A stretch of 64,000 nucleotides of DNA from Octopus vulgaris (Eukaryota), in assembly GCA_951406725.2 (NCBI GenBank), contig OX597822.1, positions 22,134,001 through 22,198,000 on the forward strand, given 5' to 3'. A model generated the notes under the pieces. The model was given only the letters and a program-made list of their open reading frames with translations. It did not search any database and was not told the DNA's origin. Within the stretch, counting starts at the first letter, position 1. Every line of letters begins with the position of its first letter. A program made the position numbers and the translations under genes. This document shows, one piece after another, positions 1-64,000 of the stretch.

Positions 1-1369
1 TGGGGCACCATCTTGAATGAGCTCCAGTACTTTTTTTTTTAAAGCCTAGTATTTATTCTATTGGTCTCTTTTTGTCAAACTGCTTAGTTTTGAGAACATA
101 AAGAAACTAACATCAGTTGCCATGTGTTGGTCAGGAGCAAACATAAACTCTCTCTCTCACACATGCACACACACACATATATACATACATACATGCATGC
201 ATGCATGCATACATACATACACACATACACACACACACACACACATACACATACACACACACACACGCGTGTGCGCATGCATGTATGCACACACAGCAGC
301 TGAAGCAGTAATAGTACCAAAAAATAAAATATTCACCACTTAAAGTAGATGTTGTGTTAGAACACATAAATACTGCAATATTTTTGCCAAGAGAGAAAAA
401 CTCACATATGGTTTTTCGGTGCTTAAAATCACATCTAAGCTATTGCCAGCAGCAGACAATAACCACTACTTCCACTGTCAAGACTACCAGATCACATGAT
501 TTTGGCCTATTTTGGCCTATGCAATGGCAGACACCTGACTGCTAGAAATAGTAGTAACTGCTGCACTAACAATATACATAGAAATACAGAGCCCAAACAG
601 GCACTGCTGTTGCTAAAAGCCAGTGGGCTTAATAAAAAATATGTCAACAGAAGCAGTATTAATACCAAAAGCAGTATTTATACCAAAAGAGAAAACCTCT
701 TATATGGTTTTTTGGTACATAAAAGCACATCATAGCTATTGCCAGCAGCAGGCAATCACTGCTACTTCTGTTGCCAGGTTCTGTCTATTAAGTCCACTCA
801 CAAGGCTTTGATGGGCCTGAAGCTATAGTAGAAGATTCTTGCTCAAGGTGCAATGTGATGGACTGAAACTAAAACTATGTGGCTGGGAAGCAAACTTCTT
901 ACCACACAGCCACACCATATACATATGATCACAAATATTTGAAGATCATAAGAAGTGTGGGACTGTGTCCAGTTTATCTTTTTTTTTCCCGCATTATTAA
1001 AAAAGTCGTATTAGTTTGAAGAAATTATAAATGAATATTAAAAACTGTTTGAGCCATAAAGTTTATTTGTATATTAAACATAAATTATAATGCTTAATAT
1101 TACAAGATTTGCTTCTGTTCTAAGTGTCAACTTCTGTTTGAATTTCATATGTAAACAAATAGCTTTTCTCTGCATTTGTAAAAAATGTAATAAAGTGAAA
1201 AAAAACAACAAAACAAGTGAGTAAATTATTTTAAAATGTAGTACGTAGTGCAAAAGCAATAATCCCTATCTAATAGAATTAAGTCTTCAAATTGTGTTAG
1301 ACTGTGGTCATGCTGGGTACCATCTTGAAATTATTTAGTCCATAATATCAAATCAAAATCATCAAAATC

Positions 1370-1950
1370 AAATCAAAATCAAAATCAAGATCATTTTGAT
1401 GACTGGCATCTGTGCTAGCGGGGTGCAAAGAGCACCATATGAGTGTGATCATTGATAGGTTGACAGAGAGGCTATTCGAGTATGATCATTACCAGCGTCG
1501 CCTTACTGGCACTCATGCCTGTGCTAGTAGGGTGCTAAGAACACCATCCTAGCATGATCGTTGTGATCGTTGCCAGAGCAGCCAACTGGCTTCCGTACCC
1601 ATGGCATGTAAAAGGGCACCATTCGAGCGTGATTGTTACCAACGTCGCTTCACTGGCACCTGTGTCGATGGCACCTGTGTCGATGGCACCTGTGTCGGTG
1701 GCACCTGTAAAAAGATTCAAGTGAGGTCATTGCCAGTATTGCCTGACTGGCCCCCGTGCAGGTGGCACGTAAAAAGCACCCACTACACTCCCGGAGTGGT
1801 TGGTGTTAGGAAGGGCATCTAGCTGTAGAAACTCTGCCAGATCAAGACTGAAGTCTGGTGCAGCCATCTGGTTGCCAGCCCTCAGTCAAAACCGTCCAAC
1901 CCATGCTAGCATGGAAAACAGACGTTAAATGATGATGATGATGATGATGA
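1370..1950 (+). mobile_element. RTE 3' UTR-derived repeat with internal tandem modules and (TGA)n tail
   Basis: Ends AACCGTCCAACCCATGCTAGCATGGAAAACAGACGTTAAATGATGATG, homologous to the 3' end of the LINE at 60097-60330. Confidence 0.85.
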
Positions 1951-3123
1951 ATATCATCTGCCAACACAATTTTTTGCATATGGTCAAATGTAAGTTGCAT
2001 TATCAAAAGCATCAAGAAAAGAAAATATAAAAATATTAACCGAGATAAATGAAAAGGATTCCATTTGCTGACAGATGTGTCTGCAAAAAAATTCTACAGT
2101 GATGTGAGACATTCATTACTCTTTATTAATTGAAATGTATTTAAGTTACTTTTTAATTGCTTGGAAAGGGACACTAGAAACACTTAAGATGTCTATAAGT
2201 GAATATAATGAAACAACAATATAGCAAAACTCAATTTGACACATTGGTAAATGTAATTCATGAATTCCCTCCAGAGCATCTATTTTCAAATTCACTCAAG
2301 TGAAGATTCATGAACATTTTCCCTTGACAGTCTCATCTCTTTTCCAGTTTGCCTTGTCTTTTTTAAATATATCTTGGATCATTTTACTGATTACAGAATA
2401 AACTATAACAGAGTTTTTGTTCAATTCATGAGCATATTGTCAATTTACTCTACAATTTATGTATTATATCTATATGTATATATAATATCAATATGCGCAA
2501 CACATATGCCAGCAGAAAACTGCCCAGAGGGCGGTTTTTCGGAAATTAACTCCAATCTTTGTTAATTTGGTTGTTGACTTTGAAAGGATAAAAGATAAGT
2601 CATGATATTTATAAGATTTGAACTTAGGGCGTAAAAGGATCTATATAAGTATGTGATCACCAGTGATTTTGAATATGAGTCGTCAATTATTCAATCAACT
2701 GAACTGCATGCTTTTGAATTAGTATACTCTCCTTTTCCTAGGTCTTCAACGTCTAATGAAGTCGTAAGTTTGCCATTGTAACATAAGGGTTAATAAGATA
2801 ATATATCAGTCAAGAACTGAACTTGATGGTATCAGCTGGGTCACTCCCTTCAAATTGGCTGGTTTTGGGACAAAAACTAGGAATGATGATGATCATCATC
2901 ATCATTATCATCATTACTATTATTATTTTCATTATTATTATTTCTATACCTATGTGAGAATTAGACATATGGTCAGCAGTTTTGAGTGGAACTGGGGGAC
3001 TGTTACCATTGCCCTCAGTACTTCACTGATGCTTTATTTTATCAACCCCATGAAGGACAAAGCTGACTTCAGCAGGAATTGAACTCAGTATGAAAAGTGT
3101 CAACAAAAACAAAACAGTAATAA

Positions 3124-3335
3124 TAGTTTCAAATTTTGGCACAAGACCAGCAATTTGAGGTGAGAGGTAAGTTGATTACATCAACCCCAGTACTCAACTA
3201 GCATTTATTTTATTGACCTGACAGGATGAATGGCAAAGTCAACCTCAGCAGAATTTGAACTCTGAACATAAAAAATGAATAAAATGTCACTAAGCATTTT
3301 GTTTGACATGCTAACAGTTCTACCAGCTTGCCACC

Positions 3336-3393
<58 letters not shown>

Positions 3394-3651
3394 CAACAAC
3401 AACAACAACAGCAGCAGCAGCAGCAGCAGCAACCCTTTCTATTATCGGCACAAAACCTGAAATTTTGGGGGATGAGACTAGTCAATTACATTGACCCCAG
3501 TGTTTCACTGCTACTTATTTTATCGGCCCCAAAAGGATGAAAGGCTAAGTCAACCTTGATGGAATTTGAACTCAGAATGTAAGGATGAACAAAATTCCAG
3601 CAAGCATTTTGCCCAGCATGCTAATGATTCTGCCAGCTCACCATCTTCTTC

Positions 3652-3730
<79 letters not shown>

Positions 3731-3957
3731 TGATGATCTTTTCTACTATAGGTACAAGACCTAACATTTGGGGGAGGGGATATTCAAGTACATCGACCCC
3801 AGTACTTGACTGGTACTTAATTTAACAACCCTGAAAGGATGAAAGGCAAAATTGACCTCGGCAAATAAATGAAGTACCAGTCAGAGTGTAATAACAGACA
3901 AAATGCTGGTAAATATTTTGTCTGGCATGCCAATGGTTCTACCAGCTTGCCACCTTA
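3124..3957 (-). mobile_element. Three head-to-tail copies of a ~210-bp tRNA-derived SINE (Nin-domain-like) separated by (AAT)n
   Basis: Repeated GGATGAAAGGCAAAGTCAACCTC..GAATTTGAACTCAGAA (B box GAGTTCAAAT on minus). Further copies at ~12600-12825, 22226-22385, 38620-38838 (+), 41677-41892 and 41907-42138. Confidence 0.8.
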
Positions 3958-4119
3958 ATAATAAGAAGAAGAAGAAGAAAATCAATAATAATTCAAAGGG
4001 ATGAAAGGTAAAGTTGTCCTTGGCAACTTTTAATAATGGCCAATATAAGTGTTAGTTAGTTGGCTGGTTGATTATTTTTTCAGTCACACTATACATCATA
4101 TAGTCATACATATCATCAT

Positions 4120-4655
4120 CTGGAAAAGATTTTCTAACTAGAAAGAGTATGGCCTGGTCAGCCTGTAATGACATGCATAAGATCTGGTCATCAAATCTAA
4201 GTAGAGACTTCAAACTTGAAATCTTCAAAGCCACAGTCGAACCAATTCTACTATATGGCTCAGAAACCTGGACGTTATCAAAGAAGCTTGAGAGGCAGTT
4301 GGATGGAACCTACACTCGCTTCCTTATGAGAGCTCAAAATCTCTCGTGGAAGCGTCATCCAACCAAAATGCAAATATATGGGAAACTACCACCTGTGTCA
4401 TCTCTTGTGAAAGGTAAGAGAGTCCAGTTTGCTGGACATTGTTGTAGAGCTGAAAACGAGGCAATTTCTACTCTTCTCCCTTGGAAGCCATCTACTCGCA
4501 ATACCAGAAGGCGCACACTCTCCTACCCTGATGTAATCTCCAGGGATACAGGCATCCAGCAACAGGACCTCCGTAATGCTATGATGGACCGTGAAGTCTG
4601 GCGTAGCATGGTAAATTTCATTGTCTTGACCACGGTCGAACAATGATGATGATAT
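4120..4655 (+). mobile_element. 3' end of a second RTE-like LINE family
   Basis: 165-aa frame KLEIFKATVEPILLYGSETWTL..LDGTYTRFL..QFAGHC..MDREVWR ending in (TGA)n. Confidence 0.85.
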
Positions 4656-5421
4656 AGAGACAGATACAGAGAGAGTTAAAATATGAGGCTTGGTGGCTGG
4701 GAAAGAATAAAGGAATGTTACATCCACACACACACACAGAGTGAGAGAGAAATAATTATAGAAACAGAGAAGGAGAAGCGCTTAATACTTCTTAGTATTT
4801 CTTTTGTCATTTTGTATTGACACCAAGAAATTTAATAAAAGTTAAATTGTAATTATTGGATTATTGGATGTATGCCATATTTCCTGATATTACCCAATGT
4901 ACATTGTTTTGTCTTAATATAAAAGGCTACAGCAAATATTCTGCTCAATACCACAAATTTGCTTGTCAGCTGTTTGACCTTAACCAGTTGAGCATATCTT
5001 TTAGTAGCTGGCAATCTCTGATCACGAGCAGAAGTAGTGGGGCAGCATCATAACCATGTGTTGAGAGGATTTCTTTGTGGTTTGATTACTTCACCTCTGG
5101 AAACATGGGTGTTTTGTTCAACATCCTTAAACAACCCTTATTCAAGGACCTTTTGAGTGGGAAGGGCTACTTGACCTAAAGAAAATTCTAACTGGGCCCC
5201 ACCTGCAAGTTCATGTATTGTTTATCTTGACATGAGATCACCATGTTATGCACATATGGTTGTGATGCATGTGCCAGGTGGTTGTTCCATGGAGAAAAGG
5301 TGCATTGAATTCAATGCACTATAGATATTTTTTTTACTATTTGACTGCCCTAACAATTAATGTGGAAGATATAAACCAACAATGAATCTTCTATGCTACA
5401 GGTTACACCAAGTTGTTTTAA

Positions 5422-5639
5422 CCCTTTAGCATCCAAACCGGTCATATCCAGCCAAAATATTCTACCTGTTTTATGTTCAAGCTGACCAGATCTGACCTCC
5501 GCCATCTACTGTATAATTTCGCTCTAAAATAAACAATCGCATCATCAACTTTCCAAAGCTAGAAGAAAATGCATAATTAATTCAAAACAATATGAGAAAA
5601 TAAAGATTACATTTGACAGGATAATCTGAATGCTAAAAG
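5422..5639 (+). mobile_element. TTAA-flanked (piggyBac-like) MITE, copy 1
   Basis: TTAA-CCCTTTAGCAT...ATGCTAAAAG-TTAA; homologous to 30857-31070 and 54359-54565. Confidence 0.75.
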
Positions 5640-6315
5640 TTAAACAAGAATGGTAAAAAAGGACAATGCTTGAAGCTTCAGTAAAGGAAGGCCAATATTC
5701 AGACATCTGAATGGTGCTAATGTCCAGGAGGTAAAGATAGATTTGGAATTAATTGCTTGTGTTCTGATATCGTATTGTATTAATGAAACAATGGCCAATT
5801 TTGTGGCATGAACTAATTTATCAAAATATGTCAGGATTGACAAATTGGCTTTACCTTAGGAAGGCAATGTGGCATGGCACATATAAGGAACCGTCTAAAA
5901 TATGAGGGAATTAAGGAAACATGGAGGGTATAAATATGTCAGTGCATGGTGTTTCTAATTGAGGTAGTATGTTGTAAGTTTGCTATTGGATATAGGTAGC
6001 AAGCTAGATCAGCTATATGCAACCTGCAAAAATCCTCACCTAGTTCTTGGGCAATATATTCATTGCTAGATTAAAAGGTTTAATGTCTCCCTTAATTCCA
6101 GGTGGTTGTTCCATGGATAACAGGTGGGAAAATGTGTGCTATTATGTGAGCTTCAAGAATTTAGGCATTCCCTAGCAGCATCAATGCCACCCAGCACCAC
6201 TGGAATGATACCTTTGAAAATACTAACAACATTGGTGATCTCCAATTGACAGGTGATGAAAGGAATGCACTACAATACAAGCTCTCTGTGTGTCTATCTC
6301 TTTGTATATCTCCCC

Positions 6316-6379
<64 letters not shown>

Positions 6380-6423
6380 GCATATATACACACACCACTT
6401 ACATAAACATATACATTTACAGG

Positions 6424-6459
<36 letters not shown>

Positions 6460-6460
<1 letters not shown>

Positions 6461-7150
6461 CCCCCGTTTGTTTGTCCAATTTTAAACCCTGCACGACTTC
6501 TATACACACTGTCTTTTACTACCCGCCATTGCTTCTTCACCAAACTTTTTGGCGCCCTCCGATTCTTTCCCTCTCTTCCTCCCATCCTCCTCCCCTCTTC
6601 CTCCCATCCTCCTTAATCCCTTCTTTCTCCTTTTCTCTTGGTCACTGATTCTGTCCCCTGCCTTCCACCCTCTTTGATTCCCTCTCTCTCTGTCTCTCTT
6701 TCTCTCTCTCCTGCGACCTGCTGCTTCTTAAACCATTCTGTTGGCCTTCGTATCTCGACCAACATGTGTCCCCGCTACCGAAACGGTAATTATTTCTACG
6801 CCAGCTATGTTGTTGTTGTGTTTTTGTCTCATTTGGTCTAAAGTCGTATGACAACCACCGTTATATATATTTTGTTTATTCATTACTGTTTTCAATTTCA
6901 TTTTCGTCTCTTGTATTCACATCCGTCTTGTGCGTTCACATTCCTGTCTTCTACCAAGAAATCTAATGCTTACAGCTTAGTTTTTTTCTTGGGGCTGGCC
7001 GAGTTGGAGCAAATATCAGAATTGAACAGCCGAAATTTGCTATGATGATTCGGTGTCTGACTGAAGATTGAAGGCTTCGAATGATTTGTCTGTGTTCCGT
7101 GTTCGTCCCTTCCTGTATTTCACGTTCATTATATATAAAAACATTCATTT
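6460..7150 (+). mobile_element. Non-coding element between TA tracts carrying permuted hammerhead copy 1
   Basis: Bounded by TA repeats, CpG-richer than flanks, pyrimidine-rich 5' part, 3' part homologous to 23330-23435. Confidence 0.5.
6993..7067 (+). ncRNA. Predicted non-circularly permuted hammerhead ribozyme with kink-turn, copy 1
   Basis: GGCUG/CAGCC (stem II); GCAAAU-A/GAA-AUUUGC (stem III, AUA site); UCAGA/UCUGA-CUGAAGA (stem I plus core); k-turn UAU-GAU/G-GA; helix CCGAGUU/GAUUCGG. Confidence 0.7.
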
Positions 7151-7194
7151 ATATATATATATATATATATATAGATAGATAGATAGATAGATAA

Positions 7195-7770
7195 TAACAA
7201 AGAGTAAAATTAATTAATGAAGAAGTAATCAGTAATTTCACCAAGTAGAATTTGGCATGAAAAAGACCATTTCATGGTAAACTTAAGTAATACATTATAA
7301 TTAGGGTTCAGCAAAGATTTGCTTCACCACATACCGAAGTTTAGAAATAGCAGTCAAAAAATTTTAGCTATTCCTACTACTTTAAAAGGGACTCCCAGAA
7401 AACCAAAGTACTTGAAAACAATCCACGCAGGCAAGGGGGAAAATAATGAAAATCAATCAATATTAGGTTACCTACATATGCATGGATTCCTCATATATGA
7501 GGAATCCTACGCTGATGAGCCGAAAATAGTCGAGTAAAGTATAATTATTTATTCTTTATACCGATCTAATTCCGAAACGCGCGTACGTGGGTAACCTAAT
7601 ATCGATTGATTTTCGTTATTTTTCCCCTTGCCTGCGTGGATTGTTTTCAAGTACTTTGGTTTTCTGGGAGCCCCTTTTAAAGTAGAAAGAATAGCTAAGA
7701 TTTTTTTACTGCTATTTCTAAACTTCGGTATGTGGTGAAGCAAATCTTTGCTGAACCCTAATTATAAAGT
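7195..7770. mobile_element. Non-coding fold-back element (PLE pLTR-like) with ~190-bp inverted arms around a hammerhead
   Basis: Arms ~7295-7482 and ~7580-7766 are reverse complements; 24-bp perfect palindrome at 7484-7507; flanked by (TA)n/(TAGA)n. Confidence 0.75.
7506..7591 (+). ncRNA. Type I hammerhead ribozyme with long irregular stem II
   Basis: CCUACG-CUGAUGA-G(53 nt, imperfect hairpin)C-GAAAC-GCGC-GUA-CGUGGG; stem I 6 bp with one G-U pair. Confidence 0.8.
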
Positions 7771-7771
7771 A

Positions 7772-7772
7772 T

Positions 7773-7836
<64 letters not shown>

Positions 7837-7890
7837 ACAGATAGAGAAATAGATAGGTATATAGATAGATAGACAGATAGACAGATAGAC

Positions 7891-7925
<35 letters not shown>

Positions 7926-7950
7926 CAGATAGAGAGATAGATAGATAGAT
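7772..7950. repeat. (TAGA)n/(CAGA) microsatellite
   Basis: Directly visible. Confidence 0.95.
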
Positions 7951-9301
7951 GTGTGTGTGTTGTTTTGTGTTTATTGTGCATATATTGAATATATATTTGT
8001 GTATATGAGACAGATCAAGGAGGTGTTAGATATTAATTTTTATATTTCCGTCTTCAGCTTCTATAGAGCCACTGAAGGTTTAATGGCCAAAATAGTTTTT
8101 CTCTTTTTTCATTTTCCTATGTTCTTTACAGTTAAACATTGTTTCAGTATCGATCTAACATGAAAGGACTATAATTTACTTGCTTTCAGTGTGTGTGTGT
8201 GTGTGTGTATTTGTGTGTGTGTGTGTGTGTGTGTGCATGTATTTTTGCGTGTGTGCGTGTATTTGTGTGTGTGTGTGTGTGTGTGCGTGTATTTGTGTGT
8301 GTGTGTGTGTATCTCCCTCTCTCTGTCTCAGTGGGTCCTTGTATGTGTCTCTCTCCCATCTCTGTCCCCCTTCTCTCTTCTCCTCCAAATCTGTTCCTCT
8401 CTCTCCTCCTCTCTCACCCTTTTCTCCACCCTCTCTCCATCTGTTACTCTGTGTCTTTGACAGTGTTGTGTATGCATCTTTGCATGTGTCTATGCGGTTG
8501 TAAGTGTTGCCAGCATATATCTCCTCTTCTTCACCTTCTCTCTTCTTCATCTTCCTCTCTTTCAGTTGTAAGTGCATCTTTGAATTCATATTAACGTATT
8601 TTGAGTGAATTCATGTATATATGTGTTTAAGGGTGTGTGGATGTGATATCTGAATGGTTATGTATCTGCTTTGTGAGTATGTGTAAGTGTGCTTTTTAAA
8701 ATGTGTAGGAATATGCCAGTATGTCTCTTGGTAATATTTCTGTATATGTGTATGTGTGTGTGTGTGCATGTGTGTATGAAAGAGAGAGAGAATTATGGGT
8801 ATGTGTGGTGTGTAGATTATTTTGAATGTCTTCTTGTTTGTGAATGTGTATGTATCTGTAGCTACATGTGTGTGTCTATGTAACAACATGGGCCACATGT
8901 TTCCCTCTGAAAATGTGCTTAGCATTTTTGTATTCATGTGTGTCTGTTTCAATGAGTATGAAAATAAGTGTGTGTGAGTGTGTTTGTGTGTGTGTATATT
9001 ATATGAATGCAAATAGTGTATATGGGTTGTAACAACAAGTGCTAGTTTCAATATCTTGTTGCAAACGATAGGGGGATATCATAGCAACTTCTTAGTTACA
9101 ATACATGTAATACACTTAATGAAATTACATATATATGTATGTATATCTATTTATCTATGTGTGTGTTTGTGTGTGTGTGTATGTATGTATGCATGTATGT
9201 ATGTATGTATGTATGTATGTCTATTTATCTATGCGTGTGTATGCATGCATATATATACATATATATATGCATGTATATATATGTATATATATCAATGAAA
9301 G

Positions 9302-9374
<73 letters not shown>

Positions 9375-9587
9375 TTATAGACATATACATATATATGCGT
9401 ATATGTTATATAAATATGTATGTATGTATATGTTATATTTCTGCAAATAAAACATATGTACACACACATGCACACACATTTCATAAAGTTGTGTGAATTG
9501 TGTGACTGATATATGTTTATTGTTGAGTAAAAGGTCTGTTTGGCATGAAGTAGTTGGCAGTCAGTGATTTGTTTATATATGGGTATT

Positions 9588-9618
<31 letters not shown>

Positions 9619-9755
9619 TTATGTACACACATACTTATCTGTCTGTGTTTGTATATAAACTTGTATGGCTTTATAGATACGGACACATGCACAGGTATAA
9701 ATGTGTGTTATCTGTATGAGTAGATTTAGTGTGTATGTGTGTGTATGCGTGTGTA

Positions 9756-9796
<41 letters not shown>

Positions 9797-12201
9797 AGAG
9801 AGTGAGAGAGAAAGAGAGAGTGATAGTGAAAAATGAGAATGAGCATGTAAGCAGGTACACACACACACACACACACACATATTTGAATGAATGTGTGGTT
9901 AAATATTGAACTCTAAAGTTGTTATTGACGTTTTTGAGTTGGTATAATTGAAACACTTGAGATAAACAAGTAGAAAGATAAACTATTCTCAGACATATAT
10001 TTTCAAATATTCCAGAGAGATTTGAGTTTCATGAGTTCTGACCAACCTTGCAGTATAATTCTCAGAAATATTCTACTACATTACAGATATTACTGTTGAA
10101 CTTAAGTTTTTGTGCACACATCTAAACTGTTGCCTGTTTGAGTTTGACTGTTATGTGGTACTGAGTTAGAAATGTTTTTTTCGTAATTTAGATAAATGGA
10201 TAGATAGGTAGAGGAACAGTTTCTATAAAGCAGCTTTGAAATTTGAAGGATAGTAAAGTTCAAATATTATTAGAATGAATTCTTTAAAATATTTTCGAAT
10301 TTCCTGGTGAAACAACCTCAGTTGAGTACCTTATGGCAGAAAAGAAAGATAATGAACCAGTGGACTTATTTATTTGGCTGTAACAAAAACATTTTGGCTA
10401 GGATATATGTTTCAAAAACTGTCTAATAACACCACTTCGAAGATATTGATTTAGAGTTCGTCCAGAAAAGAAAGACATATAGGCTAACAAAAACATTTCC
10501 AAAGATACATGTAAGAGGTTCTTGCCAGAAAATAGCCAAATATGGCAAAGGATCAAAAAAATAATAAATAGAAATAAAATAAACTAGGTGCAGTGAAAGT
10601 AGAAAAATGTTTTAGAAATATGTTTGAGCTCTATGGACTAAGATAAAGTAAATATACAAATAGAAGCAAACAAAAGAAGATGACTCTTACAAAAGATTTC
10701 TGCTTTAAGAAGTCTTTTCTGTTACAAATTGTAATTTGTTGTTATAGCCATATCACATGGCTGCGTGGTTAAGAAATTTAGTTCTTGACTCTATGGTTTC
10801 AGGCCCGATCCTACTGCATGGTATCTTGGGCAAGTGTCTTCTACAGTAGCCTCCAATGTATCAAAAGCTTGTGATATTTGGTAGACAGAAACTGTGTGGA
10901 GGGCCTTCAGAGTAGTGTTGCTGTTTGTGTACGGGTACAGGGGTAGTTAATCTGGGTATAAAATTCTTAGAGGTGAAAAATTTCAAAGAATTAGAAATAA
11001 AGTAGAGATGATAAATAAATTTAAAAAAAACAAAAACAATACTTGCTTAGTCCTGGGTGATGGCAACCCACACTTTGCCACTGCTTTAGAGAGACTACTT
11101 CTATTGATGAGAAGTAGACATAATCCATCACCTAATTTTAACACCACCCCTATCACCCCTTGGTGTCTTGCAGTAGACAATCCATCACCAGCACCACCAT
11201 CATGTTTGTGTCACATAACAGACATAATTCATTGCCTAGTTTAGCAGCAGTACCACCAACACTTTGGTGCCTTGTGGTAGAATTGATCCAGCAACCAGTT
11301 TAGCACCACCACTAGGGTGCCTTTAGCAGAAGCTACTCTGTAGGCAATCAGTTAGGTGAGGTTCTTATTTGAGGAAAAAAAATTTTTTTCCAATCAAATA
11401 CTTTGAAAAAGTGATTTAGTACTACACTTCTTCCTCTGCCTTAGCCATTAAAAATATTTTGCATGATTCATATCCATAGGCTTTATTTTCTAGGTACAGT
11501 ATTTTGTGGACTACAGTATCCAACATATCCTTCTTTATTTCTAAGGTGTTGGGATGCGATTTGAAGAAGCCTTAGATGAGTTTTCTAACAGATAAAGTAA
11601 TCGCATAACGACCTGCTCATTGGTTTGCATTGAATGAAGTGTTATTACTCTATACAACATTTAATTAGTAATTATCAAGCATATCATTCAATATTTGTAG
11701 TTTTCATTGTTTAGCTGTTGATCAAGTAGGCTTATGATTAAAGGAATTCCAGCTTTGATTATTCAGGAATGGTTTATTAAGGAGTATATTATCTAATGTG
11801 TTCTTCCTTGTTTATAATGGTACAATGTGATTTGGAAGAAATCTGGCTGGAAATTTCTTGCAGGTATTTTGCAACCACTTGTTGGTTTGTATTTGGCTCA
11901 GTTAATTATTTTTATAGGTTATCTGAATATAAATTGAATGATTGACAGTATTTATCTCAGCTCAGTCTTCATACTATGTTGACAGTCAATATTATACAGG
12001 CTGGGTCTAGTCAGCCAGTTGTAAATACATACCATGAGTTATTACAGCTTGTGATGAGAGTAACATATAACCAAGAAGTGTTTCATTAGCTCATTGCTTT
12101 GAGTTCAAGACCATGAGAAGAAATAACAAGAAAACTCTGGGGTGTCTTTCGTTTTTGAATTTGGTTTGCAAGATTCTTTATATGAGTTCGTGTGTTGAAG
12201 C

Positions 12202-12445
12202 ATATTCTGTTGTATCTGGGGAGAGTCATTCTCTTTTAGTGCCTTATTATTTAACACACTCACCAGTAAAATTTCCACTTATTTCTTATTTTTATTTTCT
12301 AAAAGTTAAGACTATTGAAAAGGTTGCAAGACGCAACGAAAATTTTAGAAAATAAAAATAAGAAATAAGTGGAAATTTTACTGGTGAGTGTGTTAAATAA
12401 TAAGGCACTAAAAGAGAATGACTCTCCCCAGACACAACAGAATCT
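12202..12445. repeat. Near-perfect inverted repeat (~103-bp arms, ~40-bp spacer)
   Basis: 12202-12304 is the reverse complement of ~12343-12445; the spacer contains hairpin GTTGC-AAGAC-GCAAC followed by GAAA. Confidence 0.85.
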
Positions 12446-13018
12446 GAGGTGCCTTGTTTGTTGAAATGTCATGTTTAGAGTAAACTATTCATCATTTTCC
12501 ATTCAGTAACCAATCTAATTTAGTTATGTAGTATTTTATAGTAAATATTTTAGTTGTTTGAAGCAGTTGACACCTTTCACCTGCATTACTTTATTTTCTT
12601 ATTTCTTTACTGTCCACAAGGGGCTACTCACAGAGGGGACAAACTAGAACAAATGGATTAAGTCGATTATATCAACTCCAGTGCATAACTGGTACTTATT
12701 TAATCGACCCCAAAAGGATGAAAAGCAAAGTCAACCTTGGTGGAATTTGTACTCAGAACGTAGCGGCAGATGAACTAACACTAAGCATTTTGCCTGGCGT
12801 GCTAACATTTCTGCCAGCTCGTTGCATTACTTTATTTTCTGACTGTAAAAGACAATTTTGATTTTCAACCATGCATTTGGTGCAGGCATGGTGATGAGAG
12901 CAAGGAACCACATTCAATCACTCTGCATGGCAATTTGGGCATGTGTCTTTTACTAAATCCATTTTTTAACTCAAGCTATGTAAGTGAATTTGGTAGATGG
13001 AAACTGAGAGAAGCCTGT

Positions 13019-13049
<31 letters not shown>

Positions 13050-13052
<3 letters not shown>

Positions 13053-13357
13053 ATGATCACAAGACCGACCAGGCTATCAAATGTTGCTACACATCGGTGG
13101 TTACAATGCGGTGCGCATTGTTTTAGCCTTCAAATGACGCCACCCTGCTGGCTAAGCGAGCAGGCCAACAGAAGAAAGAGTGAGAGAAAGTTGTGGCGAA
13201 AGAGTACAGCAGGGATCGCCACCACCCCCTGCCGGATTCGCGTGGAGCTTTAGGTGTTTTCGCTCAATAAACACTCACAACGCCCGGTCTGGTAATTGAA
13301 ACTGCGATCCTACGACCGCGAGTCCGCTGCCCTAACCACGGGCCATTGCGCCTCCAA
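13050..13357 (-). mobile_element. CpG-rich tRNA-derived SINE, third family
   Basis: Minus head GGAGGCGCAATGGCCCGTGGTTAGGG (A box) ... GTTTCAATTACC (B-box-like), then GTGTTTATTGAGCGAAAACACCT; an older, possibly related head lies at 32360-32605. Confidence 0.7.
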
Positions 13358-13372
13358 ATATAACAAAAAAAA

Positions 13373-14090
<718 letters not shown>

Positions 14091-14091
14091 A

Positions 14092-14461
14092 TCTCTCTAT
14101 ATATAAACGGCAGTTTGTCTGTGCGTGTTTCTGTGTGTCTGTTTTCTTGTACCCTCACCCTGACCACGGCTTTCAACCGATTCTGATGAAACTTGACACA
14201 CACATAGCCCAATGTCATAATTTAAAACTAACACAGCGAAAATTTTGAAAAGTTCCCCCAGTTCTGAAAAAAATCGATAAATTCGACATGGGGTCGAGAA
14301 TCAGAAACACAAACCGCAAACTGTCTAGGGGACGCAACTCCACCTTTTTTAACTAAAAAAAAAATTTACCATCATTTTGCTATTTTTTGGCTATAACTCT
14401 CTAAAAATGCTTTATAGTTATTTCCCTTACAAACCTGAGCAACGCCGGGCGATACTGCTAG
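14092..14461 (+). mobile_element. Non-autonomous Helitron
   Basis: 5' A|TCTCTCTATATATAAA; 3' GC-rich hairpin CCTGAGCAACGCCGGG followed by CTAG|T; inserted at an AT dinucleotide without TSD. Confidence 0.75.
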
Positions 14462-14561
14462 TATATATATATATGTATATATATATAATATATATATATA
14501 ATATATATATGTATATATATATATATATATACATATATATAATATATATGTATATATGTAT

Positions 14562-15083
<522 letters not shown>

Positions 15084-15279
15084 AGTATGTGTTTATATTT
15101 GCAAGCCATGATGACTTGTGAATTCACTTCTGTCAACAATATCCCTGAAATCATAACCCACATTTAACACAAAAAGAATATTATATTGTAGTTATAAATA
15201 CTGATTATGCAAAGCTGTCTCACTGGTAAACTGCAAAATTAGGAATATAGTATGCTGCATGAGGTTTTTGGAGAGGCCA

Positions 15280-17870
15280 TGTAAGGATAGCACTTCAGCT
15301 TGTAAAGGGCTGTTGTATAGTGAAACTGTACATGCCTCCTGGTAAAAAGTGGTTGTAGACAGCCATTATGAACAGACCAGTAGCTGGTGAACAAAAGAAG
15401 GTCAGAAGATCAGGAAAGGTTGAGAGTATGTGTAGATAGTGTTGGTAGTCATATCTGTGCTGAAATAGTAATTATACTGAGATACTGAGTAGATGTTATA
15501 ATGATCCAACTTTTTAAGGATACTAACACTGTATGACTGGGAATGCCAGATAGAACAATTCTATCAATGTCTTCGGAATATAACAATATTTGTCTGAGCG
15601 ACAACCATTGTCAAAAGACATATACAACAGTGGCAAAAGACCGCTTTACAGCAGTGACAATGAGGAAAAACAAATTTATGCGGAGTGGAAAACAACCTTC
15701 ACATGGAGAGTTTAAACTAATTCACGTGGAAAATTAAATACCTCAACAAAAATGAAACAAAAATACTGTTGTGCAAACTTACAAAAATCATAAAATATGG
15801 AAGACTTGTTAGCTGGGATAGTTGAGTTGCAAAAACAACAACAACTCAAGGAACAACGAGAACAACAAGGATTGCAGCAGCAAATGTTACAACTAATGAA
15901 GTTGATAACCAAATCGGAGAATACATTTTCACCTGACCATGTAGCAAATGCCATAAGTGAATTCAAATATGACCCTGAAGAAGATGTAACCTTTGAGGCT
16001 TTCTTTCAAAAATTTCAACAAATCTTTAGGAAAGAATGTCAGAATTGGACCAACAATATGAAAACGTGCCTAGTGTTATGAAAACTAATGACAGCAGAGC
16101 ATGAGAAGTATAATTAACTTCATATTGCCAAAAAAAGTATCCGACATAAATTTCACCAACACAGTTGACATTTTTGTACAAAATGTTTAGTGAAATGACC
16201 TCACTGTTTTATAGTAGATGGAAATGTTTAAACACAGAAAAGAGTGAAGATGAAGACTTCTCTACTTACACAGGCAGAGTCAACAAAGAATGTGAGAGAT
16301 TTAGGCTAGACATACTTACTCCAGATTCTTTCAAGCATTTAATTTTTGCACAAGGATTGACAAATAAAAGGGATGCAGAAATCTGAATGAAAATTCTATC
16401 AAAACTGGGAATGGACCAAGATTTGACATTGTAGAAACTGTTGGAAGGATATTAAAATTAAGGTATGACACGGAAGAAATTCAACGGAAAGAGTGTTTCC
16501 AATAAGACCAGTGCAAGACAAAGTATTGCAGGAAAAACAGAAAAAATATTGGAATGTAGATCCGTGTATGGCAAGTGTTGGGATGCACCTGAAAAAAGAT
16601 TGCCCATATAAAAAAACAAAGTGTTTTCACTGTGGGTTTACAAGGTACATAAACTTGCACTGCAAAAGTAGAATGATAGAAAATTGAACAAACAAGAAAA
16701 AAATAAATAGTTTGTCAGCAGGAAAAGTTGTGACTACAAACAGAAAATTTGTGAATGTGAGAATTGAAAACACTAGTGTCAGAATGCAATTAGACATGGG
16801 AAGTGATATCACAATCATAAATAAGAAAACATGAGAACAAATGGGTAAAGCAAAATTATGTAGTTCAAAGAAAATAGTGTATGGTGTTACAGGAAGAAAA
16901 TTACATTTCATGGGCAAATGCATTTGTAATATATTGTTCAAAGGTCGAACCGAAAAAGTGAATATTTATGTATTGAAAAGATCCAGGAATTTATTTGGCA
17001 CTGAATGTATGGAGAAATTTAACTTATGGGATACACCCACAAGCCCTTTGCCCAATAAGCATAAACAGAGTAGTAAAACAATTGAATGATGTTGATGAAC
17101 TGAAACCAAAAATGTGATGTGGAACTTTGTGCATGAACTACAACTTTGGAAGAAATAAAAATAAATGCATGAAATGACAAATTTATTAATGAGACAAAAA
17201 GAAAACTGTGGTTAACAAAGAAAGGTCTGATGCAAAGAACTGCCAAGATGTGAACATGTACTCTATATGTGATGGTGTACTAATATATGCTCAGAGGGTG
17301 ATCATACCACAAACATTACAGAAGAGAATGCTAAAAGAGTTTCATGTGAAACACCCAGGCAGCTCTGGAATGAAAGTGCTGACACGAAATTTCATATATA
17401 CTGGCTAAGCATGGACAAGGAGGTTGGAAACCTGGTAAAAGGCTGCATAGGATGTGTGCTGGCAGTGACACTACCTACTACAAAATGTGAACTTTGGCCG
17501 AAAGTGAAAATACCATGGTCATGATTGCATATCGATTTTGCAGGCCTGGTGAATGGATATTATTACTTAATAGTTGTGGACAGCTACACAAAATGGCCTG
17601 AGGTTGCGAGGTGTAAATGACCAACATCATATATGGTAATAAACTTCTTATATGAGCTGTTTGCAAGATTTGATGTACCGGATATAATTGTTTCACTGTT
17701 TGTATCCTGTGAATTTAAAAGATCCTGTGAGATGTTCACATTAGAACATAAAACTATAGCACCACATTGCCCTAGATCAAATGGAAGGGCTGAACATTTT
17801 GTGGACACTTTTAAGGGAGCTTTAAAAAAGCTAATAAAGAAGCCATGGTTGAGGTCGTGATTCAACAATA
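15280..17870 (+). mobile_element. Decayed Gypsy LTR retrotransposon lacking RT/RNase H
   Basis: Putative LTR TG...ACAACA (~15280-15629) followed by a TGG PBS-like site; gag (FKYDPEEDVTFEAF, CFHC knuckle); protease MQLDMGSDITII; then directly integrase H..HPG..C..C and LHIDFAG..VDSYTKWPE, PRSNGRAE. Confidence 0.85.
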
Positions 17871-17875
17871 CCCAT

Positions 17876-18690
17876 TTGTCATTTCCTCAGTGAGACCCAG
17901 TGTCTGAAGAGCCTTTCACACCACTTAGTTCCATGTCTTCCAGGGTCTATCCCTTACACACACTCCCTTCACAATTAAAGCTTGGCTCCTCTTTACACAG
18001 CTGTCCTTATCCATATGCATCACTTGATTAAACCTGCTCGATCTTTTCTCTTGCACACAACATCTGATACTTCTTATACTCAGTTTTCCTCTTAAACCAC
18101 TTACACTTTGTTGTATATGCACATTGACATTACCCACCCAGTGGAGCATGCTAGATTCATTTCTTTCAAGCCTTCACAAGTCCTCTGTAGCCATAGCTCA
18201 TGTTTCACTGCCATGTATGTCCACAGGCATCATACGTTCTGCCTTTCACTCTGAGGGAGAGGCCCTTAGTTACCAACAAAAGTAGAAGCTCTCTGAACTT
18301 TGCCCATCCTGTTCTTATTCTAGCAACTGCATTTTCAGAACTTCCTCCTTCACTGCTAACCTGGGCACCTAAGTCACAGTAGCTATCTACTACTTCTAAG
18401 GATTCCCCGAGCATTTGAGTCTGTTGTCTGTGCATTTTTAGTGCTTATTGTACCCACATATTTGCCACACACAAAGACTGTTTTCTTTGTTAACTTTCCT
18501 GTGATACAGCTACACTTTTTATGTATCAAAAGCTTGCACTGCATACAATATGTGAAGTTTCTACCTGTACCCTTCTTATATCTCACGAGCAGAGTCACCT
18601 TCTTTCTGGGACTTGCGATTTCTCTGTTTTCCTACTTGCTAGGACATTGATTTTTGCTAAATTAACCATTACACCCTTAGATTCCAGCCT
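17876..18690 (-). mobile_element. RTE LINE 3' coding fragment, abutting the Gypsy integrase
   Basis: EVVDSYCDLG, AKFRELLLLLVTKGLSLRVKGR, CMQC..HKKC; homologous to 60600-61460. Confidence 0.88.
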
Positions 18691-19439
18691 TGATACCACA
18701 CCTGAAATTTCTTCTGACAAACATTACATCAGTAAACTTACTGCTCTTGTGCTATTTGTGGCCTATCATGTTTAATTTTATTCCTTATGTATGTGTTTCA
18801 GGATTCTTTCAATTATATGTAGTATACTCCTTTCACATTATTATTGATGATAGTTTAAAACATTTTTCTTTGCTGCTTTATCTACTCTAATTTGTTCTTG
18901 TTGGCTATACATGGAGAAATGTGTTCAATGGATAAAATCCTGTGCATATTTTAAAATTTGCATACCTGTTACATGTAGGATACATGGATACATTTCTCAT
19001 TATCCTTATTAGATCTCCTTATAGATTGTTTACCTTAATTTTCTCTTACATAGCAGAATGCTCATGAATCAGTTTCTTAATGGTCATAGGTTTCATTTAA
19101 TGCAAACTGGTGGAACTGTATTTTACTACTTACAGCTTCTAATCATAGTCCAGTATCTAGTACAGGTAGTATTCCATTGTGTGTATCTAGATGAGCTCTC
19201 AATGATTGCCTTTATATACTGGAGGATGGAATTTACTGTGTTGGATGTTATTCACAGCCTTCTCATCCAGCTCTCAGATAACGTTTTATGAAGCTGTTTT
19301 AACTTCAAGGCTTATATTAACTCTATAGCAAAAGTTCTTTACTATAATTATAGATGTTTAAAAGAACTCTAAGCTTCAAGAGCTCCCACTTCCAGATCGG
19401 TTTGTGTTTTTAAGACCTTCAAGCTCTAATTCTGAGGTC

Positions 19440-19920
19440 ACAACTAACCCATATTGGAACTACATTGTTCACCATGAAAGGACTTTGCATTCACATGTAT
19501 CTACCCATCCTATTTTCTGGTGAGACGCTAGTCAGTCTGGCTTAGTCAGTCATAAGTAATTGAGTGGATGATGGGTTTTCTGAGGTTTCTATTGCTATTC
19601 AACAAGTCATTAGCATTGCAGTACTCCAACAGATTTGTTCTTGCTTCATTTCTAGAACTAAAGCTATAACCTCCATGTACAACAAGAGATCCAGTCGAGT
19701 ACTGTCCAACATGTCCATTGAAATCATCAGCCACAACGATAAAATCTTTGTTGTCTGTCACTAAGGTAATCTGCAGAAGGGACTTACAGAATTGATCCTT
19801 CAGTTCATCTGTCAGTCCAACGTGTGGGGCATAAACAGAGATTATACTGTTGTATAATCAAATACAAATCTTAGATTAACAATCCTATCACACACACTCT
19901 GACTAACTTGATCATTTTAT
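19440..19920 (-). mobile_element. APE endonuclease fragment of an RTE-like LINE
   Basis: VADDFNGHVG, HGGYSFSSRNE..LLEYCNANDL, preceded by a SVYAP-like motif. Confidence 0.75.
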
Positions 19921-20414
19921 CTATATATACATATGAATATTAAAATTATGACTGCTGGTTTTGACTACTATTTTCAGCATGGTGGTATCTCTTAGATACC
20001 CTAAATTATAATTTTAATAATAATTATTACCTTTGAAGGTTTTTATTCCCATGCTGGCCACTTGATAAGATCAATATTTAAATTAACGATCTTATCCTTA
20101 TTTATATACACATGAATATGTATAAAACTATATATATATATGTCACGATGTAAATCTATGACACTCTTCTGTTGCACTTAACTTTTGCAGTTTCTTCTAA
20201 CATACTTTTTAAAATAAACACTTAAAAAATATTGAAAAGTTCTCACATTTTCAGTGCAAAGTATATTGAAGTATGTAAATGTCTGTAATTAGAGTTAAAC
20301 AGTTTTCTGTAATTTAAGTATATTTCATTATCATTTTTAATGCATTTATGCATCATAAACATTTATCAACATTATTGATTGCAGACGTTTAAATGTACAT
20401 ATATAACTACCTTT

Positions 20415-21972
20415 ATCATCATCATCTTCATTACTTAACATCTGTTTTCCATACTGGCATGGGTTGGATGGTTTGACTGAAAACTGGTAAGCTGGGACGC
20501 TACACCAGGTTCCGATCTGATTTGGCAAGGTTTTTACAGTTGGATGCCCTTCCTAATGCCAACCACTCTGAGAATGTAGTGGGTATTTTTTATGTGCCAC
20601 TGGCACGGGTGCCATTGATCTGACACCGGCATCAGCTACAACTATAGTTTCACTTGGCTTGACAGGTCAACACAAGCATGCTATATTGCCAAAGGTTTCA
20701 GTCATCTGTCACTGACTCCATGAGGCCCAATGCTCAAATGATGCTTTTTGCATGTCACCGGCATGGGTGCCAGTCAGACAGCACTGCCATCAACCATGCC
20801 TATGATTTCACTTGGCAGGTCTTCACAAGCACAGCATATCACCCAACTTGGTATACAAAACAATAATTATTAAAAGTTATGCCTCATGCACGTACCAGCA
20901 TGTCCAAAATCACCCAACATTTGAAGGGTGCTTTTAATGAGCCAATTACTTCACACTGGCATTGACCATGACTATAATCTCACTTGACTTACCAGATCTT
21001 CTCAAGCACAGCATATCACCAAAGGTCTCGGTCACTTGTCATTGCTTTTGTGTGGCCCAACATTCAAAGATCATGCTTCCCTACTTTGTCCCATGTCTTC
21101 CTGGGTTTACCTCTTCCACAGGTTCTCTCCACTATTAGAGTGTGACACTCCTTCACACAGCTATCTTCATCCATATGCATCACATGACCATACCAACACA
21201 GTCGTCTCTCTTGCACACCACATCTGATGCCTCTTATGCCCAACTTTTCTCTTAAGATGTTTACACAGTTGTGCATGAACACTGACATTGCACATTCAGT
21301 GACGCATACAAGCTTCCTTTCTCACAAACTTACACATGTCCTTGGTGGTTACAGCCCATGTTTCACTGCCATGTAACATGGCTGTTTGCGCACAAGCATC
21401 ATACAGTCTACCTTTCACTCTGAGTGAGAGGCCTTTTGTTACCAGCAGAGGTAGTTCTCTGAACTTTACACAGCCTATTCTTATTCTAGTTGCTACACTC
21501 TCGGACCATCCACCCCAGCTACTGACTTGGTCACCTAGGTAACGGAAGCTATCCACTACTTCTAACATTTTCCCCTGACATTTGGTGGAATTTGTTTTCT
21601 GTACATTTTTAGTACCTTCCACACATGGAAACCATTTTCCCTGTTAACCTTCCTCTGATATTGCTGCATCTCTTATGTGTCCATAGCTTACACAAGGTAC
21701 ATCTTATGGAGTTTCTGCTTACATCTTTTCTACAGATCAAGCAGGACCATCTAACTGAAGGGATTTTTATTTTGTCTGCTTTCCTACTTACTAAGACTTT
21801 GATTTTTGCTAGGTTAACCCTAAGGCCCTTTAATTCTAGACCTTGTTTCCACACCTGAAACGTTTTCTTTAGTTCTGGTAGTGACTCAGCTATTAGAACA
21901 AGGTCATCAGCACAGAGAAGCTCCCAGTGGCAGCCTGTCTTGAATTCCTCTGTTATTGTCTGGAGGACTATA
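20415..21972 (-). mobile_element. RTE LINE fragment of the same family (RT end, PHD-like finger, 3' UTR)
   Basis: VLQTITEEFKTGCHWELLCADDL, WSCLICRK..CTLC..HKRC, MLHGSETW; frameshifted; GAT-type tail. Confidence 0.9.
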
Positions 21973-22192
21973 AGGTACATATATATATATGTATGTATGT
22001 ATGTGCATTCATACATGCACGCATCTATATATGAATGTATTGGTTATATATCTATTATATTGCAAATCTACAATGGCTTCCAAAACTCCAGTCTCAGCTA
22101 TGACCTTGGAGCCCTTGTAATCCATTACAGCACTTACCTAGTGTAACTAATCATTGAGATCACCTGTGAACTAAACCCCCATATTTTGTGTG

Positions 22193-22227
<35 letters not shown>

Positions 22228-22394
22228 CATCGACCCCAGTGTGTCACTGGTACTTATCTAATTGACCCCGAATAGATGGAAAGCAAAGTTAACCTCAGCA
22301 GAATTTGAACTCAGAACATAGCAACAGGCAAAATACCACTGAGTATTTCACCCAGCATGCTAATGATTCTGCTAGCTTACTGCTTTTATGTATA

Positions 22395-23030
22395 TATGCC
22401 AGTGCTGCCTGACTTGCTCCCATGCCGGGGGGGGGGGCACATAAAAAGCACTATTCGAATATGGTCAATGCCATTGCTGGCTGACTGGTCCCGTGCTAGT
22501 GGCACATAAAAAGCACCATTTTGAGCATGGTCATTGCCAGTGCTGCCTGCTTGGCTCCTGAGCTGGTAGCACGTAAAAAGCACCAATCAAGTGTGGTCGA
22601 TGCCAGTACTGCCTGACTGGCCCTTATGCTGGTGGCACATAAAATGTACTGACTACACTCTTGGTGTTAGGAAGGGCATCCAGCTGTAGAAACTTTGCCA
22701 GATCAGACTGGAGCCTGGTGCAGGCTACTGGCTTGCCAGCCTCAGTCAAACCGTCCAACCCATGCCAGCATGAAAAGCAGACGTTAAACGACAACGATGA
22801 TGATGATGATGATGATTATATACCATCATCATCATCATCTTTCAATATCTCTTCACCTATGCAGGCATGAGTTGGATAGTTTGACAGGAGCTGGTCAGCT
22901 GAAGAGTTGCCTATGCTCCAGTTGTCTGTTTTAGCATGGCTTCTATGGCTAGATGCCCTTCCTAATGCCAACCACTTTACAGAGTGTGCTGGCTGCTTTT
23001 ATGTGGCATTGGCATGACTGTTTTATGACA
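22395..23030. mobile_element. Two tail-to-tail RTE 3' UTR repeats
   Basis: Plus copy ending (GAT)n at ~22815; minus copy starting (CAT)n at ~22825. Confidence 0.75.
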
Positions 23031-23156
23031 CACTGATATGGTCACTTTTACATGGCACTGACATGGCCACCTTTGCATAAAAACCAGCAGTGGTACTTTT
23101 ATGTGACACTGACATGTGCGCTTTTATGTATACATGCACACACACACACGCACATA

Positions 23157-23203
<47 letters not shown>

Positions 23204-23208
<5 letters not shown>

Positions 23209-23512
23209 AGAGAACAAGATGTACGTTACGCCGCAGTAATGTATGTATAAAAAATATATATAAAAATACAAATTGGGACAAGAACGCAAAACACTCAAAT
23301 AGACGACACAAAAAACGGACAGGTCATTCAGTTTTTCCTTAGGGCTGGCAGGATCGGAGCAATCTCAAGATTAATCAGCCGAAATTGCGAGGATGATCCG
23401 GTTCTTGACTGAAGATTAGAGGCTTTGAATGACCCGTCCGTTTTTTGTGTTGTCTATTTGAGTGTTTTGTGTTCTTGTCCCAATTTGTATTTTTATATAT
23501 ATTTTTTATACA
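23204..23512. mobile_element. Fold-back element with ~87-bp inverted arms enclosing permuted hammerhead copy 2
   Basis: 23243-23329 is the reverse complement of 23426-23512 with few mismatches; (TA)n on both sides; extra ~40-bp tail on the left. Confidence 0.75.
23343..23415 (+). ncRNA. Predicted non-circularly permuted hammerhead ribozyme with kink-turn, copy 2
   Basis: GGCUG/CAGCC; GCAAU-C/GAA-AUUGC (AUC site); UCAAGA/UCUUGA-CUGAAGA; k-turn GAG-GAU/G-GA; GGAUC/GAUCC. Compensatory indels and substitutions relative to copy 1. Confidence 0.72.
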
Positions 23513-25076
23513 TATATATATATATATATGAACATAATGCTTCCTAGTAGGCTATTCCTGTTTCATTTACTTCAAAATTTATGTGAGGCAAATCATGATT
23601 ATGCACATGTGTGTGTTTATGGTAAGTTACACTTTTGATATGAAGAGTCGTTATTTATTATTGGGGTGATCTGTCATATGACAGGTAAATAGGAAGTGAA
23701 TTTCATGAACAGGATAAAAATGTGATATGAATTAAGTGAGTATTAGTACTATTGAAAGATAAAGAGTAGTAGCTGGAGTCTATACAAAGTGAATGAGGAA
23801 CAAGATAATAATCGCCTCAAATGAAATAGAAAGAGTACTTAACTGCCAATGTAATTGAATTAAGGTAGAATCTTGAGTTCAAGAAAAGGTGAGGGAAAAG
23901 AATGTAAATGAAATGAATAAGTGCAGGCAGAAGAAGTTCATCATGATTCAGCTTAAAATATGGAACTGCTAAATTGAGAATGACTGTAAAATTTAATAAA
24001 TTTATCATGTGCATATAAAACTGAGAATCAATAAGATGATGTACATATTCATTCTTAAAACATTTTGTTGTTGAATTTTGCCTTCAAACAAACTTTTTCG
24101 TTTCAGACAATGTGTGTTGACAATGTACATGATTCGTTGACACAAGAGGACTTTGAGACACCAGTGTTTCAACCTGGTTGTGTCACTTCAGTCAAAGATA
24201 CCCATAGATCAATAAATTTAAACAAGAAAGGTGGTTCTTGTTTTGTTTTTTGTTTTTTCTTTTTTTTTTTTGCAAATGCTAAACTGATAATAAATAATTT
24301 TGTACTCATAAAACAGCAAGAATCAAAATTATGTACATATTCAGTCTTAATATATTCTGGCAAATTGGAAAGTGAATATGTTAATTTGTGTTGTATTTTG
24401 CACTCAGAGAAAATCTTCTCATTTCAGATGCTGTGTCTTCACAGTACACTGAATTCATTGACATAAAAGGACCTGGAGACACCAGTTCATTGACTTGACT
24501 GTGTTTCTTCAGTCAAAGCTATTCAATACTATAATAGAAATTCAAGATATTTTAATTTTACTTTGGTTGAATCAGTTTCTTGTTAGTCTGAGCTTTTAGC
24601 TGTGTGTTCACAGGAACATAAATTCATACTTCCCCTCAACTTTTGCCTCCCGGTTGATAGAGATGGTGGTCTCTGTTTACAATCCACCATGAAAGTATGT
24701 CCAGGCTCCTTGACATGGGGAAGGGAATCCAGCTACAGAAAGCTTTAGTCGAAAGTTTTATCTGATCCACACAAGCATGGAAAAATAGACATAAATATCA
24801 TGATGATAATGATGATTACATATATATGAAAATGTACATGAATATGTGAGTGTGCGTATGTATACACTACTTGAATACCTATATACATAATATATATATC
24901 TTTGGGTATGTGTGTATGTATATACAACTTGAATACATATATGTATAATATATATATATATGTATAGGTGTGCATGTATGTATATATAAAGAATTCTAAT
25001 TTTGGACATGCTGGTATGTGCATGAAGCATAAATTTTGATAATTCTTGTTTTGTACACCAAGTATCTATCTATCTA

Positions 25077-25158
<82 letters not shown>

Positions 25159-25349
25159 TATATAAATGAGAGAAAATGGAATAAATGAAATACTCTATTA
25201 ATTAAATTCACTATAATTATTTCAGCACATTTTTACACTGATGTATATCCAGTAATTGTGGCATTTCCACTGTATGATGACATTAGGTAGCCAATAACTG
25301 TAGACTAGCATTGTAAAGTACTCTACAAGGTTTTTACCAGAATCTTATT

Positions 25350-25386
<37 letters not shown>

Positions 25387-25482
25387 ATAAAATGGTAAGA
25401 TAACAAAAGAAAGAAAGAGACCTCAATATTATGTAAATAGAGGAAATTTATCTATACAATATGTTACATTACTCGGTAGTCA

Positions 25483-25545
25483 AGATAAAACTCTGAGTTT
25501 CAGATGCCGAAGTGGAAATCCACAACACCATCTCTTCGGTTATCT
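25483..25545 (-). ncRNA. Hammerhead-like motif, mirror copy in the 3' pLTR (sense to the PLE ORF)
   Basis: Reverse complement of 27463-27525. Confidence 0.65.
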
Positions 25546-25741
25546 GGCTATTTGAAAACGTTATGAAAAAATACCGTTAAAAATGAAGGGAAATTACTCT
25601 GTTATAACTCTGCTTTGCCTGCGTACTTATACATCGCTCGCATTTTTCGTCATAAAAATTATATAAAAATACATAAAAAAATATATAAAAATATATAAAA
25701 ATATATAAAATCTTCTTGGGACATAACACAGAAAGCATGTT

Positions 25742-26975
25742 CTATCCGTTTTCTTTAGGGGACCAAAAACGTAACAGAAATTTAGTCACATGTGGGCATG
25801 ATCCGAAAAGTTCTGTCCTTGTATTTAGACATGTGGTAGGGTCTAAGCTGCTTTTCCAGATAAGCCATCTCTCCATGTCGCATAAACCGCACCTTCCGCT
25901 GCCGTTAGTATAGGGCTTACATCTGGCCAAAATCTTCCATTGTATGTTATAATCGACACCTTTATCTCTTAAAGACCAAATATGATTGGATAATTGTGTC
26001 GCTTTTCTTTTGTTCCAGTGCCTAAAGCTCAAAGTGTGGTTATTGAACCTGGCCTTGAAATTACCCTCTGTCAGGCCCACGTATTTCTTCGTCAAAACGG
26101 TGTCTTTAGTGGTTATAGAGTTTACGGTAGCCTCATATATGATGGTCTTGGACATGCAAGCTCCATTTAGCGGGCACAATTCTTTATTCCTGCATGAACA
26201 GCTGTTTTCTTCTTGTGTTTTTTGTATGTTATGATTGATTATGTTTTTAAAATTGGTAGTTGAACTAAAACTAATTTTTAAATTGTGTCTATTGAAGAGT
26301 TTCCTATAAGCATGGTTAACTGGAAAATGTCTATCTATCAGTGCTAGGAAATATTTACCTATATTGAAGGCCACCTCGGGTGAGTAAGGGGCGTAAACCA
26401 GATGACCTTCCTATTTCTATTATTCCTTTTCCTTATTGTTGGGCTGGTGATAGGTGTATATTTTATTTTTTCGCTAAAACCACTATCTTTTAAAGCTTTA
26501 TTATAAACTGGGGCAACGCTATTGAAGATGTCCTCATTAGATGAGAGGCTAGAAATCCTCTTACTAATATTTTTAACTAAATTTTTGAATACTATAGGGG
26601 GATGGCATGAACCTACATTAATATAACTTAGTCTATCATTGGGCTTCCTATAAGGCTTATAAATATTATTATTAAGATCTAAGGAAACGTCTAAGAAATT
26701 GACAACCGTCAGGTTAGTGTCTATAGTTATACTAAGTCCGAAGTGTTTCATTAACTGGATAATATCCTTCCTAAAACGATCTTGTGCTGGTCCATTTGTA
26801 TTAGCTGTTAAGGCGAGGGCATCATCTTTGTAGATGGCGAAATGTACGTTAGGGAATGTCTTACTGAAGGTATCTAGGAGAAAGAGTCCAATTAGATCAC
26901 AGATGCCTGCCCCATCATATGAACCCATGCTCACATCGAAAGCGCCCTCCGTGTCGGTGTTTTTTACCCACTTTG
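25742..26975 (-). pseudogene. PLE reverse transcriptase / GIY-YIG ORF, truncated and frameshifted
   Basis: ORFs 26359-26934 and 25742-26374 join by a frameshift near the WFTPP motif (~26390); the N-terminal RT half is missing. Confidence 0.88.
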
Positions 26976-27462
26976 CAGAGCTTTAGGCACTGGAACAAAA
27001 GAAAAGCGACACAATTATCCAATCATATTTGGTCTTTAAGAGATAAAGGTGTCGATTATAACATACAATGGAAGATTTTGGCCAGATGTAAGCCCTATAC
27101 TAACGGCAGCGGAAGGTGCGGTTTATGCGACATGGAGAGATGGCTTATCTGGAAAAGCAGCTTAGACCCTACCACATGTCTAAATACAAGGACAGAACTT
27201 TTCGGATCATGCCCACATGTGACTAAATTTCTGTTACGTTTTTGGTCCCCTAAAGAAAACGGATAGAACATGCTTTCTGTGTTATGTCCCAAGAAGATTT
27301 TATATATTTTTATATATTTTTATATATTTTTTTATGTATTTTTATATAATTTTTATGACGAAAAATGCGAGCGATGTATAAGTACGCAGGCAAAGCAGAG
27401 TTATAACAGAGTAATTTCCCTTCATTTTTAACGGTATTTTTTCATAACGTTTTCAAATAGCC

Positions 27463-27525
27463 AGATAACCGAAGAGATGGTGTTGTGGATTTCCACTTCG
27501 GCATCTGAAACTCAGAGTTTTATCT
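27463..27525 (+). ncRNA. Hammerhead-like motif (CCGAAGA core variant) in the inverted pLTR
   Basis: AGAUAA-CCGAAGA-GAUG...CAUC-U-GAAAC-UCAGA-GUU-UUAUCU; U4 replaced by C and one extra U before GAAA. Confidence 0.65.
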
Positions 27526-27790
27526 TGACTACCGAGTAATGTAACATATTGTATAGATATATATATATATATATATATATCTAATTAGATAAATGAACTA
27601 TCTTATTACGGATAATTCGAAAGATAACCGATACCTGGGTAGCAAACTCACAACAGAAAGAGCACGGTTGAAGTTACGACCATAGGGCATAAACTCCGTG
27701 CCTTAGTGCGGAAATTTGAAGTTTAATTTAATATAATAAGTATAGGAAAGAATGGAGCTGAACGAAGATTTAGCAAAATTCCTTTATTTT

Positions 27791-27876
27791 ATTTTCGACA
27801 TATGTTTCGAAGTCTGCAAAATCCCTAATTCCGAATGAATAAGGAGTCCATTATGCAGCTTTCTCTTCAGGAAAAT
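27791..27876 (-). ncRNA. Type I hammerhead ribozyme, canonical core
   Basis: Minus strand AUUUUC-CUGAAGA-GAAAGCUGCA...UGCAGACUUC-GAAAC-AUAU-GUC-GAAAAU. Confidence 0.88.
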
Positions 27877-27884
27877 CCAAGAAC

Positions 27885-28727
27885 TTCTCAAATACTAAAA
27901 ATCTCTCACAGATAATTGCCTCCCATAACAATAAGCTGCTAAATAAGGTCTCATCACCCATGAGCAGAGACACCACCCAGTCAAATTCCAACGTAACATA
28001 TAGTAATAATAATAATAATAGAAATAGCACAGATATTAGCAGCCTTCATACCAGCATTGGCGTTAGCAATAGTAATAAGGATAAGAGCACTGGCCTGGAC
28101 ATTAACGGAGGGGGTCTCAACAATAATAGTAGCAGCGTTCTTAACAACAGTAGTTTTACGGACAATAACAATCACAGCATTCCCAGAAACAGGGAATGTG
28201 CAGGTGATATTGCCTTAAATAGTAATGAAAATAGGATGAATAGTATCGTGCCCAAATCCAGCAGTAATTTTTACACCCATCATAGAAATAAGAACGCTGT
28301 ATTAGTATCGGAAACTAATCCCAATAGATTAAGGTTCTTATCAAATAACTCCAAAATTAGAAACACCACTTACCAGTGCAAAATTTCTACTGGATCCGAT
28401 GTCTACCTCTATATTGGCGCAACCTCCTCTAAATTAGCCACAAGAGTCTCAAATCATTTTTCCACGTTCCGAGATAAGAGTAAACAGCACACCACGGGGC
28501 TAAGCAAATTAGTCTGGCGTTTGAAGAACGCAAATTCAACTTTTAAGCTGGAATGGTCAATATTATCGGTGTCCTTACCATTTGATAAGGGCAGAAAAAT
28601 CTGTGCCCTCTGTAATTCCGAACTCTTTCATATTCTGTTTGCCCGAGGCCAAGTAATAAACTCGATGGTCAAGAGATCTTTCAGATGCTTACACTGGAAA
28701 AAGCATACCTTTCACTCATACCAATGA
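27885..28727 (+). pseudogene. C-terminal part of a PLE polyprotein: N/S-rich linker plus uninterrupted GIY-YIG endonuclease
   Basis: The frame is open upstream of the ATG at 27960 (FSNTKNLSQIIASHNNKLL, matching FSSTTNFKNIINHN of the neighbouring PLE). Motifs TTYQC..LYIGAT..RVSNHFSTF, LSKLVWRLK, EWSIL, CALC, CLH. Confidence 0.8.
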
Positions 28728-29176
28728 AGTCTAATATAGATAACCCCTGGATTTCCTACAAAATTAATTTGTGATATCTCATCCCTTTAGTTTATAAGAC
28801 TTTCTCATAATTGGTAAGAACTACTACCAATTCCAGTAGTACCCTTGTCTCTTGTCATTACTATTGTGGGCTCTTTCTGCCCACTCCCTCTTAAGTTGAC
28901 ACATTTGAACACACAGACACAGTCCTTTCACCTCCTGACCGTTAATTTTCTGTCTGCCTTCTACACACACATTCATGCATTCACAGACACACACACACAC
29001 ACACATTAAGGCAATTATACACACTCATACATACGAGCACTCATTCATAAAATAAATCAAATATAAACACCAGTCATACAGAATACATTCCCTCACCTTA
29101 ATATTCTTTTACCTTCCTTCTCCAACCTCGATTGAACCCTTGAACTATTTTAACTGCCAGTTTCTCCTACTTTCAA

Positions 29177-29203
29177 CCAATCTGACGTCACCCCCTATAA
29201 ATA
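29177..29203 (+). promoter_or_regulatory. Candidate Pol II promoter (CCAAT, CRE, TATA) in the PLE 3' region
   Basis: CCAAT-C-TGACGTCA-CCCCC-TATAAATA within 27 bp, in promoter order. Confidence 0.45.
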
Positions 29204-29293
29204 GACATTATTTATCATTATCGCTATGGGCTCCTCATGAGCAGTCATCGAAAAACTTGTTGTGCATTTTGTTGGCAAAAGAAGTTATATACT

Positions 29294-29341
<48 letters not shown>

Positions 29342-29992
29342 AGGTGACTCCAGGTCATCAGCATCACTCAGGTCATCACAGATTTTGCATAAGACACATG
29401 CCTGCTCGAAAAATTTCACATTTTTCCATAATATTTCTAGCCCCAAATAGGGCTAGAAATGTCCTCTTCATTGCTCTCTTGGCTGAGAGATCCTAGTCTT
29501 GCAGGCCCATAGGTACTTGTGACATGTAAAAGCATCTGTGCTGGTGCCATGTAAAACCATAGTGCCATATAGAAGTGCCTGTGCCAGTATCACATAAAAG
29601 CACTTAATACACTCTGTAAAGCGGTTGGTGTTAGGAAGAGCATCCAGCCATAGAAACCATGTCAAAACAGACTAATGGAACCCAGGCAGCTCTTCAGCTG
29701 GCCAGCTTCTTTCAAACCGTCCAGCCCATGCCAGCATGGAGAACAGACATTAAATGATGATGATGATATGCATGTGTGTGTGAGATTGTGAATATCATTG
29801 AGTTTATTTGTGTATTTGTGCGTGTATATTTTGTATGTAATTTGTGTCCATCTAGTTATATGGATTCATTGCATAAATCTGCTGAGGTACATAAGTAGAC
29901 TTCTCTTTGTTGGCTATGTTCCATAATTACAATATGTCTGGAATGGAGTATTGTTTTATTGATTATAATGAAGTTTTTTGCTTATGAATTTT

Positions 29993-30046
<54 letters not shown>

Positions 30047-30856
30047 CTGTAAAGTTATAGTTGTTCGTTTGAAGAATCAAAAATCTCTTCTTAATATCAT
30101 TCTTGTGCAATCATGTCTCTTTATAAACTTAGTCATAACTTATTATGGTTTTAGAGTTGTTGTTCTTTGATACAAGTGGTTGTTTCAGTGACACAAGTGG
30201 CTGTTTCAAAATAATACTTTCTCTAGATTGCTTTAATTGCTTACTAATCTTAGAAGTGCAGGCTGAGCTTATACTTCTAAGTACAAGCTGTTTTTGTTTG
30301 TCTTCATTAACGATAACCTTAACAGCAATTTGTGATTCATTGCTATTGAAATATTTTGAAAATGATATTGATAAATGAAACCTAAATATGCTGAGTAATA
30401 CACTGTTGAAACAAATGTAGAAAATAAGATGCAATTCATAATATGTACTTTACAAATTTAATAAAACTAATCAGAGTGAACCACCACTGTAGAATTCACT
30501 GGTGGATATTGACTGAGTTATTAGAACATCATAGAAAGTGTTTTAAATAATAATTATGAAATTATTGTATACAGTGCTGAGGTGCACCACAACATAGACA
30601 CTTTCAGATCTAATACCAGTGGTATTAGATCTGATATTTTATACTCTGAGTTCAAATCACATCAAGATCAACCTTGACTTCCATTCTTTTGGAGTTAATA
30701 AAAAAAATTAAAAAAAACAAAGTAAAAATCCAGTATGATGGAATGACTTGACTGTAAAACTGAGATACTGAATGCATTTTTGTATTTGTTCCAGCTCTTT
30801 GTATTCTGAGTTCAAGGCTTTACTTGTTGCTAAGCATTATTTTTCATGCAGTTTAA

Positions 30857-31070
30857 CTCTTTAGCATTCAGGTTACTGTGTCAAATGTAATGCTTGTTTA
30901 TTCCCATCATTTTGAATTAATCATGCATTATCTTGTAGATTTCAATAATGTTATTGTTAATTTTCAAAATGACATTATAGAGCATACATGGGAAGCTGAA
31001 TCTGGCCAGTTTGAACATAAAACAAGGTAGAATATTTAGACCAGATATAGCCTGTTTAAATGCTAAAGGG
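30857..31070 (-). mobile_element. TTAA-flanked MITE, copy 2
   Basis: TTAA-CTCTTTAGCATT...AATGCTAAAGGG-TCAA. Confidence 0.75.
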
Positions 31071-31155
31071 TCAACACCACCATCTGGCTCTTTGAGTGTG
31101 TTTAACAGTTCCTATTCTGTTGCAAACATTCTGCTTCGAGATACCTCCCTCTCTA

Positions 31156-31226
<71 letters not shown>

Positions 31227-33639
31227 TCTACTAGCCCTAGAGGTCCTATAAAGTGCCATGAGTATTGTCTTCCCACCTGATTATAAGATAATAATTTGAT
31301 CACATCCTTTCACATAAGTTTGAATATGAATACCGTTTATCTCATGTTGAGTAGTAAACCTAATCTATCATCTAATTTAACACGACCACTTAGCCATTGA
31401 ATACTTTCAGTGGCATTGAGTCTGTTGCAAACATTTGGACCAGGTTTCCAGTCCAAGAACAGCACCATATCTTCACATACTTACTTTTATTGCAATAATA
31501 ATCAACATCAACCTTGATACTTAGAGGAACTGCACTTATCCAGGGTGACAAGAATTGGTGGAATTATTAGAGGGTTTATCCTATCTGTTCAGGCTCCCTG
31601 AGTTCTGACCGACATTTGTGATGCTACTGATCCAAAACTGTATCAGCATTAGCTGATACAGTCTAACATCACTTTTCTGTGGACAATACTGGTGGTGTAA
31701 AGAGGTAGGATTTGCGTGCATGAGCAACTACTAGTCTATCACAAAAAAAAGAAAATGATTCCTTGCCTAAGACTGCATCTTGTAGAGGAATTTTCTAAGT
31801 GTGGTTCCATTTCCCTTTCCTTCCACCAGTAATGGTGGTTTCTCTTTTTTTTCACTAAATTATAAAATAGAATATAACAGTTCTGCAATTTTGCTTCAAC
31901 ACTATAACTTTACACCACTTTAAGTACAAGTAACAGTTAGTGGAGCAGAATTTGCTTCAGGTATGATTAATCAAAAACATTTGATCACAAAGTATCTATA
32001 TTGGAATGTATTGGTTAATTATTGAGAATTCCTTATATAGATATTAGCATTCATATGCAAAAAAAATAATAACTGATCTTCTCATATATGTTTTAATATC
32101 ATATATCTTTGATAACAAGGTCACTCTTTTGAGAAGATCAAGCAGTTGATTAAACTAACTCCAGAACTTCACAGGTAATTTATTTTAATGTCACAGGCAT
32201 GCCAGTTTGGTAAGTTGCTTTTGGTCTAGTCTGGTGCATGGTACCTTGGGCAAGTGTCTTCTACTATAGCCATGGGCCTACCAAAGCTTTGTGAGTGGAT
32301 TTCATTGACAAAAACTGAAAGAAATTCATCATACATATCAAAACAAACAGAAAAATTAAAGGTCCTTCCTGAGGCATAGGCTCTTAAAGCCAGTTTCCTG
32401 GATTCATTGGTATTTATATTCCCCACCCTGGATGAGACACCAGTCCATCTCGGGATTACTCATTTTTACCATCTGAGTGAACTGGAGCAATATGAAATGA
32501 GGTGCTTTGCTCAAGAACACAAAGCATCAATTGGTCTAGGAATCAAAATCCCAATCTCATGATTATGAAAGCAACACCCTAACCACTAAGTCACATACCT
32601 CCACTATCGTATGTATGAGCGCAAGTGGGAGAAAGAGAGAGAGAGATAGAAAGTGTGTGTTACTGTCTCTTTGTCTTGACATAATGCAATACTTGTAAGT
32701 AGAGCCTTTATTTCCAGCCTTCTGAGACATATCCAGCCATGGGGAAATATCACCTTACTTGGAAACAAGTGAGGGTTGGTGACACGAAGGCCATCCAGCT
32801 GTGAAAAAAGTCATCTCAACAAATTCCATCCAACCCATGCAAGCATGGGTAAGTGGAAATTAAAACAATGAGGATGATGGTGTCTATGATAAGGAGGAAT
32901 GGAAAATTGACCATACAAGGTTTTAGACTCAGAATGCAAATAAATAAACAAAAAAGAATAGAAATGAAAATAATGAAAAAAGGGGGAATTAATACTACAA
33001 GACATTTTGTCTGAGATTTTGCCAACCCTGTTGGTTTTTAACTCGTCCCTTGTAATATAACCGTATTTGAAGGGAGAATATGAGTAACAGCTACCTTCTA
33101 ACACTGAATGATTAAACAGATTAAGTCTACCACTTTGAGCTGTCAGTACTTATTACTCATAGTCTAACTTATGTGAATGAATACAATTAAGGGAAAGTCA
33201 ATTTATAACGGTATTCATACTAATTGATAACCATCTGTATAAGTAGTTTTAATAATTGAGATGTTAAGATCTTTAATAAACTGAAAATTAATTCTGAATA
33301 TACTAACCTTAGAGATTAAGATGAGTAGGTTTACTGCTGTATCTTTGACGTTGATTGAAGAATCCCAATTACAGCCAGGTTTTCTTAAAAGTAATTAGTG
33401 GAAAACTGTCAGTGAGGATTAATTAGCAATAATCATTTTAGTTTTGGTGCCTTTTCATTTTTCATCATTTCTTTAAATTAGCTGGTTTGCACTTAAATCT
33501 TCAATAAGGGTCTTAGATTTGTTGTTTGGTTCTTAGATTGGAATTTTGCTATAATATTGTGTGTGTGTGTGTAGTCTATGTTATAATATTGTGTGTGAAT
33601 GTGTATGTGTGTAAGTATATGTTAGCATATATGAGGGTA

Positions 33640-35050
33640 TTTGCCATCAAACAGATCAATTCAGAAAAGACTGCAGGTATTCCTTATATCACAGCTGAGG
33701 TTATTAAGCATGATTAGGATGTAGTGGCATATCCTATGATCACATTGATTGCCATGGTGTGGAATGGTTCACGAAATCCATAAGATTGGTGAAATATCCC
33801 ATACTGATTACACTATGCAAAGGAAAAGATGTTTACTGTAACATTAATGACTTCCATACTATTTCCTTATTTTTTACTATTGGTAAGCTGTTAGCCAGAC
33901 TTCATTGAACTGTTTGCTGATAAACATACATTTCATCATTTTAACAGAGTTTCAATGTGAAATCATCTCAAGTAAAAGCACTACATATATAATTCTATAG
34001 CATGAGACACTTGCAAGAGATGAGTATCGGAGAGAGATTTCCCTCTATCAAGTTTTCATTGCTCTATTGAAAGCTTTTGACACAGTGAATAGAAAGGCAC
34101 TTTGGGAAATAGTAGAAAACTTTGGTTACATACCTTTATCTTAATAATCACTTATAAAAAGACCTACAACACAAATAGTGCTCTGATGGAACTTATCTCT
34201 ATGAACAATGGTATTAAGTAGAGGTTTATAGCTGTACTAGCTATATTCACTATATACTTTACACTTATAATTGCCTGTGTATTTTAAGATTGCAGGCAAA
34301 GTGACTTCTAGATTACTTTGTCTGCTGTTGAACAACCAAACCATCTGATTTGAAGTATTTCAAAGCTAAATAAATTACTAGCTCTTGTTCATAATTTGTA
34401 GAACCTTGATGACTGTGACCTTGTGACTCAGAACAAACCATTAAAAAAATAATGGGCCCCTTCTTCAGTGCCTGTACTGATTTTGACAAAAACTAAGAGG
34501 TTTACATATATGTGGAACTAAATATACTTGTTCCAAGGATCAAAACCTAGAACATGTAGATTCTTTTGTATATCTTGGCACCTCTGTCACCTGGGATGGA
34601 CCCCTAGAGTCCAAGATTAACTGCAGGTCTTTAATTGTGTATGGGACACTTGAAGAATGAATCTAGTCAGACAGGGACTTAAAACTTTTGACCACCTTTT
34701 ATATTTATGATGTTTGTCATCACATCCTTTTTATATTCATTTGTAACATGGGTGCCATATCAATGGGACATTAAAATACTCGAAACATTTTTGCTAGAAA
34801 TGTTTAAAGTATATGCTAAATACCTGTTGAAAATGTTTCACACCTGACATAAAAGTACTAGAAAGGGCAAGCTATCTCCATATAGAAGCTCACCTTTTCA
34901 AGTATCATAAGAAATGGATTGGTCATGATGACATCAAGCTTCTTGGTGCTTTCAAATTGCTGAAGTAATTGCTTTATAGTGAATCAGCTTTTTGAAAGCA
35001 ACCCCAGTTCAAACCAAATCAGAGATTGTATATAATAAAAGACAACCTTA
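33640..35050 (+). mobile_element. Old decayed non-LTR (RTE-like) reverse transcriptase fragment
   Basis: LYQVFIALLKAFDTVNRKALWEIVENFG near 34050-34130, F.YLG-like motif near 34570; many stops. Confidence 0.7.
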
Positions 35051-36828
35051 AGTTTTTGAACATTAGCACTGTAAATTAGGAACATCTTACATAAAATACA
35101 AATTAATGGCAAGTTGAGACCATGAAAACAACCTGCAGCTTCATAAAAAACAGATTGGCCACCAAATAACATTGTTTATATGATATTTTGTTTATATTCA
35201 AGATGTACATCAAAACAAGGGAGCATACATGCTCATCCACACAGGCACACAAACACACACACATACATGTATATTCATACAGACATATATGTACATGTGT
35301 GTGTATGTGTCATCATCATTTTAATGTCAACCTGTGTGGGTCACACAGAATTCTCAGAGGCAGATTTTCTATGACCAGATGCCCTTCTTGTCACCAACCT
35401 TCACTTCTTTCAAAACAAGGTAATATTTCCCACTGGCCTGACACATTTTCATGAAAGAGTGGAAACAAACACCATAATTTGCATGATGGTGTCACTTGTT
35501 TGCAATTACCATGAAATGTTAAGACAAGGAAACACAAATACACAGGCACTTGAGCACACACACACATGCACATGCAAGCATTTGTGCTTGTATTCTTATA
35601 CACATTTATATACAATTGGCTTGTTTCAGTTTCCATTTACCAAATGAATGATGGAAGTACTTAAGTTTGTAAATCCTACATATCTGTGACTGAAACCAAT
35701 GGAATAGTAAATGCAAGATGAGATGAAATTTGTCAATAAAATGTCTGGTGTCAACTTGAATAAAACTGATCAGATGTGAACTATTATTTATCATTTGAAT
35801 TTATATGACATCAATATTAACCAGTATTACAATACAAGTATTATACTTATTTTATCAGGTACTGCATGAATTACGTTGTGTGTTCATTCTGGTGGCAACA
35901 TAATATGGCCGAAGCATAGAAGTTGTTATTGTTGCTGCCACAACCACTGCAGTTGTTGTTTAGCCTAGGTCATCTCTGATTGTAGTGAATGGTGATTATG
36001 CTATTGCCATTCATTCATTTTTGAAGCAGTAGAAAGTGATACGTCTGCTATGTCATGTGATCATACAGAAACTCACTCATTGGCTTGCTATGTATATGGT
36101 GTACAGATTCTTTCAAGTTTGATGAAAATTAACCAGAGATCTGACCCAAATGTTTGCCACAGACAGACTCTGCTAGCAGCACCCAGAGTGCTGATGTTGG
36201 GGTTTAAACTAGGTGAGGAATTGAGTCTATCCCCCAACTAAATCCTGGCAGATTTGAACTTAGAATGTTAAGTACCAGAACAAAATGTGTCTAAGGTCCT
36301 GAGAAAATCACTAGAGCATTGAATATCCCAACACATGCTCTAGTAATTTGCCCATACTCTAGCTCTTGGCTAGTACCTTTTATAGACTCCAGAATAACAA
36401 AAGGATAAGCTGGCTTCAGTGAGACACAAACTTAGAATTCACGATGCTCCAACAACTCTGCCAACCAGCTGCCTACTTGATGTTGTAAGTCAAGAAATTT
36501 TAATAAATTAAAATTAATTACTACCTTTCAATAATAAGAACAGTCGTTATCTAAATGATTAATTCTCATCAGAAAAGGCTGGGGTAGGTAACTCCAGAAT
36601 GCATGTTGTACTGTTCTGTGTCAGATCCATTCACTTTCTATAAATCCAGTTGGTATTGAAAATCTTTGAGTTGTTGATAAAATGTCATTAAAAGCAACTG
36701 AAAAATCTATCTTCGATTTTAAAGTGTCAGTAGAGTATGCCTTTTGTCTCCTCTTTGTCTCTTTTTAAATATTAATCTCAGAATCACATTATTTCCAATA
36801 TGTGTGTGTATGTGTACAAATAATAATC

Positions 36829-36870
<42 letters not shown>

Positions 36871-37222
36871 CTTACTGACATATTTATATTTGTCATATAG
36901 ATTTTCTTATCTACTCAGCAACCATATTCAGAAATATCATATGCTCACATATTCACACACAACCATGCAACATGTCGATATAAGTTTTTCTCTATTACAG
37001 ATAAGATGTAATATTTTTTAATATTCTCCACCATCTTTACCCTTACACCATGTAGAAAAGCATCAGTTTTTGACATTGATGGCACTCACTGCTTAAAATA
37101 TCACAGATTTTTCTCACCAACCCATATGAGCTTGGAAAAAAGAAGCAAAATAATATTATATGCATCATACATATATACATACACGCATACATATATACAT
37201 ACATACACATTTGTATGTATGT

Positions 37223-37310
<88 letters not shown>

Positions 37311-37360
37311 AAGGTTTGGAGATGATGTACAGGTATTATATATTAGAAGAAATATATTTC

Positions 37361-37405
<45 letters not shown>

Positions 37406-37744
37406 GATTTTATAAATATCCGTATACAAGTGAACATTGTATACTCCATCTTCAATCTTGATAATATTTTCTTTTTATACTGTTAAGTGGCTGTTCATAT
37501 TTTTCCTTATGACATATTCCCTATTTTCTTTCCACCTTTGATTTTCACTATTTTCGATGGTGAATCGATCAGTTAATTGAAACATTAACTTGAAATATTG
37601 CTGGTATTTTTGGTATTTGCTTCATGGATGTTTCAGTGGTTGATATAAAGCTGCAATAATGCTGAGATTTCCACCTTTAAGTAGATAAAGTTATCCTTGG
37701 TCATCAAAATAGTAAAAATTAACATAAGAAGAGTTTTCTTTATT

Positions 37745-37959
37745 CCTTTTTCTTTTATTTGTTTCAGTCATTTGACTGTGGCCATGCTGGAACACTGCCT
37801 TTTAGTTGAGCAAATCGACCCCAGGACTTATTCTTTGTAAGCCTAGTACTTACCCTATTGGTCTCTCCTGCTGAACCACTAAGTGACAGGGACGTAAACA
37901 CACCAGCATCGGTTGTCAAGTGATGTTGGGGGGACAAACACAGACACAAACATATACAT

Positions 37960-38007
<48 letters not shown>

Positions 38008-38170
38008 GACAGGCCTCTTTCAGTTTCCGTCTACCAAATCCACTCACAAGGCTTTGGTTGGCCCAAGGCTATAGTAGAAGACACTTGCCCAATGTGCTAC
38101 GCTGTGGGACTGAACACAGAACCATGTGGTTAGTAAGCAAGCTACTTACCACACAGCCACTCCTGCGCCT
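37745..38170 (-). mobile_element. tRNA-headed SINE with internal CA/TA microsatellite (CORE-like body)
   Basis: Minus head GGCGCAGGAGTGGCTGTGTGGTAAG..GTTCAGTCCC..TTGGGCAAGTGTCTT. Homologues at 1-915 (split), 10755-10900, 12880-13020, 32240-32330 and 39725-40128. Confidence 0.8.
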
Positions 38171-38619
38171 GTTATGAATTATTTTAAAGCAATATGTATT
38201 ATAGTTGTGTATATCTTAAGGGTGGTTTTCTCTTTACTTTCATCTTCTATTATTAAGAGAGCTTCTTTGTGTGGACTTAACCTCCTGCAAATAGCAGCTA
38301 AATCTTCCTCAAATTACCTGTTACTGTCTACACCAGTTAAATGATATAAGTAATGAAGTTGTAAGTATATGAAAATGGGGTGGTCACTTCTGGAACACTT
38401 GGTTGATCAGAGTAAACTTAGGAGCCAAGCAATAACAACTCCCCTTGTAGACTGTATTCTGAGATGAAAAATTTATGAATTTTGTTTATCATGCATACTT
38501 GAGCAACTCCATCATACTAGAACTAACAGCCAAATATTCTTGAAATCACACCCAACCATATGGAAAAGGGAAAGATCATACTATATGACATATTTCTACA
38601 ATATTTCTAAAGAGACGAA

Positions 38620-38838
38620 GGTGGTGAGCTGGCACAATTGTTAGCACACCGAGCATAATGCTTAGGGGCATGCTGTCCATCTTCATGTTTTGAGTTCAAA
38701 TTCCACCAAGATTGTCTTTACCTTTTATCCCTTTGGTGGTGGGCATCAATAAAACAAGTACCATTTGAGTACTGGGGTTGATGTAATTGACTTACTCCTC
38801 TCCTGAAATTGCTGGCCTTGTGTCTAAATTTGAAACCA
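38620..38838 (+). mobile_element. tRNA-derived SINE (Nin-domain-like)
   Basis: GGTGGTGAGCTGGCACAATTGTTAGC head, GAGTTCAAATTCC B box, body shared with the 3124-3957 copies. Confidence 0.75.
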
Positions 38839-39724
38839 ATATTTCTAAAGAGATGGGAGGGTTATGGCTGGAGTGCCTTTGTTCATAGATCTTCTTGATC
38901 AGGTATGGTCTAGTGTTAAGCAACAACAAATGATATCAGCAAAGGGAAGATAATGACAATAGTAGGTTGTTGCCTATTTTCGTTGCTGAATTGGCTAACA
39001 CCTACCAGGAAAGGAATGTGACTACTACAAATACTGACTAGAAAAACACAAAACCAAGTGCAAATATATTAACACAATATTTTTGATGTAAGTGAACAGG
39101 GTTCAAAATATAGTGTCTGCAGGTTATTTCCTGGATTAAAGAGAAGACTGGAACTCCCTTGGCACCTAAGCTTGTCAGTCAAGATTGACCATATATCTGT
39201 ACCTATTTGTACAGGTCTGGGAAAAGATTTTCTGTGCAAAACCAGCAGTTACCCATGCATCCCTGTGATCCATCTACATACTAAGTATTTTCTAAAGGAA
39301 GGGCTTTTTCTTAAAAGTTCATATGCAGGCCTTGTCATCAGAGTGTGAAGGGCTAGTAAAGGTACTGCAATATATTTCCCCTAATTCTCTTATACCTCTT
39401 CCAATCCATCACCCAGGATTGAAACTTGATTTATTGATCCTGGAAAGATGAAGGGAAAGGTGACTTCTGTTGGATTTGAACTTGCAACACAGCAAGTCAG
39501 AACAAAAGAAGAAAGGACACTTTTTATCTTATGAATCAACCAATATACAATCTTGGCAAGTTATGACATTCAATACAGTTGATGAATGAGAGGATGAAAG
39601 TTTGGTAAAGAAAATAAACTGCAATTGTACTGCAGGTATTCATATAAATAACCTGGATTTCAAATAACAAAATTGGCCATTTAAGATTCATTGACCGACA
39701 TATGACAAAAACAATCCTAGAGAT

Positions 39725-40128
39725 ATTCTTTTATTCTTTTGCTTGTTTCAGTCATTTGATTGCAGCTATGCTGGAGCACTACCTTATAGGGTTTTAGTTG
39801 AGGAAATTGATCCTAGGACTTATTCTTTGAGAGCCTAGTTCTTATTCTGTGGGTTTCTTTTGCCAACCCTTTAAGTTATGGGGCCATAAACACACCAGCA
39901 TCGATTTTCAAATGATGGTAAGGGATCAAGCACAGACACATAAATACATACATATATGTACACATACGAAAGGCTCCTTTCAGTTTCCATCTCCCAAATC
40001 CACTCACAAGGCTTTGGTCAACCTGAAGCTATAGTAGAAGACACTTGCCTGTGGTACCATGCAGTAGGACTGAACCCAGAAACATGTGGTTGAGAAGCAA
40101 GCTTCTTTCCACACAACCATGCCTGCAG
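39725..40128 (-). mobile_element. tRNA-headed SINE, same family as 37745-38170
   Basis: Collinear homology over head, body and tail. Confidence 0.78.
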
Positions 40129-41676
40129 CTATGTCAGTTCTTCTCCTGTACCTCTTGTAACACTATTACAATAGTTTCTGCTCTGTGTAACTGTAAACTG
40201 GGTTCTAACTCATCTCTGGCCCACCCACTCTATGTGACTCTTCTTTTCCACTTATACATTTTGTGTATCATCTCTTGGGTGTAAGACATAATCTGACATC
40301 TGTTTCAACACCACCACCTGAACCTTGATTATCTTTAATCAAGTCTACTTTGTTGCAAGCATTTGAGCCATTTTCCCAGTTTGAGAAGGACTTCTTCTCT
40401 TACTCCCACCGATCTTGAAGATCTGAAAGTGATCAAGGGTGCTGCTTCCCTACCACCACCACCACTACTCTTCCTACTGACTAATCTGTAAAAATATTAC
40501 ACAAAACATTTTTTGCCTTGTCTTTCAAATTCTCTCCTTGCTTGAGGCATAAGAATACCTTAACATGATCATTTAGTTTGTTAGAAATAACAATCAATTT
40601 TCTCTTGAAATACTGCCTGACATCGTTAAAATTGGGAGGGAATACAGGATAATATGATCCTATATATTTTATACTTTATATTCAGTAGACTTCAGTAGGT
40701 GTGGTTTTTGCCCTTCTTTACGTCGGCTGTCACACCACTACCATCATCAACAACATTTTAACTTCCCCTTTTCCTTGCCTGATAATTTGTTGGGGATTGA
40801 TTTTCTATGGCTGGTTGCTTTTCTCTTCACCAACTTTCACCTGTTTCCAATTTTGTATTTCATCCTTCCATCCTAGATAAAATATAGCAACAGTCAAGTA
40901 CTGGGGTCATTTTAATTGATTCACCTCCTAGCCACAAATTTCAAGCCTTGTGGGCATTTATATTTGAATTTTATTATTATTATTATAATTTTTTTTTTTT
41001 TTTTTTTTAAATATTAAATCATATAATAATCTGAGTTTTCACCTCTGATGATCTCAGTCAACCTGTCAGCAAAACTAAGAATAATTTCAGGTTCATGGAT
41101 GAATGAGTTATGTTGGAAAAGTTATCAAAATATCAAAAAGTGTAACAAATTGTTAAAAATAAGTCAAGTGTGAACAATTATTTTTTTTTTAAATGTAGAC
41201 TTTAAAAATAACAACAAAAATAAATGCTAACAAACTTCTGTGTGACTGCAGTATGAAGATGGAGTTGCTATAGTATTTATATATAATGTAATTGTTACCA
41301 ATAGAACACTTAATTTTGCTTCCTTCAATTCATATCTTGGTGTAAGGAATAAGTAGCAGCCATGTGGAAATATTTCCAGTTAGAGACTGCCATCTGTTGG
41401 CCAGGGACATTGTTCTCAGAATTGTTAGTGTTAGAAAAAAACCCTTGCAGTACTTGTTCTGGCTTTTTATACTCAAGTTCAGATCACTCTTGCACAGCTG
41501 TATTTTTCACTGTCCCCGCCATCAAACCCAAGGTTGATAAAATAATGCATCATTCTTCCTTTCAAACTTGTTTGCCTTGTGCCTAAATTAGAAACATTCT
41601 ATTAACAATCTAGTGACAGAAATTATGCATCTTCTCAATATTTGCATCCTGGCCATGACGGTATCCTAAAAAATAT

Positions 41677-42138
41677 TGGCTTCAAATTTTGGCACAAGGT
41701 CAGCAGTTTCCAGGGAGTGAGTAAGTCAATTGCATCAACCTCAATATTCAACTGGTACTTATTTTATTTGCCCAAAAAAGATGAAATGCAAAGTCAACCC
41801 CAGCAGCATTTGAACTCAGAACTTAAAGACAGATGAAATACCACTAAGCATTTTGTCCCACATGCTAACAAGTCTGCCAACTTGCTGCCTTAATCCTTAA
41901 AAATATTGGTTCCAAATTTTGACATAAAGTCACTAATTTGGGGAGAGGGAGAATAGTTAATTACATCAACCCCAGTATTCAACTAGTACTTATTTTGTCA
42001 ACTCTGGAATGAAAGGCAAAGTCGACCTCATCAGAATTTGAACTCAGAACATGAACAATATACTATTAACCAATGGACAAAATGCTGCTTAGAATTTTTT
42101 TCCCAGCATGCCAAAGACTCTGCCAATTCACTACCTTA
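41677..42138 (-). mobile_element. Tandem pair of the same SINE
   Basis: Two consecutive ~220-bp homologous units, each preceded by TAAAAATATTGG. Confidence 0.75.
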
Positions 42139-44152
42139 ATCTTTTAGAAGTATTTAAAAACAAAAAACAGCTGAAGATATAGCTATAAAAGCCTTATAAT
42201 AAACAGCTTTCCTAAAATGTCATACAATGATTTTAAACACTGAGTCTATACATATGTTATCAAACAGAACAATTGAATATAAACTTCTAATAACTGCTGT
42301 TAGAGAATGTAGGAGATTAGAACTGAACCTAGCAATGACAAATTAGGCTTGAGATTCCAGGAAGCATTGGCTTGCAAATATAAAGACAAATTCTTTTAAT
42401 TTCTAACTGGATTTAGTAAGGAAAAATTAGCATTGCTTGACAAGAGGTGAGTATGTGTATTCTTCATAGCTCTCTCTCAAACTTCTGGCATTATTCTTGA
42501 TGCAGAAATGCTCTTAATACTGAGAAAAGCACGCAGACCTCAAGGACATTTGATAATGTTCCATCTTATGGCATAATATCTCTGTTAGTTGATTGGTTAA
42601 TAATCAGAGCACATTGCAAGATCAGAACATGATCCACGTGTGTTCCAAACTAGCAAATGAAATATGTTAGGTTTGATTCCTGATCTTACTCTAGTTATAT
42701 AAACAGATTTAATTTGTTATCTGGTTTAAAAACATCACCTTCTGGCACCAGAGGCACCTTTAGTGGAATCCACTCTGCTATAAGGTATCCAAACCAGAAT
42801 TTGAGGATTCATTTCTTCTTTCATTGCACCTGTCTTGGAAGCCCTGTAAAGGATTATGGGTACTGTCTTCCCTCTTGGGAACAAAGAAATGATTGACTAA
42901 AAAGTGACAAAATTATTCAATGAAATATTCTTCCATAATTATAACTCTCAGTGAGAAGTAGGTTGTTCCTATTTATCTCTAGATTCAATACAACTGTTTA
43001 ACCCACACCTATAAGATCATGAAGTCAACACCAGAGCGTCTGGAATAGCATATTCATATATTCAAAATAATTCTTATTTTACCCATGCCAACATGGAAGG
43101 TGGACAGTAAACGATAATGATGATGATGATGGTGGTGATGATGGCATCATAAAAATACAAAATCTATTTATCATTAAAAGTATATCATTTATCATTTTCT
43201 TCATTTTATCTAGTTTCAGCTCACGAGCTGTGGCCATGCTGGGGCACCGCCATTCGGTGTTGCTACATGATTTTACTTCACAAATGCTTTTTAGCAATTG
43301 ACATTTGGTGCATGAGCGAGTTTGATGCAGCTTCCCTCATCTGCACCTCCTGCCAATGTGTACAGCAATGCTAAAAGATGTTAATTTTTTATATATACTA
43401 CATTATTTTATGGAAAAAATTAATACATATTTACATCATTGCAACACATTGCATTTTAACATAAACCTTAAAGATTTTAAAAGAATGTAAACATATCATT
43501 GTGTAGCACCTTAGGCAAGTATTTTTTGCTGTGGATACCTTGTGAGTAGACATTGGTAAGCAAAAATTGCATGGAAGTATTTTTTGTGGATGTCTTTGTT
43601 TGTATGTATGTGAGTTTATGTATGTGTGTATGTATATGTGTATGTGTGTGTGTGAGTGTTTGTTTGTTCAAGTTCATGTCTCTGTTTATGTTTACTAATG
43701 TCTCAGGTTGTATCCCTTCAAGTAAAATTACACAGCATAGCAATTCAATAAATACAGATCAATGAAACAAATATAAGAGTGATACATGTACTGGGGGTTA
43801 ATATGATTGACTAAAATCCTTGAGAGTAGTGCTCCAGGAAGCCTGCAACCAGATAGCTGAAATATGTGAAAACCTAACAAAATATTCTGTAACTATCAAT
43901 ATATCAATGGAAAACTCTGGTGTGATGTAAAGTGTTAATTAACTTTATACAAAAGCAATGACTCCTTAAACTTCTTCCAAGAATTCATTATTATAGCTAT
44001 CATGATTTCACAATTCTGTGTCTTTTGCAGAGCTGTATTATTAACATATACTTTATTATTTATACAAACATATATATATATATATCATACATAGGTATAT
44101 ATGTATGTATATGTATATATTATAAAGGATATATATATGCATATATTATAAA

Positions 44153-44202
<50 letters not shown>

Positions 44203-44291
44203 TATGTTGTATAAAGTGATTTATCATTATAATATATGAAAGTCATCACAAGCAAATTTCATACTTTAATTCTTCAATTGTTTCTTCTTAG

Positions 44292-44423
44292 GGAGCTAGT
44301 ATTCTGAATATGTTACAAGAATTCTTGGGAAAGGAACGTTTCAGGAAAAGGGTATGTAATTACCTGAAAAAATTTCCATATTTAAATGCAGAAACTAAGG
44401 ATTTATGGGAAATGCTCTCATCG
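44292..44423 (+). CDS. Internal coding exon of an M1-family zinc aminopeptidase (ERAP/aminopeptidase N-like)
   Basis: Acceptor TTTCTCTTTAG, donor GTAAGT, 132 nt, phase 0/0. Translates GASILNMLQEFLGKERFRKRVCNYLKKFPYLNAETKDLWEMLSS, matching the M1 segment (K)GAxILxML..F....YL..F.Y.NA...DLW that follows the catalytic Tyr. Confidence 0.88.
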
Positions 44424-45379
44424 GTAAGTCCCACATCTTTTATTTATTTTTATTTTTATTATTATTGGAAATGCTCCTTCTCTTCAGCTAAAAGAATTAA
44501 ATGTTGATTCAAATTGGTTGAATAAAATTTAGATAAGACTTGATCTTGAAAGTCCAGGTAGGAAAAATTTGTACCAGTGACTAATAAAAAATTGCTAGTT
44601 TTGTGTTTTGCAGTGAAAGAATGTTTCAGACAACTCTGAGAAAATTGGATTATTACTAAGTTTTATTGAATGAGGTTTTTCTCTTTTAGATTATTTTCCA
44701 AATGTGAATCCTTTAGACTGTATGGATGTCCACTTCAACCCCTGGGATAGACAAAATGTCAGTCTTTTGGACAGGGATTTATATTTTGGGGAAAGATTTT
44801 TCCTGTGTTTACATGTAATAATTCAATATACTTCTTCTTACTGGAGAAGTTGGAAGAGGGGCTAAAAATAAAGGAAATAGCTCTGATATGCTTCCACCAA
44901 CTAAAAACAAAAAAAAAAGAAAACCAATTTTCAAATACACAAAGCAAAAAATGATTTTGAAAAATGATAAATTAAAAAAAGAATAAAATGGGAAAATGGC
45001 AATACACAATCAGTTACATGTAAAATCAGATAGTCACAATTTGATACCCAGAAATATAAGTAAAAGCACTAACAGCAACAAAGTTGCAATCTTGTATATT
45101 AACAAAAATACTTAACTTTTCCTTTGCTAGCATTACAAAACAAAGAGAGGTTTTAAACATAGGTGAAACCCATTTAACAGTAGAATAATATTTAGCAGAA
45201 AAAAGTGCTTTTTTTACCTAAGAATTTGCTTGAGAATATGAAAGGAGGAAGGTGAGATACATCTGCTTCAAGAAAACTAGAAGTTTCCATATATCCTTCA
45301 AAAAATAGTTAAAAGACGCCAAAGTGGCCTGATATGTGTTCTGTAAACAGTAGTAGGGTATAAGGAAGTATGTGATTGA

Positions 45380-45535
45380 CAGGGCTGGCTCAAGGTACCA
45401 ATAACTCAGGCAGTCACCTGGGGCGCCATATGCTAAGGTAGGTGTGACAAAGACAAGGAAATTTCCATGACCTTCAGCTTGGACACGCTGAAGTTCAGCT
45501 TGCCCGGGGTGCCAGCAGCCCTAGGGCCAGCCCTT
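45380..45535. mobile_element. hAT-type MITE
   Basis: TIR CAGGGCTGGC / GCCAGCCCTT; 8-bp target duplication GTGATTGA (45372-45379) / GTGATTGG (45536-45543). Confidence 0.75.
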
Positions 45536-46394
45536 GTGATTGGTGTTTAAACTGAGTATGAAACAAGAAACCAGGTTTAACTTAAACATGGATAAATGTA
45601 ACACATATATCACAAGGGACTTTGGTGGCAACAGTGACCCTTGGCTTGTTGCTACTTTTGTAACAATGTATGGTTAGGTAGCGAAAGTGGTGAGTGTGGA
45701 AGTGACATAAAATGGTATATAGGTCTGTAGGAACTCCTGGAATGTGCAGGTCTTGATATCTCTTAAAGACCATAGATGTTCTGGAGATGTTCCCCATTTT
45801 CACTGCAGAGAGAGAGAGAGAGAGAAAGTCAATAATACTGCTGCACAGAGCAGAAACACCACTTGTTACACCTGTAAAAGACCTGTTTAAGGGTTTAATA
45901 TGTTCAGAGGACCTAGAAAGGCAGAGAGAGGAAGTGGACAACAGTTTGTGTCAGAAGCTGGTATTTCCAGAACAACACCAGTCAGAGAAAAGTCACTTCA
46001 TTCTCAGAGCCAAAACCATGGAAACCTTTTCCCAGGCCCCAATCATAACACTACCCTATCATATTGCAATGCTGGAAAGGTGATGAAGAATTTTTTTGAT
46101 ATTCTGAGGAAAAAATAAACTATGACATTCAGTCTGTTCATCTTATAACTGTAGCACTGTTATGTTAACTCAGGTCAGCCCAGATGCAATAGATATAAAG
46201 AGACACCTTCAGACACCTGCAAACACATATACATGCACATTAATACTAGATTTGATATTTTCAACTAAAACTCTTCAAGGTAATACTCCAGTATGGACCC
46301 AGTCCAATATTAAAAAACTAATAAAAGAATAAAAGAGTAACATAAGAAGATACAAAACAGTTTTCTCATGCAGTTTATTGAATGTACACTGTTA

Positions 46395-48452
46395 ACAGAG
46401 CTTCTCTTTCAGGATTCTCATATCCTGAATTCTCCACAAAATTAACTAAGAATTGAGAATTCCTAGGATTGTATTCTATTTCACAAGAATTTCTGATTGT
46501 ATTATTTAAAAACTAATTACAAATTGCAAGTCCATCTTCAAGTGCTCAGGTGCTTCAATAAGCAGTCTTATATGCCATTTAAAGATTACTCACAAAGAAA
46601 TTTTCTCAGAAACTACAATTAAAATAGAAAAATCTCCTTCAAAAAGAATTGATCAACAAAAATCTCTTCTTTATTGAAATACAGACTAACTCTGCAGAAG
46701 AAATAGTATCCAAATTAATTGCAACTGATAAACTTTCCATGAATGCAATAATTAAAAATGCTTTCTTTGTAAAGCTATTACAGAAAAAATTTTGCTTTTT
46801 CCAAAAAGTGGCTCATTTAATGCAGATGATTCAGTAACAATAGTACTGATGAATAATTGTGATTCGTAGAATAAATAAAGAAAGGACTTTGGATAATTCT
46901 GCATTTCTTTATTTTAAGTGCATAGCTTTGTGTAATTGTAGAAATTTGAATGTAAATGTACACTAATCTGGTAAATTCTGGAATTTAGAAATGATCAGAA
47001 TTTATGAAACTTTACCTGCTGAAAAAGAAAAATATAGTGAACGTTTAGAAAAAAAAAAACTTTCTGAATTCAACTTTGATTTGCAAAAAAGAATAGTTTC
47101 AGTTATAACTTATGGAACAAGTGTAATGGTTGAATTTGGTTAAAATAATAATTGTGAGCACCATGACTCTACTTGCAGTGTTCTTTACAAGATGTGAATC
47201 AAATAGTGATGAAGCTAATTCAACAAATGACCCTTGCAGTGTTGATGATGAGTTTGAACATACAGTTGAAGATGATGAAATCAATAATATCAATCTGTAT
47301 CAAATTGGATTCAGTGAAATAGTTTCTACGACAAGACTTTTCCACAGAAGAAAATTCAAGTATTGACGATGTCATTAAAAAAATTAAAACAATTGTCAGT
47401 TAATTTCATAGTTCAACAACAAAGAAACGAGATATTTCAGACAAATATGTTAAAGAGGAGCATAGTCATGAATAGTAATTAATGAATTACTAAAGATAGA
47501 ATGGTTTATTTTCAGTGATAGAATGATTCTTGTTATTTAAAAGTTGTATTGCAAATGCTACGATTGAAATGTTGCATCTTCTCAACCTTACAGTCAATGA
47601 ATTTAATGCCGTTCATGTAGTTGTATCAGATTGGAACCTATTAAAATTGGAGTTGAGAAATTAGGTGGAAAGAATACAATCTTGATCTCTGTAAAACACA
47701 TATTTGCTTTCATTTTGGAATTGAATCAACAGAATATGTCAATATTCCTGTTGCTCAATGAATGCATCCAGAAAATAATTTATCAAAAAAAGGAATAAAA
47801 TTCTGAATGGATTAATGAATTGTTTAAATAATCCTCTTTTAATTTTTGGATGTATTTGACTAATTTCTAATTTTGCCATCAGAAATTTCACTACAAAACA
47901 TCACAAAGAAACAGTATGAATATTCATCTCTTTCTTGGAAGAATCCCTGAATCTAAATCCATGAAGCACCCATTCTGTCAAAAAAAGTGTCCCTACAACA
48001 AGGATTAAATGTTTCATTAATGAAGTTGTTGAAAAAAATCAAATGACATTCATTAATTTTTTTACATGGAAAAAGACAAAATCAAAGAGATGAAAGGATT
48101 TGAAAAACGGGACATAGAACTGTTAACTTACTGAAACTGTTCTTTGCCTTCAGTAATATTCTTTCAAGTTCTGTCAAAATACAGATGTTGTTCACTGCAG
48201 AGAACTCTTAGTAACAAAATTACCATCAAGTTTGAGTGACAACACACCACAAACAACCTGACTGAAATAGTTTTAATATTCAAGAAAAGCATTTTGTGTG
48301 TGTGTGTGTGTGTGTTTTTGTAATTTTTACCATTTTGTATACAAGTAAACACGCATAGTTTTTAGTGGCCTATTCTTGATAAGGCAGGAATTTTTGTTTT
48401 ATACTTCTGATTTTCTGGAAATGACAAAGTTATTGGAAATTGCAAAGCTCTA
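46395..48452 (+). mobile_element. Decayed hAT-like DNA transposon
   Basis: BED-finger-like CKSIFKCSGASISSLICHLKITH (~46525), AEEIVSKLIATDKLS, TYGTSVMVEFG (TDGAS-like); weak terminal match CAGAGCTT/AAGCTCTA; boundaries approximate. Confidence 0.5.
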
Positions 48453-49139
48453 ATTGTCACACTTGCAATCTGTCTGATGGCAAACGCTTTCATAATCTAT
48501 ATCATCATCATCATCATTATCATTGCCCTTTTAATGTCCAATATTTCATGCATGCATGGGTAAAACAAAATTTGTTGAAACAGATTTTCTATGGTTAGAC
48601 AAACTTCTTATCACCATCCCACAACACACAGGCTTCATCTGACAAGTTCCACTCACAAGGAATTGATTATGAGAACATTAAATAAGCTATATCACATTGT
48701 CTTGGTGTCCTATAAATAGGACACCAAATATTTCCATTTTTACTTGAAGTAAAGGAGTTTTAATCATTATTTGTTTTCATTTTAACCTATTTTCAATCAT
48801 CTGTAAAAATTTGAAAGTAATATTCAGAAATCTAAGTACTCTGGGACTTAATGGGTTAACCTGGAGTACATTGGAAGACAATACCCACGTGGTACAATTA
48901 GACCAAACTGGAACTAAATGATTGTAAAGTGGGTTTCTTACCACTTGGCTATTGTTGACTATTTTGACACAAAGAGATGTTAGTTAGTCAGTTAGTTAAT
49001 ATTTTGGCTCAAAAAGCAAAAAGCAAGGCCATGTAGGGGGACATGGAGTTATGTACAGGGTGGTGTTCATGCAAAGAGTTCAGGCCATTTGTGGTCAAGA
49101 GAGACTTTGAACCGAGCGGTCGAGATGAGGGGTATTAGA

Positions 49140-49950
49140 TTGTGTGACATGGATTGGGAATTCAAACACTTTGTAATCTGTTTCATTGCATATAATTGCA
49201 ATAAATATTCTAATTATCTGGAATTTGAGAAATAGTTATTAATTCCTGTGGAAACGTTAGTCATGGTACATATATTTCTCATTATAACAAAGGACTAAAT
49301 ATAAGCTAATAAATTTCCTGTGATAGATTATGGTACTCATTGATCTGATACTTATTTTGGTTTGATTCCTATCTTAAGTTGTCTCTGTTCCGTGTCTTAG
49401 TAGATCTAGAGTAGAATTGGTTCACATTAGAATTAATTTGATGGGTATTAGCTTCACATCTGAATAGATATGTGATAGATTTGTTATAAGTAGATCTGAG
49501 ATTGTTGTTTTTGATCTTTGGGGAGATCTGAGTGAGATTTTTTTATATCTACTTCACCTGGCAACAAACCAAATAAGATTTTTCTTGTTACAAACCTGGT
49601 GACTAATATCATCTATATTTGGATCGTTGGCTTGGGTAACCAAGTCAGAAAATAGTCTATAATTGATTTGACTTCAACTTAGGCTGGATGATTCTTTATT
49701 GTAGGAAAACCAACTGGATACCAGACATGCTTAAATCAGGTGAAATATTTAATATACCCCCGTTTCACATTGCCACCAGGTTTTTGGGTGTCTTCAGCTA
49801 AGTTTACTCTGTTCAAAGCTTTTGAAGTGCATCTCCATGAAGTGCAACATCCATGTTTTTCCCTATGAACAATATTTGGGCTGGGCATCAACTGGGTCCC
49901 ATCTCACTATTCTGTAAGTACCTGTATTGTTGGTCAGAGTACTGCATCTC
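49140..49950 (-). mobile_element. Possible highly decayed PLE RT/endonuclease remnant
   Basis: Fragmentary minus-strand translations NKKNLIWF, STIIY, INNYFSN and DVALHGDAL resemble the PLE motifs above in collinear order; many stops and frameshifts. Confidence 0.4.
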
Positions 49951-50227
49951 CTTCTCTAAGTAGCTTATATTAAACAAATATCAAGTGTTGACCACCTACC
50001 TTATAACTTTGTTCAGTTGGTGAAATTTGATATCAAATTATGTACTCTATTTGTAACTTATTGACATTGCATATCAGTTTAATATTTTGGTTTTACAAAT
50101 ACATGTTCTGGGCACAGCAAAGGTATCAAATAAATGAAGGATATGATATAATTTTTATATTCTTTTTTTTTAGCTAATAAATTCACTTTGATATTATTTT
50201 AATATTTTGTTTTTTTTTATTTTGCAG

Positions 50228-50254
50228 GATTTACCTGATAAAAACAATACACAG
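50228..50254 (+). CDS. Probable 27-nt microexon (DLPDKNNTQ) of the same aminopeptidase gene
   Basis: Long T-rich tract ending TTTTGCAG, donor GTGAGA, phase 0/0 compatible with the 44292-44423 exon; falls where M1 peptidases have a variable loop. No homology proof. Confidence 0.55.
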
Positions 50255-50321
50255 GTGAGATTTGTTTTTTTTTTTCTTTTAATTTGTGTTTCATTTTTTA
50301 ATCTTTGTATCTGCTTCTAAA

Positions 50322-50362
<41 letters not shown>

Positions 50363-50363
50363 T

Positions 50364-50419
<56 letters not shown>

Positions 50420-52344
50420 AAATAGATTAAAATTTTCAATAAAAATATATCTTGTATTTGGCAAGAAACTGGAGGAGGAGGAGGAGGAGGAGGTCAGTGA
50501 GGACTTGACTAAAGATAAAAGTGTCCATCTTCAGTCTCATGCACAGAAAAACCTGCTCTTGCTTCTTCTTAGCCAAAAAAAAAGTGATAAGATAAGTTTC
50601 ACAATCGCATCAACAAGTAGCTCTCAACAAGTACACACAACAACTACTGTTCTACAAAACAAAAACCAGAATGCATGCTGAATGGATTCTTCTTTACTTC
50701 ATGCTCATTTTAGGCTGGGATATCAGTTTTTTCATTCTTGTAAATTTTGTATTGAGCCAGCACCCACACTGACCAGCAAGTTGGTTCTCATTAATATTTG
50801 GAGTTTCCTAGAGATGGGCATCACATTTGTCCTCCACCATTGCTCTATGAAATGCTAATGTGGAAGTTCCATTGACTCCATTGCTGAACTGGTGAAAAAA
50901 TATGAGTGCCTGGCGACATTTAAGAGGTCAAATAGTCAGTGTTAGTCTTTGGTCCAGGACTGCAGTTCCATCAATGTGTTGAGCTGTTGAAAAACATACC
51001 TGATGAAGTGCATTTACACCTCCACACCAGGGATCACTGAAGACATTGCAGCCTCAGTGCATCTCTTGGTATTATCAGCCTCTGCACATAACTAGCTGAC
51101 TGCAGACATACTACCCTGATTAGTGAGACATGCATTAGTGAGTCCTATGCACTCAAAGTAACAGAACAGATACCTCATCTGTTCAGATGAAAACTAGTGC
51201 AAGAAAGGCAGTCAGTCAATAATTTATAATGGAGGAAAGTATTTATTTCTAGATGAGATTGGCAACCCTGCTTGTAAACTCATTCCATTTCCTAAATACC
51301 AGGTAGTGTGGATCAAAACAAGCTCCAAGTGACTTAAATAAACTATCCAGGATCTTAATACAACATGGAGTTGCCTCCCCAGGTACTGGATTTTCCAGTT
51401 TAATCTTTACTCCTATTTCTGTCTTGTGTATCTTTAGAATGAAACTAAATACCTTCATTTATTTGGTGTCTTACACTATTACAGTGATGTCTTCTGCCTT
51501 TGCAACATAACTGTCTTGTGTCCCAGTTTTACTGGTATGTGTCTAAATACCTTTGGTTTTACCTTTAGTGACTTGGGTGTCATTGTATACAAAAGACATA
51601 CATTAGTGACAGAAGCAGTACTAATACTGAGAGGTAATGTTTATTCCCACTTAAATGTGAGTGTCCTGATAGCACGAACTTTACTGCAGTAGATATCATA
51701 AGAAAACTCTCATATAGGCTTTTGGTGCCAAATTAGCCAGTGAGCTAGTTAAAAAAATTAATTACTTAAAAAAGAAATTGAGAGAGAACATCCTTGATGG
51801 AGTGAGTGCATGATTCAAAACAATTCCAATGAGTAGCTATTTACTGTAACAACCAAGCAGATGTCAATGTACATAGAGGTAATCCAGTATCTGAAAACGG
51901 GACCAGAACGAGCTGCCATCCCTAGCCCTGTTAAAAGTTTTGAACTGATCCAAGTTGATTGGCTGCCGACCAAAACTAGATTTTAATCAAGCTTTATTAC
52001 AATGTTCCACATGAAGTGAAACCTGTTTTTCTTGGCCACACTACTGATGACAAGTATCTACTTCTAGTACCTGGCCAAAATCGGGAACACAGCAGCTACC
52101 ATTGTAGGTGCTACCACCATGGGTGATATTATTATTACTCTTGGTGTTACTTTGATTTTAGTATTGGCAACAGAATAGTCTTTCAGTCTGTTGCTCTCTG
52201 TTGTGGGTAGAAGGCCCTTAGGAGGTTGTTACTAGTACATATATAGCACCTAGGCCTTCTACAGCCCAGTATAACATATAAGCTGGAGTTACTGCACCTT
52301 CACCTCTTACGAAAGATGCCTCTTAAGCTAACAGGAAAGTCTCA

Positions 52345-52745
52345 TCATCATCATCATCATTTAACGTCAGTTTTCAATGCTGGCATGGATTGGACGGTTT
52401 GACTGGAGATTGGCAAGCCAGTAGGCTGCACCAGGCTCCAATCTGATCTGGCAAGGTCTATAGCTGGATTCCCTTCCTAAGGCCAACCACTCTGAGAGTG
52501 TAGTGAGTGCTTTTTACATGCCACCAGCATGGGAACTAGTCAGGCAGCACTGGCATTGACCACATTTGGATGATGCTTTCTACATTCCACTGGCACAGGG
52601 AGCCAGTCAAATGCCACTAGCATTGACCCATGCTTCAATGGTGCTTGCTATATTCCACCAGATGGGTGCCAATCAGGTGGCACTGGCATCAACAACTACA
52701 ATATCCATTTTGATTTCGATCTTGATTTGATTTTGATTCTGATTT
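52345..52745 (-). mobile_element. RTE 3' UTR repeat
   Basis: (CAT)n TTAACGTC..GCATGGATTGGACGGTTTGACTG, homologous to 60097-60450. Confidence 0.8.
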
Positions 52746-54358
52746 TCTGTATAGAAATTCAATGTTCTTGACATAGCAACCAAGTATCCCAAAACATCAC
52801 ACCCAACCATCTTAAAAGTTAAAATTCAAAAAAACTTACAACCTCTCTTGTGTCGATACAATAATAACATGCACCCAACACACCTTGTAATGTGGTTGGT
52901 GTTTGGAAAGGCATCGGGGTGTAGAAACCAAGCCCAAACTATGATATTCAATTGAGATATGATCCTGCAACTCATCTAGGTGAGAATTAAATCAAATTAA
53001 TAAACAATTCAGACTAGAATAACTTGTCTAGTTCATACCAGCATGGAAAATGGATATAAAACTAATTATGATGGTGGCGGTGGTAGTGGGGGGGGGGTAA
53101 AAGGTCAAATGTTTATTGTTTTGATTCAGTGAAGAAGACACACATCTACATATGCCTAATCATGATCATGGTAGTGGTGGTGGCATAGTCTTACACATTT
53201 AAAGAAGATAGTGTGGTCATAATATGAATATCTTTGATTTGTTTGATCATGATTGGCCAGGGACTAAATAACAACAACAACAACAAAACATATAGGTAGA
53301 CATAGACTTTTCTACTTTTATTGACTTTTCCCAATCTATCTTATCCATTCAAATTTTCTCATGAGTTGAATATCTAATTCATGGACTTAGAGGTGTGTGT
53401 CTTACCTTTCATACAAAGCTGTAGTATCCAGTCATAAAGCGTCTACAACTAGAATTGATATCTAAAGGCAGAACTTAATAACTTACTTTATCTGAATTTA
53501 ATCGTTAAAAACTTGACCTTTGTCCTACAGTTTTAGCCTACGGGTATCTAGAATTTGTAGCTAGATGTCTCTTTGCTTCTCTTATTATTGAGAATTCACT
53601 TAATCGAGTAACTGGGATGTGAAGCAACAATTTTACGGCTTGCTTGCTGCATGTTGTTAAAGTTGTTGGTGTCAGTGTCAAAATGTAATTAACCTTATAT
53701 ACTATTTTCAGTCTCTCATATATTTATTCTGAATTTATTGAGTGGTTCCATCTATTTGCCACTAAAACTGTCGGATAAATATAAAATTGTGCACCCGTTA
53801 ATTCAATAGCCAAATTGTATTTGAAAGTTTTGTAGTTTGTCTTCTGATGGAAATGAACTACCAAATTCTTCAGAGCAATGTTAAATGTAAAAATGAAGTA
53901 TGCCTGGCATCATAAACATGTCCAGTTTAGAATCGAATTTATTTGTAAAGTTGACCAAAGATCAAATGAATACTACCATTGACTCCCTCTTAAACTGTAG
54001 GACTCTGTTAACCTTACACTTTCATTAGATAATTTCAGTTATCTTCTTTCTGATCTCTTGTATTGCTGTTGATCTTTGTCTGACATTGATCATTTCAGAT
54101 TCATATTTTAAGATTTATATTTTCATTCTCATCTTATTTTAAAAGAATAATACTCTTTGATATATTCATATTATTGTTGTTGATGTTTATACACACATCC
54201 TTACATGTTTAACCCTATACTCATTAGGGAATTATTCTTTCTAAGAACCCTGTATATTTGTACTAAACTGCTGATCCACTCTGTTGTTACCTAGAGTTTC
54301 TTATTTGATACAAGTCTTCACAAAACTGAGGTTTTAGATTATGCTATTGCTGCCTTGA

Positions 54359-54565
54359 CCCTTTAACATTTAAACCAGCTGTATCAGACCCAAATATTCT
54401 ATCCATTTTATGTTCAAACTAGCCAGATCTGGCTTCTCACATCTATTCTACAATGTTGTTCTAAAGAATAAAGTATCATATCGTTGAAATCTGATGCATG
54501 ATTAATTAATACCAACCTGAATAAATGAGCATTACATCTGTCAGAGTAATCTGAATGCTAAAGGT
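54359..54565 (+). mobile_element. TTAA-flanked MITE, copy 3
   Basis: TTGA-CCCTTTAACATT...AATGCTAAAGGT-TTAA. Confidence 0.72.
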
Positions 54566-54597
54566 TTAAAAATCACAGTAAGCAACTCTGAAAACTA

Positions 54598-55783
54598 TTG
54601 GGTTGGCAACTAAGTTCCCACTGTTTTTTTTAAATTAAATATTTTTAAAAGGTTTAATAAAAAAAAAAATAACAACTAATTAATCAGTAATATATTCACC
54701 CTTGTTGTTTACAACTTCTTCCCAACGTTCAACAAGATTTTCAATACCTCATTGGTAGAAATCACCCAATTTTGACTTGAAAAATTGATCCATCCAAGCT
54801 CTCAATTCTGCATCAGTATTGAACAAAACTCTGCGCATAGCATTTGAAAGAGATCGAAAGAGATGGAAATCCATTGGTGCCAAATCAGGAGAGTATGGCG
54901 GGTGTGACAGTACTTCCCAGCCATGTGTTTGAATGGCTTCCTTGGTCATATTGGCGATGAGGCTGGGCGTTGTCGTACAGCAGAAGAACTCCATGTTGAG
55001 TCATTTCATCTGGTGAACATAGAATTCCATGTTGACCATTTGGTTCCGTTCAAGCAATTCATAATGGATAAGCCCTTCCCAGTCGCACCATATGCACAAC
55101 ATTATTTTACGCGGATAAAGATCTTGTTTCATGTCTGGTTTCGCTTGTTTACCGGGGCTAAGCCATTCCTTACACTGCTTCATATTAATGTACAGACACC
55201 ATTTTTCATCGCCAGTAATAAATCAGTAAAGAAATCGTTGCGTGTGTCCATGAGTTGAGCGGTGACAAGCAAGCAAACCAGCGGAGATTGTGGCTCGTTG
55301 ATTTTTGTTGTTGTCACTTAAAGCATGCGGAATCCATGCTCCATATTTCTGAACCTTTCCTTTCGAGTGAAGATGCTTCTCTATAGCAGTGTGGGGGGTA
55401 TTCCATTTTCTCTGCTAGTTCCCTTGCTGTTTGACAAGAATTTTCATGCAAAAATTTGGTTTAATCGCTCTTCATCGAACTCAACTGGACGGCCAAAATG
55501 AGGTGCGCCTTTGAGGTCAAAATTTCCATTTTTGAATTTGGCATACCAATCGCGAGTGGTTCTTTCCACTATGGTACCCTCTCCATACACAGCACAAATT
55601 TTGCGAGCAGCTTTTGAGGCCTTAGAACCTTGATTAAAAGCAAAAAGAAGGAGGTGTTGAAAATGCTCGTTTTTCTTAACTTGACATTCCATTTTAATGA
55701 TCTGAAAATAAACAAAAATTAACCAAAAAAAAAAATAGATTCCAAAATTTTATAAAACGGCAGGAACTTAGTTGCCAACCCAG
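54598..55783 (-). mobile_element. Mariner transposon (mellifera-like TIR), near full length, decayed
   Basis: TIRs TTGGGTTGGCAACTAAGTTCC / GGAACTTAGTTGCCAACCCAG, TA target duplication, HPPYSPDLAPMDFHLF, N-terminal HTH; frameshifts. Confidence 0.93.
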
Positions 55784-56978
55784 TACTAGATTTATAAACA
55801 TTCATATACTCTGCATATACTCTTTAAATATATATATTTATTTATCATCATCATTTAATATCCACCACTTACCATGTTGGCATGAGTAAGATGGCTTGAC
55901 AGGAAACTGGTGATGTAATGGAGCATCTTTTGGTAGAAGCTATAGCAGTGTTCATGAGTTATTTCATCAAACTTTTCAGGTATCAATTGGTGGGCTCTAC
56001 TGGACGAGTTAGATAAGATAGACCTGTATTCCCTGGCGGCTGATGTAGTTTAACTCTCTTTTTTTTCAAATCTTGAGCACCAATTGAAAAATTCAAATTT
56101 GATTGCAAAGAATTCAAATTTGATGGCAAAGAATCCAAATTAGATCAAAAACCTCTCTCTATATAAAATGTTATCCTCATCATTATTATCATTATTTAGC
56201 ATTGGTTTTCTATGCTTGCATAGGTTGCAAGGTTGGACTGAAGCAAATGAATTAAAAGACCAAGCTGTTCTTCAGTATCAGCTTCAGCAAGCTTTCTATA
56301 GATGAATGCCTTTCCTAACACCAGCCATTTTACTGAGTGTGCTGGATGCTTTGTGCACGGCATGAGCACTGTATACATTTGTGTTGATTAGAAATAACTA
56401 TCACTCAAACATGTTGTATTACTGGCATGACTATATTGGAGCCTGATCTTTTCCATCAATGATTGCCCATATCATTTTATTAGTCCTTTGTGTATAATTT
56501 GTAACATTAACATTCCTAAATCCATTTACTTTCAAAGCTTTCTCAGTTCCAGAATCAAATATCAATACAATGACATGCTTTCACATACCCTGACATGGGT
56601 CACAAAGGATTAAAGGAAGTGCTTTTTTAATTTTCTTTTGTCAGTGGTGGTTTTAAAATTTATTCAACAATCAAGTTTGCTAGAGAAATCAGCCCCAAAA
56701 TCCTTAACAACCCAGTGCAGGATATGTGAAAATATTATTCCACAATCCATCAGAGGAAGAGCTTATTTAGTTTTGAAATATTAATGGGCAATGGATTTAA
56801 GAATACTTATGATTCAAATGAGCATGAAGGTCTGATCAGGAAATATCTGTAGCTATATATCTCTGTCTGTCTGTCTGTCATGCCAGTCTTCTCTTGTCTT
56901 TCTGTCCATATATCTGTCTCTCTGTCTGTCTATAAAACTAGCTAGCTGTCTGTCTATCTGGCTTTCTCTCTCTGTCTC

Positions 56979-57034
<56 letters not shown>

Positions 57035-57302
57035 TAGGGAGTATAACTCCAAACTTACAGGGAAAAATTCAATTTAGTATTATATGTTTTAGAATATATT
57101 TTATTTATGATTTGGTTTATGTCTATCATTACTTGAATTGCATAATAGTGGTTTTTTTCTAATTTATGTATATATATATATATTGAGGTTATGAGAGGTA
57201 ATGGTGTCAAGAAGACCCAAACATCATACATATATATAAAAAAATTTACAGAATGAGATAAAAATCCAAGGCCGTGAAAGATTTCCAAACATTTATAAAT
57301 AG

Positions 57303-57348
57303 GTCTTACATCTGTTTCCGGGATATTTTATATCTCTTTATCGGAGAC
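57303..57348 (-). ncRNA. Decayed hammerhead in pLTR
   Basis: GUCU-CCGAUAA-stem II-GAAAC-AGAU-GUA-AGAC. With the mirror copy the consensus is GUCU CCGAUGA..GAAAC AGCU GUA AGAC. Confidence 0.6.
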
Positions 57349-58336
57349 GGTGTGAGAAATTGGTTAAGCAATACTTATTGTAGATAAGATATGAAATAGA
57401 GAGTGAAGTGGAGGAATGAAAATAGATGTGAGACATGCAGGGATATTGTATCTGCAGTTCCATTATTTAGGCAGAATGGTATACATATAAGATTCCTGTA
57501 CCTTGTGAGTAAGTTCCAATCGTATTTGAAATTAGTCATTCCAAGCATTGTTATTGAATGGAGGTTTTTTTTAAGTGACTTGCATACATACATAGACACA
57601 CACACTCACACACACATACACACACACACAAACACACATACACACACATACATACAAATACAATTAAATGATTGTGATATTCAAGTATGAAAGAGGAATT
57701 AGATAGGAATTAGGAGTTAAAATGTAGATTTATAAGGTTATTGGGATTACCTAAGGGGTATTGTGGAAATATTACTGCATGGTCATTTAGGCATTTGGAT
57801 TTGTGGTAGAATTTGAATGTGTAAAAAAAAGCAGTGGTTGCATGTGCTTAGTGCCTCATTATGTTTATTTAGCAGTGTTGGAGAGTTGTGCTTTAATACA
57901 TGAAGTGCTTCCTTCAGGCAAAACTTTCAGGTTGACCATTAACCTCGGTAGGGAAGCCCTGAATCCAGTATGGACCATGATAAAGTATAGGGTATATTTG
58001 TATTTTTGAGATGATGTATGTAGTTGGCAAGTGTTGTAGATTTGCTATGTTTATTGTAACTAAAAGAATGGAGGTGAGTGGTATATCATTGCTTAAAAGT
58101 TTGGGTTGATCCTATGAATATGGCTGTAGGGTTGTGTAATAGATTAAGGACAGTGCATTTGTAAATTACATTATATCTTCTGCAGTATATTTCCACAATA
58201 CCCCTTAGGTAATCCCGATAACCTTATAAATCTACATTTTAACTCCTAATCCCTATCTAATTTCTCTTTCATACTTGAATATCACAATCATTTAATTGTA
58301 TTTGTATGTATGTATGTGCATATGTACGTGTGTGTA

Positions 58337-58369
<33 letters not shown>

Positions 58370-59139
58370 ATACAAGGTATATATACCTGCATATATACAT
58401 ATACTTATGAGTACATGTTGTATGTGTAGGTGCTGATGTGCATAATGTAGGTGCTGATGTGTATAAATATCTATATACATGTTTAATATATGCATGTGTA
58501 TACATCTTCACATATATTTTCTTCTACTACTAAGCACTGACCTGTCCACTAAGCAACCTAACCTATATTCCCAAATTCTTCATTCCACCATTTTACTACC
58601 ACTACCCCCTCTCTCTGCCCCTCGCTTAGGTTCTATCACTAACTACCTGTCACTCCTTTACTCTTTACTCTCTCATCTTTTTACACTCTCATATCTTTCT
58701 CTTTCTATCACCCTCACCTCTCCATTCCTTCCATCAAATTATCCTGACTGACCACTAACCAGTACACTCTTCCTCTCTCCATTTCTTTATTATCTCTCTC
58801 CCAGCTTTTCTTTTTCTTTATCCTTTTTTCTTTTCTTTTTTCCTCTCTTCTTGTTTTTGATTTGACCTTACAAACACATTCCCAACTTTTAAGTCACTTC
58901 AAAAAAAACCTCCATTCAATAACACCGTTCACAAACTCTATGCTTGGAATGACTAATTTCAAATACGATTGGAACTTACTCACAAGGTACAGGAATCTTA
59001 TATGTATACAATTCTGCCTAAATAATGGAACTGCAGATACAATATCCCTGCATATCTCACATCTATTTTCATTCCTCCACTTCACTCTCTATTTCATATC
59101 TTATCCAGAATAAGTATTGCTTAACCATTTTCTCACACC

Positions 59140-59187
59140 GTCTCCAATGAAGGGATATATAAAATATACTGGAAACAGCTATAAGAC
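59140..59187 (+). ncRNA. Decayed hammerhead, mirror pLTR copy
   Basis: GUCU-CCAAUGA-AGGGAUAU..AUAUACUG-GAAAC-AGCU-AUA-AGAC. Confidence 0.55.
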
Positions 59188-59304
59188 CTTCTATTTATAA
59201 ATGTTCTGAAATCTTTCACAGCCTTGGATTTTTATCTCATTCTGTAAATTTGTATATATATATATGATATATACATATATATATATGTATATATATATAT
59301 ATCA

Positions 59305-59669
59305 TTATGAATAATACAGTGATTGCTTCTTGTCAGGAACACAAAGATTAATAGGACTGCTATAGAAGTGCTCTATTGAAAGAGACAAAAATATCAAAAC
59401 TAAAGTTATTGAACAAACAAAGGTAAGGTCATTCGCATATCATTTCATAATTCGAACATTTAATCACAGAATATACATATAAACATCCCCCAAGATGGAA
59501 CATAATTCATCTGTACAAGCATACAAGCATATAATAATAATAGGGTGCGAGGAAAAAATTTTTTCATCACAGTTTAGAGTTAATATTTTAGCGATTCAGA
59601 AAAATACCTAGAAAGTAAAAATATAATATAAAGTAACATATAAAAATATATAGGTATATAAAAATATAT

Positions 59670-59728
<59 letters not shown>

Positions 59729-59955
59729 CATATAAAAAATATATAATATATATCATGAAAATAAAATAAAAGTTCATCGTTTAGAAATTTTTTTCTCGCA
59801 CCTTATTATTATTATTATATGCTTGTATGCTTGTACAGATGAATTATGTTCCATCTTGCGGGATGTTTATATGTATATTCTGTGATTAAATGTTCGAATT
59901 ATGAAATGATATGCGGTTGACCTTGCCTTTGTTTGTTCAATAACTTTAGTTTTGA
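59305..59955. mobile_element. Fold-back element with ~165-bp inverted arms between TA tracts
   Basis: ~59393-59560 is the reverse complement of ~59786-59956; extra left tail; same layout as the other pLTR-like elements. Confidence 0.65.
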
Positions 59956-59989
59956 TATATATATATATATACACACATAATACATACAT

Positions 59990-60033
<44 letters not shown>

Positions 60034-60096
60034 ATGCATACATATCATATATATATATACACATAATACATACATATCATATATATATATATATAA

Positions 60097-62442
60097 TCAT
60101 CATCATCATCATCATCGTCCGTTCTCCATGCTAGCATGGGTTGGACGGTTCGACCGGGGTTCTGGGAAGCCAGAAGGCTGCACCAGGCTCCAGTCTAATC
60201 TGGCAATGTTTCTACAGCTGGATGCCCTTCCTAACGCCAACCACTCTGTGAGTGTAGTGGGTGCTTTTTACGTGCCACCTGCACAGGTGCCAGGCGAGGC
60301 TGGCAATGGCCACGGTCGGATTGGTGTATTTTATGTGCCACCGGCACGGAGGCCAGTCGAAGCGGCGCTGGCATCGGCCATGAGTCGGATAGTGCTTTTT
60401 ACGTACCACCAGACCAGGGATCCTGGCTGGTTCAATTCGGTTTCGATTTCGCTTGCCCCAACATGTCTTCGCAAGCAGAGGGGGTTGGCATGGGTGTCTG
60501 TCGTCGGATGAGGTTCTATATCGACTTCGCTTGCCTCAACAGGTCTTTGTGTCCAAGGGAGGAAAGGCATTCATAAGTGGGCTGGGCTCACTTGTCCTGC
60601 CTGGTCTTCTCACGTACAGAATATTTCCAAAGGTCTCGGTCGCTGGTCATTTCCTCAGTGAGGCCTAAAGTTCGAAGGTCGTGCTTCACCACCTCGTCCC
60701 AGGTTTTCCTGGGTCTACCTCTTCCACAGGTTCCCTCAACTGCTAGGGATTGGCACTTTCTCACACACCTATCTTCATCCATTCTCGCCACATGACCATA
60801 CCAGCGCAATCGTCTCTCTTGCACACCACAACTGATGCTTCTTAGGTACAACATTTCTCTCAAGGTGCTAACGCTCTGTCGAGTATGTACACTAACATTA
60901 CACATCCATCGGAGCATACTGGCTTCATTCCTCACGAGCTTACGCATGTCCTCAGCAGTCACGGCCCATGTTTCACTGCCATGTAGCATGGCTGTTCGTA
61001 CACACGCATCATACAGTCTGCCTTTTACTCTGAGCGAGAGGCCTTTAGTCACCAGCAGAGGTAAGAGCTCCCTAAACTTTGCCCAGGCTATTCTTATTCT
61101 AGCAGTTACACTTTCAGCGCACCCACCCCCACTACTGACTTGGTCACCTAGATAACAGAAGCTATCAACTACTTCTAGTTTTTCCCCCTGGAAAGTGACG
61201 GAAGTTGTTTTCTGCAGATTTTCGGAGGTTAATGCTCCCGAGCATCTGCCACATACAAAAACTATCTTCCCAGTTAGCCTACCTTTGACATTGCTGCACC
61301 TCTTATGTGTCCATAGCTTACACTGGGTACATCTTATAGAGTTTCTACCTACACCTTTTCTACAGATCGAGCAGGGCCATCTTCCTGAAGACATTTGTGG
61401 ATTGTCTACCTTCCTACTTATTAGTACTTTGGTTTTAGCTAGGTTGACTCTAAGGCCCCTCGATTCTAAACCCTCCTTCCACACCTGGAACTTCTCCTCC
61501 AGTTCTGATAGTGACTCAACAATAAGAGCAAGGTCGTCAGCGTAGAGGAGCTCCCAGGGACAGCCTGTCTTGAATTCCTCCGTAATTGCCTGGAGTACTA
61601 TGATAAATAGGAGGGGGCTGAGTACTGAACCCTGGTGGACCCCAACCTCTACTTTGAATTCTTCTGTGTACATGTTGCCAACCCTAACCTTACTTACGGC
61701 ATCTCTGTACATGGCTTGTACAGTCCTCACCAGCCATTCATCTATCCCTAGTTTCCTCATTGACCACCAGATAAGGGATCAGGGGACCCTATCAAAAGCT
61801 TTCTCCATGTCAACGAAAGCCAGGTACAGGGGCTTATCTTTGGCTAGGTATTTCTCCTGCAGCTGCCTTACCAGGAATATAGCATCAGTGATACTTTTCC
61901 CTGGCACGAACCCAAACTGCATCTCATCTAAACTAACTCTCTCTCTAATTAGTTGGGCTATGACCCTCTCCGTAACCTTCATTACTTGATCCAACAGCTT
62001 GATACCTCTGTAATTATTTGTATCTAGGGCATCACCTTTACCTTTGTAGCAGTTGACTAGTATGCTGCTGCACCAGTCATTGGGTATGACTCCTTCGTGT
62101 ATCACCTGGTTGACTATACGGGTGACTAGGTTATAGCCGACACTGCCAGATATTTTGAGCATCTCTGCAGTAATTCCTGATGGGCCTGGGGCTTTCCTTG
62201 TCTTCATGCTTCTAATTGCCTTAGCTACCACGGAACTATCAACTCAGATAGCTGGTCCCTCTGTTGGGTCAACATTCGGCAGACTCTCTTTATCCCATTC
62301 ATTTTCTTTATTCAGCAACCTTTCATAGTGGCATCTCCAAACCTCTCTCTTTGCATCCTCATTTAGCGCAAGTGAACCATCATCCATGCGAACACACTTC
62401 TCTCCTACCACATCACGATTCTCTCTCACACACTGTCTTGCA
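60097..62442 (-). mobile_element. RTE-clade LINE, 5'-truncated, young
   Basis: RT motifs KAPGPSGI, NYRGIKLL, FVDMEKAFDRVP, GVHQGSVLSPLLF, LLYADDL, FCYLGD, MLHGSETW, GRGRPRKTW; 3' UTR and (TGA)n tail at 60097-60116; two in-frame TGA stops. Confidence 0.95.
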
Positions 62443-62478
62443 TATATAAATATATATATACACACATAATACATGCAT

Positions 62479-62515
<37 letters not shown>

Positions 62516-62795
62516 CATATATCAATCTACCTTCTATCTACCTAAATATACATATACATGCCTACACATTAACCTATTCACTCATCTGCCTAACTAAGTC
62601 CTTACTCATCTACACACAAATTTGCCTACCCACCTATGTTATCATCTACCTACCACTCTACTTACTTACCAATACCAGTGGTAGTTAGATAAAGAGATAG
62701 GTAGGTGATTACGTAGGTAGGTGGGTAATTTTGTAGATGGATAGTTTAGGAGTTAGAGTGATAGGTAAGTGAATAGATTGATTTATATGTAGGTA

Positions 62796-63702
62796 CTAGG
62801 TGGCATCAAAACGTTCCCAGACTAGTTCTGTAGCACACCAACAGATGACAGCTCATTCTTGCAGAGTGAGAGGTAACAGTGACCTTCATGAGGCAATGTT
62901 CCAGTGATATCACTGTGTCTACATCACAACTTGTGAAATTTATGTTTCTGTGATCACATGTATGGTGTAGTGTACAATATTTGCCGTGGACAGAAAGTTG
63001 GAACAAAGAGCCAACATGAAATTTTGCGTAAAACACAGGAAGTCTGCTACAGAGACATTAAGTATGCTTCAGCAAGGTTATAGTGATGAGGCAATGATTG
63101 AGTTGTATGCAATGTTTCAAGTAACACAGGTGCTTCAAAATGGAAGAAAGTCCCTGGAAGACAATGAGCAATCCCGAAGGCCTCCCATGAGTGTTGCCTC
63201 TGGAAACGTAGGGAAAATTCTTCAGTTTGTGCATGAAGATTGTCAGTGGATAATCAACAATGTTTTAAAGTGTTTGAGTGGGGACGGTTGACAAAATCAA
63301 TGAGATCTGTGGAGCATGACGAATTGGATTCTTCACATCTATGCACCCTGTCACCAAGCTTTCCTCACTTGTGAGTTTTTCACCAAAAACTGTATGGTAT
63401 CACTTCTGCAGCCACCCTATTCGCCAGATTTAGCTCCTGTATACTTCCATCTCTTTCCCAAGATGAAAAGGCAGCTCAATGGTCAGCATTATAACATTGT
63501 CGAAATCAAGAACGAATTGCAGAATGTTCTTGACTTGCTTACAGAAAACAACTTCCAGGTCAGATTCCAAAACTGGCAGCAACACTAGGACTGGTGTATT
63601 GCTGCCAAGGTGAGTATTTCAAAGGAGATGATGTTAAAACTTAGGTAAATAAGTTATTTCTTATTAAGCTTTAAAGTCTGGGCACTTTCTGGTACCACCT
63701 CG
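62796..63702 (+). mobile_element. Mariner transposon, internally deleted
   Basis: Imperfect ~28-bp TIRs; EQRANMKFCVK HTH joined to PPYSPDLAP..FHLFPKMK; central region absent. Confidence 0.88.
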
Positions 63703-63781
63703 CAGGTAGGTTATTGGGTACACAGGTGGGTAGGTTGGTGGTTACATAGGTTAGTAAGCAGGTAGCTAGGTGTTTGTGGAT

Positions 63782-63906
63782 GTGGGTACATGGATAGCTA
63801 GAATGTTTGGGGAGGTGGGTACATGGATAGCTAGAGTGTTTGGGGAGGTGGGTACATGGATAGCTAGAGTGTTTGGGGAGGTGGGTACATGGATAGCTAG
63901 AGTGTT
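63782..63906 (+). repeat. 33-bp minisatellite, ~3.8 copies
   Basis: GTGGGTACATGGATAGCTAGAGTGTTTGGGGAG at 63782, 63815, 63848 and 63881 (partial). Confidence 0.92.
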
Positions 63907-64000
63907 CGTTAGATAGATTGGTGGGTAGGTTAGTAAGTTACTAGCTAGGAAGATAGATAGATAGACAGATAGGTAGGTACATTATTTCATTATTTAGTTT

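What the first reader, a model, noticed from the sequence alone, without database searches (positions are those of the whole stretch)
23337..23428. Hammerhead ribozyme with rearranged (non-circular) strand order, closed by a kink-turn
Seen: all hammerhead core pieces are present, but in an order that no type I/II/III circular permutation gives. The order is stem II strand GGCUG, outer helix GGAUC, GGA, stem III GCAAU, cleavage-site C (23364), stem I UCAAGA, 5-nt linker, stem II CAGCC, GAAA, stem III UUGC, GAG-GAU, GAUCC, stem I UCUUGA, then core CUGAAGA. Established: the loop GC-[GAG]-GA-U / G-GA-GC fits the standard Kt-7-type k-turn consensus (3-nt bulge, tandem G.A/A.G). In folded hammerheads stems I and II lie side by side, so a short I-to-II linker is plausible. 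Inference: the k-turn bends stem III back so the outer helix joins the distal ends of stems I and II in a second junction, with the chain opened between A9 and G10.1. Flanks CCUUAG/UUAGAGG might weakly close that opening. A k-turn could make cleavage sensitive to L7Ae-family proteins (Snu13/15.5K). Natural non-circular hammerhead permutations have been reported; I cannot check whether this motif is among them.
Basis: partly seen in the sequence, partly recalled or inferred. Interest (0 to 1): 0.92.

Follow-up and report, generated by a model that had tools for sequence, protein, structure and literature searches.

The report
Rearranged hammerhead ribozyme of Naiad retroelements
This is one of thousands of copies of a self-cutting RNA whose parts come in an order not described before; it sits at the tail of Penelope-type jumping genes that were thought to lack such an RNA, and many truncated copies in the genome begin exactly at the predicted cut.

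Summary
The motif is one copy of a dispersed repeat with thousands of copies in this genome, probably an octopus. Diverged families show compensatory changes in stems I, II, III and the outer helix, so the 5' GGCUG is the stem II strand. The fold has the connectivity of the published type-SGC/CSG hammerheads but is opened between A9 and G10.1, which that paper assumed cannot happen. The same order lies at the 3' end of published Naiad Penelope-like elements of octopus, corals, jellyfish and others, reported to lack hammerheads (10 of 54 consensi, read by eye); nematode Naiads show type CSG (6 of 54). Truncated copies start at the predicted bond 102 times against 10 just upstream, a genomic trace of cleavage. 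The k-turn is real in this family but replaceable, and by published rules should fold without L7Ae. No cleavage assay exists, and the autonomous partner of this family was not found. An earlier scan note (e1-7354453) mentions a permuted hammerhead in a Penelope-like tail of another genome.

The parts
23206..23330 (-). Inverted, 5'-truncated copy of the element's 3' end, with a tail of about 33 nt (23206-23238)
   Evidence: 92-nt arms 23239-23330 / 23426-23517, 96% complementary; the tail follows the 3' end in other copies such as L005
23330..23336 (+). 5' strand of the closing helix P0
   Evidence: 7 pairs with 23418-24; 77-79% of cells paired over 27 copies; register variable
23343..23348 (+). 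Stem II 5' strand (10.1-10.5), placed upstream of the cleavage site
   Evidence: pairs with 23375-80; 5 of 6 pairs show two-sided change
23349..23355 (+). Outer helix (stem I-II contact), 5' strand; A23350 mismatched in this copy
23356..23358 (+). k-turn non-bulged strand GGA (3n, 2n, 1n)
   Evidence: A at 1n in 25 of 25 and G at 2n in 24 of 25 aligned rows
23359..23363 (+). Stem III 5' strand ending in U16.1
   Evidence: U16.1-A15.1 in 27 of 27 and 14 of 14 rows
23364..23364 (+). C17; predicted cleavage 3' of this base (AUC site)
   Evidence: analogy with the hammerhead core; truncated copies start here
23365..23370 (+). Stem I 5' strand (1.1-1.6)
   Evidence: pairs with 23403-08; two-sided changes at all 7 columns tested, though the 7th rarely pairs
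23371..23380 (+). Linker UUAAU and stem II 3' strand CAGCC
23381..23388 (+). Core GAAA and stem III 3' strand
   Evidence: invariant in both alignments, partly forced by the search patterns
23389..23394 (+). k-turn bulged strand: GAG bulge, G1b A2b U3b
   Evidence: bulge letters vary between families
23395..23408 (+). Outer helix 3' strand, one U, stem I 3' strand
23409..23415 (+). Core CUGAAGA (C3-A9)
   Evidence: N7 is A, G or U in different families
23418..23424 (+). 3' strand of closing helix P0; its GGCU is also a possible alternative stem II partner
23425..23512 (+). Element 3' end running into a (TA)n target
   Evidence: shared by the family A loci; (TA)n on both sides of the insertion
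6460..7156 (+). Second element in the window (family B, one unit of about 700 nt) with the same ribozyme at about 6980-7076, site 3' of A7015
   Evidence: 40 of 40 scored genome hits identical over 108 nt; tandem trimer in L137

Best explanation
A self-cleaving hammerhead ribozyme at the 3' end (pseudo-LTR) of a non-autonomous Penelope-like element, of the ribozyme type that Naiad elements carry. Shown: the strand order; covariation of four helices; the element anatomy; the same order behind Naiad reverse transcriptase relics; the pile-up of insertion 5' ends at the predicted bond. Inferred: stems I, II and III build the ordinary hammerhead core around CUGAnGA and GAAA. A short linker and the outer helix hold stems I and II together. 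The k-turn (or a bulge or internal loop in other families) bends stem III back to reach the outer helix. A weak helix P0, in some lineages with an extra hairpin, closes the gap between A9 and G10.1. The RNA cuts 3' of C23364. Tandem transcripts are thereby cut to unit length. Linear products give cDNAs that stop at the cut; uncut multimers or circles give longer and tandem insertions. SGC, CSG and this form are the same closed strand path opened at three places: the non-bulged strand, the bulged strand, and A9/G10.1.
For: Family counts: 1840, 1394 and 1880 first-look candidates (40 scored each; overlapping, lower bounds); 1247 and 45 pattern matches with 0 in the reversed controls. Covariation: 27 copies, 81.9% of cells paired, 21 of 32 pairs with two-sided change, slid controls at most 50.5%; 14 copies of a second group, 83.3%, 15 of 31 pairs, slid controls at most 49.8%. 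Family C has no downstream GGCU. An upstream stem II partner of 4 bp or more exists in 74 of 87 parsed copies, a downstream one in 38 of 87 (the upstream range searched was wider). Naiad link: 8 of 20 Naiad RT relics fetched have the motif 1.0-2.8 kb downstream on the coding strand; published Naiad_Obim and Naiad_Ovul end in it. Cleavage trace: (TA)n joined directly to base 1.1 occurs 102 times genome-wide, against 10 times for the join that keeps C17 and has more microhomology; in the listed rows only 6 of 50 distinct loci reached upstream of the bond, over a searched range of about -19 to +11. Five SGC and two CSG ribozymes cleave in vitro (PMC10085705).
Against: No cleavage experiment, and no raw RNA reads. 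The copies share ancestry and I chose and aligned the rows, so covariation counts are not independent events; for the second group the pair-count measure was reached by 40 of 500 shuffles. Stem III and the 7th stem I pair are weaker, and 8 of 25 rows do not pair at the k-turn closing position. P0 shows mostly one-sided changes. None of the 8 RT-linked motifs is of the window's family, and no intact Naiad frame was among the 150 candidates scored, so the enzyme that moves this family is unknown. This copy has a mismatch in the outer helix, lacks the element's upstream part, and lies in the loop of a 92-bp inverted repeat that may hinder folding. The truncation test covers only (TA)n-flanked junctions.
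Confidence: 0.85

Rival explanations
1. It is a plain type-SGC hammerhead with a 5-nt insertion after A9: stem II is AGCC paired with the downstream GGCU, and the 5' GGCUG is a flank or a switch.
For: This copy and families A, B and part of D can form those 4 pairs. Two of the four columns pair in 25 of 27 rows, and one has 7 two-sided changes.
Against: The pair next to the core (G10.1-C11.1 equivalent) forms in 11 of 26 rows with the downstream partner and in 23 of 27 with the upstream one. Family C, the second group and the coral, jellyfish and acanthocephalan Naiads have no downstream partner. The upstream strand changes together with its partner across families.
Confidence: 0.07
2. The fold is a real but protein-dependent ribozyme: Snu13/15.5K or an element protein must bind the k-turn before it cleaves.
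For: Standard k-turn consensus here; 8 of 27 rows, and Naiad_Ovul, have U at 3n, a box C/D-like U.U pair; box C/D k-turns fold only with L7Ae (PMC5689011, search listing).
Against: This copy has 3n=G, which predicts folding in ions. Many families have no k-turn at all.
Confidence: 0.12
3. The family is moved not by a Naiad but by another Penelope-like enzyme, such as the young element with a C-terminal endonuclease found in this genome; the ribozyme came from a Naiad ancestor. This concerns mobilisation only and is compatible with the best explanation.
For: Family B is very young while the Naiads found are decayed (PMC8557442 says the same of cephalopod Naiads). A family with open frames of up to 782 aa exists and also ends in (TA)n.
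Against: That family does not carry this ribozyme; the motif in L226 is a separate insertion between TA repeats. A divergent Naiad could have been missed, since 150 of 2038 candidates were scored.
Confidence: 0.4
4. The motif is a conserved structure that does not cleave (protein-binding or priming signal), or a chance arrangement; the step in 5' ends comes from a transcription start or a nuclease.
For: No direct assay; no Rfam match.
Against: All core bases are kept, N7 and H17 vary as in hammerheads, the step lies at the predicted bond in two families, and shuffles give no hit.
Confidence: 0.06

Closest known systems
Type-SGC and type-CSG non-circularly permuted hammerheads (Eckert et al. 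2023, PMC10085705; parts 1-6 of 8 read, supplements not opened)
   Same: Same pseudoknotted strand path: stem I strand linked by a few bases to the stem II strand, and a helix joining the other strands of stems I and II.
   Different: Here block C is split: the stem II strand that should follow A9 lies 5' of the cleavage site, and both junction strands between stem III and the outer helix are continuous (k-turn, bulge or loop). The paper assumed that blocks are never interrupted, found 583 SGC only in metatranscriptomes and 2 CSG in metagenomes, and none of these types in genomes of known organisms.
Naiad Penelope-like elements (Craig et al. 2021, PMC8557442; passages and supplement parts read)
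   Same: (TA)n targets, partial tandems, inverted 5'-truncated copy, 30-40 bp tail; the Octopus Naiad consensi end in the same ribozyme order and match loci L151 and L174.
   Different: The paper reports no canonical hammerhead in Naiads and labels eight as 'HHR_half_core'. The window element has no ORF, and its family was not found attached to a Naiad ORF.
Non-LTR retrozymes of animals (Cervera and de la Pena 2020, PMC7229834, passages; Li et al. 2026 preprint 10.64898/2026.07.22.740005, parts 1-2 of 5)
   Same: Non-coding tandem units with one hammerhead each, thought to derive from Penelope-like elements; unit here 690-850 nt.
   Different: Those carry type I hammerheads and are found with type I descriptors, which cannot see this order. 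Circular RNA is not shown here.
Type I and minimal hammerheads in pseudo-LTRs of canonical Penelope-like elements (Cervera and de la Pena 2014, PMC4209133, part 1 of 4)
   Same: Same place in the element and probably the same job.
   Different: Those have a circular order and a weak stem III and work as dimers; this one has a full stem III and should work as a monomer.
Standard k-turn, Kt-7 type (PMC4382518, passages)
   Same: 3-nt bulge, G.A and A.G pairs, canonical and non-canonical stems.
   Different: I found no paper on a natural k-turn inside a hammerhead (searches; listings only); the kink itself is untested.

Membership tests
Hammerhead ribozyme | Core C3-U4-G5-A6-N7-G8-A9 and G12-A13-A14-A15.1 | tested here: met
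   invariant in alignments, partly forced by patterns
Hammerhead ribozyme | Stems I, II, III flank the core, with covariation | tested here: met
   stem II is not covalently adjacent to A9
Hammerhead ribozyme | NUH cleavage triplet with U16.1-A15.1 | tested here: met
   AUC here; U-A in 27 of 27; H is C 23, A 2, and 2 misaligned rows read A by eye
Hammerhead ribozyme | Site-specific self-cleavage | not testable with these tools
   indirect only: 102 against 10 junctions across the bond
Hammerhead types I/II/III (Rfam) | Circular order; match to an Rfam model | tested here: not met
Type SGC | Order S-G-C with block C (stem I strand, CUGAnGA, stem II strand) unbroken | tested here: not met
   stem II strand lies 5' of S
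Type SGC | Short stem I to stem II linker and a helix joining the other strands of I and II | tested here: met
   5-nt linker; outer helix 85% paired, 5 of 7 pairs with two-sided change
k-turn | 3-nt bulge followed by G.A and A.G, flanked by two stems | tested here: met
   the bulged-strand GAU was required by the pattern for 21 of 27 rows, the opposite GA was not
k-turn | Kinked geometry and L7Ae binding | not testable with these tools
   sequence rule only
Penelope-like element, Naiad clade | 5' truncation, partial tandems, inverted 5' copy, 30-40 bp tail, (TA)n target | tested here: met
   features; not specific to Naiads
Penelope-like element, Naiad clade | ORF with N-terminal GIY-YIG and C-terminal RT | tested here: not met
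   no ORF in the units; only a related ribozyme family follows Naiad RT relics
Non-LTR retrozyme | Non-coding tandem repeats with a hammerhead per unit | tested here: met
   L024 spacing 852; L137 spacing 706; L138 five units of 720-727
Non-LTR retrozyme | Type I hammerhead | tested here: not met
   permuted order
Non-LTR retrozyme | Expressed as circular RNA | tested here: inconclusive
   contigs only; the head-to-tail joint also exists in the genome

The most novel reading that the evidence does not exclude
Non-circularly permuted hammerheads, so far known from environmental RNA, are the standard ribozyme of a whole clade of animal retroelements (Naiads and their non-coding derivatives). They occur in at least two orders: CSG in nematodes, and a seventh order outside the published six-block scheme in cephalopods, cnidarians, an acanthocephalan and probably an ostracod. 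In that order the catalytic core tolerates a helix or a multi-way junction between A9 and G10.1, and in octopus a k-turn supplies the bend. They cleave in vivo and set the 5' ends of new insertions.
Probability: 0.7. Interest if true: 0.92.

Novelty: new variant of a known kind. Interest (0 to 1): 0.86.

Why it matters
It breaks the stated rule that the CUGAnGA block cannot be interrupted and adds an order to the six proposed. It moves non-circular permutations from unknown environmental RNAs into animal genomes at thousands of copies. It explains why Naiads seemed to lack a hammerhead, which had been taken to mean that Penelope-like elements do not need one. It offers an answer to the open structural question of how stem III reaches the I-II contact helix (a kink). 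The pile-up of insertion ends at the scissile bond is rare evidence that the ribozyme acts on the RNA that is copied. All of this can be tested with 100-nt transcripts.

Tried and rejected
Rfam: no match. Pseudoknot-free folding: uninformative. Pattern scans outside the genome: 0 in viral contigs; 14 in metagenome contigs, none with the helices on inspection by eye. DNA-transposon (MITE) reading of the 92-nt arms: rejected, because other copies have only the 3' arm and the inverted arm carries the element's tail. Search for a coding partner: 2 of the loci then held had endonuclease hits, both separate neighbours; no intact Naiad among 150 scored; the young intact family does not carry the motif. 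Sequencing runs: no RNA holder listed. Laying 4 runs on family B gave contigs only; three runs guessed to be RNA bridge the head-to-tail joint, which also stands in genomic arrays, so nothing follows on circles, cleavage or expression. The own genome takes no alignments as queries, so no profile search was made and diverged families were sampled by fixed patterns, which bias towards the k-turn strand. Rows dropped before alignment: of 49 clusters I left out copies cut off at the 5' side by microsatellites or other insertions, badly decayed copies (L156, L170, L178) and apparent chance matches; the 27 + 14 rows include several cluster members. Literature searches that found no description of this order or of a hammerhead in Naiads: (open-licence library only); passages of PMC13725137 and PMC10162972 gave none. 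The supplements of PMC10085705 were not opened, and those of the preprint are closed; either could hold related alignments. A Pfam scan of the neighbouring element's two frames gave no family.

Full report
Observation. The arrangement is not chance: 2 descriptor hits in the window and none in 60 shuffles; 2 pattern hits and none in 100 shuffles. Rfam does not know it, and a pseudoknot-free fold misses it, as expected when helices II, III, I and the outer helix cross.

Setting. The motif lies exactly between 92-nt inverted arms, inside (TA)n. The left arm is the reverse complement of the element's own 3' end plus a tail of about 33 nt that follows the 3' end in other copies. These are the marks of Penelope-like insertions (PMC8557442). 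The genome (2.8 Gb, 227 contigs) holds many copies: the 40 scored for this copy are 95-100% identical. The window's second copy belongs to a family with 40 of 40 identical hits, and a third family is 89-93% like its query. A pattern for the CUGAUGA variant matches 1247 times with no control match. Units are 690-850 nt, non-coding, and occur singly, in tandem and inverted.

Which strand completes stem II. This copy could use the 5' GGCUG or a downstream GGCU. Family C lacks the downstream GGCU. Forty-five more diverged matches include families with quite different helices, for example stem II GAAGG/CCUUC with stem I CUGUCC/GGACAG, or GCGUC/GACGC. On a sequence-only alignment of 27 chosen copies the proposed structure pairs in 81.9% of cells, with 21 of 32 pairs changed on both sides, against at most 50.5% for slid partners. 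A second group of 14 gives 83.3% and 15 of 31. The pair next to the core forms in 23 of 27 rows with the upstream strand and 11 of 26 with the downstream one. Against this: the rows are related and hand-picked, two downstream columns do pair well, and two Naiad rows are misaligned.

Relation to published permutations. Eckert et al. (PMC10085705) define three unbreakable blocks and six orders, and show cleavage for SGC and CSG. SGC has the same short I-to-II linker and a helix joining the other strands of I and II. The present motif is that strand path with its two ends joined through GGA and opened between A9 and G10.1, so it is none of the six. The paper leaves open how stem III reaches the contact helix; here that junction is a k-turn.

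The k-turn. The consensus is met, and the GA on the non-bulged strand, which no pattern required, is kept in 24 of 25 and 25 of 25 aligned rows. It is not universal: the second group has a GAA/GUA loop, and 8 of 25 rows lack the closing pair. With U.G at 3b.3n this copy should fold in ions alone (PMC4382518), so protein control is possible but not needed.

Naiads. Craig et al. state that Naiads lack canonical hammerheads and flag eight, among them Naiad_Ovul and Naiad_Esco, as having half a core. I read their consensus file by eye (parts 12 and 24 whole; listings for four CUGAnGA words; the CUGACGA listing reached only part 19 of parts 8-27, and words broken by line ends are missed). The split order is at the 3' end of 10 of 54 consensi: Obim, Ovul, Esco (stem II poor), Amil, Aacu, Anas (Amil and Anas near-identical), Movir-2, Plae, one Clytia element and one in the Darwinula part of the file. 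Several have a clean helix starting right after A9 plus a hairpin before G10.1. Six of 54 show type CSG: Nbra-1, -2, -3 and Hcon by the adjacent headers, and two more that by file order are Pristionchus and Ascaris. These readings were not computed. In this genome, L151/L183 is a relic with RT remnants ending in the motif, and 8 of 20 RT relics fetched (of 50 hits) have it downstream on the coding strand; two of the frames hit RVT_1 weakly, below Pfam's cut-off. All 8 are of the Ovul type, old and mutated. No intact Naiad was seen among 150 scored candidates, and a young intact Penelope-like family lacks the motif. The link of the window's family to Naiads therefore rests on the shared ribozyme build and insertion pattern.

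Trace of cleavage. If RNA cut at the site is reverse-transcribed, insertions should begin at base 1.1 or just 3' of it. Among the first 100 rows of two searches for (TA)n-flanked 5' ends, I counted by eye 27 distinct loci for families A, C and D (4 upstream at -9 to -14, 5 at the site, 18 downstream) and 23 for family B (2 upstream, 6 at the site with an ambiguity of -3 to +1, 15 downstream). Whole-genome exact counts are 102 for the join at the bond and 10 for the join that keeps C17, although the latter has more microhomology. A structure-caused stop is unlikely there, because the enzyme has already displaced all 3' partner strands by then (inference). A transcription start or a nuclease at the same base cannot be excluded. 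Most copies run past the site, which calls for uncut multimers or circles as templates (inference, by analogy with retrozymes, PMC7229834).

RNA data. No RNA holder is on record and only contigs could be laid; they say nothing on cleavage or circles.

Novelty. Searches found no description of this order, of a k-turn in a natural hammerhead, or of a hammerhead in Naiads; the library lacks most subscription papers. The chemistry and the core are those of a known ribozyme, so this is a new variant, not a new class.

Verdict. Real fold that cleaves in intact family members: about 0.85. This particular copy able to cleave if transcribed: about 0.6. k-turn formed in this family: about 0.75; needing L7Ae: about 0.12. 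Moved by a Naiad enzyme: about 0.55. Interest 0.86.

Noticed in passing
window 25446-27562: A 5'-truncated Penelope-like element on the minus strand (end of RT, cysteine linker, GIY-YIG-like frame read by eye) with perfect 585-nt inverted arms. Its arm holds a type I-like hammerhead at about 27464-27524 with a variant core CCGAAGA, a palindromic stem III and a CUUCGG that could pair with the core.
   Followed up: partly
PMC8557442 supplement File S5, nematode Naiads: Clean type-CSG hammerheads at the 3' ends of Nippostrongylus and Haemonchus Naiads; only two CSG examples were published before (by eye).
   Followed up: partly
L180:3639-3748 (+): Another family of the split order in this genome, with no k-turn and with a hairpin in the A9/G10.1 gap like the coral and jellyfish forms.
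   Followed up: no
L017, L039-L044, L143, L145, L158, L175-L177, L180: A large group with a GAA/GUA internal loop in place of the k-turn and a longer stem III.
   Followed up: partly
L224-L230: Young, nearly intact Penelope-like family (RT with C-terminal GIY-YIG, open frames up to 782 aa, an upstream frame of about 340-380 aa). Its terminal repeat has CUGAAGA next to a possible helix but no full hammerhead that I could read.
   Followed up: partly
L172 about 2999-3020; window 23330: In both, the inverted arm ends at or just inside the 5' border of the ribozyme, so the ribozyme fills the loop of a long hairpin.
   Followed up: no
PMC8557442 File S5, Naiad_Bfor 3' end: Possible split-order motif in a ctenophore Naiad with a 15-bp outer helix, but stem I is only 2-3 bp; not counted.
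   Followed up: no
window 6440-7160, runs X2 and X12: A single contig of 712 or 662 letters covers the family B unit and its head-to-tail joint; the runs are only guessed to be RNA.
   Followed up: partly
L093, L098, L104: Three metagenome contigs share an identical pattern match that does not form this fold.
   Followed up: no
window 22436-22644: Degenerate 66-nt tandem repeat, 3.2 copies, just upstream.
   Followed up: no
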